64,000 nucleotides of DNA from Candidatus Eiseniibacteriota bacterium (GCA_963783375.1 CAWANH010000028.1:480001-544000); one strand, 5' to 3'. Positions 1 through 64,000 are shown, numbered from the stretch's first letter. Program-made: numbers and translations. Notes: generated by a model not told the origin, from the letters alone.

Positions 1-1196
1 GCCACCATGACCTGCCCCACGTCGGTGGGATGGAAGCCGTCCAGGCTGAAGATCCCCCCGGTCACGAACGTTTCGTCGTAGTGGATCCCGCCCAACGCAA
101 ATCCCTCCGTCTTGACCCGGTTGAAGAGCGCGCTTACGTCCACCAGCGGAAGGTCCCGGCTTCCCGCCTCGTCGGCGATCACCCCGTTCAGGTCGTCGAC
201 CCGTTGCTGAATGGTCCGGATCTCGGACCGATTCAGCACCACCGCGTCGGGAAGGGGAATGCCGTTGGCCCCCGGAATTCCCGGAGGAAGCCCGTACCCC
301 TGTTGCAGGAGGGGAATGGCCAGAATGGTCACGAAGTCCCCCGTCGTCCCCGGACCGGGAAGGGCCAGGGGACCGTCCGGACCGATGAGGGGAATGAGCT
401 GGCCGGTCAGGGGGTTTCGCACCGGGAGACTGGTAGAAGGGTCCACCACGAAAGGGGGGACCGTGGTCACGAACGGCACCGCGGTCAAATCGGGAACGTT
501 GGCCACGACCATGCCGGGATGGGTGGGGATGGCCAGGAGCTGGTCGAGCAGGGTCTGGAAGTCCGCCCGGAACGAGGCCACCGGGGTGAGCTTGTCGATC
601 GTCCCCTCCCGCGCCGCCCCCAGGACGTCGTTGGGTCCGATCCAGAGCAGGATGAAGGTCGGCTGGAGCTTCGCCGCCTGCTGCAGAATCGTCCCCTGGC
701 CCCGGAGGATCAGGTCGTAGAGCGGGTTCGAGGCCTTGGTGACGGTGTTGAGCACGTCGCTCACGTTCGCTCCCGGCACCGCGAGCTGGTTGTAGGGCGC
801 GGGATACCCGGTGTTGAGCGGGCTTCCGTGGATCTGGATCTCCACGATGGTCGGGGGAACCAGGGATACCAGATCCAGGGTTCCGGGAGAGCCGGGCGCG
901 CCGTAGCCTGGGATCACGTACTGCCCGGTCTGCGCGCTCCCCACGTCCTGGGAGAGGATCTCCTTCCCCATCTGGCCGGCCACCAGCGCGGCATAGGAGC
1001 GACGCTGGTGGATCTCATTCAGGCCGTTGTTGGAGAACCCGGCGGTGAGGCTGTTCCCGATCGCCACCAGGCGGGTGAAGTCCGCCCGCCCGGTCTCCAC
1101 CGGCGGGGTCTCCATGGGTTGGATGTCCGCGCACCCGGCGACCAGCATCGGGATCGCCAGCGCCACCGCGATTCGCACGAAGTCTTGACGTCGCAT
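1..1196 (-). CDS. SGNH/GDSL-family hydrolase lipoprotein (3' end runs off the window)
   Basis: Not in the ORF track; translated by hand from ATG at 1196: MRRQDFVRIAVALAIPMLVAG-C (lipobox), block I AIGNSLTAG, block III WIGPNDVL, block V DGFHP. GGAG RBS upstream. Confidence 0.85.
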   Translation of the reverse strand, partial: MRRQDFVRIAVALAIPMLVAGCADIQPMETPPVETGRADFTRLVAIGNSLTAGFSNNGLNEIHQRRSYAALVAGQMGKEILSQDVGSAQTGQYVIPGYGAPGSPGTLDLVSLVPPTIVEIQIHGSPLNTGYPAPYNQLAVPGANVSDVLNTVTKASNPLYDLILRGQGTILQQAAKLQPTFILLWIGPNDVLGAAREGTIDKLTPVASFRADFQTLLDQLLAIPTHPGMVVANVPDLTAVPFVTTVPPFVVDPSTSLPVRNPLTGQLIPLIGPDGPLALPGPGTTGDFVTILAIPLLQQGYGLPPGIPGANGIPLPDAVVLNRSEIRTIQQRVDDLNGVIADEAGSRDLPLVDVSALFNRVKTEGFALGGIHYDETFVTGGIFSLDGFHPTDVGQVMV

Positions 1197-1220
1197 GACG
1201 GCTTCTCCTCTCCGCAAGTA

Positions 1221-2519
1221 CTAATACCGGTAGCCGAGGGTGAGCCCGGCGACCTGAACGCCGTTGGCGTAGGTCCCCTCGAATCCGTCGCGGTTGTCGC
1301 TCCCGGTGTTCCGATCGGGGATGATCAGATAGAGCCCGAAGATGTCGGCCCGCAGCCGGCCCCAATCCTTCCCCAGGCCGACGCTCAGCCCGGTGCGGTT
1401 GTTGTCCGGGAGGAGCGGGCTCACCACCGAGGCCGGCTGGGGAGTCTCGTCATAGTAGTAGCCGAGTCGAAGGTCGAGGTCCTCCCGGAGCGCGATCTCC
1501 GCTCCAAACCGGTAGAAGAAGACGTCGCTCCAGTTCTCGGTCAGGACCTGGTTCAGCGAGGTCTCCTCGAAACGCAGGGGTAGGCGGTCGAAGGACGACC
1601 ACTGGATCCACCCCAGATCCGCTTCCGCCGAGAACCGGGGCGAGGGGGTCACCCCCAGGGCCAGAACCAGCGAAGCTGGAAAGCCCAGATCGGTGGACGC
1701 CGGCTGGTCCTTGGGGAACAGATCGGCCAGGACCGGATCCAGTTCGGTGCCGGTCCCGGTGAAGGTGAAGTCGGCGTTGCCTTGGTAGGTGATCGACACC
1801 CGGCTTCGGTAGTTCATCCCCAGGGTGATCCCGGGGCGGAGGTCCGCCTGGAATCCCAGATTGACCCCGTAGTCCAGATCGTTGCTGGCGGTGAGCACCA
1901 CGGTCCCGGGATCGAGGACCAGGGGTTCGGTTCCCCGTGGGTTCGCCTCCCCGACGTGACGCCTGAGCTCCAGGCTGGAGTGGACGGCCATGACCCCCGC
2001 TCCCACGCGGAACCAGGAGGCGGGCGAGACCGCCACCGTCGGATTGAAGTAGAACGGGGTGATCGAAGCCTTGGTGGAAATGAACCGGCCCGGGAACTCG
2101 TCCGGGTTCTTCCATTCCGTGGTGAGGCCGAAGGGGTTGTATACCCCGAACCCCACCACGAAGTCGTCGCCCAGCCGCTCCGCCCAGTAGACGTGAAACG
2201 GAAAGAAGGCCTGGGTCGGAGACTTGGCGTGGACTCCGTACCCGGGGTAGGGGTTCATTCCCGCGAACTCCCGGGAGACCACGATCATGCTCGTTCCCCC
2301 CAGGATCTCCCCGTTCTCCACCCGGGCCAGTCCGGCGGGATTGAAAAAGATCCCGCTGGCGTCGGCCACCCGGGCGGTGTACGCGCCCCCCTGGCCCATC
2401 GCCCGCCCCGCCTGCTCGTAGAGGCTGAAGCCCGCGCCCTCCGCGACCGCCGGAACCGTGAGCCCCACCGCCATGACGAACGGCAGCCATCTCGTTCTCA
2501 AAGTGAACTCCTTTCCCAA
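1221..2519 (-). CDS. FadL/OmpP1/TodX-family outer-membrane long-chain fatty acid transporter
   Basis: Signal peptide, then AGFSLYEQ...GGAYTA..ADASGIFFNPAGL hatch motif; beta-strand pattern; C-terminal aromatic residue (LGYRY). Confidence 0.88.
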   Translation of the reverse strand: MGKEFTLRTRWLPFVMAVGLTVPAVAEGAGFSLYEQAGRAMGQGGAYTARVADASGIFFNPAGLARVENGEILGGTSMIVVSREFAGMNPYPGYGVHAKSPTQAFFPFHVYWAERLGDDFVVGFGVYNPFGLTTEWKNPDEFPGRFISTKASITPFYFNPTVAVSPASWFRVGAGVMAVHSSLELRRHVGEANPRGTEPLVLDPGTVVLTASNDLDYGVNLGFQADLRPGITLGMNYRSRVSITYQGNADFTFTGTGTELDPVLADLFPKDQPASTDLGFPASLVLALGVTPSPRFSAEADLGWIQWSSFDRLPLRFEETSLNQVLTENWSDVFFYRFGAEIALREDLDLRLGYYYDETPQPASVVSPLLPDNNRTGLSVGLGKDWGRLRADIFGLYLIIPDRNTGSDNRDGFEGTYANGVQVAGLTLGYRY

Positions 2520-2564
2520 GCCGGTCGACAGCGCAGGATCGGGTGATCGACCGTGAACCGCCGC

Positions 2565-4376
2565 CTATCTCTCCCGATTCACTTCGGAGTTTCCTCCGTA
2601 GAGCGCATCGATCTCATCCCGGAAGCGTTCCGAGATCTCCTTCCGGCGGACCTTCAGGGTGGGAGTCAGCTCCCCACCGGCCACGGATAGATCCCGGTCC
2701 AGGAGATGGAATCGCTTGATGGTCTCGTAGGAAGCCGCATCGCGTTGGTGACGGTCTATCCGTCGCCGGATGAGATTCACGACCTGCGGATCTCGCGTCA
2801 TGTCGGCGCGATCCACGACCTGGATCCCCTTGTAGCGAACGTATCGCTCCAGACGCTCGAAGTTGGGCACGATGATCGCGGTCAGATAGGGACGGCGGTC
2901 CCCGAGGATCACCGCCTCGGTGATGAACTTGTCCGTCTTGAGTTCGTTCTCGATCGGTTGGGGGGCGACGTTCTTCCCCCCCGCGGTCACGATCAGATCC
3001 TTCTTCCGGTCGGTGATGATCAGAAATCCGTCCTCGTCCAGGTGTCCGATGTCCCCGGTGTGGAGCCAGCCGTCGGCCAGGGTCTCCGCGGTGGCATCGG
3101 GCTGGTCGTAGTAGCCCAGCATGACGTTGGGACCGCGAGCCAGGATCTCCCCGTCCTCGGCGATTCGGATGTCCACCCCGGGAAGGGGCTTTCCCACCGT
3201 GCCGAATCGGAGGTCCTTGAAGGTGTTGACCGCCAGGACCGGCGAACTCTCGGTGAGGCCGTAGCCCTCCAGGATGGGGAGTCCCGCGGCGTGGAAGAAC
3301 TCGGCGATTTCCCCGGCCAGGGGGGCGCCGCCGGAGATGAAGAACCGCAGCCGCCCCCCCGTCCGCCGGCGCAGCTTGGAGAACACCAGGCGGTCGGCGA
3401 CGGCGAAACGGAGACCCAGCCAGGACCCGACCGGCGCGCCGGCCAGGAGACGCCGGGAGCGCTCCATGCCCACCGACCGAGCCCAGAAGAAGATTTGCTT
3501 CTTCATGAACCCGCTCCGGGTCGCGCTGTCCAGGATCCGCCCGTAGATCTTCTCGTAGAGCCGGGGCACGCTCACCATCACCGTGGGCTGCACCTCCATG
3601 AGGTTCTCCGATACGGTGTCGATGGACTCGGCGTAGGCGATGGTGGTCCGCGCCTGGTACATGCAATAGAGCCCGGCCATCCGCTCCAAAATGTGGCTCA
3701 AGGGAAGGAACGAAAGAGAGGTGTCGGTGTCCCGGAGGTCGAACACCCGGAGCCCGGCCGCCACATTGGACAGGATGTTCCGGTGGCTCAGCATCACCCC
3801 TTTGGGAGGGCCGGTGGTGCCGCTGGTATAGATCAGGGTGGCGAGGTCCTCGGGTTTCGCCTGCGCCGCGCGCCGGGCGATGAGCTCCGGCTCGGCCCGC
3901 CCGAGGCTCCGCCCCCGCTCCCGAAGATCCTCCAGGCTCAACGCCCCCTCCACTTCCCCGGCCCGGTCGAAGACCACCAGGAGGAGACCGGGATCGTCCC
4001 GGCGGAGCCTTTCCGTCTTGGCCGCCTGGTCGGGATCGGCGGCGAAGATCGCCCGCGCCCCCGAATTCTGAAGGATATAGCGCACCGAGTGCTCGGTGAG
4101 GCTCGGGTAGACGGGGACGGAGATCAGCCCGGCGGCCAGGATTCCCAGATCGGCCACCGGCCACTCGAGTCGCGTCTCGGAAAGAATACCGATTCGGTCG
4201 CCTGTCTTCAGACCGCAAGACACCAGGCCGAGGGCGACTTCACGCCCCATTCGCCCGAACTCCTCCGCCGGAACGTCCCGGTAGGCGCCTTCGGACTTGT
4301 GTCGAAAGGCGATACGGTCGGGTTGGGCCTCAATTCCCTGAAGATAGAGCTCGAACAGCGTCCGCGGTTCTGCCAA
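2565..4376 (-). CDS. Long-chain fatty acid-CoA ligase (AMP-binding, FadD/FAA1-like)
   Basis: IYTSGTTGPPKG, EGYGLTE, GWLHTGDIG, DRKKDLI, ELTPTLK motifs. Confidence 0.93.
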   Translation of the reverse strand: MAEPRTLFELYLQGIEAQPDRIAFRHKSEGAYRDVPAEEFGRMGREVALGLVSCGLKTGDRIGILSETRLEWPVADLGILAAGLISVPVYPSLTEHSVRYILQNSGARAIFAADPDQAAKTERLRRDDPGLLLVVFDRAGEVEGALSLEDLRERGRSLGRAEPELIARRAAQAKPEDLATLIYTSGTTGPPKGVMLSHRNILSNVAAGLRVFDLRDTDTSLSFLPLSHILERMAGLYCMYQARTTIAYAESIDTVSENLMEVQPTVMVSVPRLYEKIYGRILDSATRSGFMKKQIFFWARSVGMERSRRLLAGAPVGSWLGLRFAVADRLVFSKLRRRTGGRLRFFISGGAPLAGEIAEFFHAAGLPILEGYGLTESSPVLAVNTFKDLRFGTVGKPLPGVDIRIAEDGEILARGPNVMLGYYDQPDATAETLADGWLHTGDIGHLDEDGFLIITDRKKDLIVTAGGKNVAPQPIENELKTDKFITEAVILGDRRPYLTAIIVPNFERLERYVRYKGIQVVDRADMTRDPQVVNLIRRRIDRHQRDAASYETIKRFHLLDRDLSVAGGELTPTLKVRRKEISERFRDEIDALYGGNSEVNRER

Positions 4377-4613
4377 CGGGTCCTCCGCGGGGTAGGCCGG
4401 TCAGAGGGGTTCTCGGACGGTGACAGAGGAATAGCATCGGACCCCGAGGGGGTCAACCAAAGATAGCGGGGGGGGTGCGGGGAGTGGAGCGGTGTGGTGC
4501 GGTGCGGAAACTGATTGTCCGGAACCGCGGGCCATCCGTCCCGGACACGAAAACGGCGCGCCGGGAGGTGAACCGGCACGCCGCGAAGGGGGGGCTTCCG
4601 CTCGCCTGGGAGA

Positions 4614-5018
4614 TCAGCTCGCCATCTTGGGCTGGTCGGACGTGTCCGCCTGCCCGAGCATGGCATTGATCCGATCGACGAGTTTCCGAGGACTGAAAGG
4701 CTTGGTGATGTAGTCGTCGGCCCCCACGTCGTATCCGGTCTGCATGTCCACGTTCCGTCCCTTGGCCGAAAGCAGGATGACCGGAATGTCTTTGGTGGCG
4801 GCGTCGGACTTCAAGGCCTTGCAGGTCTCGTATCCGTCCATCTTGGGCATCATGATGTCGAGGACAATGAGATCGGGTTTGGCCTCGTTGACCTTGCGAA
4901 GAGCCTCTTCGCCGTCCAAGGCCGTCACCACTTCATAGCCTTCCATGCCCAGACTGAAGTCCAGGATGTGGACGATGTAGATCTCATCATCGACGACGAG
5001 AATGCGTCCGCGGGACAT
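4614..5018 (-). CDS. Single-domain response regulator (receiver only)
   Basis: ILVVDDE, DLIVLDIMMPKMDG, ADDYITKPF. Confidence 0.92.
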   Translation of the reverse strand: MSRGRILVVDDEIYIVHILDFSLGMEGYEVVTALDGEEALRKVNEAKPDLIVLDIMMPKMDGYETCKALKSDAATKDIPVILLSAKGRNVDMQTGYDVGADDYITKPFSPRKLVDRINAMLGQADTSDQPKMAS

Positions 5019-5334
5019 TGATCTTCACCTCCTCGGCGCCCGCATCGGGAGCCTCGGCAACGGCTCCCGCCCCCCTATCGGCCGGGCCCGGGTGGGTGAC
5101 GTGACCCTCCACGGGTAAGGCGCCGGCCCTTGGGTGCGACCAGGGGCTTCTTTCCAAGGTATCGGAGTCCATCGCCGCGACTTTACGATTTTCCTGTAAC
5201 GCGGGATATCGCCCAAGAGGAGGCCGGTGGGGGCCCGGAGGCGCGCATGGGGGGCGGCGCCCCCCGGAGGGCATCAGGGGGATCCCGGAGGGTCGGGGGG
5301 GGGATCCGGCCGGTTCGCCCGGCCGTCGAACCGC

Positions 5335-6303
5335 TCAGCCGTCGGAGCCGGTGCGCAGGATCCCGCCCGACTGCCGCCGCTCCCGCACCACCACGCTCCC
5401 CGGCTGCTGCTTCCCGTGACGCTTCAGCTCGGCCACGATATCGTTGAGCATGGCAATGTGGTCGATGTGGTAGCGGTCGGATTCCACCAGGGCGATGGTG
5501 ACGCTCAGGAGCGGGAACCGCTCGATCTGGCTCTGCCGGTTCTCCACCTCGACGTAGCCCTGGTTCCGTTCGCGGGGCTGGTAGAGATCGAGGATGCCCT
5601 CGTCGAAATCGTTGACGATGCATCCGGCCACCGCCTCCGCTCGCGGAGGCGTGGTGATGACCACGAAATCGTCGCCTCCCACGTGCCCCACGAAGTCGTC
5701 GTCCTCCCCTTCCGTATCCACCGCATGAGCCAGGATCCGGGCCAGGAACCGGATCACGTCGTCCCCCGCCCGGTAGCTGTAGTAGTCGTTGTAGGTCTTG
5801 AAGTGGTCGAGATCCACGTACATGAACGCGAACACGCGCCCCTTCTCCAGGCGGGATTCCACCTCGGCTTCGATGGCGGGGTTACCGGGAAGCCCGGTCA
5901 GGGGATTGCTGTTTCGCTGGGCCCGCCCCCAACCGATCAGGTTCTTGACCCGGACCAGGAGTTCCTTGCGGTCGTAGGGTTTGGTCAGGTAGTCGTTGGC
6001 GCCCTCGTCCAGACCCATGATCTTCGATTCGCTGGTGGACTTGGCGGTGAGGAAGATGATCGGGAGATGCCGCACTCTCCGGTCGGCCCGGATGGCGCGG
6101 CAGACCGCGTTCCCGTCCATGTTCGGCATCATCATGTCGAGAAGCGCGAGGTCCGGCATTTCGGTCTCGAGGATCCGGAGGGCGGCGGCGCCTTCCTCGG
6201 CCTCGGTGACCTCGTAACCCGCGGCTTCGAGCTGAAGCCGGAGGATACGACGAATGCTCGGATCGTCCTCGACAACCAGAATATGGTCGGGCTTGTTGGT
6301 CAT
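5335..6303 (-). CDS. Response regulator with GGDEF (diguanylate cyclase-like) domain
   Basis: REC domain (ILVVEDD, LLDMMMP, YLTKPY), then NPLTGLPGN, DLDHFK, GHVGGDDF. Start placed at MTNKPDH. Confidence 0.9.
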   Translation of the reverse strand: MTNKPDHILVVEDDPSIRRILRLQLEAAGYEVTEAEEGAAALRILETEMPDLALLDMMMPNMDGNAVCRAIRADRRVRHLPIIFLTAKSTSESKIMGLDEGANDYLTKPYDRKELLVRVKNLIGWGRAQRNSNPLTGLPGNPAIEAEVESRLEKGRVFAFMYVDLDHFKTYNDYYSYRAGDDVIRFLARILAHAVDTEGEDDDFVGHVGGDDFVVITTPPRAEAVAGCIVNDFDEGILDLYQPRERNQGYVEVENRQSQIERFPLLSVTIALVESDRYHIDHIAMLNDIVAELKRHGKQQPGSVVVRERRQSGGILRTGSDG

Positions 6304-6640
6304 GTACGTTCCCGGCTCGGCATCGGGGTCCACCTTCGGCGCTCCGTACGGCCTTCGGATCACCCCTCGCACCCCCCCCGGATGCGGCTCCGCCCCGGTC
6401 GCGCCGGGACGGCCCTACGCCGTTTATCGGACCGTCGCACCCCGACTGTAGGGAAAAGCGGTTTCACTGAGCCCCTATGTGATTGCCGTTATGAGTCTTA
6501 GGGCCGAGATGCGTGCAGAATGCAACGTCGCGGCCGGGCCGGAAGGCCGGGAGGCTCCGGAAGTCCTTGCCCGTGCGGCTCATGAAGCCGAGGGGCGCCG
6601 GCGGGCACTCCCGGCCGGGGGCCGGCTGATACGTCGGCCT

Positions 6641-7687
<1,047 letters not shown>

Positions 7688-7981
7688 TGGTCGATTCTAT
7701 CAGCCCGGCGGCGCACCGGTCCCGGCCTCGGCGGTAGGCGGGTGGACCGGTCCCGGATGGGGGGGCGGCCGGTCGCGGGGAGCGACGCCTCCCGGGGCCT
7801 CCCCTTGCCGTTATCCGGCGTCTCGGTTAAGGTAGGGTCCCGGCGCGAAATCGCCGGAATCGGCCAGAGCGGTAGTCGGTGGGCGGGTCCGGATTCGGGT
7901 CCGCCTTTGCGCGCGCTGCTTGATGGCGCTTCACCGGGCCATGAATATTCGGCGCGCGCCGTCCGAAAGCGAAGGGATGCC

Positions 7982-8626
7982 ATGCACGATACGGTGGTCA
8001 GGACACGGAAGCTCGTTCTCCAGGAGGAGCCCCACGAGGACTTCGCCGAAACCTTCTCCCAACGCCTCCAGGAGACGGGGCTGAGTCGCGCCCTGACCGA
8101 GCCGCTCGCCGCCCACCTGGCCCAGCTCTACCAGGAGGCGTTCCGCTGGTTGCGCGTCTCGTTCCAGCTCGAGGCCCTCCCCGCCGATTCGGACCCGGAA
8201 TCGATCTTCGCCGAGCTTCACTTCTCCTCCCGCCAGATCCGGGTGGCCCTGGACAACGCGATCCCCTTCCTGGAGCGGGCCGAGGACAACCTGAGCGAGA
8301 TCGATGAGATCACCCACCGCGAGAGCGCCTACGAGCGCGACGTGGCGCCCTTCTCCCGCCTCGAGAGCACCCAGGCGCTCCGGGATTACCTGGGCGCCCG
8401 GCCGGAATTCTCGGTGGAGCTGACCGGGGAAGGGGCCCAGGTCCAGGGCGATCTCATGAAGATCCTCTTCATGGAGTCCCGCATCCGCGAGGGGATCTCG
8501 AAGCCGGGCGACCTCTACGCGCTGGTGGCCGAGCTGGTCCTGGACGGCCGCCGGCACCTCATCCCCGCTCTCTCCGACGGGGCGGACTTCCTGCAGGCGC
8601 TGGGGAAGGCGGGTCGAAGGGGCTAG
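7982..8626 (+). CDS. Hypothetical alpha-helical protein
   Basis: 3' part of ORF 6479..8626 from MHDTVV; host-like codon usage and normal amino-acid composition; no family recognised. Confidence 0.7.
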   Translation: MHDTVVRTRKLVLQEEPHEDFAETFSQRLQETGLSRALTEPLAAHLAQLYQEAFRWLRVSFQLEALPADSDPESIFAELHFSSRQIRVALDNAIPFLERAEDNLSEIDEITHRESAYERDVAPFSRLESTQALRDYLGARPEFSVELTGEGAQVQGDLMKILFMESRIREGISKPGDLYALVAELVLDGRRHLIPALSDGADFLQALGKAGRRG

Positions 8627-8664
8627 GAAGGGGGCCCTGGTTTCCGGGCCCCGGTGCGCGCCCT

Positions 8665-8952
8665 TCAGGAGACATCGTCGCTCCGGCCCAGGCGATCGAG
8701 GATCCTGCGAACCCGCTCCCCGTCGTACGCCCGCTCGTTCCGAAGCACCGCCCACACCTCCCGGCTCAGGGCGAACCCGATGGTGTGAAGGGCGATAGCG
8801 CGGCTCTGCCCCCCGGCCTGCAGACGTTCCAGCGCTTGGCGTGTCTCGGGGGGATCGTTCTCCTCGATCTGCTTCTCCACCACCTGGAGCACCGCGCTTC
8901 GGATGAGGTCTCCCCGGTGTTCCATGCGGTCGCCACGATCCGGTCCGGTCAT
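8665..8952 (-). CDS. Small conserved hypothetical protein (DUF1841-like)
   Basis: VVEKQIEENDPPETRQALERL...EVW pattern resembles DUF1841-like proteins from memory; start could be 8925. Confidence 0.6.
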   Translation of the reverse strand: MTGPDRGDRMEHRGDLIRSAVLQVVEKQIEENDPPETRQALERLQAGGQSRAIALHTIGFALSREVWAVLRNERAYDGERVRRILDRLGRSDDVS

Positions 8953-9238
8953 GGGTTCAGCATATCGGAGGCGGACCCGTCCGGGTACCGGGATCGGGGC
9001 GCGGGGCGGGCCGGGCCCGCCGGGACTCGGGAGGAGACGGGCCGGGTATCCCCATAAAACGATGCGCCCCCCGCTTGAAAGCGACTACAATCTTCCCGGG
9101 AAGACGTGAAGCCCTGCCGGAGGGAGGCCTCCCCGGGCCGGGTATCGCCGTTGGCGCTCGAGGATGGACGCCTCGACCGGGAGGCGGCTCACGACTCGAA
9201 TCCGACCCGGGAAACAGGGCAAGGGAGTGGTGAAGGCG

Positions 9239-10237
9239 ATGAAGCGGTTGAATCACAAGAATTATATTGTTCTGGGCCTGGCCGCGTTGATCGTGGTCTT
9301 CGCCGGTTGTCCCGCCCCCAACTCCCTCAAACCGGGCACCCCGGTAGAGACCGAGGGACCGTGCGGAGCGGGGTTGGACATCTTCCTGCCGCTGGCCAAT
9401 GGGCTGACCCAGGTGGGCACCGACACCACCCTCGACATCGCCACCTGGAACCTGGAGTTCTTTCCGCTGGATCTCCCCGGCGACTACGACTGCCCCCACC
9501 CCGTCGATGCCACCCGGGAGCAGCAGGCCGCCGACATCGTCAACCTCCTGGGGTTGGACGTGATCGCGGTGGAGGAGATCTCCGATCCCACCGGCTTCGA
9601 CCAGTTCCTGGCCCTCTGCCCCAACTACGATGGAATGCTGTCCCCCGAGCGCCGCGGGTGCAACTACCAGAGGCCGGGGATCATCTATCGGAAGGACCAG
9701 GTGACGATCCACTCGACCCGGTTGCTCTTCACCGACGACGGCTACGCGTTTCCGAGGTCGGCGTTCGAGGCGGACATGACGATCGCTTCCAACGGGCGTT
9801 CCTACGACCTGCACCTGATCGTCGTCCACCTGAAGGCTTCGACGGATGCGGAATCGCGGGACCGCCGGCGGTCGGCCACCACCCAGCTCAAGGCCTACCT
9901 CGACCAGCAGACCGCCCAGGACTCCACCGCCAACTACATGATCGCCGGGGACTGGAACGACGCCCTGGAGGATCCCCTGGGTACGAACTCGTTCCCCAGC
10001 TTCCTCAACGATCCGGGGGACTACGAGTTCCTGGATATGGTGATGGCCGGGCGGAGCGAGTTCGCCTCCATCGCCTACTCGGGTTCCCTGATCGACCATC
10101 TCCTGGTCAACCGCGCGGCCTGCCCCGATTTCGCGAACGGACGCGTGACCACCCTCGCCCTCGACCTCCTGGTCGACAACTATCGGAACATCTCGGATCA
10201 CCGCCCGGTGATGGTGCAGGCGCCGATCTTCAAGTAG
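9239..10237 (+). CDS. Endonuclease/exonuclease/phosphatase (EEP) family lipoprotein
   Basis: Lipobox VFAG-C; IATWNLE, DVIAVEEI, VHLKA, IAGDWND, IDHLLV, SDHRPV. Confidence 0.9.
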   Translation: MKRLNHKNYIVLGLAALIVVFAGCPAPNSLKPGTPVETEGPCGAGLDIFLPLANGLTQVGTDTTLDIATWNLEFFPLDLPGDYDCPHPVDATREQQAADIVNLLGLDVIAVEEISDPTGFDQFLALCPNYDGMLSPERRGCNYQRPGIIYRKDQVTIHSTRLLFTDDGYAFPRSAFEADMTIASNGRSYDLHLIVVHLKASTDAESRDRRRSATTQLKAYLDQQTAQDSTANYMIAGDWNDALEDPLGTNSFPSFLNDPGDYEFLDMVMAGRSEFASIAYSGSLIDHLLVNRAACPDFANGRVTTLALDLLVDNYRNISDHRPVMVQAPIFK

Positions 10238-10295
10238 GCGGGGGGGGACGCGGCGGCCGTTCTTGCGCCGTCGCGGAAACGCGGGGAACCGGACC

Positions 10296-10715
10296 CTATC
10301 CCCGCATCGCCTCCCGGGCGATCTTCATGCGGTTCATCGCGCGCTTCAGCGCCATCTCGGCCCGGGCGGTGTCCACGTCGGTGGATCGCGCCGCCAGGCG
10401 CTCGCGGGCCCGCCGCGCCGCCTGCTCCGCGCGGGAGAGGTCGATGTCGGCGCCCAGCTCCAGGGCCTCGGCCAGGAAGGTGGCCACGTTGTGGTTCACC
10501 TCGAGGAACCCGCCCGAAACCGCGTACACGGTCTCGACCCCGTTCAGGTCCTTCACGGTGAACTTCCCCGGCATGAGCTGGGTCACCAGCGGCGCGTGAT
10601 CGCGCAGGACCCCGAGGTAGCCCTCGGTTCCGGGGGCGATGATGGAGAGGACCGGCTCGTCGAGAACCGCCTTCTCCTGGGTCAGCACCGTGAGCCGGTA
10701 TCCCTTGTCGGCCAT
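10296..10715 (-). CDS. atpC: ATP synthase epsilon subunit
   Basis: APGTEGYLGVLRDHAPL, AVSGGFLEV; position in operon. Confidence 0.95.
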   Translation of the reverse strand: MADKGYRLTVLTQEKAVLDEPVLSIIAPGTEGYLGVLRDHAPLVTQLMPGKFTVKDLNGVETVYAVSGGFLEVNHNVATFLAEALELGADIDLSRAEQAARRARERLAARSTDVDTARAEMALKRAMNRMKIAREAMRG

Positions 10716-10721
10716 GACGGT

Positions 10722-13122
<2,401 letters not shown>

Positions 13123-13130
13123 GTTCTCGC

Positions 13131-14660
<1,530 letters not shown>

Positions 14661-14702
14661 CGTGACTCCTCGAACCGGCGGCGTCCGCCGGATCCGTCCT
14701 GT

Positions 14703-15252
14703 CTAGCTCACCTCGGCTTGGAGCAGGTTTTCGGCCATTTGCTTGAGCCCCCGGCGGAGGCTCCGGTCGATGATCTTGGGTCCCAGGAACACGATCACCC
14801 CGCCGAGGATCGTGGGATCCACGCGCTTCTCCAGGATCACGTCCTTCCTGGTGATCCGGTCCAGCTCACGCTTCAGGCGGGCCTCCTGGTCCGCGCTCAA
14901 GGGCGTCGCGGTGATGACCGGGGCGCGGAGGAGTCCCTGGTGCTCCTCGATCAGGAGCTGGAACTGCGCGGCTGATCTCGGAAAGCAGGCCGATCCGCTT
15001 CTTGTCCACCAGGAGCCGCAGGAAGTTCACCACCATCTCGTCCAGGCGCGGGCCGAACACGGTGAGGATGAACTCCGTCTTGCGCTCGGTCAGCACCTCG
15101 GGGGAGGTCAGGAAGTTGAGGAACGAGGGCTCCTCCTCCTCCAGGTGCCGGATCGAGGCCACCCCCGCGGCGATCTTCTGGGTCCGCCCCGCCTCGATGG
15201 AGGCGTCGAAGAGCGCCTTGGCGTACTTGTGGGCGACGCTGGTGGTCCGCAT
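14703..15252 (-). CDS. atpH: ATP synthase delta subunit, split by a +1 frameshift near 14973
   Basis: N-half VAHKYAKALF...NFLRLLVDKKRI and C-half ITATPLS...VDPTILGGVIV...IDRSLR lie in different frames; span is 550 nt (3n+1). Confidence 0.88.
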
Positions 15253-15255
15253 GGG

Positions 15256-15759
15256 TTAGGCGGTCTCCTCCTGCTTCTCCTGGAGTTCGGTCAGGAACTT
15301 GTCCACGAGCTTCCGGTGCTCCTGGTCGTCCATCCGCTCCTGGAGCAGGCGCTCGGCCGCCCCCAGGGCCAGGGTCACCATCTCCTCGCGGAGCCGGGCC
15401 CGGGCCTTCTTGTACTCGAGTTCCAGATCGGCCTTGGCCTTCTCGGTGATCCGGTGAGCATCGTCGTGGGCCTTGGCCCGGATCTCGTCGGCCACCTTCT
15501 GGCCTTCCTTCACCGCGTCCTGGATCCGTCGCCGGGACTGGGACTCGATGGTCTTGAGCTGCTCCTCGTACTCCGCCTTCAGGCGCCCGGCCTCTTCGCG
15601 CATCCGGGCGGCCGAGGCCACCTCGCCGGCGATGCGGGCGCGCCGCTCCTCGAGGAGGCCCAGCACGGGCTTCCACGCGTAGCGCTTCAGCACCCAGAGC
15701 ACGATCATGAACCCGACGATCTGGGTCAGGAGTACGGGGATGTCAACCAGGTTCGCCAT
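15256..15759 (-). CDS. atpF: ATP synthase b subunit
   Basis: N-terminal TM helix, AWKPVLGLLEERR, coiled coil. Confidence 0.95.
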   Translation of the reverse strand: MANLVDIPVLLTQIVGFMIVLWVLKRYAWKPVLGLLEERRARIAGEVASAARMREEAGRLKAEYEEQLKTIESQSRRRIQDAVKEGQKVADEIRAKAHDDAHRITEKAKADLELEYKKARARLREEMVTLALGAAERLLQERMDDQEHRKLVDKFLTELQEKQEETA

Positions 15760-15837
15760 CTTGGGACCTCGGGCGGCCGGCCGGAGCCGGCGCGGTTCGA
15801 GATGCCCCGCAGCCCGCGAGGGGCCGGCGGAGCAGTC

Positions 15838-16059
15838 CTACATCTTGCCGCCGAACGCGAACAGCGAAACCAGGGCGTAGATCGTCAGGGCCTCGATGAA
15901 CGCGGCGCCGATGATCATGGCGGTCTGGATCTTCACGATGGCCTCGGGCTGGCGGCCCATGGCTTCCATGGCTCCGCCAACCGCGTGACCCAGGCCGATT
16001 CCCGAGCCCAGGGCCGCGATGCCGAGGGCCAGCGGCAGGGAGAGTGCGAGCAGATTCAT
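15838..16059 (-). CDS. atpE: ATP synthase c subunit (H+-type)
   Basis: GIGLG, RQPE loop, FIEALTIY; lacks the Q and ES/T Na+ ligands. Confidence 0.97.
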
Positions 16060-16093
16060 CGTTTTCTACCTCCGGTTTGAGTTCACGGTCGTC

Positions 16094-17248
16094 CTAGTGA
16101 CCACCGACTTGGTGTTTCATCTCGCCCGGATGCTCTCCTTCCTCGTGCTCCTCGTGAGGAAGAACCAGGGCGAAGTAGATCGTGGCGAGCAGGAAGAACA
16201 CCAGCGCCTGCACCAGGGTGGTGATGAGCGCCAGGAAGATGAAGGGAACGTGGAACGGGATCCCCACCGGGACGTGGAGCCCGGCCATGACGCTGATCCC
16301 GAGGCCGATGAACACCGCGAGCAGGGTCTCCTCGCCCATCATGTTCCCGAAGAGCCGGAGCGACAGGCTGACCGGCTTGGCCAGCTCGCCCACCACGTGA
16401 AGGGGGAGCATGAGGGGAGAGAGCGCCCACCCGATGGCGTCCTTGGGGTCGCCGGCCAAGTGCTTGAGATACCCGGTGATGCCGTTCATCTGGAGCCCCA
16501 CCCACTGGACGTACAGGAACACGCAGATGGCCATGGCCAGCGTGGTGTCCAGAACCGAGGTGGGGGTGAACATCAGGGGGATGAGCCCGAAGATGTTCTG
16601 GAAGTAGATGTAGAGGAAGAGCGTCCCCAGGAAGGGGATGAAGCGCCGGCCCTCGGGCCCCAGGATCCCGGCCACGAAGTTGTCCAGGCCCTCCAGACCC
16701 ATCTCGACCAGGTTCTGGAGCGGTCCGGGGATCATCTCCATCCGGCGGGCGCCGGCGATGCAGATCGTGCAGAGGATGATGATGACGAACAAGCTATAGA
16801 TGGCGGGGAGAAAGCGCATGAGGACGCGAGCCACCGGGTTCTTGGCCGCGTGCCAGTCGTGGACCTGATGGCCCTCGAAGGCCGCGGCCACGATCCCCAC
16901 CAGGGTCGGGGGATGGATCGTGCCCTCCTCCGCCTCCTCGGCTTCCTCGCCCGCGGTTCCATGCGCCCCGGGCTCCTCGACCCCCTCCGACCCCAGCACC
17001 TCCCCCTCGGTGAGGGGCCGGTCGCCGTGCGGCTCCGCAACCGCGCCCGGCTCGGTCTGGGTGGCGTGGGCGTCCGGGTTCGCGGAGCCCGGCTCGTCGT
17101 GCTGAGCCAGGAGCGGCGCGCCGAACATGAGCCCGATCCCCAACACCAGGGCGGTGACCAGGAACGCGGGGCGCGCGGCGATCCGGCGCCAGCGCTCGCC
17201 GAGCCCGGGCTTGGTGATGTTGTTTCGTTGCGTTTGCATGGACATCAT
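16094..17248 (-). CDS. atpB: ATP synthase a subunit with long N-terminal extension
   Basis: IPGPLQNLVE, AKPVSLSLRLFGN, VQALVFFLL; exact start uncertain. Confidence 0.94.
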   Translation of the reverse strand: MMSMQTQRNNITKPGLGERWRRIAARPAFLVTALVLGIGLMFGAPLLAQHDEPGSANPDAHATQTEPGAVAEPHGDRPLTEGEVLGSEGVEEPGAHGTAGEEAEEAEEGTIHPPTLVGIVAAAFEGHQVHDWHAAKNPVARVLMRFLPAIYSLFVIIILCTICIAGARRMEMIPGPLQNLVEMGLEGLDNFVAGILGPEGRRFIPFLGTLFLYIYFQNIFGLIPLMFTPTSVLDTTLAMAICVFLYVQWVGLQMNGITGYLKHLAGDPKDAIGWALSPLMLPLHVVGELAKPVSLSLRLFGNMMGEETLLAVFIGLGISVMAGLHVPVGIPFHVPFIFLALITTLVQALVFFLLATIYFALVLPHEEHEEGEHPGEMKHQVGGH

Positions 17249-17333
17249 CTTCTCGCCGCGACGAGGTTGGGATTCCCACCGGAGGGAACCGCGGACCGGG
17301 TCGGGATCGGAATCCGAACCGGCTGGATTTGCG

Positions 17334-17732
17334 TTACGGGGCGGTTCGGGGTTTCCCCCACCAGAGCCCTCCGAGGGCCCGCAGCAACACCACGAAGAGA
17401 GGCCAGCTGAACCCGGCCAGGAACGCCGGAAGCGGAAACCACCTCTTCCACAAGAGCAACAGGGCGAGGCCGTAGAGCCCCACCAGCTTCAGGAACACCA
17501 GCGCCGCCAGAGCCGTCTTGTTCCGCGAACCCTGACCGGTCAGGATCCGGAGAATCATCGCAAGAACCGTGAAGTCCGCCAGCCCCCAGAGGAGCGAGGC
17601 GGCGAATCCGCTCCCGGCTGCCCAGCCCCAATGCCACGCCACTCCCAGCCCCACAAGGACCCCGGTCACCAGGGCCGCCAGGGCGGATCGACGCAGGAAG
17701 TCGGGGCCGCTTGTGCTTTCTTTCACAAACAC
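17334..17732 (-). CDS. ATP synthase protein I (4-TM AtpI-like)
   Basis: Hydrophobic 4-TM protein directly upstream of atpB. Confidence 0.7.
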   Translation of the reverse strand: MFVKESTSGPDFLRRSALAALVTGVLVGLGVAWHWGWAAGSGFAASLLWGLADFTVLAMILRILTGQGSRNKTALAALVFLKLVGLYGLALLLLWKRWFPLPAFLAGFSWPLFVVLLRALGGLWWGKPRTAP

Positions 17733-17763
17733 CCTGAAAAAAACGGGTCGGCCTTTCTAAGTC

Positions 17764-17997
17764 CTAATCCCGATTCGCCTTACGGAGAATCAGGATCGTT
17801 TCACGGATCCCGGCGATCAGACCGACCGCCAAGAGGATCATCATGAACCAGGGATCTGTGCCGAATCGCCGGTCGATCCAGTGGCCCAGAAAGTAGCCGA
17901 CCAGAGGGGCCGCAGCCAGGATCATCGGTATGGTGGTCAACAATCCTATCTGACGGGCCTGTTTGTATTTATCTGACGAACTGCCGGTCATCGGCAC
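17764..17997 (-). CDS. AtpZ/AtpI-family protein
   Basis: GYFLGHWIDRRFGTDPWF motif; first gene of the atp operon. Confidence 0.85.
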   Translation of the reverse strand: MPMTGSSSDKYKQARQIGLLTTIPMILAAAPLVGYFLGHWIDRRFGTDPWFMMILLAVGLIAGIRETILILRKANRD

Positions 17998-18054
17998 GTT
18001 CCTGTCTGGGGACTCAAAGGAGACACAAAGGCCCCCTTTTTCGCCGAGACGCGG

Positions 18055-18083
18055 AGCCTACCCGAGCCCCTGGGTCGAGTCAA
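18055..18083 (-). promoter_or_regulatory. Putative sigma70 promoter of the atp operon
   Basis: Minus strand TTGACT-N17-TAGGCT about 60 nt upstream of the first gene. Confidence 0.55.
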
Positions 18084-18209
18084 GCGGTTTCCCAGCCGCG
18101 CGGTTCCGGGTATCGTTGGCCGATCGAGGACCGGCGAAACGCGGCTCCACGAGCCGGGTTCACGGTACCGGGTTCCATCCACGACGGCAGCAATTGAGGG
18201 GGTTACGCC

Positions 18210-19139
18210 GTGATCCGAGCGATTCGATTCCGAGACGGGCTGGCCGCCGCGCTGACGAGCGCGTTCCTCTGGGGGGGGCTCGCCGGCCCCGCCCGAGCGC
18301 AGGACACCGGGGAAAAGCCCGAGGTCGAGCTGGGCTGGTCCCAGTCGCTGGTGGGGGGGCTCTCCTTCACCCAGACCGAGTTCGAGAACTACGCCGAGGG
18401 CGGGGAGAGCTCGCTCACCTGGACCTCCCTCCTGACCTACAAGGCCGACGAGATCCGCGAGCGGCGCGAATGGAAGACCGAGGCCGAGGCCCAGTTCGGG
18501 CAGACCCGCCTGGGGAGCGGCGACCTCCGGAAGGCGGTGGACAGGATCAAGGCATCCTCGGTGAACACCTGGAAGCTGGGGGAGGTGGTGGATCCCTATG
18601 TCTCCGCCGACGCCCAGACCCAGTTCGCCCCGGGCTACGTGTATTCCGACAATGCCCCGCGGGTGCAGGTGAGCAAGTTCGCGAACCCTCTCTACGTGAA
18701 CGAGGCGGCGGGCGTGTCCCGCACCCTCGAGGAGGGGTTCGTCACGCGGCTGGGGGTGGCGGTCCACGAGGCCTTCGTCACCGATGCCGCCTTCGCGGCG
18801 ATCCACGACGACGCCGCGGGGGTGGACCTCCGCTACACCGACGATCCGGCCACCTCCAAGCTGGAGAAGTCCCGGGTGGACACCGGGCTGGAGTCGGTGA
18901 CCGAGTACGAGCGGGCCTTCAACGAGAAGACGCTCAACCTGAAATCCAAGCTCCGCCTTTTCTCCCGGTTCGACGATCTCTCGACGGTGGACGTCCTCTG
19001 GAACACCAAGGTCACCGCCAACCTCATCTCCTTCGTGAACGTGATCCTCGAGACCGAGGTCATCTACGACGCGGATATCTCCACGAAGACGCAGTTCAAG
19101 GAAGTGCTCTCCCTCGGGATGACCCACAGCTTCTTCTAG
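18210..19139 (+). CDS. Outer-membrane beta-barrel protein (DUF3078-like)
   Basis: Signal peptide; FTQTEFENYAEGGE, RKAVDRI, TQFAPGY, QFKEVLSLG, C-terminal F. Confidence 0.75.
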   Translation: MIRAIRFRDGLAAALTSAFLWGGLAGPARAQDTGEKPEVELGWSQSLVGGLSFTQTEFENYAEGGESSLTWTSLLTYKADEIRERREWKTEAEAQFGQTRLGSGDLRKAVDRIKASSVNTWKLGEVVDPYVSADAQTQFAPGYVYSDNAPRVQVSKFANPLYVNEAAGVSRTLEEGFVTRLGVAVHEAFVTDAAFAAIHDDAAGVDLRYTDDPATSKLEKSRVDTGLESVTEYERAFNEKTLNLKSKLRLFSRFDDLSTVDVLWNTKVTANLISFVNVILETEVIYDADISTKTQFKEVLSLGMTHSFF

Positions 19140-19236
19140 CATCCGGCCCGTCGGCGCGGCCAAGGGGGCGGCGTGCCCTCGGCCGCGCCGCCCCACCCCC
19201 ATCAAAATGCCAAATCGATAGAACATGCGTGCTTCG

Positions 19237-19264
19237 TAAAACAGGTACGCCGATACTTGTTTTA
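19237..19264. promoter_or_regulatory. AT-rich inverted repeat, candidate Rrf2 operator
   Basis: TAAAACAGGTA-N6-TACTTGTTTTA (10 of 11 positions symmetric), about 50 nt upstream of the Rrf2 gene. Confidence 0.6.
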
Positions 19265-19311
19265 TCGATGACGACGTCCGGCGGCAGATCCAGGGCAGGG
19301 AGGATGACGAC

Positions 19312-19749
19312 GTGGCCACGCTGATCCACATATCCGAGGCGACCGCGCTCGGGCTGCACGCCATGGGGCGCCTGGCCACCGGCCGGGGGGAGATGATGAG
19401 CGCCCGTTCCCTGGCCGAGGCCTGCGGCGCCTCCGACGCCCACATGATCAAGGTCTGCCAGCGGCTCAGCCGATCGGGGCTCCTCACCGCCCGGCGCGGC
19501 CTGGGGGGCGGCTTCCGGCTGGCCAAGAGCCCGTCCCGGATCCGTCTCCTCGACGTCTACGCCGCCATCGAAGGCACCGTCGAGTTCCGTCCCTGCATCC
19601 TCCGGAACCACGACTGCCGCTCCGCCTCCGGGCACGAGTGCGTGTTCGCGGAGGGCCTTCACCGGGTCGAACGGGAGTTTCTTCGGTATCTGAAGAGCAC
19701 CACCCTGGCCGACGTCGCCGAGCGATGCAGGGGGAGGGCCGTGGCATGA
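19312..19749 (+). CDS. Rrf2-family transcriptional regulator
   Basis: RRGLGGGFRLAK, IRLLDVYAAIEG, three C-terminal Cys (C-x6-C-x7-C, possible Fe-S ligands). Confidence 0.9.
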   Translation: MATLIHISEATALGLHAMGRLATGRGEMMSARSLAEACGASDAHMIKVCQRLSRSGLLTARRGLGGGFRLAKSPSRIRLLDVYAAIEGTVEFRPCILRNHDCRSASGHECVFAEGLHRVEREFLRYLKSTTLADVAERCRGRAVA

Positions 19750-21194
19750 GCCGCTTCCTTCTCTCACGGCGCCAGTGGTTCCCGGTGATCCTGACCCTGG
19801 CCATCGGCCTGGCCGCGGTGGCCTGGAGCGTGGGAACCACCCGCATTCCGGGATGGAAAGGCGGGCGCGCCCCGAGCGAGAACAATTACCGGCCCGCGCA
19901 CCGGAGCCGCCTCGATCACGCGGCCTACTTCACCGAGCCCTTCGCCACCCCCCAGGACGTGACCCGGGCCTGCCTCGCCTGCCACCCCGACGCCGCAGCC
20001 GAGGTCATGAAGACCGCGCACTGGGAGTGGCTGGGACCCGAGACGGCGGTGCCGGGGCACGACGGCCTCCACCGGATCGGAAAGAAGAACCTCCTCAACA
20101 ACTTCTGCATCAGCACCATCGGGAACCAGGTCTCCTGCACCAAGTGTCACGCGGGGTACGGGTGGCGCGACTCCACCTTCGACTTCACCCGCTCCGAGAA
20201 CGTGGACTGCCTGGTCTGCCACGAGCAAACCGGGGCCTACATCAAGGGAAAGGCGGGGCTCCCCACCCCGGATAGCGATCTCCTCGCCGCCGCCCGGTCG
20301 GTGGGAGTGCCCAAGCGAGACAACTGCGGGGTCTGCCACAACTACGGCGGAGGCGGGCAGGGGGTGAAGCACGGGGATCTCGACTCGAGCCTGGATAATC
20401 CGTCCCCCGAGGACGACGTTCACATGGGGCGGGCCGGCCTCCTCTGCATCGACTGCCACCGGACGGTCGGGCACCGGATCCCCGGTCGCGCGTTTTCGGT
20501 GAGCGTGGAGGGATCGAACGGCGTGGCCTGCACCGACTGCCACCCGGCGGCCCCCCACTCCGACGAGCGGTTGAACGCCCACGTGAAGTCGGTGGCCTGC
20601 CAGACCTGCCACATCCCCACCTACGCGCGGAAGCTCCCCACCAAGACCTTCTGGGACTGGAGCCGGGCCGGGGACACCACCCGGGTCGAGGACCCGCACC
20701 GCTACCTGAAGATCAAGGGCGAGTTCGTCTACGACCGGGACGTGACGCCGGAGTACCGGTGGTTCGACCGGAGCGTGGACCGCTACCTTCTCGGCGACCG
20801 GATCGACTCCACCCGGGTGACCGACCTGAACCTCCCCCGGGGCGGCATCGGCGAGGCGGAAGCCAAGGTCTGGCCGTTCAAGGTGCATCGCGCCCTGCAG
20901 CCCTTCGACCGGGTGAACTTGACCCTGCTCCCGCCCCTGACCGGCGGCGACGGCGGGTTCTGGACCACTTTCGACTGGCCGAGCGCGCTTCGCCTCGGCG
21001 CGGACGCCGCCGCCATGCCCTACAGCGGAAGCTACGGGTTCGCCCGCACCGCCATGTACTGGCCGCTGTCGCACACGGTGACCCCCAGGGAACGGGCGCT
21101 CACCTGCCACGACTGCCATGGGGAAGGGGGGCGGATGGACTGGGCGGCCCTGGGCTACGACGAGGATCCTATGTTCGGGGGAGGCCGGCGATGA
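19746..21194 (+). CDS. Octaheme c-type cytochrome, tetrathionate reductase (OTR) family
   Basis: 8 CxxCH (CLACH, CTKCH, CLVCH, CGVCH, CIDCH, CTDCH, CQTCH, CHDCH); HWEW, GKKNLLNNFC, CHAGYGW, VKHGDLD; N-terminal TM anchor; ATGA overlap with the Rrf2 gene. Confidence 0.9.
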   Translation: MSRFLLSRRQWFPVILTLAIGLAAVAWSVGTTRIPGWKGGRAPSENNYRPAHRSRLDHAAYFTEPFATPQDVTRACLACHPDAAAEVMKTAHWEWLGPETAVPGHDGLHRIGKKNLLNNFCISTIGNQVSCTKCHAGYGWRDSTFDFTRSENVDCLVCHEQTGAYIKGKAGLPTPDSDLLAAARSVGVPKRDNCGVCHNYGGGGQGVKHGDLDSSLDNPSPEDDVHMGRAGLLCIDCHRTVGHRIPGRAFSVSVEGSNGVACTDCHPAAPHSDERLNAHVKSVACQTCHIPTYARKLPTKTFWDWSRAGDTTRVEDPHRYLKIKGEFVYDRDVTPEYRWFDRSVDRYLLGDRIDSTRVTDLNLPRGGIGEAEAKVWPFKVHRALQPFDRVNLTLLPPLTGGDGGFWTTFDWPSALRLGADAAAMPYSGSYGFARTAMYWPLSHTVTPRERALTCHDCHGEGGRMDWAALGYDEDPMFGGGRR

Positions 21195-23452
21195 AACGGA
21201 ACGCCGTCGTCGTCGTTCGGAGAACCGCGATCGCCGCGCTCCTGCTGGGGATGAGCTTCATTCCGACCGCCGGGCCCCGCGCCGAAACGGCCCCCGGCAA
21301 CCGGCCGGCGGCGCCTCGGGGGCCGGTCCCCAACGCCATGCACCCCCTCTTCGCGCCCCTCGATTCCACCGGCGCGCCCGTCGCCCGATCCGGGCTCCCC
21401 GCATCCTCCTCCCGCACCTGCGGGGCCTGTCACGACGTCGAGGCCATCCGCGCCCACGACGATCACTGGACCGCCTCGGTGCGGGTGGATTGCGTCGCCT
21501 GCCACTTCGAGGGGGGCCGGCTCCCCGCCGATCCGGCGGCCTACGACGCGGGCGGGCGGCTCCGGAGGGAGGCCATGTTCCTCTCCGGACCCCGCGACGC
21601 CCAGTGCGGGGCCTGCCACGGCATCGCCCACGCGGGGCGAACGCCGCTGGAGATCCCCGCCGACTTCGGCCTCGCGCCGGATCCGCCGCGGACCTACGCC
21701 CTCACCCTGCACACCGGGGAGATCCTCTCCGGCCAGGACCTCTCCGAGTCCTTCCTCAACCTCCCCGGGAAGGAGGCCCGCGCGTATCCCTGGGACGTCC
21801 ACCTCCGCCGGCTGGTGACCTGTGTGGACTGCCACTATGCCGCCAACAATCCCCTGAAGAACGGCCGGCAGCGGGTCCGCCCCTCGTTCCTCGCCCAGGA
21901 CCCGCGGCGGATCGAGTTCGCCGAGTACCTGAAGCGGCCCGACCACCGCCTGGCCGCCGCCGAGTGCCGCTCGTGCCACGACCCGCTCGCCGCCCACGAT
22001 TTCCTTCCCTACAAGGAGCGCCATCTGGACGCCCTGGAGTGCGGCGCGTGCCACGTCCCCGGGTTGTTCGGGCCGGCGGCCCGGCTGGTGGACAGCACGG
22101 TGGTCACCCTTCAGGGCGCGCCCGCGCTCGTCCTCCGAGGCTTCGACGCGGACCCCGGCCGCACCCTCAACACCGCCTACGACGCCGGGTACGTTCCCCT
22201 GCTTCGCCCGGTGGCTGGAGCGGATGGGAGGACCCGCCTCGCCCCGGTGAACGCGGTGGCCACCTATGCCTGGACCGACGCGGCCACCGGAGCACCCGTC
22301 CCCTGGGACCGCGTGACCGCCGCCTTCCTCGTCGACGGACGCTACGCCCCCCCGATCCAGGCCGTCCTGGACGCCGACGGCGACGGCGCCGTCTCCGCGG
22401 CCGAGCTGCGGCTGGACACCCCGGCCAAGCTGGAGGCGGTCCGCGCCCGGCTCCGGGCGGTGGGGGTGGCGGACCCGAGGCCGGCCGCGGCGGTCGGCAC
22501 CTACCCGGTGCGGCACGGGGTCCAGGCCGGGGCGCAGGTCATGCGCGACTGCAACTCGTGCCACACCCGGGGGGGCCGGCTGGCCAGCGGGCTCGCGCTC
22601 GGCCCCTACGCCCCGGCAGGGCTCATCGTGGAAACCGAGGCCGTGCCTCCCGATTTTCCGGGCCGGGACGTGTTCGGCCATGCCCGCGGAGGGTGGGCGG
22701 ACCGGATGGGCTTCCTCCTCTTCCTCCTGGTGGTGGCCGGGGTGGGCGTCCACACCGGCGTCCGCTTCCTGACGCGTTCCACGCGGCCCCGGCCCGCCGA
22801 GGAACTGGAGCGGGTCTACCTCTACACCACCTACGAGCGCTTCTGGCACTGGCTCATGGCGGGGAGCGTGCTGGTCCTGGCCCTGACCGGCCTCCAGGTC
22901 CACTTCGCCGGGGTCCGGGGAGCGCTTCCCCTGCCCCAGGCGGTAGTGCTCCACAACGCCTTCGCCCTCATCCTCACCGCCAACGCGTTTCTCGCGCTCT
23001 TCTACCACGTGACCACCCGGGCCATCCAACGCTTCTTCCCGCCGCGCGAGGGAATCCGGGCCCGCGTCCTGGAGCAGGCCCGCTTCTACACCTCGGGGAT
23101 CTTCCTGGGGCGGCCGCATCCCTCGCCCAAGACCCCGGAACGCCGCCTGAACCCGCTTCAGCAGGTGACCTATCTCCTGCTCCTGAACGTCCTGTTCCCG
23201 CTCCAGGTGGTGACCGGGGCGTTCATCTGGGGAGTGTCCCGCCGCCCCGACCTGGCCGACCGCGTGGGAGGGCTGACCCTCATGGCCCCGCTCCACAGTC
23301 TGGGGGCGTGGCTCTTCCTGGCCTTCATGGTCCTCCACCTCTACCTCACCACCACCGGTCATACCGTGACCTCGAACCTCAAGGCGATGGTCGACGGCTA
23401 CGACGAGGTCGAGCCCGATCTTCTCTCCCACAAGGAGGGTTCGCGTGCCTGA
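21191..23452 (+). CDS. Multiheme cytochrome c (7 CxxCH) fused to a cytochrome b/b6 membrane domain
   Basis: Signal peptide, 7 CxxCH, then YERFWHW...LHN...LNPLQQVTY...LH...LHLYL (PhsC/YdhU-like b-type domain). Confidence 0.85.
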   Translation: MKRNAVVVVRRTAIAALLLGMSFIPTAGPRAETAPGNRPAAPRGPVPNAMHPLFAPLDSTGAPVARSGLPASSSRTCGACHDVEAIRAHDDHWTASVRVDCVACHFEGGRLPADPAAYDAGGRLRREAMFLSGPRDAQCGACHGIAHAGRTPLEIPADFGLAPDPPRTYALTLHTGEILSGQDLSESFLNLPGKEARAYPWDVHLRRLVTCVDCHYAANNPLKNGRQRVRPSFLAQDPRRIEFAEYLKRPDHRLAAAECRSCHDPLAAHDFLPYKERHLDALECGACHVPGLFGPAARLVDSTVVTLQGAPALVLRGFDADPGRTLNTAYDAGYVPLLRPVAGADGRTRLAPVNAVATYAWTDAATGAPVPWDRVTAAFLVDGRYAPPIQAVLDADGDGAVSAAELRLDTPAKLEAVRARLRAVGVADPRPAAAVGTYPVRHGVQAGAQVMRDCNSCHTRGGRLASGLALGPYAPAGLIVETEAVPPDFPGRDVFGHARGGWADRMGFLLFLLVVAGVGVHTGVRFLTRSTRPRPAEELERVYLYTTYERFWHWLMAGSVLVLALTGLQVHFAGVRGALPLPQAVVLHNAFALILTANAFLALFYHVTTRAIQRFFPPREGIRARVLEQARFYTSGIFLGRPHPSPKTPERRLNPLQQVTYLLLLNVLFPLQVVTGAFIWGVSRRPDLADRVGGLTLMAPLHSLGAWLFLAFMVLHLYLTTTGHTVTSNLKAMVDGYDEVEPDLLSHKEGSRA

Positions 23453-23972
23453 TCGCTCGAAGCCGCCCCGCGGCTACATCAACCCCTACCTCGGCGGCGC
23501 GCTCCTGGGCGTGGTGCTCTTCCTGACCTTCTACGTGACCGGGAACGGCCTCGGCGCCTCGGGCGCGATCACCCACGTCCAGGTCGCGCTCCTGAAGCTC
23601 GTCGCCCCGGCCCACGTGGACCGGACCGCCTACATGTCGGAGATCGGGGGCGGAACCCGCCGGGCGCTGGCCCACCCGGGGGTCTACATGCTGCTGGGCA
23701 TCGTGTTGGGGGGGATGCTCTCGGGGATCGTGAACCGGCGCTTCCGGATCGAAACCCGCCGGGGCCCGAGGATCTCGATCCCTACCCGACTCTTCTTCGC
23801 CTTCCTCGGCGGCCTCATCATGGCCTACGGCGCGCGGATGGCCCGGGGCTGCACCTCAGGCCAGGCCCTGAGCGGCGGCGCCGTGCTCTCGGTGGGAAGC
23901 TTTCTCTTCATGTTCGCGATCTTCGCCTCGGCTTACGCACTCGCCCGGTCGCTCCGGCGGCTCTGGAACTGA
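23445..23972 (+). CDS. YeeE/YedE (sulfur transport) family membrane protein
   Basis: NPYLGG, GLGASG, GARMARGCTSGQALSG. Confidence 0.85.
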   Translation: MPDRSKPPRGYINPYLGGALLGVVLFLTFYVTGNGLGASGAITHVQVALLKLVAPAHVDRTAYMSEIGGGTRRALAHPGVYMLLGIVLGGMLSGIVNRRFRIETRRGPRISIPTRLFFAFLGGLIMAYGARMARGCTSGQALSGGAVLSVGSFLFMFAIFASAYALARSLRRLWN

Positions 23973-23981
23973 GGAGGAACC

Positions 23982-25307
23982 ATGGCACCGCTACACCCCG
24001 CCGCCCTCGGGTTCCTGGTCGAGTTCCTGGTGTTCCTCCTGATCGGGATGGCCTTCGGGGCCGTCCTGGAACTCTCCGGCTTCGGCGACTCCCGAAAGCT
24101 CGCGGCCCAGTTCTACCTCCGCGATCTCGCGGTCCTGAAGGTGATGTTCACCGGGATCATCGTGGCCGCGGTGCTCATTCACCTCGCCGCATCGTTGCAG
24201 GTTCTCGATCTCCGGCGGGTGTGGGTGAACCCGACCTATCTCTGGCCGGGAATCATGGGCGGGCTCATCATGGGGGTGGGCTTCATCGTCGGAGGGTTCT
24301 GCCCCGGGACCTCGCTGGTGGCCGCCTCCACCCTGAAGCTCGACGGCATCGCCTTCGTCCTGGGCGGCCTGGGCGGGGTGTTCCTGTTCGGGGAAACCGT
24401 GGGGCGCTTCGACGGGTGGTGGAATTCCAGCTACTTCGGGCGCTTCACCCTGGCCGATTGGCTGGGGGTGCCGGCCGGAGTGGCGGTGGTCCTCCTCGTC
24501 CTGATGGCCCTCGGGATGTTCGTTCTGGGCGAGGCGGCGGAGCGACGGTTCGGCGGCGCGGCGGAGGGGGCCGCCTCCGGACCGGCGGGGCGGGGCGGCT
24601 GGATCCGCCGGCCGGCTCGGGTTTCCGCCGGCGTGCTCCTCGTTCTCGCCGTGGCGGGGGCGATCCTGGGCCAGCCGGACGCCCGGGCCCGGTGGCGCTG
24701 GATGGCCCGGTCCGGCAACATCGCGCTCACGAGCCGGGCGGTCTACGTGGACCCCGCCGAGGTCGTGGACCTCCGAGGCGATCTCTCGGTCGCGGTTCAG
24801 GTGCTCGAGGTGCGGCCGGAGGCGGACTACAACCTCTTCCACCTCGAGGGCTCCCGCCGGATCGACCTCGCGACGGTGGAGGATCCCGCTTTCCTGCGCG
24901 ATCTCCTGGGGGCGCCCGACAATCGCGTGCTCTTCCTGGCCGGTAACGGCGAGGGCGCGGCGGTCGAGGCATGGAGGCGCCTCAAGGCCGAGGGGGTGAC
25001 CAACCTCTACGTGATCGCGAGGGGGGTGAACGGCTGGCTCGACGCCTACCCGCCCGATCCCCGGGTGGCCGAGCCGATCGCGGACCGGGACGGGCTCCCG
25101 GAGAACGCCCTGGCCTGGCGTTTCCACGCCAGCGTGGGCGCCCAGTGCGCCTCGGCCCACCCGGAAATCCTCCGGCGCGACGTCCTGCCCGGGGGCGCGA
25201 CCGCCGAGGCGCCGGCGTGGATGGACGAACACGGCCCCGTCGAGCGGCCCTACGTGAAGAAGGTCGTCCTCGAGCGGAAGGTGGTGGTCCGGGGCGGGTG
25301 CGGTTAG
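23982..25307 (+). CDS. YeeE/YedE protein fused to a rhodanese-like domain with a C-terminal GGCG
   Basis: FGAVLELSGFG, VLKVMFT, GGFCPGTS; EVRPEADYNLFHLEGS...YVIARGVNGW (rhodanese-like); ends KVVVRGGCG. Confidence 0.85.
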   Translation: MAPLHPAALGFLVEFLVFLLIGMAFGAVLELSGFGDSRKLAAQFYLRDLAVLKVMFTGIIVAAVLIHLAASLQVLDLRRVWVNPTYLWPGIMGGLIMGVGFIVGGFCPGTSLVAASTLKLDGIAFVLGGLGGVFLFGETVGRFDGWWNSSYFGRFTLADWLGVPAGVAVVLLVLMALGMFVLGEAAERRFGGAAEGAASGPAGRGGWIRRPARVSAGVLLVLAVAGAILGQPDARARWRWMARSGNIALTSRAVYVDPAEVVDLRGDLSVAVQVLEVRPEADYNLFHLEGSRRIDLATVEDPAFLRDLLGAPDNRVLFLAGNGEGAAVEAWRRLKAEGVTNLYVIARGVNGWLDAYPPDPRVAEPIADRDGLPENALAWRFHASVGAQCASAHPEILRRDVLPGGATAEAPAWMDEHGPVERPYVKKVVLERKVVVRGGCG

Positions 25308-25318
25308 CCGAAGCGCCC

Positions 25319-27460
25319 TCACGAGGGACGGGCGGGCGGCTCCGGGCCCCCGTCCGGCTCCCCGCCGGGTTCCCTACCGATCCCGCCCTCGTACCCGGCC
25401 GCGTCCCCTTCCCCGGGAGGACCCCGGTCCGGCTCCTCCGGGACCGCATCCGTACCTGACGCGGGCGATTTCCCGGCGGCGCCCGCATCGTCGGCCGGCC
25501 GGCCGGCGTCCGGGCTTTCCGCTTCCGCCGCCGGCTCCGCCGGGGCCTCGATGTCCGGCTTTCCCGCCATCATCTCCGCCAGCACCGGGTCTTCCGGGTG
25601 TTCGTCCCGGTACATGGAAAGCGGCATGGTCCCGGTGTACCAGGAGGGATTGTTGGGGTAGACCGGTGGATTGAAGATGGTGGAGTAGAGGTGCCAGACG
25701 AGGATGGCCAACCCGGCCAGGATGGCCTCGTAGTAGTGGACGACCAGCATCACCCCCAGCGCCTGAACCTCGAACGCCTTCTCGGTGACGTTCCCGAACC
25801 AGAGCCCGAGACCGGTCACCGTCATCACCACCGTCCCCCAGACCAGGGCCCAGTACTCGGCCTTCTCGATGTAGCTGAACCGGCCGAACCGCGGTCCCTC
25901 CGGACGCCGCCCCAGGTTGTGGGAGATCATCTGACCGAACTGCCGGAAGTCGCGAATCGAGGGGAAGACCTCGCGGAGGAACTCCCGCCCGCGCCGGCGG
26001 CCGAGATAGACGAGGTGCCAGATCGCGGTCCCCATGAACACCACCGCCGCCACCCGGTGAACGGTATGACGAAGGACGAAGCCTCCGTGCCAGCCGAAGA
26101 GCATGCGTGCCCACCAGGCGCCGGAGTACTGGAAGGCGAAGCCGGTGATCGCGAGCACGGTGAACGAGACCATCAGGAACGTGTGCTGCCAGAGCTCATC
26201 CCGCTCCATGCGGCGGACCTGGGGCCCATGGTTCATCACCCGGATCCGCTTCTGGAGATCGATGAGCCAGTGGACGATCATGAGGCCGATGATGACGACG
26301 ATGGCCACGACGTAGATTCGCCGGAGGAGCCGCCCCAGGCCGTTCAGGGCGACCCCCGTACCGGCATGGATGGGGACGCGGACCACCGCCTCGGAGATCC
26401 CGCGGTGGCACCGGCCGCAGGTCGCCTTCAGGTTGGCCGGGTTGACCGAGGATTCGGGGTCCGAAGCCGGCAGCACCAGATGGGCCCGGTGGCAGGAAGA
26501 GCAGTTGGCCACCTCCGCGTCGCCGTCGGTGCTCTTCAGCCCGTGGTAGCTGTGCTGCCAGGATTCCATGATCCCCCGGGCCATGCCGTACTTCTGGTTG
26601 ATGAGCTCCGAGCCGTGGCAGGGCGCGCAGGTGGTCATGGACACGTTGGTGGGGTAGACCGGGGAGAGCCGGTCGCCCGCCGGGAGGATCGCGTGCTCGC
26701 CGTGGCAGGTGGTGCAGACCGGGGCGTCGGCCTCGCCGTGGGCGGCCAGCCGGCCGTGGCTGCTCTTGTCGTACCGCGCCGAGATGTCGCCGTGGCACTT
26801 GCCGCAGGTGGCGGGAATGTTGAAGTGGAAGATGGTCGATTGCGGGTCGATGGGGGGTAGGATCCGGTGGCCGGTGCCGGTGGCCGAGTGGCAGTCCACG
26901 CAGGTGGCGGCGGGGCGCGTCCCCCCGGCGGGGACGCGGGCGTGGACGCTCCTCTCGAAGACCTGTACCGGGGTGATCATCGGGATGTGATGGGCGGCGA
27001 CGATGGAGGGGTCTTCGTGGCAACCTCCGCAGGTCCGGGCGAGGTTTGCCGGGGCCACCCGCGAACCGGAGTCGGACGCGGGCAGGATGTCGTGGGTCCC
27101 GTGGCAGTCCCAGCAGGCGGGGAAATAGGCTCCGGGCTTCTCCTTCGCCCCGCCGTGCTCCCGATAGGCGGCGGCCGCGTCGTCGTGGCACCCCGTACAG
27201 TCCACCGGAGGCAGATGCGGAGCATGGGGGATCGCGGTGATCCCGGCGTGACAGTCCCCGCAGTCGAGGGGTGCGTGCACGGAGTTCGCGAACGCCGAGG
27301 CCTCGGCGCCGTGACACCGGGCACAGTCGGAGGGCGTCTGGGCGGATGGGACCGCCGGTAGCCAGACCCCGACCGAGACGAGGAGAGCGAGGCGCGCCAG
27401 CTCTCGACACCGCGTCAACCGACCGGCGACCGAACGAATACCGTGGGAGCGGCCGTCCAT
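25319..27460 (-). CDS. Multiheme cytochrome c (11 CxxCH) fused to an FdnI/HydC-type cytochrome b domain (CbcL-like architecture)
   Basis: 11 CxxCH counted; WQH..LMVSFTVLAITG, HRVAA, RFSYIEKAEYWALVWG, HYYEAILA..WHLY; start at MDGRSH with GGAG RBS. Confidence 0.85.
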   Translation of the reverse strand: MDGRSHGIRSVAGRLTRCRELARLALLVSVGVWLPAVPSAQTPSDCARCHGAEASAFANSVHAPLDCGDCHAGITAIPHAPHLPPVDCTGCHDDAAAAYREHGGAKEKPGAYFPACWDCHGTHDILPASDSGSRVAPANLARTCGGCHEDPSIVAAHHIPMITPVQVFERSVHARVPAGGTRPAATCVDCHSATGTGHRILPPIDPQSTIFHFNIPATCGKCHGDISARYDKSSHGRLAAHGEADAPVCTTCHGEHAILPAGDRLSPVYPTNVSMTTCAPCHGSELINQKYGMARGIMESWQHSYHGLKSTDGDAEVANCSSCHRAHLVLPASDPESSVNPANLKATCGRCHRGISEAVVRVPIHAGTGVALNGLGRLLRRIYVVAIVVIIGLMIVHWLIDLQKRIRVMNHGPQVRRMERDELWQHTFLMVSFTVLAITGFAFQYSGAWWARMLFGWHGGFVLRHTVHRVAAVVFMGTAIWHLVYLGRRRGREFLREVFPSIRDFRQFGQMISHNLGRRPEGPRFGRFSYIEKAEYWALVWGTVVMTVTGLGLWFGNVTEKAFEVQALGVMLVVHYYEAILAGLAILVWHLYSTIFNPPVYPNNPSWYTGTMPLSMYRDEHPEDPVLAEMMAGKPDIEAPAEPAAEAESPDAGRPADDAGAAGKSPASGTDAVPEEPDRGPPGEGDAAGYEGGIGREPGGEPDGGPEPPARPS

Positions 27461-27519
27461 GGAGATCTCCTCCCCCGGGGAACCGCGATCGAGCGGCTTT
27501 CCCGACCCCGTCCCCCCCT

Positions 27520-29199
27520 TCAACAGTAGCCCCCCCGGGCCGGTTCGACACCCCGGGAGATCAAGTCGGGCCGGGGAGCGGCGTCCGGCATGACGAACCG
27601 GGGAGTGCGGCGGCGGGGAAGGGAGGCGGGCCGGGTTACGCCCGAAGTCGCGGCGTCGGCCAGGAGGGCGTCCACCAGGACCGGATCGAACTTCGCCCCC
27701 GCGTCGGCGCGGAGGAGGCGAAGGGCCTCGGCGTGCCCTCGGGCCGGACGGTAGGCGCGGGGGCTGGTGAGGGCTTCCAGGGAATCGGCCACGGCCAGGA
27801 TGCGGGCATCGAGGGGAATCGCCTCTCCGGCCAGGCCTCCCGGGTACCCCGTCCCATCCCATCGCTCGTGATGGTGCAGGACGGCGTCCAGGATCGGCTC
27901 GGGCCAGGCGGCTTCGGAGAGGATGCGCGCGCCCTCCTCGGGATGGAGACGAATGAGCCGCCAGTCCTCCCCGGTGAGCGGCGCCTCCTTGGACCACAGA
28001 GCCACGTCGACCTCGAAGCGCCCGACGTCGTGGAGGAGTCCGGCCACGGTGAGCCGGGAGAGCTCGGCGGGACCGAGACCCAGCCTCTGCCCCAGGTCCT
28101 CGGCCAACCGGGAGACCCGGAGACTGTGACCCCGGAGGTAGGGGTCCCGCGCCTCGAGATGGGTCACCAGGAGCCCCAGGGTGTGGGCGGAGACGTGGCG
28201 CTCGCGCTCCCAGTGGTCCTGGGCGGCGAGAAGCGGAACGAGCGCCGAGGCAAGGAACTGCCCAAGCCGGAGCACCTCCTCACCCGGCGCTCCCCCGCCC
28301 TGGGCTTCGCCCAGTACCACCACCCCCAGGAGACGACCCTTGAGGAGGAGCGGGATCAACGCGGTGAACCCGCCCGCGGCCAGGATCCCGACCTCGATTC
28401 GGAGCCCCGGCATGCGGGCCACGCGTTCCACCACGATCGGGGCGCCGGTCCCTTCCAGCAGAGCGGTGAGCTCTCCGGAAGTCTGTATGCGGACGCGGTC
28501 CGCCAATCGCTCCGGGAGCCCCCAGGACGCCTGCGCGGTCAGCCACGAGGAGTCGTCGTGGGTCGGCGCGAGGAGCGCCGTCCGCTCGACCGAGAGCTGG
28601 GCCGCCAGATGCCGCAGGAACGCCTCGCGGAGCGCGGGGCCGTCCCCTACCGGGTCCAGCCGCTGATGGAATTCCACCGCGCGCTGGAGAAGGGAGACGT
28701 TGCGGTGGAGCTGGCCCCGGAGCGCCAAGGCGTCGCGTTTGAACGCTTCGGCCTGGGATGAGGCGGACCGGGACTCCTCCTGCACGTGGAGCGCGGCCCG
28801 CCGCCGCTCGATCAGCCGTCTCACCCGGATCACCGCTTCCGGTCCGGCGAAGGGACGGACGATGCAATCCTCCGCGCCCAGCACCAGGGCCTTGAGCCGG
28901 AGCTGTTCGTCCGAGGCCTCGGCGGACACGAGCACCGGGACCCCGGGGGCGGCGATGCGCACCCCGTCCAGCAAACGGAATCCGGCCGACCGGAGGAAAG
29001 CGGCGTCCAGGACCAGGGCGGCGGGCTGCCGATAGGAGAGAGCAAGGGTGGTGGCTTCGGGAGAGGGGGCGCGGTGGGGAAGGTACCCGGCGCGGGAAAA
29101 GGCCGAGGCCAGTTCGTCCGACCACTCGCCGTCCGGCACGGCCAGAACGACCCGTGGTGAGTCGGTCGGAACGGTTTCCTTGCGCGTCGGTTGGGACAC
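27520..29199 (-). CDS. Atypical receiver + GAF + HD-GYP cyclic-dinucleotide phosphodiesterase
   Basis: RDPYLRGHSLRV, LLHDVG, HHERWDGTGYP, RILAVADS, R.YR; GAF-like middle region; degenerate REC at N-terminus. Confidence 0.87.
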   Translation of the reverse strand: MSQPTRKETVPTDSPRVVLAVPDGEWSDELASAFSRAGYLPHRAPSPEATTLALSYRQPAALVLDAAFLRSAGFRLLDGVRIAAPGVPVLVSAEASDEQLRLKALVLGAEDCIVRPFAGPEAVIRVRRLIERRRAALHVQEESRSASSQAEAFKRDALALRGQLHRNVSLLQRAVEFHQRLDPVGDGPALREAFLRHLAAQLSVERTALLAPTHDDSSWLTAQASWGLPERLADRVRIQTSGELTALLEGTGAPIVVERVARMPGLRIEVGILAAGGFTALIPLLLKGRLLGVVVLGEAQGGGAPGEEVLRLGQFLASALVPLLAAQDHWERERHVSAHTLGLLVTHLEARDPYLRGHSLRVSRLAEDLGQRLGLGPAELSRLTVAGLLHDVGRFEVDVALWSKEAPLTGEDWRLIRLHPEEGARILSEAAWPEPILDAVLHHHERWDGTGYPGGLAGEAIPLDARILAVADSLEALTSPRAYRPARGHAEALRLLRADAGAKFDPVLVDALLADAATSGVTRPASLPRRRTPRFVMPDAAPRPDLISRGVEPARGGYC

Positions 29200-29451
29200 C
29201 CCTAAGCCTCCCGATTCAAGTTCGAACCCCGCGCGGTCCGGCCCGGATTCGGGCCGGACCCCGGCGGCCTCGCGAGGTCCCCCCCTTCGGGGGAACGGTC
29301 ATCTGAACGAAGGGGAGGGAAGGCGAAGGCGCCCGCCGGGCAACCGCATAGTCTCCCACCACCGGCCCCGGTCCCTCCCCTCCGCGCTCCCGGCCCGGCC
29401 GCGCCTGGGAGGCTCGGTTACCGGCCGGGGACGCGGTGACGCCTACGAAAG

Positions 29452-29466
29452 GCAACCCTCGTGCCA
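29452..29466 (-). promoter_or_regulatory. sigma54 (-24/-12) promoter facing the HD-GYP gene
   Basis: Minus strand TGGCACG-AGGG-TTGC, exact match to TGGCACG-N4-TTGC. Confidence 0.7.
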
Positions 29467-29553
29467 CCGCGGAGCTTTCGATCGTGCCCGCGCCCCGATT
29501 TCCGCCTCGAAAACGAACCCCTTGCCCGGTATGGAGTTCGGCGCGGGGAACCC

Positions 29554-29568
29554 CATGCGATTCGCATG
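29554..29568. promoter_or_regulatory. Perfect palindrome, candidate enhancer-binding-protein site
   Basis: CATGCGA-T-TCGCATG between the two sigma54 sites; half-site CATGCGA repeated at 29593-29599. Confidence 0.45.
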
Positions 29569-29769
29569 CCGGGCTCCAATTTGCGAGCATCACATGCGAA
29601 ATGCCCGGAGGTAAGGGATGGAGCCGCTCCCGAATCGGGGGGAAAACCCCCGGCATGGGCTTTCCCGCCCAGGGAAGGCGCGCGGCTATTCCTTGGTAGG
29701 GTGGGTGTTAGGGCCGAGGGAAAGGCCCCGGAGCGCGATCGATCCGGTCCACGACCCGGCTTCCCGGGC

Positions 29770-29785
29770 TGGCACGCCGGTTGCT
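29770..29785 (+). promoter_or_regulatory. sigma54 (-24/-12) promoter facing ORF 29834
   Basis: TGGCACG-CCGG-TTGCT, exact consensus, about 50 nt upstream of the start. Confidence 0.78.
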
Positions 29786-29833
29786 TCTAATCGGGTTGGC
29801 GGGACGCGTCTTCGGTGCGTCCCCTGAAACGAG

Positions 29834-30712
29834 GTGAGCAACGTGGATGAATCGAGATTCCTCTTCACCGACCTGACCGACGAGGCGCGGAGCGTGAAGC
29901 CGTCCTACTACTTCATGATGCGCTCCCTTCTCCACTCGCGGGTGGACATCGGGGACACCTCCGAGCCGGGGAACGAGGAAGAGGACGTCAACGTCTACCT
30001 CGCCCACCTCCTCCAGTCCTTCGGCGATCCCGGGTACCTCGAGGGGGCCAAGCCCTATCTCCATCGCTACGATCACGAGGTCTTCGGGCGCCTGTCCCGG
30101 TCCACCGACGCCCGTCTCAAGTACCGGATCTACAAGACCAACGCCGACTTTCTCCTGATCTCGATCGGGATCTTCGACAATCCGTCCCAGACCCTGCTCA
30201 ACCGGCTCCCCGGCTCCGGGGCGGCCGGACGGCGGGAGTTGGAGCCCACCGAAGAGGCGATCATGGGGCGGGGCCGCACCTACTACCAGTTCGCCTACAA
30301 CTACAGCCAGCTCGTCTATCGCCGGAAGCCGGCCATCTCCGAGGTGCTGGAGAAGCTCTCCTCGGGCTTCGACCGCTACACCCGGATTCTCGCCCACCTG
30401 AGGGGGGAATACATGGACATCATCCACGAACTGAGCCGCGGTGAGATCTATCATCTCGAACGGACGGTCAACAGCGAGCAGAAGCGCCAGCTCCTCCAGG
30501 ACCGCCAGGACGCCTTCCTCGACGCGTACGCGGAGTGGAAGCGGGACCCCGGCGACATGCGCCGGGACGCCCTCGACGACGCCGTCACCCGTCTCCGGGA
30601 GCTGGATCCGGATTTCGCGTTCGATCCGGACGAGGGCTCGGAGCCCGGCCGGCCGCACCGCGCGAAGCCCGCTGCGCGCCGCGGGGAATCGGAGGACCGG
30701 AATTCGAACTGA
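29834..30712 (+). CDS. Conserved hypothetical protein (Tyr-rich, helical)
   Basis: Strong host codon usage; VYLAHLL...ADFLLISIGIF...GRTYY...LEKLSSGF pattern. Confidence 0.8.
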   Translation: MSNVDESRFLFTDLTDEARSVKPSYYFMMRSLLHSRVDIGDTSEPGNEEEDVNVYLAHLLQSFGDPGYLEGAKPYLHRYDHEVFGRLSRSTDARLKYRIYKTNADFLLISIGIFDNPSQTLLNRLPGSGAAGRRELEPTEEAIMGRGRTYYQFAYNYSQLVYRRKPAISEVLEKLSSGFDRYTRILAHLRGEYMDIIHELSRGEIYHLERTVNSEQKRQLLQDRQDAFLDAYAEWKRDPGDMRRDALDDAVTRLRELDPDFAFDPDEGSEPGRPHRAKPAARRGESEDRNSN

Positions 30713-30818
30713 CCGGGTTGGAATCCGCTTACCCCCGCCACGGTGGGGGCAGCGGGTTCGCGCCTCCTCCCAAACGACACGTAGCCCGCACCATATGCGG
30801 GAGGAGGTGTTTCGTAGC

Positions 30819-30851
30819 GAGGCCGGCGCCCTTCGGGGACGCCGGCCTCTT
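30819..30851. terminator. Hairpin between convergent genes (likely terminator)
   Basis: GAGGCCGGCG-CCC-TTCG-GGG-A-CGCCGGCCTC followed by TT. Confidence 0.55.
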
Positions 30852-30907
30852 CGTTCATCCGGTCCGTTCCGTCGAACCGCCCCGGCTCTCCGGGACGGGC
30901 GTCGGGA

Positions 30908-32059
30908 TCAGGGTTGCTTCCAGACCACCCGGATCCGGTGGTTTCCCTGGTCGGCGATGTAGAGGTTCTCGTCCTTGTCGAACGCGATACCCGCGGGGCG
31001 GTCCAGGAGCGCCTCGGTGGGAAGACCGCCGTCCCCGGCGAACCCGTGCACCTGCCCCTGCCCGGCGACGGTGGTGATGATCCCGTTGGTGTCGATCTTC
31101 CGGATGCAGTGGTTGAACATGTCCACCACGTAGACGTTCCCTTCCTTGTCCACGTCCACGTCGGCGGGATTGTTCAGCTCGGCCTCCAGGGCGGGACCGC
31201 CGTCTCCGGCGTAGCCCTGCACCCCGGTGCCGGCGATGGTGTGGATGATCCCCTGGGCGTCGATCATCCGCAGGCGATGGTTGCCGGAATCCGGAACATA
31301 GATGTTGTCGTGGGAGTCGATCACGATCTTCCCGGTCGGCCAGGCCGCCTGGCCCACCGGGAAGTGGAACTCCGCGTCGGCGGCCGGGCCCTCGTCCCCC
31401 CCGAAGCCAGGGGTCCCGTTTCCGGCGAAGGTGTGGATCATCCCGTTCTGGTCCACCATGCGGATCCGCTGGTTGGCCTGGTCGGCGATGTACATCCGGC
31501 CCTGGGAGTCGAACGCGGTGGCCGCGGGAAGATCCAGGACGGCATCCGCCGCCGGCCCCCCGTCCCCGCCGAAGGCGCGGTCCCCGGTGCCGCAGATGGG
31601 TTCGATCCATCCGGTGGTGAGGTCCATCTGCATCACCTTCGAGTTGTGCCAGGCGGAGAGGATGAGGTGGCCCAGGGGATCGAAGGAGACGTGGGTGGGG
31701 TGGTTCAGCTCCACGCTGATCGCGGGTCCGGGCTCGGCGTCGCCGAGCTGGCCGTCGCCGATGATGGTTTCGACGGTGCCGTCCCGCTTCAGGCGGCGGA
31801 CCCGGTGGTTGTTCCAGTCCAGGATGTAGGCGAGCCCGTCCGGTCCCCAGGTCAGGTCCTGGGGGAAGTAGAGAAAGGTCTCGAGGGGGGGCTTTCCGTC
31901 CTCGCCGAGGCCGGCGGTGCCGGTCCCCATCCAGGTCTGGATGACCGAGTACTCCGGCTTGGGTTGGGGTTTGGTGGTCGAGCTTCCGCCGCAGCCCATT
32001 GCCCCCCACACCAGGGCGACGGCCAGGCTCATGATGACGATGCCGTACCGCTTCTTCAT
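30908..32059 (-). CDS. NHL-repeat beta-propeller lipoprotein
   Basis: Lipobox AMG-C; repeated AGxG..G.GDGGPA...LNxP.....D..G.LYIAD..NHRIR. Confidence 0.9.
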   Translation of the reverse strand: MKKRYGIVIMSLAVALVWGAMGCGGSSTTKPQPKPEYSVIQTWMGTGTAGLGEDGKPPLETFLYFPQDLTWGPDGLAYILDWNNHRVRRLKRDGTVETIIGDGQLGDAEPGPAISVELNHPTHVSFDPLGHLILSAWHNSKVMQMDLTTGWIEPICGTGDRAFGGDGGPAADAVLDLPAATAFDSQGRMYIADQANQRIRMVDQNGMIHTFAGNGTPGFGGDEGPAADAEFHFPVGQAAWPTGKIVIDSHDNIYVPDSGNHRLRMIDAQGIIHTIAGTGVQGYAGDGGPALEAELNNPADVDVDKEGNVYVVDMFNHCIRKIDTNGIITTVAGQGQVHGFAGDGGLPTEALLDRPAGIAFDKDENLYIADQGNHRIRVVWKQP

Positions 32060-32072
32060 GTCGTCCTCCCGG

Positions 32073-33284
32073 TCAAAGGGTTACCCGGCGAATCCGGTGG
32101 TTGTAGGTATCCGCGATGTAGAGCCGGCCGTCGGGGCCGAAGGAAACGCCGGCGGGACGATTGAGCTGGGCCGAGGTGGCCGGACCGCCGTCTCCGCTGA
32201 AGCCCTCCTCCCCGGTGCCCGCCACCGTGGTGATGATGCCGGTGGTGAGATCGATGGCCCGAACGCAGTGGTTCAGTTCGTCGGCCACGTAGAGCCGCTG
32301 ATCGGGACCGAAGCAGAGATCGCGGGGGTTGTAGAGCGAAGCCCGGACGGCCGGGCCGCCGTCCCCGGCGAGCCGCCCCTGGCCGTCCCCGGCGATGGTC
32401 TCGATCGTGTTGGCGGTGAAGTCGATCCGCCGGATCCGGTTGTTCTGGGTGTCCGAGAGGTAGAGCCGTCCCTGGTTGTCCAGCACCAGCCCTCCGGCGG
32501 GAGACGGGTTCGACCCGTCGGGGAACGCGAACTGGGCCAGGAGCGGATCCCCTCCGTCTCCGCTGAACCCCTTGACCCCGGTCCCGGCCACGGTGTGGAT
32601 GATTCCCTGGGGATCGATCTTCCGGATTCGCTCGTTTCGCTGATCCCAGATGTAGATGCTCCCGTCGACGTCCTCGGCCACCGAGGCCGGCTGGTTCAGC
32701 CGGGCCGCGTCGGCCGGCCCCCCGTCGCCGGCGAAGCCCGCCCCCCGGCCGCAGGTGACCAGCACCATGCCGGTGGCCGGGTTGTAGTGGCGGAGCTTGT
32801 GGTTGTGCCACGCGGCGAGGAGCATGGTGCCGTCGTGGAGGGAGATGATATCGGTGGGGTGGTTCAGGTTGATGGTCGTCCCGGGAGCGCCGGGGGCCAC
32901 CAGGTCCTCCTGGTTGGGCGGACCGTCCCCCACGTACCCGGTTCCGATCACGGTCAGGAACTTCCCGTCCGCGGTAACCTTCCGGATCGCGTGGTTGTTC
33001 CAGTCCACCACGTAGGTGTCTCCGGACGGGGTGAAGGTGACGTCCACCGGCCAGTACATGTCGCTGTCCAGGAGGGCGCGGCCGTCGCCGTTGAATCCGG
33101 CGAAACCGGTGCCGGCCCAGGTGCAGATGACGCCGGGACCGTCCTTGCACGCGGTGTCCTTGGGCTGGGTGCTGCCGTTGCAGCCGAAGACCAGGGGCAG
33201 GGCGGTGAGAGAGAGACAGAGAATTCCCAAAGGCGAAAGGAGCCGCCGCCGGGAACGAGCGCGCTGAGGGGTGCGGTCGTTCAT
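32073..33284 (-). CDS. NHL-repeat beta-propeller lipoprotein
   Basis: Start MNDRTP with GAGAGG RBS; lipobox VFG-C; NHL repeats; paralogue of 30908..32059. Confidence 0.9.
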   Translation of the reverse strand: MNDRTPQRARSRRRLLSPLGILCLSLTALPLVFGCNGSTQPKDTACKDGPGVICTWAGTGFAGFNGDGRALLDSDMYWPVDVTFTPSGDTYVVDWNNHAIRKVTADGKFLTVIGTGYVGDGPPNQEDLVAPGAPGTTINLNHPTDIISLHDGTMLLAAWHNHKLRHYNPATGMVLVTCGRGAGFAGDGGPADAARLNQPASVAEDVDGSIYIWDQRNERIRKIDPQGIIHTVAGTGVKGFSGDGGDPLLAQFAFPDGSNPSPAGGLVLDNQGRLYLSDTQNNRIRRIDFTANTIETIAGDGQGRLAGDGGPAVRASLYNPRDLCFGPDQRLYVADELNHCVRAIDLTTGIITTVAGTGEEGFSGDGGPATSAQLNRPAGVSFGPDGRLYIADTYNHRIRRVTL

Positions 33285-33437
33285 GTTGAACCTCTCACTG
33301 GGGAGGAAAGGACAAGGTTGGGACAGGGAAACCAAACAATTATAGTCCTCCATGAGGCTTCATGCAAGCGGACCGAATGCGTCGGAATTTTGCTAGACTG
33401 ATACGGTTGTTCCCTGATCTCAGACAGGAGCTTGCCC

Positions 33438-34593
33438 ATGCACCGCCTTCCCCACCCCAACCGCCTCCTGCCCGTCGCAGCGATCGCGACTTCTCACCGC
33501 CGCCACCGCGTTTCTCATCTCCTGCGGAGGCGGGTCCTCCCCCACCGGTCCCTCGAACCGGTGCGGGGAGCCCGGCATCATCTGCACGGTCATGGGAATG
33601 AGCCGGGCCGCCTACATCGGCGAGGGGGAAACGCCCGACAAGGTCGCCCTCTACTACCCGATCGATCTTGCCTTCGACCAGGAAAACCGGCTTCTGGTAT
33701 TGGACTGGAACAACCTGCGGATTCGGCGCCTCGATCACGACGGGCGGGTGCGCACCATCATGGGAACGGGGTGGGAGGCCACGCCGGTCCCCGGCCAGCC
33801 CGCGTCCCAGACCCCCCTCCACCACACCTTCTCCATGTGTTTCGACTCCCACTGGATGCTCTACATGGCCGGCTTCCACGTGCCCATGATCGTGACCCTG
33901 GACGACAGCCTGAAGGTCGGGATCCTCGCGGGGGTGGACAGCGTGGGGTTCGGCGGGGACGGCGGACCGGCGTCCCGGGCCCTCATGAACAACCCCTGCG
34001 GGGTGGCGGTGGATCCGTCGGGATACCCGGTCTGGATAGCCGACACCTACAACAACCGGATCCGGCGGATCGACGCGGACGGAACGATCCGCACCGTGGC
34101 CGGCACCGGGGCGCGGGGATACGCGGGCGACGACGGCCCGGGAACCGCGTGCGAGTTCAACCACCCCTACCGGGTCCGCCTCGACACCGCCACCGGCGAT
34201 CTCTACATCTGCGACACCGAGAACAGCGCGATCCGGAGGCTGGACCCCCAGGGAATTGTCCACGCGGTGGCCGGCACCGGCGTGGCGGGCTATTCCGGCG
34301 ACGGCGGCCCCGCCGTCCAGGCCCGGCTCGACAACCCGCTCGACGCCAGGGTCGGTCCCGACGGTCTCCTGTACATCGTGGACAGCGCCAACAACTGCAT
34401 CCGGCGGGTGGACGCCCAGGGGAACATTCACACCGTGGTGGGAACCGGAGAGGCCGGAAACTCCGGGGACGGCGGCCCGGCGGAGAAGGCCCGGCTCAAG
34501 AACCCCTCCTGCGTCATCTGGGACAAGGACGGGAACCTGTGGCTAACCGACATGTTCAACTGTAATGTCCGGGAAGTCACCGCCTGGGACTAG
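33438..34593 (+). CDS. NHL-repeat lipoprotein with a +1 frameshift in the signal peptide (~33489)
   Basis: AGGAG RBS then ATG at 33438 (MHRLPHPNRLLPVAAIA); removing one base continues LLTAATAFLIS-CGGG into ORF 33592..34593; span is 1156 nt (3n+1). Confidence 0.8.
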
Positions 34594-34631
34594 CCCGTCC
34601 CCGCGGCCGTCTTGCAAAGGGGAGGTGTTTC

Positions 34632-35141
34632 TTGTCGAATTCCCGCGTCAAACATGCCGATCGGTTCCGCCCGCTGCCGGTCCTGATCGCGGCGGTCTCG
34701 GGGGCGGCGCTCCTGACCTACGTGGCCGCCTGCGGCGGCGGCTCCACCACCAAACCCCCTCCCCCCGCGGATTGCTCCAGCGTGGCCGACACCACCCAAC
34801 CCGCCACCGTGAGCTACGCGAACGACATCGTGCCGCTCTTCGCCGAACTCTCCAACGGCGGATACGGATGCGCCGACGCCGGCTGCCACGGCGGGGCCTT
34901 CCTGAGCTCCAACTACAGCGTGGCGTCGCGGGATGACGTTCTGATCCCGGGGGACGAGGCGGTGAACCGCAGGCTCTGCGTGGTCAAGCCCGGCGCCCCC
35001 GAGGACAGCTACCTCGTCATGAAACTCGAAGGCCGGCTGGGAATCGACGGGGTGCAGATGCCCAACGGCCAGAACCCGATGACCGCCGAGGATCTCCAGA
35101 AGGTGAAGACCTGGATCCTGGAGGGGGCACGGGACAACTGA
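34632..35141 (+). CDS. Lipoprotein with a c-type cytochrome-like domain (CxxxxCH)
   Basis: Lipobox VAA-C; CADAGCH; VKPGAPEDSYLVMKLEG...QMP...KTWILEGA, resembling the planctomycete cytochrome c domain. Confidence 0.75.
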   Translation: MSNSRVKHADRFRPLPVLIAAVSGAALLTYVAACGGGSTTKPPPPADCSSVADTTQPATVSYANDIVPLFAELSNGGYGCADAGCHGGAFLSSNYSVASRDDVLIPGDEAVNRRLCVVKPGAPEDSYLVMKLEGRLGIDGVQMPNGQNPMTAEDLQKVKTWILEGARDN

Positions 35142-35167
35142 CCGCGCCGACCGGAGGAGACCGCTCC

Positions 35168-36094
35168 ATGCTGCGCATTCGCTTGCTTCAGTTTGTCCTC
35201 TGCACGTTGGCGGTCGTTGCCGCCGGGTCCCACGCAACCCCGGCCCGCGCCGCCGACGGCGTCCCCGCCCTGGATCACGTGATCGTGATCATCATGGAAA
35301 ACCACTCCTACGACGAGGTGCGGACCCAGACCTACACCGCAAGCCTGATCCAGAACGGCACCTCGTTCTCCGATTCCCACGGGGTCACCCACCCCTCGCA
35401 GCCCAACTACCTGGCTCTGTGGTCGGGATCGACCCAGGGAGTGACCGGGGACCAGTGCCCGGCGCCGGGTCAACCCTTCTCGGGTGAGAACCTCGGGCAT
35501 GCCTGCGAGGCGGCCGGGCTCACCTGGAAGGCCTATTCCGAAGACCTCCCCTCGGCGGGCTCCACCGACTGCACCGCGAACTCGAGCCTCTACACCCGGA
35601 AGCACGATCCCTGGACCGATTTCACCAACGTCGACCACACGAACGAGGTCCCGTTCTCCCAGCTGGCCGCGGATGAGGCGGGTGGCACGCTTCCCGATCT
35701 CGCCTTCGTCATCCCCAACAACTGCGACAACTCCCACAACTCGGGATGCTCGGTGGCCGAGGGCGACACCTGGCTCTCCCGGAACGTGCCGGCCATGCTG
35801 GATGCGGTGGGAGCCAGGGGAATGGTCGTCCTTACCTGGGACGAGGACGACTTCACCGCCTCCAACCACATTCTCACCGTGTTCCAGGGGGTGCTGGTGA
35901 AGGGCGGCGCCAACGTCTCCACACGCCACGTCACCCACTACACCGTGCTGAGGACGATCTGCGACGTGCTGGGCCTTCAGCCGTTCGGCGCCGCCGCCCT
36001 CGAGTCCCCTCTGACGGACATCTGGAACGATTCGACCGGCGTTCCGACCGAGCGCGCGAGCTGGGGAAGAATCAAGGCTCGCTACGGGGACTAG
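35168..36094 (+). CDS. Secreted phosphoesterase (acid phosphatase/phospholipase C-like, alkaline phosphatase superfamily)
   Basis: Signal peptide; HVIVIIMENHSYD, THPSQPNYLAL, YTRKHDPW, TWDED, HYTVLRTI; C-terminal SWGRIKARY tail. Confidence 0.88.
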   Translation: MLRIRLLQFVLCTLAVVAAGSHATPARAADGVPALDHVIVIIMENHSYDEVRTQTYTASLIQNGTSFSDSHGVTHPSQPNYLALWSGSTQGVTGDQCPAPGQPFSGENLGHACEAAGLTWKAYSEDLPSAGSTDCTANSSLYTRKHDPWTDFTNVDHTNEVPFSQLAADEAGGTLPDLAFVIPNNCDNSHNSGCSVAEGDTWLSRNVPAMLDAVGARGMVVLTWDEDDFTASNHILTVFQGVLVKGGANVSTRHVTHYTVLRTICDVLGLQPFGAAALESPLTDIWNDSTGVPTERASWGRIKARYGD

Positions 36095-36161
36095 CCCGAC
36101 TCTTCACGGTCCAGCGTCACGAGGGGGCCCGGGAGCAACCTCTGCTCGCCGACGGTCCGGG

Positions 36162-36680
36162 CTATGACTTCCGCGTGTAGCGGATGACCCAGACGTCCTT
36201 CCAGGTCTTCCCCCCGTCCACCGAGCGCTGCCAGTTCCAGTCGAAGGCGTCGTGGGTGATGTTCTGCCACACCATCCGCTGGATGTAGGTCTTGCCCTCG
36301 TGTTCGGCTTCCCGGGTGAACATCATCTTCCCGTCCTTGAAGCCCCCGGTGAAGTCCAGGTAGCCGCCCTCGTTGTCCACCCAGGTCTGCCGCCAGACCC
36401 CCTGCTTCGGGTCGTAGGTGGATACGCTCTTTCCCACCAGCCCGTTTCCCTCGGGGCCCGAGGCGTCGAAGTTCTCCTCGATCACGCAACCGCCGAGGGT
36501 TTTCCGGATGGTGTTGGTGCCCTTCCCACCTTCCCAGACGGCGTTCCACTCCCCCACCCAGAAGTCGAACTGGGCGAACTCGGGGGCGGAGCATGGGGGC
36601 GGGGCCTCTTTCTCCTGGGCAGAGGCCACGCCGGGAGCGAGGGCGAGAACGATGGCGAACAGGGTGAGCGGACGCTTCAT
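36162..36680 (-). CDS. Secreted DUF1579-like beta-barrel protein
   Basis: Signal peptide; QFDFWVGEW, WRQTWVD, SVDGGKTW..W.IRYTR. Confidence 0.75.
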   Translation of the reverse strand: MKRPLTLFAIVLALAPGVASAQEKEAPPPCSAPEFAQFDFWVGEWNAVWEGGKGTNTIRKTLGGCVIEENFDASGPEGNGLVGKSVSTYDPKQGVWRQTWVDNEGGYLDFTGGFKDGKMMFTREAEHEGKTYIQRMVWQNITHDAFDWNWQRSVDGGKTWKDVWVIRYTRKS

Positions 36681-37025
36681 GACGGAGTCCTCCTGGTGGG
36701 CCGGCGGAATGCGTCTTCCGGCTCTGTTGGCGGACCGAGGGGTATGGGCTCGGGTACGGCCCGGGGCCGCGTGACGGCAAGGGGGGATGCGCCGATCCTA
36801 CCACGGCCGGGCGCCCGTCTGCATTCCGCGAGCCGGGGCCGCCCGCGCGACGGCGCCCCGGTCCGGTTTCGCCCCACCGGGCCCCCCGTCCATCCGGCGG
36901 CCGGCGGGTGGGGCGGGGGGAACCGGTTTGGTAGTCTCGGATCCATCAGCCCGGCCCGTCCGCGACCCGGCCCCCCGGCCGGCCCGGGCTTCATGGGCGG
37001 GAACCGCTCATCGAGGAGACCTACC

Positions 37026-38030
37026 ATGCCCAAGCATCGAGCCCCGAATGCCATATTGGTCCTGGGCGCCGTCCTGGTGATCCTCGGGATGGACGCCTGC
37101 GGCTCCCGGGAGCCGGCCGGTGATTCCGCCGCCCGCTCGGACCGGCCCCACCAGGAGCCGGCAGGAGCTTCGGTGACCAACCCGACCCGGGTCCTCTGGA
37201 CGGACGGGGTGAAAAACGCCTACCCCCGTTGGTCCCGGGACGGGACGCGGATCCTCTACCAGACGAACCGGGGCGGGACGTGGCAGATCCACGTCATGAA
37301 CCGGGACGGCACCGGCGACCGGCGCGTCACCGAAGACGCGTTCAACGACAATTACGTCGACTGGTCGCCGGACAACACGCGGATCGCCTTCGTCTCCGAC
37401 CGCACCGGGAACGAGGACGTGTTCGTGATGGACATGGACGGCGGAAATCTCAGGAATCTCACCCGCCACCCGGGACGCGACATCCATCCCTACTGGGCGC
37501 CCGACGGGAAGAGCGTGCTCTTCAATTCCGATCGCGACGGAGCGGACCAGTTCGACGTGTACCGGGTGAACGTCGACGGGTCGGGGCTCCGGCGGCTGAC
37601 CGCGACCGGGTCGACCGAGACCTGCGCGCGGCTCTCCCCGGATGAGAGCCGGGTCGTCCTCCTCCACGGGGCCATGAACGACGAGGTCTACGCCATGGAC
37701 GCCGACGGCGGGAACCCGGTCAACCTCACCCGGACCGCCGCCGCGGAAGGGTGGCCGGCTTGGTCTCCCGACGGGACCCGGATCGTCTACTCCTCGGACT
37801 CCCCCGGCACCATGAGCCTCTTCCTCATGAACGCCGACGGCTCGGGGAAGCGGCAGATCACCAGCCCCCTCCCCACCTTCCGGGACGGCCGGGCCATGAT
37901 CTCACCGGACGGGAAGGAGATCGTCTTCAACCGCGAGGACGACCGGACCATCGGGATCTACACCATGCCGCTCGGGGGAAGTCTCCCGCCCCTTCCGGGG
38001 GGAGAAGCGGGTGCGGAGACAGGGGGCTAG
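37026..38030 (+). CDS. TolB-like PD40/WD40-like repeat protein (probable lipoprotein)
   Basis: GAGGAG RBS; repeated WSPDG..I.F.S.R.G...VYVM..DG....LT. Confidence 0.85.
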   Translation: MPKHRAPNAILVLGAVLVILGMDACGSREPAGDSAARSDRPHQEPAGASVTNPTRVLWTDGVKNAYPRWSRDGTRILYQTNRGGTWQIHVMNRDGTGDRRVTEDAFNDNYVDWSPDNTRIAFVSDRTGNEDVFVMDMDGGNLRNLTRHPGRDIHPYWAPDGKSVLFNSDRDGADQFDVYRVNVDGSGLRRLTATGSTETCARLSPDESRVVLLHGAMNDEVYAMDADGGNPVNLTRTAAAEGWPAWSPDGTRIVYSSDSPGTMSLFLMNADGSGKRQITSPLPTFRDGRAMISPDGKEIVFNREDDRTIGIYTMPLGGSLPPLPGGEAGAETGG

Positions 38031-38073
38031 CCGGTCGAAGGAGCGGTGCTGACCGCGGGCGCGGCCGGCCCGC

Positions 38074-39604
<1,531 letters not shown>

Positions 39605-39609
39605 CAGGC

Positions 39610-40299
39610 TCACTTCTCCTTGGTAGGAGCCGGGCTGTAGCCCTTCAAGGTGAAGTAGTAGTTTCCTCCCAGGCGGAGTTCCGCGAAGGAGGTGTTCTGA
39701 TTTCCCCACCTGTCGGGAAAGCGCGAGGCGTCCTCGGAGAAGATGGTGTGGTAGAGGAAATCCAGGTTGATGGACACCGCGTTCTCGAACAGGTACTCGG
39801 CGCCAACCTTCATGTAGAGTCCGGGGCTCGTCCAGGTGAGGCGCGCCTTGCCGCTGTCGGCGTACGCCCAGCTGCGGTAGGTGTCCTTCACCCCCAGGGA
39901 ATAGAGCCCGGCGCCCACGCCGACGTGGGGCCAGATGGGGCCCTCGCTGGGATTCCAGCGGTACTCGATCCCGAAGGTGGTGGGGATCACCGTGGCCAGG
40001 GTGTCGGTCGCCGAGGTCGCCCCCGGGTAGGCGTTCCACCCCCAACCGCTATCCAGCTCGCCGGCCAGATGACGGGTGAAGTTGTACTTGAAGACGGCCT
40101 GGCCGATGAAGCGGACCTTCCCGTTCCCGAAGTCATCCCCGGTCAGGAACTTCATGCCTCCGAGGCTTCCCCCCAGGCTTCCCCGACCCACGATGTCCGC
40201 GGCCTCGGTCACCGGCGCGAGGAGCGCGAGACCGACCAGCGCCGCCAGAAGGGCGGAAACCGGAACGCAAGGAACCGGCAGGTTGCCGAAGCGTTTCAT
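39610..40299 (-). CDS. Outer-membrane beta-barrel protein (OmpA-like transmembrane / OMP_b-brl)
   Basis: Signal peptide; PHVGVGAGLY, KVGAEYLF, LRLGGNYYF strands. Confidence 0.78.
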   Translation of the reverse strand: MKRFGNLPVPCVPVSALLAALVGLALLAPVTEAADIVGRGSLGGSLGGMKFLTGDDFGNGKVRFIGQAVFKYNFTRHLAGELDSGWGWNAYPGATSATDTLATVIPTTFGIEYRWNPSEGPIWPHVGVGAGLYSLGVKDTYRSWAYADSGKARLTWTSPGLYMKVGAEYLFENAVSINLDFLYHTIFSEDASRFPDRWGNQNTSFAELRLGGNYYFTLKGYSPAPTKEK

Positions 40300-40381
40300 A
40301 ACGCGAATTGACTCCTCTTTGGGGATCGTGAGCAAGCGGGCTCTCGGCGTTCGGGGATGCCTCTCGGGTTTGGAGCCGCCG

Positions 40382-40410
40382 AGTATAGGGAGGGGTCCAG
40401 GGGGTGTCAA
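40382..40410 (-). promoter_or_regulatory. sigma70 promoter for the OMP gene
   Basis: Minus strand TTGACA-N17-TATACT. Confidence 0.75.
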
Positions 40411-40421
40411 GGAAGCCGGCC

Positions 40422-40451
40422 TTGACAGGCCACGAGGCTGTTTTCTAGACT
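40422..40451 (+). promoter_or_regulatory. sigma70 promoter for tRNA-Met
   Basis: TTGACA-N18-TAGACT upstream of the tRNA. Confidence 0.6.
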
Positions 40452-40535
40452 CTTCTGCCCTGTCCGCCCCGGGGTATCCGGGGCGGTTGCGTGTTTTCGG
40501 GCGCCGGTCCACGGATCGGGGCCCGCGGTCCTGGG

Positions 40536-40612
40536 GGCGGCTTAGCTCAGCTGGTTAGAGCAGCGGAATCATAATCCGCGTGTCCGGGGTTCAAGTCCCT
40601 GAGCCGCCACCA
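40536..40612 (+). tRNA. tRNA-Met (CAT), probably elongator
   Basis: Acceptor stem GGCGGCT/AGCCGCC, D-arm TAGCTCAGCTGGTTAGAGC, anticodon arm GCGGA-ATCATAA-TCCGC, T-loop GGTTCAAGTCC, encoded CCA; G1:C72 paired, so not initiator. Confidence 0.93.
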
Positions 40613-40739
40613 TTCATCTTCTTGTCTTCTTGTCGATCGCCCACCGTCCGTGGTCCGTGTGCCCCCCGCGGGTGCCCGTCCGGGTCGACCGGCCCGGATC
40701 CGACCACCGACGAGCCCGGGCCTTTCCCCGGATAAGGCG

Positions 40740-42092
40740 TCAGTTGCCGATCACCGATTTGAAGACGGCGACGGCGATCCTCAGGTCCACCGAGGCGCCC
40801 CAGAAGCCGCTCGACGTCCTCCACCGGTACCGGATGGGAAGATCCCCGGTCTTCCCCACGAACGTGTCCCCCTCGCGCACCGACCCGTCGAGTTCGGGGA
40901 CCCGCGCGTACTGCACCGCCCAGACCACGTCGAGCCCTCGCGCCAGCTCGGCGGTTACGCCGAACAGGTACTCCTTCCCGAGGTCCTTCACGCCGACGCC
41001 CAGGAAGGGGTTGAACCGATCCAGGAACTCCGGCTGTTCGTCGAGATCCCGCCCGTTCCAGAACCCATCCCGCCAGAACTGCCAGGTGTAGAAGACCACG
41101 GCCAGGTACGAGCGCGGCTCACCGTCGGGGGCGGCGTGGTTCATGACCGTTCCCGTATCGCCCGAGGCCCCGGATCGCGGGGCAACGTAGAAGTCGTTGA
41201 ACCGGATCGGTGACTGCCCCACGCCGAATCGAAACGCGGCCAGATAGTTGGGAGACACCCGGATCTTGTAGTCGCGAAGCTCGGCCTTGTCCCGGATGAT
41301 CTTGATCTCCAGGGAACCGGCGGAGAAGGGCCCATAGGTTCCCATGTTGTAGACATTGAGCGTATCCCCTGTCGCGCTCATGATCGCTCCGCTCGATTTG
41401 CCGACAATGGGGCCGGCCCCCGAGGCCAGAACCGGGTATCCCCCCGAAGCGAACTTCCCGGAAACGGTGATCGAATAGTCCCCGATCGATCCTTTATTGC
41501 CCTCGGTCAGCACGAGGTTCACCCGGATGCCGTCGTTGTCGTCCACGTCGGTCGGCATCTCGCCGATCGGCAACCCGTCCTCGTCGAAGACCAGGGTGAT
41601 CCGGTTTCGCCTGCGATCGTAAACGGTGCTGGCCGGGAGAGAGGACCCACCATCGAGCCACGGAAGCCGGCTTCTCCCCCCACCGCCCGGCGCCTCGTCG
41701 ACCGGGAGTTCCAGCGTCTCCGGCCTCAGACTCAACGTCCCGTTGGAGGCGACCAGCTTCAAGTCGACCTTTCCGGACAGAGGCTGGACCTTGCTGCCGG
41801 CGGGGAGGCGGAAGGTCGGGTGGGTCGAGGAGTCCACGCCGGCCAGCTCCACTCCCCCCAGCTCGAAGCGCCAGCCGGGCCGGTCCCCGTCGAGGTTTGC
41901 GACCCGGACCACGTAGGCCCGGCCGCGGCGGAAGGGGGTGGCGGCCCCATGGACCTCGAGCACCTCCTGGTCGCCCACCGATCGGAGATTGAGGGTATCC
42001 GCTTGGGCGGTTTCCTGCGCCTCCGCCCGGGCGCCCGGAGCACATCCAAGGAGCAGGACCAGAGCTGCGATGAACGCGCGCATGGAACTCAT
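40740..42092 (-). CDS. Secreted hypothetical protein, beta-rich, with outer-membrane-like C-terminal strands
   Basis: AGGAGG RBS; signal peptide; C-terminal RFNPFLGVG...YLFGVTAEL...FWGASVDL. Confidence 0.72.
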   Translation of the reverse strand: MSSMRAFIAALVLLLGCAPGARAEAQETAQADTLNLRSVGDQEVLEVHGAATPFRRGRAYVVRVANLDGDRPGWRFELGGVELAGVDSSTHPTFRLPAGSKVQPLSGKVDLKLVASNGTLSLRPETLELPVDEAPGGGGRSRLPWLDGGSSLPASTVYDRRRNRITLVFDEDGLPIGEMPTDVDDNDGIRVNLVLTEGNKGSIGDYSITVSGKFASGGYPVLASGAGPIVGKSSGAIMSATGDTLNVYNMGTYGPFSAGSLEIKIIRDKAELRDYKIRVSPNYLAAFRFGVGQSPIRFNDFYVAPRSGASGDTGTVMNHAAPDGEPRSYLAVVFYTWQFWRDGFWNGRDLDEQPEFLDRFNPFLGVGVKDLGKEYLFGVTAELARGLDVVWAVQYARVPELDGSVREGDTFVGKTGDLPIRYRWRTSSGFWGASVDLRIAVAVFKSVIGN

Positions 42093-42145
42093 GTCGGCAC
42101 CTCCTGAGAGCGGCAATCACCAAACCCCGTCGTATCGCTTCAGCC

Positions 42146-43147
42146 TCACGTCGCCGGATCGGAAAGCCCCAGGGCCTTGGCCGTCTCGCCCAGATGCATG
42201 AAGAAGGACCGCGTCGCCGAGCTTCCCACGAGCATGCCGATGGGCCTCCGGCCGGCATCCACCAGGAGACCGCCGGAGTCACCGGGTGAGACCGGGATGT
42301 CGGTGGCGATCAGGCCGGCCATGTTCAGCCCTCCGGGCCAGTCCGGGTACCGCATGGGAAAGAAGGACGGGAACTCGTAGACGTGTCCGGTGGAGGGGGC
42401 GGGAGCGCCGGCCGCCAGCCGGACCGGCTCGCCCGCTTCACCCTGGAGATCCTGGATCCCGAGATAGCGCAAGGGGCCCATGCTGCCGATGTATCGGATG
42501 TACCGCGCCGCCTCGGCGGCGGGGTGCAGCCTCACCGTACCCACGTCGAACTGGCGGTCACGGCGTGCGTACCACACCCGGCCCATGGGATAGGCATGGC
42601 TTCCGGGAGGGTCGTCGGCCGTTCCGAGGATCCGCTCGGGATCGCTCGGAGCGTGGACGTACTCCTGGGCGATCCGTTTCGCCGGATACCCGGTGAGAGG
42701 ACGCATGAGAACGTGATAGGCGGCGCAGACGACCGTCTCTCCGATTTGGCCGTCCCGGGCCACCCATCCGACCGTTCCCCAATTCTCCGGATGATCACGA
42801 TTGAAGATCCTGTGGCCCGGAATGACCACCGGGGATACCGGCGGCCCGGACGTCGCCTCCGCGATGTTCCCGACCTCGTCCTCCACGATGTCCACGGGGA
42901 GCCACTCCGACCGCCCCTCCAGGACGATGCGCACCCGGTTCGGAATCCGAGCATGTCTCGGCAGGCGCCGCGGATCCTCGGCCTTCCGGCCCTTGCGGAC
43001 GTACACGACCAGGGCCGGCTCGTCGGTTCGGCGCCCGCCGCGAATCCTGAACCCGATCCCATACCCCAGGACGCCGACCTTCCCGAGCAGGTAGGACTTG
43101 TCCGGCACCGCTCCGGCAAGTTTTTGAAGAAATTCGGCGGAACTCAT
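42146..43147 (-). CDS. Trypsin-like (S1/PA clan) serine protease with N-terminal pro-like domain
   Basis: CAAYHV (His), DVG (Asp), SPGDSGG (Ser); N-terminal VLGYGIGFRIRGG..TDEPALVVYVRK...DIVE. Confidence 0.7.
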   Translation of the reverse strand: MSSAEFLQKLAGAVPDKSYLLGKVGVLGYGIGFRIRGGRRTDEPALVVYVRKGRKAEDPRRLPRHARIPNRVRIVLEGRSEWLPVDIVEDEVGNIAEATSGPPVSPVVIPGHRIFNRDHPENWGTVGWVARDGQIGETVVCAAYHVLMRPLTGYPAKRIAQEYVHAPSDPERILGTADDPPGSHAYPMGRVWYARRDRQFDVGTVRLHPAAEAARYIRYIGSMGPLRYLGIQDLQGEAGEPVRLAAGAPAPSTGHVYEFPSFFPMRYPDWPGGLNMAGLIATDIPVSPGDSGGLLVDAGRRPIGMLVGSSATRSFFMHLGETAKALGLSDPAT

Positions 43148-43423
43148 GCTGGCATTCCCGGCGATCTCCACCCCGGGGCGGGGCGTGAGATTCGAGCCCG
43201 TGGCGAACGACTCGTGATCATCCAGGAGAACGGGAGCGGCCGGGGGAAAGACTCCGTTCCTCGTGCGGCGGCTGGTGTGGGGGGATTCTGTGCATTCCGC
43301 GCCGCAAATATGAAAGGAATATAGTACCGAAGTAATGGGGGCGCAACCGGCGAATCGCTCCGGAACCGGCGGCCATGTCACGAAGCCGGGCGAGCGGGTC
43401 CCATCGCGCCGGCGGGCCCCCCC

Positions 43424-44569
43424 CTACCTGTCGGTGATCGAGATCTCCAATCCCCGCTTCCCCAACTCCTCCAGGAACCGATCCGGATCGATGCACCGCT
43501 CCTGGGGGTGCGCCCCCTTGGCCTCGACTTCGCCGCGCGCGAGCATCATCAGCACCGTGGTGGCCGGGTACGCCGTGCACCGCATCATCGCGGTGAGCCC
43601 GTTCTCCGCATCTGGGTAGTCGATCATCTGGTAGACCCGGCGCGCCGCGCGCCCGCCCCGCTTCCCCGTCGCGGTCAGCCGCATCAGGATCACGTCGGGC
43701 TCGCCCCGGTCCAGGACCGGCTCCGCCACCTTCGCGAATACCGCCCGCGGCGCCACCCGGACCCCGTCCACCTCCACCGGCTCCCAGGACAGGAGCCCCA
43801 GCTCCTTCATGACCCGGATCACCCCCCCGTGGCCCGGATAGCGGATGGTCTTGTAGTTCAGCCGCCTGACGCGCCCGCGATAGGTCTCGGGAAGGGTCGA
43901 CGTCCCTCCCGAGGTCGCGAACGCCTCCATCCGCCCGAAGGGCGGCGGGAACTCCAGCTCCTCGAAGGAACCCGGGCACGGCACCGACCGGATCTCCCCG
44001 TCCTCGATCACCACCGCATCCTCGACGTACTCGTTGATGAGGCCCTGGATGTTGAAGACGAGCGAGTAGTCGAGGATCCCGCCCCGCTTCTGGGGGAGAC
44101 CGCCCACGCGGATCTCCAGCGACTCCGTCTCGTCGAACGAGGCCACGGCGTGGGCGGCCAGGACCGCCACCATCCCCGGGGCCAGGCCGCAGTCGGGGAC
44201 CACCGTCACCCCGGCCTCCCGGGCCGCTCCGTCGAGCGCCAGTTCCTCGGACACCACCGCGTTGTTCCCCCCCAGATCGCAGAACGAACACCCCGCCCCG
44301 ACCGCCGCCCGCGCGAGCCCCGCGTTGAAGCGATACGGCACCGCGCTCAGGGCGGCCCGGGCGCCGGCGAGCAGCCGGCCCGCCGCCTCGGGGTCCGCCG
44401 CGTCCAACGCCACCGGGCGGACCCGCGGATCCCCCCATCGCCGGGCCAGGGCCTCCGCCCGGGCCGGGTCGGCGTCGGCCACCGTGATCTCGGTCAGGTC
44501 CTTCTGTAGCACCAGGTCGTGACCGGCGGCCTGGGCCTGCAATCCCGCCCCCAAGAGCACCACGCGCAT
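43424..44569 (-). CDS. Saccharopine dehydrogenase / lysine 6-dehydrogenase family oxidoreductase
   Basis: LGAG Rossmann motif, SAVPYRFN, DLGGN, DCGLAPG, VGGLP, GLINEY, YKTIRYPGH. Confidence 0.88.
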   Translation of the reverse strand: MRVVLLGAGLQAQAAGHDLVLQKDLTEITVADADPARAEALARRWGDPRVRPVALDAADPEAAGRLLAGARAALSAVPYRFNAGLARAAVGAGCSFCDLGGNNAVVSEELALDGAAREAGVTVVPDCGLAPGMVAVLAAHAVASFDETESLEIRVGGLPQKRGGILDYSLVFNIQGLINEYVEDAVVIEDGEIRSVPCPGSFEELEFPPPFGRMEAFATSGGTSTLPETYRGRVRRLNYKTIRYPGHGGVIRVMKELGLLSWEPVEVDGVRVAPRAVFAKVAEPVLDRGEPDVILMRLTATGKRGGRAARRVYQMIDYPDAENGLTAMMRCTAYPATTVLMMLARGEVEAKGAHPQERCIDPDRFLEELGKRGLEISITDR

Positions 44570-44733
44570 CCATTCCTCCTTCAAGACCCCCGCGGCCGGC
44601 CGGTTCCCGATCGCGTTTTAGGGGTGGACATTCCCGGGGAACATTGCACCATACATGGAGGGTTCCGGTCTCCCCCCGCCTCGGACCCCCGGCACGAGGC
44701 GCCGGCCCCCCGGCCCCAACCAGGAGGGGTGCC

Positions 44734-46173
44734 ATGCTCGAACACAGGGTCCTCGACTTCTTCACCTCGGTCTGCCCCACCCGGCCCGGGGACACCCTTC
44801 TGGTGGCGGTTTCGGGAGGTCCCGACTCGGTGGCCCTCCTCCACCTCCTTCTCAGGGTCCGGGACACCCTCGGCCTGAACCTTCACGCCGCCCACTTGAA
44901 CCACCGGATCCGCGGCGAAGAGGCCCGGGAGGACGCCCGGTTCGTGGCCGAGCTGGCCGCGGCCCACGGCCTGACCCTCCACGGAAGAACGGTGGACGTC
45001 CCCGCCCTCCGGGAGAAGGAAGGCGGATCCCTGGAGGCCCTGGCCCGCCGCGAGCGCTACGGGTTCCTGGAGGAGGCGCGGGCGGTGGCCGGAGCCAAGT
45101 GGGTGGTGACCGGCCACACCGCCGACGATCAGGTGGAGACCTTTCTCCTGAACATGATCCGGGGAGCGGGCCCCCGAGGCCTCGGCGGCATGCTTCCGGT
45201 CGGACCCGGCTCCATGTGCCGGCCGCTCCTCACCAGCTGGCGGGCGGAGATCCTGGCCTTCCTCGATGAGGAGAACGCCGATTACCGCATGGATTCCTCC
45301 AACCGGGACGTCACCCTGACCCGGAATCGGGTCCGGGAGCACGTGGTACCCCTCTTGACCGAGGAGTTCGGGAAGGGCGTGACGTCGGTCCTGGCTCGTG
45401 AGTCCCAGCTCATGAACGAGGTGGACGATTTCCTGAGCCTGGAGGGGGCCCGGATCCTCCGGAGCGCCAACCTGGGCCGGGAGCCGGGGGAAGGCGGACC
45501 CGAGATCCGCCTGTCCATTCCGGAACTCAAGAAGTACCACAAGGTTCTGCAACGATCGGCGCTCCGGGCGGCGGTGGAGGACCTGGTCGGCGATCTCGAC
45601 GAGGTCACCCTGGCCCACGTGGACGCGGTCCTGGACCTGTGCGGCAGCGACCGGGGAACGGGGGGGGTCGACCTCGCCCGGGGGCTCACCGCCCGGCGGG
45701 AATACGACGCCCTCACCCTGGGGCCCGCGGGGGAGCCCGCGGAGTTCGCGGCTCCCCAGCCGTCTCCCCCCATCGACCTGAACCGGGACGGTGAGACCCG
45801 GTGGGGGGCGATCCATCTCAGCTGGGGGCTGGCCCCATCCGGGGGTCCGGACCTGGAATCCTGCGTGGGAGCGCCGGAAAAGAGCTGTTTCGACCGGGAA
45901 GGGCTGGTTCCGCCGGTCTATCTCCGGGCGGCCCGGACCGGGGACCGGATCGAGCCCCTGGGGATGGAGGGAAGCCAGAAGATCAGTGATCTCCTCATCA
46001 ATCGAAAGGTCCCGCGACGGCTCAGGACTCGGGTGGCCCTTCTGTGCGACAATGGGGGGGCGGAGGGCGGAGAACGGATTCTCTGGGTCACCGGCCACCG
46101 CCGGGCCGGCCACGCCCCGGTCCTTCCGGATACGTCTCAAGTCGTGATCTTTGAAGCCGAAACGATAATCTGA
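44734..46173 (+). CDS. tilS: tRNA(Ile)-lysidine synthase
   Basis: [45 protein letters not shown]. Confidence 0.96.
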
Positions 46174-46262
46174 CGGCGGGTATTCCGTCCGAACCGCCGG
46201 CCGTCGGGGCCCCGCGACGGCGCGGAAACCCCGATCCCTGTGTTCGAAAGGAAGATTTGCGG

Positions 46263-48359
46263 ATGTCCTCCAAGAAACCCGATTTCATCGACGCGGTCCA
46301 TCGGCGCCTCGGCGGGGGCGGCGACGACGAGGAGCCGCCCGGTCCGCGTCGCCGGGAACCCCCGGGAGGGCCCGGCGGGCGGAAGCCCCCCCCTCTCATG
46401 ACCCCAAGGCCGCTGAAGACCGTGGCCTTCTGGCTCATGATGCTCGTCCTGGTGCTCCTGGCGGTGAACTTCTACCACCTGAGCCGCCCCGAAGAGCGCC
46501 GGCTCACCTATTCCCGTCTCTCCGAGGAGATCGAGGCCGGAAACATCAAGGTCCTCAAGATCGCCGACAAGGAAGCCACCGGCGAGCTTCGTCAGCCGGT
46601 GATGGTAAGCACCGACGGTCGGAACGAGAGCGTGAAGAGCTTCACCACCGACCTCCCGATGCAGCCCAGCGACGACTTCATCGCCAAGATCCAGAACAAG
46701 AACCCGGACGCGGAGATCGACGGGGCCAAGGAGCGGACCAACTGGTTCCAGATCCTCCTCACCTGGTTCCCGATCCTCCTCATCGTCGGCTTCTGGCTCT
46801 TCTTCATCCGCCAGATGCAGTCCGGCGGGTCGGCGGCGCTCAAGTTCGGAAAGAGCAAGGCCAAGCTCCTGATCGAGAACAAGCCCAAGATCACCTTCAA
46901 GGACGTGGCCGGGGCGGACGAGGCCAAGGAGGAGCTCCAGGAGATCATCGAGTTCCTCAAGGACCCGAAGAAGTTCCAGGTCCTGGGCGGGCGCATCCCC
47001 AAGGGGGCGCTGCTCCTGGGTCCGCCCGGCACCGGGAAGACGCTCCTGGCCAAGGCGGCGGCCGGCGAGGCCGGTGTGCCCTTCTTCAGCATGTCCGGCT
47101 CGGATTTCGTGGAGATGTTCGTGGGGGTGGGCGCCTCGCGGGTGCGCGACCTCTTCGAGCAGGGGAAACGCCACGCCCCCTGCATCATGTTCATCGATGA
47201 GATCGACGCGGTGGGCCGCCACCGGGGCGCAGGCCTGGGGGGCGGTCACGACGAGCGTGAGCAGACCCTGAACCAGCTCCTGGTGGAGATGGACGGCTTC
47301 GAATCCAACGAGGGCGTGATCCTGGTGGCCGCCACCAACCGCCCGGACGTGCTCGACCCCGCGCTCCTGCGTCCCGGCCGCTTCGACCGGCAGATCGTGG
47401 TGGACGCTCCCGACGTCAAGGGCCGCGAGGAGATCCTCCGCATCCACACCCGGAAGATCCCGCTCTCCGACGACGTCGAGCTGAACGTGATCGCCCGGGG
47501 AACCCCGGGGATGGTGGGGGCGGACCTGGCCAACATGGTGAACGAGGCCGCGCTCCTGGCCGCCCGGCACAACCATCGCCGGGTCACCATGCGGGACTTC
47601 GAGGACGCCAAGGACAAGGTGATGATGGGGGCCGAGCGCAAGAGTCGCATCATCAACGAGGACGAGAAGAAGGTCACCGCCTACCACGAGGCGGGTCACA
47701 CCCTGGTCGGGAAGCTCACCCCCGGGGCGGACCCCATCCACAAGGTGACCATCGTCCCGCGCGGGCGGGCGCTGGGGGTGACCCATTTCCTCCCCCTCGA
47801 CGAGCGCCACACCTACACCCGTGAGTACTGCGAAGGGGTCCTGGCCCGGATGCTCGGCGGCCGGGGCGCCGAGGAGGTCATCTTCGGCGAGATCACCACC
47901 GGGGCCGGGAACGACATCGAGCAGGCCACCAACCTGGCCCGCAAGATGGTATGCGAGTGGGGCATGAGCGAGGATCTGGGCCCCCTCACCTACGGCAACA
48001 AGCAGGAGATGGTCTTCCTGGGGAAGGAACTCGGGCACGAGCGCAACTACTCCGAGGCCACCCAGCAGAAGATCGATCGGGAGATCCGCCGCCTGGTGGA
48101 GGAGAGCCACCAGCGGGCGCTGACGATCCTCCGGGAGAACGAGCCCAAGCTCCATGCCCTGGCCGTCGCCCTCCTGGAACGCGAGATCCTCGACGCCAAG
48201 GAGATCGACAAGCTGATCCGGGGAGAGGAGCTCGATCCCTTCCGGCCCGAGGAGGAGACGGCCGACAAGCCGGTCCTCCCTCCCACCCGGGAGGAGGAGC
48301 CCGATCGCCCGAAGGGCCGGATCCAGCCCTCACCGGACCCCCATCCGGGTCCGGCCTAG
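46263..48359 (+). CDS. ftsH: ATP-dependent zinc metalloprotease FtsH
   Basis: Two TM helices, [27 protein letters not shown]. Confidence 0.98.
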
Positions 48360-48369
48360 CGCTCCCGGC

Positions 48370-49232
48370 ATGACCGACTTCAAGGCTCCCTCCCCCCCGC
48401 CCTGGCGGCTTCGGGGAGGGAGCCTCGATTTTTCCCGGGCCCGCATCATGGGGATCGTCAACGTCACCCCCGACTCCTTCTCGGACGGGGGCCGCTTCCC
48501 GGACGCCGCCGCCGCCTGCCGCCATGCCGAGGCCCTGGTGCGCGAGGGAGCGGACCTCCTGGACGTGGGGGGGAGAGCACCCGGCCCGGCGCCGATCCCG
48601 TCCCCGAGGGTGAGGAGCTTCGCCGGGTGGCGCCGGTGGTGCGGGAAGCGGCGCGGTTGGGGGTCCCGGTCTCGGTGGATACCTCCAAGCCCGGGGTGGC
48701 GCGAGCGGCACTGGAGGCGGGAGCGGCGGTGGTGAACGACATCACCGCTCTCGGCGACCCGGCCATGGGGCCCCTGGTGGCCGAAACCGGGGCCGGGGTG
48801 GTCCTCATGCACATGCGGGGCACTCCCCGCACCATGCAGGACGATCCCCGCTACCCGGACCTGATGGTGGAGATCATCCGCTTCCTGGGGGATCGCCGGG
48901 ACCGGGCGGAGGCCGCCGGGGTGGGGCGCTCGGCCATCGTGCTGGACCCGGGGATCGGTTTCGGGAAGCGGGCCGAACACAACCTGGAAATCCTTCGCCG
49001 CCTGACCGAGGTCGCGGCCCTGGGCTCGCCGGTGCTGGTGGGGGCGTCCCGGAAGCGGTTCATCGGGATCCTGACCGGCGTCGAGGATCCGGCGGAGCGG
49101 CGGGACGGGAGCGTCGCCGCGGCGGTGGCGGCCCGCCTGGCCGGGGCCTCGATCCTTCGCGTCCACGACGTGGGGGCCACCCGCCGGGCCCTCCGGGTGG
49201 CTGACGCGGTCCTCGGCCTCGAGCGAACCTGA
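48370..49232 (+). CDS. folP: Dihydropteroate synthase, split by a one-base deletion in a G run (~48567-48573)
   Basis: IMGIVNVTPDSFSDGG in one frame; SVDT, LMHMRG, DPGIGFGK, SRKRF, RVHDV in another; adding one G restores DVGGESTRPG; span is 863 nt (3n-1). Confidence 0.92.
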
Positions 49233-49392
49233 CCCCGGACCGGCATCGGCGGGGTTGCCCCCGATTTGCCCGGAAATTCGCGTTGTTTTCCAGTAACCGC
49301 TCGCATCGAACCCCGCTCAAATGAGAGAATGGGAAGCGAGGGCGTCCAACCTTCGCTTGTCGTCGCCTTCAACCGTTTGAGTAAGCGAGACC

Positions 49393-50205
49393 ATGCTGGA
49401 CTTTCTGGGAAATCACTGGCGAGACATCCTCGACGTCGCTCTCTTGTCCGGCCTGTTCTATTACCTTTTCCGCTTCATCCGGGGCACCCGCGCGGCACAG
49501 ATGTTCGTGGGGCTCCTCATCATCCTCCTCGTCTCCCTCGCCGCCAGCGTCCTCCAGCTCGAAGGGCTCAACTGGATCATCTCGAGCCTCAAGACGGTGT
49601 GGGTGCTGGCCTTCCTCATCCTCTTCCAGCCGGAGCTCAGGAAGGCGCTCACCTCCCTGGGCGGCGGAAAGCTCTTCCGGTCCTTCACCCGCACCCAGGA
49701 GACGTCGATCCTCGGCGAGCTGGTTCGCGCGGTGGAGGGGTTGTCCGAGAAGAGCCTGGGCGCCCTGATCGTGATCGAGCGGAACGTGGGCCTCAAGAAC
49801 ATCATGGAAACCGGCACCCTTCTGGAGGCCCGGGTCTCCGCCGAGCTCCTGATGACCATCTTCACCCCGCCTTCCCCCCTCCATGACGGCGCGGTGGTGA
49901 TCGCGGGAAGCCAGGTGACCGCGGCCGGATGCATCCTTCCCCTGAGCCTGAACCCCCGTCTTGCCTACGCCCTGGGGACCCGGCACCGGGCCGCGCTGGG
50001 GATCAGCGAGGAGAGCGACGCCATCGTGGTGGTGGTGAGCGAGGAGACCGCCCACGTGTCCATCGCCGAGGGAGGCCGGCTCATTCCCAACCTCGACGCC
50101 GGAGCCCTCAGGAGCACCCTGGCCACCCTCTTCAACACCCGCCCCCAGGCCGAGACCGAAACCGAAACCACCCCCGCCCAGGAGGAAGCCCCGGCCCGGC
50201 CCTGA
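49393..50205 (+). CDS. cdaA: Diadenylate cyclase CdaA/DacA
   Basis: Three TM helices, FQPELR, GALIVIER, PLHDGA, GTRHRAA. Confidence 0.93.
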   Translation: MLDFLGNHWRDILDVALLSGLFYYLFRFIRGTRAAQMFVGLLIILLVSLAASVLQLEGLNWIISSLKTVWVLAFLILFQPELRKALTSLGGGKLFRSFTRTQETSILGELVRAVEGLSEKSLGALIVIERNVGLKNIMETGTLLEARVSAELLMTIFTPPSPLHDGAVVIAGSQVTAAGCILPLSLNPRLAYALGTRHRAALGISEESDAIVVVVSEETAHVSIAEGGRLIPNLDAGALRSTLATLFNTRPQAETETETTPAQEEAPARP

Positions 50206-50614
50206 CCCCCGTTCCCGCGCGCCCAACCCGCTGATGCTCCGCACCATGACAGGATTTCGCACCCGCGAAAACCCGACCGTATCCGTCGGTGATCCTCCTC
50301 CGGCAATCCGTTTCGGATCTTTTTCTGCCGGGAACCATCCAAAGAATGTATGGCGCGCGGCGATCCGGCGGCAGTATGATCCCGGCCGCTCAAACTGCCG
50401 GGACAACGCCCCCATGCGGGGGCGTTCCCATGTGGGCTCGTTCTAACCCAGGGTTCCGCGGCTTGCCGCACCGGCGAACCCCCGATCGAGCGGGCACGGG
50501 AGCGTGTACCAAGGTGAAGCGTCCGCCCGAGCGAAGGCGGCCTCCACCGGGGCCCGGACGGGCCCTTCGCGGCAGCCGGCATTCGCCGGCTAAGAAGTGA
50601 AGGCAGTGACAACC

Positions 50615-51214
50615 ATGAAGACGAAGCTCTTCGTCTCGTTTCTCGTGTTGACGACGGCGGCCATGGGCTGCGCCAAGGCCCCCAGCGACCAGGTGGCCGC
50701 GACGGAAAGCGCCATTTCCACCGCCACCTCGGCCGACGCCGAGACCTACGCCCCCGAGGCGATGGCGGCGGCCCGGGACTCCCTCGCCGCGGCCAAGGCG
50801 GTGATCGATGCCCAGGGCAAGTCCTTCGCGCCCTTCCGCAAGTACGGAAAGGCCGAGGCCCTGCTGGCCCAGGCCCAGGAAGCGGCCCGGGAGGCCGAGA
50901 CCGAAGCCCAGGCCAAGAAGGCCGAGGTGAAAACCCAGGTCGAGGGTCTCCTGGCCGAGGCCACCGCGGGCATCGACTCCGCGGCCCAGATGCTCTCCTA
51001 CGCTCCCGCGGGGAAGGACAACCGCGCGGACCTGGAGATGATGAAGGCCGATCTCGACGCCATGCGGACCTCGCTAACCGACGCGCAGGCGCTCTTTGAC
51101 GGCGGCAACTACATGGAAGCCCAGACCAAGGCCCAGGTCCTGGTGGATCAGCTCCAGAAGATGAACTCCGAGCTCTCCGCCGCGACCGCGAACAGGAAGG
51201 CCAAGAAGTCCTAG
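50615..51214 (+). CDS. Ala-rich helical lipoprotein (DUF4398-like)
   Basis: Lipobox AMG-C; AETYAPE..AAA helical repeats. Confidence 0.75.
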   Translation: MKTKLFVSFLVLTTAAMGCAKAPSDQVAATESAISTATSADAETYAPEAMAAARDSLAAAKAVIDAQGKSFAPFRKYGKAEALLAQAQEAAREAETEAQAKKAEVKTQVEGLLAEATAGIDSAAQMLSYAPAGKDNRADLEMMKADLDAMRTSLTDAQALFDGGNYMEAQTKAQVLVDQLQKMNSELSAATANRKAKKS

Positions 51215-51305
51215 CAAGCAGGCCGCAATCGTAGATCGGGAAGCCGGGTCCGCATGGACCCGGCTCTCTCGTATTCGCACCCCGCCTCGGGTACGATGGG
51301 GTTCC

Positions 51306-52448
51306 ATGAAACGCCACCGCCTTCGAGCTTCTCTATTCGCCGCCGCCGCCCTGGTCCTCACGGTGGCCGGCGGACTCTTCTTGATGGTGGCCACCGGCTA
51401 CGGTCGACTGGGCGACGAGAGCTTCCGCGCCGCCCGCACCGCGATCTCCGAGGCCTCGTTGGCCCGGGGGGACGAGTACGCGTCCGCCCCCATGGACTCC
51501 GCCCGCGTCTGGCTGGCCCGGGCCGAGGCCATGAACGTGGACATCCCCCGCACCTGGTACGGCCGGCCCCGCGCCGACCTGGTCCACGCCGCGCTCTCCC
51601 AGGTGCCCCGGTGGACGGCGGCGGCCCTGGCCCAGGCCGAGAGCGCGCGAGCGGTACGGATGACCGCCGCCCGGGCGCGGCTGGCCTCGGCCGAGGCGGA
51701 TCTGGCGACCATGAAGGTCCGCGCGGGTCGCGCCTCCGGAAAGCGAACCAACCGGACCCTGGCCACCCGGGCCGAACTGGAGGTGGCCGAAGCCCGGCGG
51801 TGGCTGGAGCGGGGGGAGCCGGCCCGGGCCGAAACCGCCCTCTCCCGGCTGGAGTCCCGCTCCTCCCGGTTGGGTGAGCGGCTGGACGAGGACTCCCGGC
51901 GGTTCGACTCGGCCGACTCCCAGGCCCGTTGGCGCACCTGGGTGGCCGAGGGAACCCGGCTCAGCCGGAGCGGGACCAAGGTTCTGGTGGTGGAGAAGGA
52001 GTCGCGGAGCGCGTTCCTGATCCGGGGCGGAAAGGTGTCCCGGGTCTATTCGGTCGACCTCGGGGTGGAGGGCACGCGGCCCAAGACCCGGCAGGGGGAC
52101 CTGGCCACCCCGGAAGGCCTCTACACGATCACCCGGAAGAAATCGGGGGGGGAGACGCGGTACCACAAGGCGCTTCTCCTCAACTACCCCAACGCCGAGG
52201 ACCGGGCCCGGTTCCAGCGGCGGAAGCGGGACGGGGAGATCGCCCCGGGGACGAAGCTCGGGGGGTCGATCGAGATCCACGGCGACGGAGGTCGCCGGAC
52301 GGATTGGACGCTGGGGTGCGTCGCTCTGGCGAACCCGGACATGGATGCGCTCTACGGCGCGCTTTCGGTGGGGGATCGGGTGGTCATCGTGGGCCGGGTG
52401 CCGGAGGGGCTACTGGATTCCGCGGCGCTGAGGGAGGCCAGGCGATGA
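51306..52448 (+). CDS. L,D-transpeptidase (YkuD) family protein with N-terminal coiled coil
   Basis: LVVEK, GDLATPEGLY, LLNYPN, IEIHG...WTLGCVAL. Confidence 0.9.
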   Translation: MKRHRLRASLFAAAALVLTVAGGLFLMVATGYGRLGDESFRAARTAISEASLARGDEYASAPMDSARVWLARAEAMNVDIPRTWYGRPRADLVHAALSQVPRWTAAALAQAESARAVRMTAARARLASAEADLATMKVRAGRASGKRTNRTLATRAELEVAEARRWLERGEPARAETALSRLESRSSRLGERLDEDSRRFDSADSQARWRTWVAEGTRLSRSGTKVLVVEKESRSAFLIRGGKVSRVYSVDLGVEGTRPKTRQGDLATPEGLYTITRKKSGGETRYHKALLLNYPNAEDRARFQRRKRDGEIAPGTKLGGSIEIHGDGGRRTDWTLGCVALANPDMDALYGALSVGDRVVIVGRVPEGLLDSAALREARR

Positions 52449-53098
52449 AACGGGGGTGGGGACGGCGCGCGGCCCGGGTGTTCGGGCTCGCCGGGCTGCT
52501 CGCGGCCTCGGCGGGGGTGACGGGGTGCGGGCGGAGCGAGGCCAGGGTGGACGTGGAGGCGCTCCGGACCGAGGACATCGCCCTCGCCAAGGAAGTGAAC
52601 CGGATGCGCGCGGCGCGGGAGAGGGTGCTCGCGGAGATCGACCGGCTGGAGCCCGCGGGAAACTACATCGTGGTCGACACCTACCGGAACCGGGTCCGGC
52701 TCATGAAGGGGAGCCGGGTGGTGCTGGAGGACGTGTGTTCCACCGGCACCAACGCCTCCCTCGCCGACACCGCTTCGGGCCGGGAGTGGACCTTCCGAAC
52801 CCCGCGGGGCCGGCGCGCGGTCCGGGGATCCGCGCTCGAGGATCCGGTGTGGATGCGGCCGGACTGGGCGTTCATCGAGGAGGGCGAGGCTCCGCCCGAC
52901 AACCCGCGCGACCGGGCCGAGGGCGGCGTCCTCGGGAAGTACGCCATTCCCATCGGGGACGGTTACTTCATCCACGGCACGCTCTACACCCGGCTCCTGG
53001 GGTACCCCGCCACTCACGGCTGCGTGCGGCTCGGGGACAAGACCCTGGCCCGGATCGTGAAAGTGGCCAAGCCGGGCACTCCGGTCATCATCTACTAG
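52445..53098 (+). CDS. L,D-transpeptidase (YkuD) family lipoprotein
   Basis: ATGA overlap; lipobox VTG-C; CSTG, TPRG, YFIHGT...THGCVRL. Confidence 0.9.
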   Translation: MKRGWGRRAARVFGLAGLLAASAGVTGCGRSEARVDVEALRTEDIALAKEVNRMRAARERVLAEIDRLEPAGNYIVVDTYRNRVRLMKGSRVVLEDVCSTGTNASLADTASGREWTFRTPRGRRAVRGSALEDPVWMRPDWAFIEEGEAPPDNPRDRAEGGVLGKYAIPIGDGYFIHGTLYTRLLGYPATHGCVRLGDKTLARIVKVAKPGTPVIIY

Positions 53099-53111
53099 GC
53101 GGGGGACGACC

Positions 53112-53863
53112 GTGCACCACGTGATCTCCTGCCCGGCGCGCGCTCTTCTGGCGCTGGCGGTTTTCCTTTCGATGCTCGGCGGCGCGGGCTGTCGCGGGTC
53201 GGACCGGCGCGACGCCGGCCGGGAGGCGGCGCGGGAAGCCGAGCACCTCCAGGCCAGGCGCGACTCCCTCACCGTCCTCCGCGACCAGGAGCGCTACGAC
53301 CTCGCCTTTGCACGGGGCGAGCTCACCGCGGCGCGGGGACGGCTTCCCTACCTGGTCCTGGACCTTCAACAGGGGAAGGTGCTCCTCGAGGTGGCAGGCA
53401 CGGTCTACGACACCCTGGCGGTCTCGAAGTTCGAGCTGGGAGAGGGGGCCGCGGATTCCCTGGCCGCCCATCCCCTGCACCACCTGATCGCGGCCCAGAT
53501 CCTGGCCGCGCACCCGGCCGAACTGGAGGCCGACACCACGGTGGACAAGGCGGCCGCGGTCCTGGCCCGGATCATCCCCCCCGCCCGAGGCCGCTCCGCC
53601 TGGCCCTCCACACCGACGGTCTGACCGTCCGGGCCACCGCCTCCGACGTGAAGAGCCCCTGGGACGATTTGAAGCTCTTCGTACAGCGGACCTGGGGGAA
53701 GACGCCGGAGGAGAACCCGTCGTCCCCCCCCGTGCGGCTGGATCTGGAGGTGGAGGGGAGCGAGCTCGGCCGGCTGGAACACTTCCTCGAGGGGGGGATG
53801 CCGGTCCTCGTCCACCTTCCCGCCGAGGACCACGCGAGGATGGTGCGCAGATCGGAGGAATGA
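53112..53863 (+). CDS. Hypothetical lipoprotein, split by a one-base deletion in a C run (~53576-53582)
   Basis: Lipobox GAG-C; adding one C joins ORF 53112..53624 to 53648..53863; span is 752 nt (3n-1); YLVLDL and GMPVLV recall a YkuD-like scaffold with no catalytic His/Cys. Confidence 0.6.
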
Positions 53864-53866
53864 CGC

Positions 53867-54376
53867 GTGCAGAACATCGAGATCAAGGCGCCGGTCCGCG
53901 ACGTCGCCGAGCTCACCGCGCGGATCGAGAGGCTCGGCGCGTCCCGGGAATGGGCCCGCGGCCAGCGGGACGTCTTCTTCCGCGTGGCCGAGGGCTACCT
54001 GAAGCTCCGGACGGTGGCAGGTGAACCGGGAGAGCTGATCGCCTACGTCCGCGCTTCGGGGAGCGAGCCTCGCCCCTCGGACTACGACATCGCGCCGGTG
54101 GACGACCCGGCGAAGCTGGAGCGGGTGCTCACCCGGAGCCTCGGCGTTCGCGGCGTGGTGAAGAAGACGCGGACGCTCCATCTCTGGCGCCACACCCGCA
54201 TCCACCTGGACCGGGTGGATGGGCTGGGCGACTTCATGGAGCTCGAAACCGTGGTCCAGGGGATCACCCCGGAGGAGGCCCGGGCGGAGACCCACACGGT
54301 CATCGGGGCCCTCGCCCTGGATCCGGACGACTTCCTCGACCGGCCGTACCTGGAGCTCCTGGAGGCGGCGGGGTAG
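53867..54376 (+). CDS. CYTH domain / class IV adenylate cyclase-like (CyaB family)
   Basis: NIEIKA (ExExK), QRDVFF, LKLR, VKKTR, IHLDRVDGLGDFMELE. Confidence 0.9.
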   Translation: MQNIEIKAPVRDVAELTARIERLGASREWARGQRDVFFRVAEGYLKLRTVAGEPGELIAYVRASGSEPRPSDYDIAPVDDPAKLERVLTRSLGVRGVVKKTRTLHLWRHTRIHLDRVDGLGDFMELETVVQGITPEEARAETHTVIGALALDPDDFLDRPYLELLEAAG

Positions 54377-54427
54377 CGACCGGCCGGGAGCATGACCCGG
54401 CCTGGAGGCGAGAGCGAAGCGCCCGGG

Positions 54428-56230
54428 CTAGTCCAGGTCCGCCCGGTCCGAGTCCCCCATCTCCATTCCCCCGGGGAAGTACTCCTTCCAGCGGGCGTCC
54501 ACCTTCCGAGCGGTCTCCGGATCGCAGAAGAGCTCGTCCGGGAAGTCCGGTTTCAGGCGCGCATCGATCACCACCGGCGGCGTGTAGGAAACGTGGTGGC
54601 GGAGGGTGGACACCGATGCCGCGTAGATGTCCGCGGCGGGCTCGAACCGGGTGAAGGTCGTCCACAGGAACCGCGGGACGCTCCGGACCGCCTCGCGGGC
54701 ATCGTCCACCAGGACCACCAGCGGCCACTCCCGGAAGGCGGGGTGCGCGGCCAGGCGCGACGGGGCCTCGCGGTCGGCGGCCACCGAAGGCCCGGACACC
54801 ACCAGACACCCCGCGCAGAACACCTCCACCGCGGCGACCTCCGCCGGCGGCTCCCCGCGGAACTCGCGGGGAAGTTCGCGGACCGGATCGCCCACCCCCA
54901 ACAGAACCCCCTTCGATCCCTCGTTCACCGCGGGGCCGGTGTAGTCGAGGGTGTCCATGGAGAGGTTGGCGAAGACGTAGAGATCGGTGCGGAGGTCGGC
55001 CCGTTCCAGGACGTGCTCCAGCACCGATCGGAAATCGCGGAGGTCCTGTTCGCGATCCAGGACCAGGAGGAACTTGGTGAGCGAGAGCTGGCCCTCGCCC
55101 AGGATGCGAAACGCCGAGGCCATGGCCTCGCGTTTGTAGCGTTGCCGCACCACCGCCGCGGCCAGCGAGTGGTAGCCGGTTTCTCCGTAGGACCAGAGAT
55201 CCCGCACCGCGGGCATGACCAGGGGGAAGACCGGGGCGAGGAGCTCCTGGAGAAAATCCCCGATGTAGAAATCCTCCTGACGGGGCTTTCCCACCACGGT
55301 GGCGGGCAGCACCGCGTCCCGGCGGTGGAAGAGCGCCCGGCAATGAAAGACCGGGTAGTCGTGGCGGAGGGAGTAGTAGCCGTAGTGATCGCCGAAGGGA
55401 CCCTCGGGGGCGCGCTCCCCGGCCGGAACCCCGCCCACCAGCGCGAACTCCGCGGTGGAAGCCACCGGAAGCGGCCCCTCGGGGTTCTCGCTCATCGGCA
55501 GGCGCCGCCCGAGAACCAGGGAGGCCAGGAGAAGCTCCGGCACGTTCTCCGGGAGCGGAGCCACCGCGGCCAGGATCAAGGCCGGCGGCCCCCCCAGGAA
55601 CACGTTCACCGGGAGCGCCTCCCCCCGGGCCTCGGCCGCCGCGTAGTGGAACCCGCCCCCCTTCCCGATCTGCCAGTGCATGCCGGCCCGTTCGCGGTCG
55701 TACACCTGCATGCGATAGATCCCGAGGTTGTGGCCCGCCCCCCCGGGATGCTCGGTGTAGACCAGGGGAAGGGTGAGGAACGGGCCCCCGTCCTCGGCCC
55801 AGGTGGTGAGGACGGGTAGGCGGGTGAGATCGGGGGACCCCTCGGCGCGCTCCAGGACCGGGGCCGAGGCCCGCCGGTCGAGCCCGATCCGGGTGAGCCT
55901 TCCGAGCACCCCCCGCTCCGCCCACAGCCCGCCCACCGACGGCGGCATGAGCCGCTCGGGAAGGCGGGCGATGGCTTCGACGGTCTCCCGGGGGCGGGAA
56001 CCGAAGGCCATCTCCACCCGTTTCCGGGTCCCGAAGAGGTTGGTCACCACCGGAAACGGCGAGTCTCCCACCCGCTTGAACAGGAGCGCGGGACCCCCGG
56101 CGGCGATCACCCGCCGGTGGACCTCCGCCGCTTCCAGGCGCGGGTCGACCGGGACCTCGATCTCGGCCAGGTCCCCCTCGGCCCGGAGGGCGTCGAGAAA
56201 GGACCGCAGATCCAGATGGGCTTCGGCCAC
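54428..56230 (-). CDS. UbiD-family (prFMN) decarboxylase, long form; possibly menaquinone (futalosine) pathway
   Basis: GGPALLF, NLFGT, DGGPFLTLP, NLGIYRMQ, EGPFGDHYGYY, VGKPRQED, DTLDY. Confidence 0.88.
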   Translation of the reverse strand: MAEAHLDLRSFLDALRAEGDLAEIEVPVDPRLEAAEVHRRVIAAGGPALLFKRVGDSPFPVVTNLFGTRKRVEMAFGSRPRETVEAIARLPERLMPPSVGGLWAERGVLGRLTRIGLDRRASAPVLERAEGSPDLTRLPVLTTWAEDGGPFLTLPLVYTEHPGGAGHNLGIYRMQVYDRERAGMHWQIGKGGGFHYAAAEARGEALPVNVFLGGPPALILAAVAPLPENVPELLLASLVLGRRLPMSENPEGPLPVASTAEFALVGGVPAGERAPEGPFGDHYGYYSLRHDYPVFHCRALFHRRDAVLPATVVGKPRQEDFYIGDFLQELLAPVFPLVMPAVRDLWSYGETGYHSLAAAVVRQRYKREAMASAFRILGEGQLSLTKFLLVLDREQDLRDFRSVLEHVLERADLRTDLYVFANLSMDTLDYTGPAVNEGSKGVLLGVGDPVRELPREFRGEPPAEVAAVEVFCAGCLVVSGPSVAADREAPSRLAAHPAFREWPLVVLVDDAREAVRSVPRFLWTTFTRFEPAADIYAASVSTLRHHVSYTPPVVIDARLKPDFPDELFCDPETARKVDARWKEYFPGGMEMGDSDRADLD

Positions 56231-56336
56231 GTCGCTCCTCGGCTCACGCCTACCGGCCCGCCGGGCGGCGCCTCAGGGCGTCCCTCCCCCGGCCGGATGA
56301 TCCGCCCGGCCCGTCCCGGCGCGATCGCTACTGCGC

Positions 56337-58619
56337 CTAGTCCTTCCCCTGCATCCGCAGGAGGTTCAGCGCGCTCCCCGCCTTCCACCACGCCACCTGC
56401 TCCATGTTCAGGGTGTGCTTGAGCTCCACCTCGTCGGTGGCGCCGTCCCGGTGGTGGATGATGGCGGTCAGGGTCATGCCGGGCGCAAGATCCTGGAGAC
56501 CGGTGATGGTGATCTCGTCGGTTTCCTGCACCTTCTCGTAATCCGCCGGGTCCACGAAGGTCAAGGGCAGGAGCCCTTGCTTCTTCAGGTTCGTCTCGTG
56601 GATGCGGGCGAAGGAGCGGGCGATGATGGCCGCCGCCCCCAGGAACCGCGGCGACATCGCCGCGTGCTCACGGCTCGAGCCCTCGCCGTAGTTGTCGTCC
56701 CCCACCACCACCCAGCGCTTCCCGGCCGCCTTGAGCGCCCGGGCCACTTCCGGCACCGGCTGGTCCGCCTTGCCGGTGAGGGGGTTCCGGGTCGTTCCCC
56801 GCCCCCCGGTGAAGGCGTTGATGGCCCCGGTGAACATGTTGTCGCTGATCTTGTCCAGATGACCGCGGTAGCGGAGCCAGGGGCCCGCCGGGGAAATGTG
56901 ATCGGTGGTCGTCTTGCCCTTGGTCTTGAGGAGAAGCGGCAGGCGGTGGAACGCCTGCTCCCCGTTGGGGCGGGTGAAGGGCTGTAGCCTCTGGAGCCGG
57001 TTGCTCTCGGGATCCACCGCGACCTCGACCGACTCCGGGTTCTCGACCGGGGCGACGTACCCCTCGCGCGCGAACACGAACCCCTGGGAGGGGATGTCCG
57101 GCGCGGGCTTGGGCGGCTCGAGCTTCCACTCCGTTCCGTCCGGTCCGGCGATCGGGTCGGTGAGGGGGTTGAAGGAGAGCCGTCCGGCCAGGCCATAGGC
57201 CATGACCACCTCGGGGCTGGCGATGAAGGCCAGGGTCTCGGGGTTGGCGTCGTTTCGTCCGGGGAAATTCCGGTTGAACGAGGTGATGATGGTGTTCTTT
57301 TCCCCTCGTTTCACCTCGTCCCGTTGCCACTGGCCGATGCAGGGTCCGCAGGCGTTGGCCAGCACCGTCGCCCCCACCGCCTCCAGCTTCTGCATCTGTC
57401 CGTCACGGCGAATGGTGGCGAAGACCTGCTCGCTCCCCGGGGTGACCATGAGCGGGGTGGCCATCTTGTTCCCGTGCTTCGCCGCCTGCTCGGCCACGTC
57501 GGCCGCGCGCCCGATGTCCTCGTACGAGGAGTTGGTGCAGGAGCCGATGAGGCTCACCGAGATCCGGTCGGGGTACCCCTCCCGCTTCACCGCCTCGGCC
57601 ATCTTCGACACCGGACGGGCAAGATCGGGGGTGTGCGGGCCCACCAGGTGCGGCTCGAGGGTGGACAGGTCCAGCTCGAGCAGCTGGTGGTAGAACTTCC
57701 TCGGGTTCTGGAGCACCTCCTTGTCGGGAACCAGGAGATCCTCGTACTCGCGGGCGAGGGCGGCCAGCTCGCCCCGTTGGGTGGCCTCGAGGTAGGTGTC
57801 CATCCGTTCGTCGTGGGCGAAGACCGAGGTGGTGGCGCCGAGTTCGGCCCCCATGTTGCAGATCGTCCCCTTGCCGGTCGCGCTGATCGAGGCCGCCCCG
57901 GGGCCGAAGTACTCCACGATGTGGTTGGTGCCCCCCTTCACCGTGAGCTGGCCGCAGACCCAGAGGATCACGTCCTTGGGCGCGGTCCAGCCGGACAGGG
58001 AGCCGGTGAGATGCACCCCGATCAGCTTGGGCTGGAGGACCTCCCAGGGAAAGCCGGCCATGACGTCCACCGCGTCGGCTCCGCCGACCCCCACCGCGCA
58101 CATGCCCAGGCCGCCGGCGTTGGGGGTGTGGGAATCCGTCCCGATCATGAGCCCGCCGGGGAACGCGTAGTTCTCCAGCACCACCTGGTGGATGATCCCC
58201 GCCCCGGGCTGCCAGAATCCGATCCCGTACTTGGAGCTCACCGAACGCAGGAAATCGTAGACCTCGCGGTTCTCGGTGTTGGCGACGTTCAGATCGGCGG
58301 TCGAGCCGGAATGAGCGCGGATCAGGTGGTCGCAGTGGACGGTGGAGGGAACCGCGGCCTCTTGCTTCCCCGCCATCATGAACTGGAGGAGGGCCATCTG
58401 GGCGGTGGCGTCCTGCATGGCCACCCGGTCGGGACGAAGGGCGAGATACGCCTTGCCGGCATCGAGGTCCTGCTCCCGCGGGTTGTCGAGATGGCCGAAC
58501 ACGATCTTCTCGGCCAGGGTCAGGGGACGCTCCAGGCGGTCGCGGATGAGCTCCAGGTTCTTCCGGGATCGTTCGTAGGAGCTTCGGACCATTTCCGGAG
58601 TGGTTTCGATTCGGGCCAT
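56337..58619 (-). CDS. Aconitate hydratase (mitochondrial-like type)
   Basis: [63 protein letters not shown]. Confidence 0.96.
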
Positions 58620-59008
58620 TTGATGGTTCTCCCTGCTAAGTTCAAAAAAGTCTATGGATTATGGCGATCCAGACCGAGGCCTCGCCGCCGCCGCCCCACC
58701 GCCACCGCTCCACGGCCGGCGCGCGACGCGGGGATCGAGCCGGGGGACAACCAAGAATACGGCATTCCGCCGCCGCTTGCACGATCCCGGGGCACTCTCC
58801 GGTTGCCTGGCGCCGGGGCATCCCGACTTGTTCGATCCGGGGCGAAATGATACAAATACGATCCGATGAGCTGAGCGCCCCCGGCGTGCTTCGGCCCGGA
58901 AACGCCGGGGCGCGCGTGGGAGCCTCGGTCAGACGGAACCGGCGGCCCGTCCAGGCGACGACCGTCCGGGACGAGAGCAAGTCCATCAGCCACCAAGGAG
59001 GGTCCCCG

Positions 59009-59173
59009 ATGGAGAACGAGAACCGGAACCCCGCCCCCCGGTCCGAAGACGCGGCCGCCCAGGAAGACGTCGAACTCTTCGCGTCCTACACGGTGGAAGA
59101 GATCAACGAGCGCCGGGAGCTTTTCACGCCCGGCGCGACGATCTGGTACAGCTCGAACCAGCCCATCAGCTAG
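59009..59173 (+). CDS. 54-aa putative RiPP precursor peptide
   Basis: AAGGAGG RBS 7 nt before ATG; MENENRNPAPRSEDAAAQEDVELFASYTVEEINERRELFTPGATIWYSSNQPIS; host-like codon usage; directly upstream of a peptidase and an acyltransferase. Confidence 0.75.
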   Translation: MENENRNPAPRSEDAAAQEDVELFASYTVEEINERRELFTPGATIWYSSNQPIS

Positions 59174-59255
59174 GCGCCCCTTGGAGGCGCGGATTCGACC
59201 GACTTCGGGTCGCCGGAGGGACGGATCCCGGGCGCGCCGGGAGGAGGACACGGTT

Positions 59256-60446
59256 GTGGCCGGCGTCCCCCGCCTCGGCGAAGGCATTGAAGTTCCCACG
59301 CCCCGCGGGAGCGAGGACGACGTCGTGGTCGCTCTCCCCTCGGGGCGTTTCCTTGCCCTATCCGCCGATGCCGCCCGCTTTCTCCGCCTGGTCGACGGCC
59401 GGCGGGATCTTGCGGAGCTGGCCCGGCTCCACGCCGCCGAGCGCGACCGTCCCTTCACCCCCGAGGCGGCGGAACGGTTGATCCGGACGACCTTCCTCCC
59501 CGCGGGCCTGATCCATTTCGGCCAACCTCCCCCCGACCCCGGGCCTCCCCGCTCCCGCCTCTGGCTCCGCCTCCCCCTCATTCCCGCGGGAGCGGCCTCG
59601 TCCCTGGGCCGCCGCCTCGCCCCTCTCTTCGGCCGCCGCAGCGTGGTCCCCGGCCTCGTCCTGGCCGCGGGGCTCCACCTCGCGTTCTACCTGTCCCGCC
59701 CCCGGCTGGGCCTGGAGGGCGCCGGGCTCGGGAGCGAGGGCTGGCTCCCCGCGACCGCGCTCTACCTCCTGGGGTCGATCTGGCACGAGCTGGGGCACGT
59801 CGCCGCCCTCCGACGGTCCGGGGAAGCGCCGGGGGGAATCGGCCTCGGCATGTACTACGCCGTCCCGGTCTTTCACTCCGACGTCTCCCGCGCCTGGCTC
59901 CTCTCGCGCCGCGACCGGGCGACGGTGGACCTGGGGGGGATGTACTTCCAGGCGCTCTTCGCCGGCGGACTCTGCGCGGTCTACCTCGTTCTGGGGGGAG
60001 CGGCCTGGTCCAAGGCGATCCTCTTCACCGACCTCGCCCTGCTCCTCAACCTGAACCCGTTCCTTCGCATGGACGGCTACTGGCTGGTGGCCGATCTCAC
60101 CGGTTCGCTCGACCTCCGGGACAGTTCGCTCCGGCGCCTTCGATCGCCGGCCCGAGGCGCCCCGGCCCGCGCCTTCCGCGGACTCGGGATCTACGCCGTG
60201 GCGAGCCTCGTCTATCTCCTGGCCCTCTCCGCGTGGATGGCGGTGGCCGTCCTTCCCCGCGCGGTGACCACCCTCGCCGGGGCCGGGAGGGGGGCGCCGC
60301 TTCCCGGCCTGCTCTTCGCCGTTCTGGTGGTGGCCGGGACCGGCGTTTTCCTCGTCCGCTCGGCCGGGCTCATCTACCGGTTCGCCGCCGGCCCGCGAGC
60401 GGGCTCCTCCGATCCCCTCCCCGAGGGGCGGGCCGCCGGGCGATGA
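59256..60446 (+). CDS. Intramembrane Zn metallopeptidase (M50/site-2-like) with N-terminal PqqD/RRE-like domain
   Basis: WHELGH (HExxH), FHSDVS, NLNPFLRMDGYW (NxxPxxxxDG), multiple TM helices; N-terminal GRFLALS...FLRLVDGRRDLAELA; GTG start after GGAGGAGG. Confidence 0.85.
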   Translation: MAGVPRLGEGIEVPTPRGSEDDVVVALPSGRFLALSADAARFLRLVDGRRDLAELARLHAAERDRPFTPEAAERLIRTTFLPAGLIHFGQPPPDPGPPRSRLWLRLPLIPAGAASSLGRRLAPLFGRRSVVPGLVLAAGLHLAFYLSRPRLGLEGAGLGSEGWLPATALYLLGSIWHELGHVAALRRSGEAPGGIGLGMYYAVPVFHSDVSRAWLLSRRDRATVDLGGMYFQALFAGGLCAVYLVLGGAAWSKAILFTDLALLLNLNPFLRMDGYWLVADLTGSLDLRDSSLRRLRSPARGAPARAFRGLGIYAVASLVYLLALSAWMAVAVLPRAVTTLAGAGRGAPLPGLLFAVLVVAGTGVFLVRSAGLIYRFAAGPRAGSSDPLPEGRAAGR

Positions 60447-61660
60447 TGCCCGGCCTCCACCGCTCACTCCGGGACCTGGGGATCCTGGGCCGGGCCCTGG
60501 CCGGGGTTCCGCGCCGCCGCCGGGCCCTGGGGGGATTCGCCCCCCTCCTCCCGGTGAGCTTCTCCACCGCCCTCAGCGAGACCCATTCCCCCCGCGAGCT
60601 TCGGGCGCTGGCCCGCCGGTATCCCCTGGAACTGACCTTGAACGATCTCCTGAACCGGGAGGTCTCCCGGGGCCGCCCCGCCCACCGGATCGAGAACCCG
60701 TCCGCGGTCCGCCCGGAAGGCGGCGCCGGGATCCTGGTCTGCGCCATGCACCTCGGTCCGTTCCACCAGGTCACCGCCGAGCTCCTCCGGATCCGCGACC
60801 GGGCCGCGGTCTTCGCCTCCCGCCACATCGCCGGGCAGCTCCAAAGCGCCTGGAGCGGCGGCGCCCGTGCCCACGGGAAGCATCTCGAGGTCCTGGTGAG
60901 CGACGAGCGGCGAAGCGTCCCCCGGGCCTTGCGAACGCTGGCCGCGGGCGGTTGCGTGGTCATCTACATGGACGCCGACAACCGGGTGCGGGGGCTCGAA
61001 GGCCGGAGCGGCGGCTCGGTGGACCTCCGGTTTCTCGGGCTACCCCTTCGGGTCAGCTCGGGACCGGCGCGGCTGGCCCGGGCGGCCCGGGCGGACACCG
61101 TGCTCGCGGCGAGCTGGCGGGAGCGGGGGTTCCGCACGGTGGTGCGGTTCTCGCATCCCCTGCCCCCCCTGACCGAGGCCTCGGAGGAGACGGTCACTAG
61201 GCGCGTGGGGGCCATGTACGCCTGGTTCGAACCCCTCCTGCGCGCCCATCCCGAACAGTGGGACGGATGGCTTCCCCAGGTTCTCTACTGGTCGGAGACC
61301 GGGAAGCCGCCTTCGGCCGGCCGGACCCGGTTCGAGGCGGAGCGGCGGCGTCTGGAGAAACTGGTCCGCTCGGGGGAAAAGCGCGCACGCCTGTCCGCCG
61401 AGCCGGCCCACGTGGGATGGCTCTCGCGGGGGGAGGAGCGCTTGTTGATCCACGGGCCGCGGCGGCTGATTCTCAAGGGGGACCCGCTGGCGTGCGATCT
61501 GCTGGACGCCGCGCTCCGCCGGCGGAAGGTCTCCACGCTCCGCCGTTCCTTCCACGAGGAGCCGGAGCGATTGGCCGAGACCCTGGCCCGGCTCGAGCTT
61601 GCCGGGCTCCTCGCGGTCGAGACCGGGGCCCCGCGCCCGGCGGAGCCGGCAACACCCTGA
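60443..61660 (+). CDS. LpxL/LPLAT-like acyltransferase with C-terminal winged-helix (RRE-like) domain
   Basis: ATGA overlap; ILVCAMHLGPF, ALRTLAAGGCVVIYMD, LRFLG..LRV..GPARLA, LRAHPEQWDGW; C-terminal LLIHG..RLILKGD..CDLLD...LAETLARLELAGLL. Confidence 0.78.
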   Translation: MMPGLHRSLRDLGILGRALAGVPRRRRALGGFAPLLPVSFSTALSETHSPRELRALARRYPLELTLNDLLNREVSRGRPAHRIENPSAVRPEGGAGILVCAMHLGPFHQVTAELLRIRDRAAVFASRHIAGQLQSAWSGGARAHGKHLEVLVSDERRSVPRALRTLAAGGCVVIYMDADNRVRGLEGRSGGSVDLRFLGLPLRVSSGPARLARAARADTVLAASWRERGFRTVVRFSHPLPPLTEASEETVTRRVGAMYAWFEPLLRAHPEQWDGWLPQVLYWSETGKPPSAGRTRFEAERRRLEKLVRSGEKRARLSAEPAHVGWLSRGEERLLIHGPRRLILKGDPLACDLLDAALRRRKVSTLRRSFHEEPERLAETLARLELAGLLAVETGAPRPAEPATP

Positions 61661-61668
61661 CACAGCGC

Positions 61669-61699
61669 CGCCCCGAGGGGTTTCGAACCCCCCGGGGCG
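61669..61699. terminator. Hairpin between convergent genes
   Basis: CGCCCCGAGGGGTT-TCG-AACCCCCCGGGGCG just after the acyltransferase stop. Confidence 0.55.
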
Positions 61700-61730
61700 C
61701 GCGGTGAGGGCACCGTGTTACCCCGATCGA

Positions 61731-62426
61731 TCAACGATACAGCGACTTCACCCGCCCCCAGCTCACCGCCTCGACCGGCACCACCGGGATACAGCCGGGG
61801 ACGGGGAGACCCCCGCCGTCGGTGAGAAAGACCACGTCGCGATGCGAACTCGATCCGAACCCAAGGTCCCCGTCCAGCTTCCGCCCCCCCTTGACCACCC
61901 ACTCCCCGTCCTGGGACCCGCCCAGGGCCAGGAACCGGATCACCAGAACCGGATCGTCGGGGTCGGCCGGGTAGGAGATCCCGTCCCCGTCGGGGACCAG
62001 GGCCCCGCTACAGAGGGTGATCTTGAGCCCGTTCACCCGGCAGCCGGAGCCGAGGCCGGGCTCGGCCATGCCCTGCGGGTCATCGGCCAGTTCCAGCTCG
62101 CAGGCCGCGCCGGGCGCTCCCGAAACCAGGAGACCGGCTAGCCCCCCGATCACCAGATCGGCGGCGCCCTGGCCGTCGCAGGCGAACTGGATGCTCAGGT
62201 GGCTCGGATCCCGGTAGGTGATTTGTCCCTGATCGACCCTGTAGATCTTGTAGGTATAGGCGGCGACACCCTGCGTGCCGGGACCCTGAACGTCGGCCTG
62301 GATCACGAAGTCGAACCCCAGGTCGTGGCCCTCCTGGACCGAATCCCAGCAGGTATCCCCGGCCGCCGCCCCGGCCAATACAAGCACGCACAATACGGGG
62401 AGTGTTCCTCCCAGGATGCCTCTCAT
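61731..62426 (-). CDS. Secreted Cys-containing hypothetical protein with SWGxVKxLY tail
   Basis: Signal peptide MRGILGGTLPVLCVLVLAGAAAG; ends VVPVEAVSWGRVKSLYR. Confidence 0.8.
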   Translation of the reverse strand: MRGILGGTLPVLCVLVLAGAAAGDTCWDSVQEGHDLGFDFVIQADVQGPGTQGVAAYTYKIYRVDQGQITYRDPSHLSIQFACDGQGAADLVIGGLAGLLVSGAPGAACELELADDPQGMAEPGLGSGCRVNGLKITLCSGALVPDGDGISYPADPDDPVLVIRFLALGGSQDGEWVVKGGRKLDGDLGFGSSSHRDVVFLTDGGGLPVPGCIPVVPVEAVSWGRVKSLYR

Positions 62427-62932
62427 CTTCGGTGCTATCCCTTCGTTGCGTCGGCAATCACACCCCGCCCGCGCCCACACCCCCCGCGCCTACGGGTTGT
62501 CATCTGCACTTGACACGTCGGACAAAAAGAAAGGAGCCACCCTCCAACGCCGGTACGACGATGGAGGCGCCCCTAGGTCTTGTCCTGCAATTCCAACCGG
62601 AGCCGTTGTATTGCGGCTACCGGCCCGTGTCCCCGTGGAACAAGCATAGCAAACCGCAAGACCCGATTCAACGATTCTCGGGGTTCTTGCCCGCCTGGAG
62701 CCGATTTCAAGGTGATGCGCAATTCCATGTTCCGATCCGATATCTACGTAGACCTGATTTTATGTGATACAGGCGAAGTCCCCCGAAGCCGGGTGAGATC
62801 ACCCTTCGGTCGTCATGATGGACGCCCGGACCCGGCTTCGGTTACAGGACCGTCCCGGCAATTTGAAGAGGGGAAGCGGGGTGGGTTAAATTCCCCAGCC
62901 GGGCCGGGGACAGACCGGATCAATCGATCCGG

Positions 62933-64000
62933 TCATCCGAAATGCCGGAATCCTCCGCCGGTCATCCGGATCGCACCGGACGGACCGGCGGTCCACACTC
63001 CGGCACGCCCCGCTTCCACCCGCCCGATCCGGTGGGCCGACATGTCGCCTAGAAGCGCGCGCGCTCCGAGACGCGCAGCGGTCGAGGGACTCACGGTGAA
63101 GAGAAGCTCGTAGTCTTCGCCCCCGTGAAGCGCGGCGGCGGTGGGCTCGATACCCAGGCTTCCGGCAAGACGGGCGAAGCCTGACGGAAGCGGCAGCGCC
63201 TCCGGTTCCACCACCAACCGCGCTCCCGCGTCGGCGAGGTGGTGAAGATCGAGGTTCAGCCCGTCGCTCACGTCGATGAGCGAGGTGGGACGATGGGCGC
63301 GGAGGGCGCGCGCGGCATCGAGCCTCGCCTCGGGGGCCAGGAACCTGCGGAGGGCCCGGGCCTCCCAGGGCCCCCGCCGCCGGAGCGCCGCCCGCCAATC
63401 CGGTTCCCGCCGGGGAGGTGGGGCCCAGGCGTCCTCGGGGTCCGTCGTCCCCGCCCGCGACCCGCGCCGGCCCCGGCCCCCGCTCGCCGAGGCCTCGGCG
63501 AGAAGAAGGCGGAGACCGAGATGGGCAAGGCCGGGCTGCCCCGTGACGTAGATGCGATCGCCGGGACGGGCGCCGCGGCGGAGCGCCGGCTTGCCGTACG
63601 GAAAGTCCCCGGTCAGGGTCACCGACACCGACAGGGTTTCGCCGCCGGCCACGTTCCCGCCCACCAGCGCTACCCGGGCTCCGCGAGCGACCCGGAGCAT
63701 TCCCCGGTAGAGCCTCTGCACCGCGTCCACCCGGGTCTCGGGGGGCAGAATCAGGGAGACCAGCGCATAGGTGGGGCGCCCCCCCATGGCCGCGGCATCG
63801 GAGAGGTTCGCGGCCAGGGCTTTCATCCCCAGCTCCTCGGGGCGGAACCAGGCGCGACGGAAGTGGGTTCCCTCTACCATGACGTCGGTGGTGAGAAGAT
63901 TGGAGCCCCGCCCGCGGGGGACGACAGCGGCATCGTCCCCCAATCCCAGCACCCCGGCGGGTGAGGGTCCGATCAGGCGGGCCAGCCGGCGAAGGAGTCC
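62933..64000 (-). CDS. thiL: Thiamine-monophosphate kinase (5' end outside the window)
   Basis: GDDAAV, TTDVMVEGTHF, ANLSDAAAMGG, IDVSDGL, ALHGGEDYELLFT, GFRHF. Confidence 0.94.
   Translation of the reverse strand, partial: GLLRRLARLIGPSPAGVLGLGDDAAVVPRGRGSNLLTTDVMVEGTHFRRAWFRPEELGMKALAANLSDAAAMGGRPTYALVSLILPPETRVDAVQRLYRGMLRVARGARVALVGGNVAGGETLSVSVTLTGDFPYGKPALRRGARPGDRIYVTGQPGLAHLGLRLLLAEASASGGRGRRGSRAGTTDPEDAWAPPPRREPDWRAALRRRGPWEARALRRFLAPEARLDAARALRAHRPTSLIDVSDGLNLDLHHLADAGARLVVEPEALPLPSGFARLAGSLGIEPTAAALHGGEDYELLFTVSPSTAARLGARALLGDMSAHRIGRVEAGRAGVWTAGPSGAIRMTGGGFRHFG

Follow-up and report, generated by a model that had tools for sequence, protein, structure and literature searches.

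A candidate three-gene RiPP cassette combining a precursor peptide, a daptide-type protease and an acyltransferase of predicted LpxM/PatA fold with an RRE-like domain

The window analyzed in this work is a stretch of 64,000 nucleotides from Candidatus Eiseniibacteriota bacterium (GCA_963783375.1, CAWANH010000028.1:480001-544000), and at positions 59009-61660 it contains a three-gene cassette formed by a precursor peptide gene, a membrane protease gene and an acyltransferase gene, followed by a closing hairpin. An earlier note on this DNA had described a self-contained unit of three genes, divergent from aconitase and closed by a hairpin, and all of the features it named were found; since the aconitase gene lies upstream on the minus strand, the unit is divergent from it. 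The gene anatomy is observed directly, and the features, including those that are predicted, are the following:

56337-58619, minus strand: aconitase gene (Pfam 4.4e-137)
58997-59001, plus strand: Shine-Dalgarno sequence GGAGG, read from the sequence, 7 nt 5' of the peptide ATG
59009-59173, plus strand: precursor peptide gene, 54 aa; acidic leader with VELF..YTVEEINERRE and uncharged tail of 16-17 aa
59181-60446, plus strand: intramembrane HExxH metalloprotease, predicted leader peptidase, with N-terminal RRE-like domain
59322-59453, plus strand: RRE-like (PqqD-like) stretch of the protease, residues 48-91 (Pfam PF05402, E 0.02)
59784-59798, plus strand: zinc-binding motif HELGH; HExxH in 12/12 aligned homologs
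60048-60077, plus strand: NLNPFLRMDG, second site-2-protease motif NxxPxxxxDG; full motif in 11/12 homologs
60443-61660, plus strand: acyltransferase, 405 aa, predicted LpxL/LpxM/PatA fold with C-terminal RRE-like domain, ATGA-coupled to the protease
60749-60751, plus strand: His103, predicted catalytic base (20/22 homologs)
60971-60973, plus strand: Asp177, predicted partner of His103 (22/22 homologs)
61376-61636, plus strand: C-terminal RRE-like domain of the acyltransferase, residues 312-398, predicted as four strands, three helices and one strand
61655-61715, plus strand: G+C-rich hairpin ending the unit (-40.4 kcal/mol, z = -4.32)

By Pfam, the neighbors of the unit are aconitase, UbiD, a 249-aa protein without a Pfam match and an AIRS-family protein. 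None of 200 shuffles of the hairpin folded equally well; it has no T tail and is absent from the list of the terminator scan. The ATGA coupling of acyltransferase to protease proposed previously is present, with the ATG at 60443 and the protease stop codon at 60444-60446. No gene for an ACP, an acyl-AMP ligase or a transporter was found in the unit.

The 54-aa ORF showed each property attributed to it before, that is, a strong ribosome-binding site, an acidic N-terminal part and an uncharged tail, the C-terminal end being ...YTVEEINERRELFTPGATIWYSSNQPIS. Comparison with the closest relative, whose acyltransferase is 86% identical, revealed 11 synonymous and 8 non-synonymous codon differences in the peptide frame, and all 8 differences within codons 19-44 are synonymous, a pattern that indicates a frame under purifying selection. 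An iterated profile of the peptide family was used on 21 loci of the phylum, and the neighborhood check suggested in the earlier note, which looks upstream for a short ORF whose leader is conserved and whose core varies, gave 35 such ORFs in 18 of the 21 loci, in tandem arrays of 1-4 directly 5' of the enzyme genes. They start with ATG (32) or GTG (3), and a GGAGG-type site precedes nearly all of them. As for the three loci without a profile match, two are interrupted by contig ends and in the third (L040) a divergent copy was recognized by eye. In the six frames of the source genome, the family profile had a single match at E <= 1, which is the peptide ORF itself (E 1.1e-14). A chance ORF and an upstream regulatory ORF were considered as well, and both are ruled out by the conservation, the synonymous changes, the tandem copies and the specificity of the profile.

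Across the family, the leader VELFxAYxVEEIxERRE is conserved while the tail is hypervariable and rich in Ser, Gly and Tyr; this is a direct observation, and it gives the arrangement by which a RiPP precursor is recognized, a conserved leader ahead of a variable core, encoded beside maturation genes. All 35 tails contain Ser, Thr or Tyr (Ser in 34), Cys is absent from 21 and Lys from 19, and no tail residue is conserved across the family. The L/M-F that follows ERRE is itself conserved in many copies. The cut after ERRE or ERREL that had been put forward corresponds only to the conservation boundary.

The start of the protease gene is ambiguous, since TTG at 59181 gives the longest ORF and an in-frame GTG at 59256 is preceded at 8 nt by GGAGGAGG; alignments with homologs begin only near residue 28, and GTG 59256 is the more likely start. 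The protein has about five hydrophobic segments, and the HExxH/NxxPxxxxDG membrane peptidase announced previously was recovered with both of its motifs, which are kept among the 12 homologs (for the second motif, N in 11/12, P and DG in 12/12). In 11 homologs the N-terminus aligns with the RRE-like stretch, whose PF05402 score (15.7 bits) is under the cut-off of 23.4. Against the YydH/LiaK epipeptide model NF058609 the protease scored 46.2 bits (E 4.5e-12), over residues 195-303 only and below the cut-off of 225. The closest named model is that of the daptide HExxH protease in NCBIfam (NF041824), which matched residues 30-392, nearly the whole length, with E 3.3e-32 and 112 bits, short of the cut-off of 300; indeed every named model scores the window proteins below its curated cut-off. 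In daptide clusters, an RRE-fused intramembrane HExxH protease (MpaP/DapP) is described as removing the leader, and several similar precursor genes are present per cluster (10.1101/2023.03.08.531785). Both traits are shared here, namely the RRE-like domain at the N-terminus of a site-2-type HExxH protease and the presence in each cluster of several short precursor genes resembling one another. However, the leader of the present family (VELF..VEEI.ERRE) differs from the daptide ELExMEAP, and its tails rich in Ser, Gly and Tyr differ from the aliphatic daptide tails, which end in an invariant Thr, whereas the last residue of the window peptide is Ser. The unit also lacks genes of the DapB/DapC type for oxidative decarboxylation, as well as aminotransferase and methyltransferase genes. 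By its score, the window protease is a relative of the daptide RRE-protease and not an equivalog.

The acyltransferase had been called LpxL-like, and structural matches support an LpxM/PatA fold, a high-confidence prediction. The AlphaFold2 model (pLDDT 91.7) retrieved LpxM (5knk, E 1.6e-12, TM by target 0.59-0.60) and PatA (5oce, E 3.2e-10, TM by target 0.64-0.71) with Foldseek, followed by GPAT and PlsC, and a profile search of the PDB gave LpxM with E 1.2e-5. The protein is divergent: it reached 12.8 bits against PF03279, where the cut-off is 22.3, and when its own genome was searched with PF03279 it was not retrieved at E <= 0.01, although 18 of 22 relatives match the family at that threshold. 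Two canonical PF03279 genes occur elsewhere in the genome (162 and 159 bits), and hhalign placed the window protein with one of them at 98.4% probability (E 5e-15); the window acyltransferase is thus a third, divergent paralog. Like LpxL, LpxM and PatA, it has the conserved His as well as the second-motif Asp. His103 lines up with the His in PHFGTWE of LpxM and in HYGNWE of the canonical paralog, and is missing in 2/22 relatives; the counterparts of Asp177 are the Asp in ILPDH of LpxM and in the paralog's ADQD, and other positions of the catalytic domain are also nearly invariant among the 22 relatives. The acid of the HX4(D/E) motif, in contrast, is not retained, being His108 in the window enzyme and H, Y or F in the relatives. 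According to the title of PDB entry 5knk, E127 is a catalytic residue of LpxM, and in PatA the His is described as the general base acting on a sugar hydroxyl, aided by Glu200 of another motif (PMC8519569). Asp177 may fill the role of the missing acid, and the absence of the catalytic Glu of LpxM means that the mechanism may differ. In the model, the N-terminal helices are long, basic and amphipathic and resemble those of membrane-associated relatives, and a simple hydropathy scan found no transmembrane segment.

A further difference from LpxL, LpxM and PatA is the extra C-terminal domain of about 90 residues. Its model (residues 312-398, pLDDT 92.8) had among its top Foldseek matches TbiB1 with its leader (5v1v, E 2.8e-3, probability 1.00), and other RRE matches at the top were TbtB, CteB, TruD, lasso B1, TigE and LynD, so that lasso, thiopeptide, sactipeptide and cyanobactin pathways are all represented; no E-value is better than 2.8e-3, and the matches also include the winged-helix domains of JmjC hydroxylases. 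Pfam recognized no family in this domain, a profile search of the PDB gave only weak MarR/Rrf2 winged-helix matches (E about 0.1), and the Atlas clusters with names that lie nearest are MftB and PqqD, which serve as a lead only. Aligned by hhalign with the N-terminus of the protease, the domain gave 45% (P 2.2e-4), a link between the two enzymes that is suggestive only. The claim that both enzymes carry an RRE-like domain is supported for the acyltransferase by Foldseek, and for the protease by the PqqD match (E 0.02) together with the daptide model; by these predictions, the leader-recognition domain expected on a RiPP maturation enzyme would be present.

Full-length acyltransferases were found in 21 of the 206 genomes of the phylum. 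A six-frame search of the same 206 genomes with the peptide profile found 39 places in 20 genomes, 19 of which also carry the full-length acyltransferase, and in the lone exception (G109) the peptide matches sit at a contig start; these counts overstate independence, since the loci are kin and served to build the profile. This pairing is directly established, and so are fusions of protease and acyltransferase: matches to both lie in a single frame at five loci (L027, L029, L035, L036 and L037), one 727-aa ORF at L045 matches both profiles, and six database proteins of 686-836 aa contain both halves. Six of the 21 loci have peptide and acyltransferase without an adjacent protease, so the constant partner of the peptide is the acyltransferase and not the enzyme pair. 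The earlier idea of the pair as a unit consequently holds in that a short ORF lies upstream of such pairs, but not in that the protease is obligatory in cis. PLD-like genes adjoin the cluster in 7 loci. A search of genome contigs with the acyltransferase returned one relative only, 86% identical, and the enzyme is patchy within the genus: among the three other genomes of the genus it matched only G050, with no match in G048 and G049 (98% and 93% complete). With this patchy distribution and the two canonical paralogs, a housekeeping lipid A enzyme is ruled out.

It could still be argued that the acyltransferase acts on a variant of lipid A, phospholipid or glycolipid, and that the peptide is a regulator, a chaperone-like partner or a signal matured separately and linked to the enzyme by nothing but the operon. 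The fold and the closest solved relatives, which are lipid and glycolipid acyltransferases, would agree with this, as would the PLD-like genes and the basic amphipathic helices. We consider it improbable, because lipid A already has its two paralogs, the enzyme is present only where peptide genes are and is patchy in the genus, it bears a domain of the leader-binding type, and it occurs in several lineages as a fusion with a leader protease of the RiPP type. The gene sits with precursor peptides and this protease rather than with lipid A or PIM genes, a context which, with the paralogs elsewhere, argues against a lipid A or PIM acceptor.

A scan of metagenomes with a five-sequence alignment of the acyltransferase revealed a more distant lineage of 7 related loci, in which a radical SAM/SPASM maturase, an acyltransferase homolog, a peptide, an RRE-protease and a fatty acyl-AMP ligase follow in this order, and the peptide has a related leader (..EEFSITELEQRLEF..). 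Its acyltransferase matches the catalytic core only, and comparison of its C-terminal tails with the RRE-like domain was not significant (P 0.035). The ligase ties this type of enzyme to fatty acid activation, a link which comes from one distant lineage. It also bears on whether the acyltransferase-fold protein could be a non-catalytic scaffold that binds the leader for the protease, with the peptide exported unmodified as a signal or a bacteriocin-like product. Although the catalytic His is missing in 2/22 relatives and the HX4(D/E) acid is absent, we judge such a scaffold very improbable: His103 and Asp177 are kept in 20/22 and 22/22 relatives, along with other nearly invariant residues of the catalytic domain, the loci that have peptide and acyltransferase but no protease would be functionless, and the related lineage has recruited the fatty acyl-AMP ligase.

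Taken together, we hypothesize, as the rather probable explanation, that the three genes form a RiPP-type cassette in which the leader docks on RRE-like domains, the tail is likely O-acylated and the protease likely removes the leader. From the models, the conserved leader of the precursor would dock on the RRE-like domains of both enzymes. The acyltransferase would then O-acylate a Ser, Thr or Tyr of the variable tail before the leader comes off, with His103 and Asp177 serving the transfer of the acyl group; the precursor would next be cut close to where the ERRE(L/M)F block ends, and the daptide-type intramembrane metalloprotease likely frees the peptide of its leader. Since the unit encodes no donor genes, the acyl donor is presumably a housekeeping acyl-ACP or acyl-CoA. 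The product may be a signal, an antimicrobial or a membrane-bound lipopeptide.

LpxL and LpxM acylate hydroxyl groups. For PatA, also among the nearest solved relatives, the same type of acceptor is described (PMC8519569), and these precedents favor a hydroxyl in the tail. The absence of a conserved tail residue, however, makes the N-terminus newly formed by cleavage an equally good candidate acceptor, and a RiPP cassette with other chemistry has to be weighed, that is, N-terminal acylation after cleavage, transfer of an acyl group that is short or of an unusual kind, or transacylation with a membrane phospholipid as donor in place of acyl-ACP or acyl-CoA. An alpha-amine is present in every product whereas the tails have no residue in common, natural fusions set the acyltransferase beside the protease, genes that would supply a donor are absent from the window and the catalytic Glu of LpxM is missing; besides, N-terminal acylation after leader removal is described in lipolanthines, goadvionins, lipoavitides and aphotorhaptins (PMC13647313). 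On the other hand, an RRE-like domain on the acyltransferase itself makes most sense if the leader is attached while the enzyme acts, and 6/21 loci combine peptide and acyltransferase without an adjacent protease, which, along with the hydroxyl acceptors of the solved relatives, leads us to regard this other chemistry as unlikely.

The O-acylation proposed here can be compared with the known fatty-acylated RiPPs. In selidamides, lipolanthines, goadvionins, lipoavitides and aphotorhaptins, N-acyltransferases of the GNAT superfamily are described as modifying Lys or Orn side chains or the N-terminus (PMC13647313, 2026). The cassette resembles these systems in having a gene-encoded peptide with a dedicated acyltransferase, the acylation being predicted here, and in the fatty acid-activating enzyme that adjoins in the related metagenome lineage. 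It differs from them in that no GNAT is encoded among the three genes of the unit and that an LpxM/PatA (LPLAT) fold with its own RRE-like domain stands in its place, with a hydroxyl as the likely, predicted acceptor. A RiPP pathway with a PF03279/LPLAT-type acyltransferase was not found in the papers searched, which include only a minority of subscription journals. It is conceivable, though we put it forward tentatively, that the cassette belongs to a widespread undescribed RiPP class, in which an LPLAT-fold acyltransferase with a leader-binding domain links a fatty acid by an ester to Ser, Thr or Tyr, and which has branches with radical SAM maturases and fatty acyl-AMP ligases in other phyla.

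If the proposal is true, RiPPs would here be O-lipidated for the first time, and the lipid-A/PIM-type acyltransferase family would have its first peptide substrates; RiPP chemistry would gain an enzyme family new to it and, probably, a linkage new to it as well, the ester on a hydroxyl. It would also mean that lipid acyltransferases of primary metabolism have been recruited to peptide substrates. The hypervariable tails in multiple copies suggest that the product diversifies, as a signal or an antimicrobial might. Its small size puts the cassette within reach of a direct co-expression test, and it would provide a compact, leader-guided lipidation tool of three genes for the engineering of gene-encoded lipopeptides.

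The unit combines a peptide gene, a predicted intramembrane protease and an acyltransferase-fold protein.

Features of the unit and its surroundings (window coordinates)
Upstream of the unit, opposite strand: UbiD-family gene
56337-58619, opposite strand: aconitase, upstream of the unit
59009-59173, + strand: precursor peptide ORF of 54 aa, with GGAGG 7 nt 5' of its ATG
From 8 bases past the peptide stop codon to 60446, + strand: protease ORF, with HELGH and NLNPFLRMDG
59784-59798, + strand: HELGH motif of the protease
60048-60077, + strand: NLNPFLRMDG motif of the protease
60443-61660, + strand: acyltransferase ORF, its ATG inside the ATGA that contains the protease stop
61731-62480, - strand: 249-aa protein with no Pfam match, downstream of the unit
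Downstream of the unit, opposite strand: AIRS-family (ThiL-like) gene

The flanking genes look unrelated to the unit, and therefore the three genes form a self-contained block, which bears out what the earlier note had described. A G+C-rich hairpin lies 3' of the acyltransferase gene (-40.4 kcal/mol, z -4.32; 0 of 200 shuffles folded equally well); it lacks a T tail and was not listed by a simple terminator scan. The 249-aa protein, convergent on this hairpin, has a hydrophobic N-terminal stretch and a C-terminus ending in VSWGRVKSLYR. For the protease the candidate starts are TTG 59181 and GTG 59256; GGAGGAGG sits 8 nt 5' of the GTG, and the part that homologs cover begins no earlier than about residue 28.

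When the 20 other loci of the phylum were fetched and a peptide profile was iterated across all stop-to-stop ORFs, 35 peptide ORFs were obtained in 18 of the 21 loci, as one to four tandem copies per locus, immediately 5' of the enzyme genes and on their strand, with ATG (32) or GTG (3) starts and a GGAGG-type site before nearly all of them. Contig ends truncate two of the three profile-negative loci (L025 and L034), and in the third (L040) a divergent copy was recognised by eye. In the alignment a VELFxAYxVEEIxERRE block is conserved, often with L/M-F after it; the tail that follows (9-27 residues) is conserved at no position, and Ser makes up 22% of it, Gly 13% and Tyr 10%. Ser is present in 34 of the 35 tails and Ser, Thr or Tyr in all of them, while 21 lack Cys and 19 lack Lys. 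The 35-sequence profile has one match at E <= 1 in the window's own genome; across the 206 genomes of the phylum, which are kin and include the loci from which the profile was built, it matched 39 places in 20 genomes, 19 of them among the 21 with a strong acyltransferase match. The new matches were on a second contig of G078 and at a contig start in G109, the sole profile-positive genome outside that set; the acyltransferase-positive G010 and G086 had none. No NCBIfam model matched the window peptide at E <= 1.

The acyltransferase family is rare: an exhaustive search covering 1.84 billion representative proteins returned 233 matches at E <= 1e-3, of which 57 reach E <= 1e-10 and 30 reach E <= 1e-30. 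In the phylum, 44 of the 206 genomes have a match at E <= 1e-3: 21, the window's own included, have strong matches (E <= 4e-15), most near full length, and in the remaining 23 the match is weak and confined to the catalytic core. The unpublished genome G072 underlies none of the claims made here. The distribution is patchy even within the genus, where only G050 of three other genomes has a match and G048 (98% complete) and G049 (93% complete) have none. Peptide, protease and acyltransferase are separate genes at six loci (the window, L022, L023, L026, L032 and L039); at five frame-checked loci (L027, L029, L035, L036 and L037) the peptide gene or genes precede protease and acyltransferase in one frame; and at six (L028, L031, L033, L038, L040 and L041) peptide and acyltransferase occur with no adjacent protease. 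The frames of L024 and L030 are as long as the fused ones and gave no protease match by tblastn. Both halves are also joined in six database proteins (686-836 aa), and a single 727-aa metagenome ORF (L045) matches both profiles. At seven loci (L029, L030, L033, L035, L036, L037 and L045) a PLD-like gene (PLDc_2, best E 4.8e-39) adjoins the peptide/acyltransferase genes on the same strand, upstream in most and downstream in L033; it is not found in the window, and may be an additional partner that handles lipids, or its position may just reflect conserved synteny.

The protease matches the NCBIfam model daptide_HExxH over residues 30-392 (E 3.3e-32; 112 bits against a cut-off of 300) and, more weakly, the YydH/LiaK model, while Pfam PqqD matches residues 48-91 at E 0.02. 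HExxH is kept in 12 of 12 aligned homologs and NxxPxxxxDG in 11 of 12, and a hydropathy scan gave about five hydrophobic segments. An unlinked protease was sought in five genomes whose locus is without one: G102 (E 5.6e-69) and G103 (E 1.2e-55) each carry a homolog on a different contig from the acyltransferase locus, with no peptide beside it, and the query was unmatched in the other three (65%, 83% and 56% complete). A CPBP/Rce1-like (CAAX) protease gene adjoins the cluster in L026, L029, L030, L032 and L036, and also in L042 and L043; in G102 and G103 its neighbour is the unlinked RRE-protease, apart from peptide and acyltransferase, and the window has none.

The window's acyltransferase matches PF03279 (E 0.068) and a PIM acyltransferase model (E 2.9e-5) weakly; 18 of 22 stand-alone relatives match PF03279 at E <= 0.01, and, searched against solved structures, a profile of the 22 finds Acinetobacter LpxM (E 1.2e-5) and PatA (E 6e-4). 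AlphaFold2 gave a high-confidence model (pLDDT 91.7, pTM 0.88), for which Foldseek places LpxM first (E 1.6e-12), followed by PatA (E 3.2e-10 and weaker) and then GPAT and PlsC. By hhalign the protein also aligns with its own genome's canonical paralog (98.4% probability, E 5e-15). That a lipid is the substrate seems quite improbable; this housekeeping reading is weakened because two canonical PF03279 lipid A-type genes exist elsewhere in the genome (contig C29, 206991-207836 and 863275-864078; 162 and 159 bits). His103, aligned with the His of the HX4(D/E) motif, is kept in 20 of the 22 relatives, and Asp177, aligned with the Asp of the second motif, in all 22; the acidic position of HX4(D/E) is His108, so that the acid is not kept. 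A non-catalytic scaffold with this fold is very improbable in our judgement. In PatA, His126 acts as general base on a mannose hydroxyl, assisted by Glu200 from elsewhere in the chain (PMC8519569); Asp177 may take the role of Glu200 here. Two relatives, P0029 and P0033, carry Thr or Arg at the position of the predicted catalytic His and retain Asp177 and the C-terminal domain, and P0026 (854 aa) and P0044 (829 aa) are tandem duplications with two acyltransferase-plus-RRE-like modules per protein.

The C-terminal domain (residues about 312-398) is predicted to fold as four strands, three helices and a final strand, and modelled alone it reaches a pLDDT of 92.8. Its best Foldseek matches, none of them at E <= 1e-3, include leader-bound TbiB1 (E 2.8e-3, probability 1.00), TbtB, CteB, TruD, lasso B1, TigE, LynD, ThcOx, McbBCD, MibB and MccB, which we take to be RRE-bearing RiPP enzymes; JmjC hydroxylase winged-helix domains are also among them. 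Sequence methods alone did not detect the domain; hhalign against the protease N-terminus is only suggestive (P 2.2e-4), and the nearest named Atlas clusters, MftB and PqqD, serve as a lead only. Predicted structures point to a putative RRE.

With five more distant homologs as seed, a scan of metagenomes found 40 loci, of which two (L044 and L045) hold full-length members and 38 match the catalytic core; a protease homolog adjoins the acyltransferase homolog in 12. L044, AT-rich (27% G+C), has no peptide ORF directly 5' of the acyltransferase, which abuts an outer-membrane-barrel-like gene; a frameshift or assembly error divides its protease homolog between two ORFs (2253-2879 and 2981-3253). 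Short ORFs close to the acyltransferase clustered into four groups of candidate peptides: 11 loci in which the leader reads, for example, ..LSIEELEAKFK.. or ..LNIQELESRFEM.., seven with ..LLEEFSITELEQRLEFEAW.. and Cys/Thr-rich cores, four with MKKQF.. peptides, and three (L050, L051 and L056) with ..VVRCNNRCNG.. about 1.2 kb 5' of the acyltransferase homologs. An [ST]-[IV]-x-E-[IL]-E-x-R core is common to the first two groups and the window leader. The seven-locus group (L068, L074, L077, L079, L080, L081 and L082; one lineage, 70-88% identical) has the order radical SAM/SPASM maturase (TIGR04463, E 3e-60), acyltransferase homolog, peptide (with a poly-Gly run in most copies), RRE-protease (daptide_HExxH, E 1.1e-27) and fatty acyl-AMP ligase (PRK05850, E 1.1e-128; Pfam AMP-binding, 2.6e-68), the ligase being present in six; the seventh locus ends at the protease. 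Such gene content ties this acyltransferase type to fatty acid activation, through a single lineage distant from the window. Against NCBIfam, four distant-lineage peptides gave no match at E <= 0.1 except one weak off-target match (L067 peptide).

Taken jointly, these data make it reasonably probable, in our view, that the leader docks, the leader-bearing precursor is O-acylated and the leader is then removed. The leader would dock on the RRE-like domains, and the acyltransferase, using His103 with Asp177, would move an acyl chain from housekeeping acyl-ACP or acyl-CoA onto a tail hydroxyl of the still leader-bearing peptide; cleavage by the intramembrane protease, close to where the ERRE(L/M)F block ends, would follow. 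LpxL and LpxM acylate hydroxyl groups. A hydroxyl acceptor is preferred because it is the sole side-chain nucleophile found in all 35 tails and because PatA likewise acylates a hydroxyl (PMC8519569); the RRE-like domain, which implies action on leader-bearing peptide, was also counted in its favour. N-terminal or other acyl chemistry on the peptide is unlikely by comparison. The weak points of the O-acylation reading are that the three-gene unit contains no donor, carrier or transporter gene, that the LpxM catalytic Glu is missing, that all curated models score below their cut-offs and that the RRE assignment depends on predicted structures.

The window protease is related to the daptide leader peptidase, described in 10.1101/2023.03.08.531785 as an RRE fused to a site-2 protease that removes the leader. 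The cluster nevertheless falls outside the daptides, because its protease scores below the cut-off, its leader is different, and the C-terminal Thr and the amination genes are absent. According to a 2026 paper (PMC13647313), in which neither 'lipid A' nor 'O-acyl' occurs as a term, GNAT enzymes carry out the acylation of selidamides, lipolanthines, goadvionins, lipoavitides and aphotorhaptins. Full-text literature searches, whose coverage excludes most subscription journals, turned up no RiPP pathway that uses an acyltransferase of the PF03279/LPLAT type. We file the cassette as one that follows RiPP logic, with a class-defining enzyme and a precursor family that are both new.
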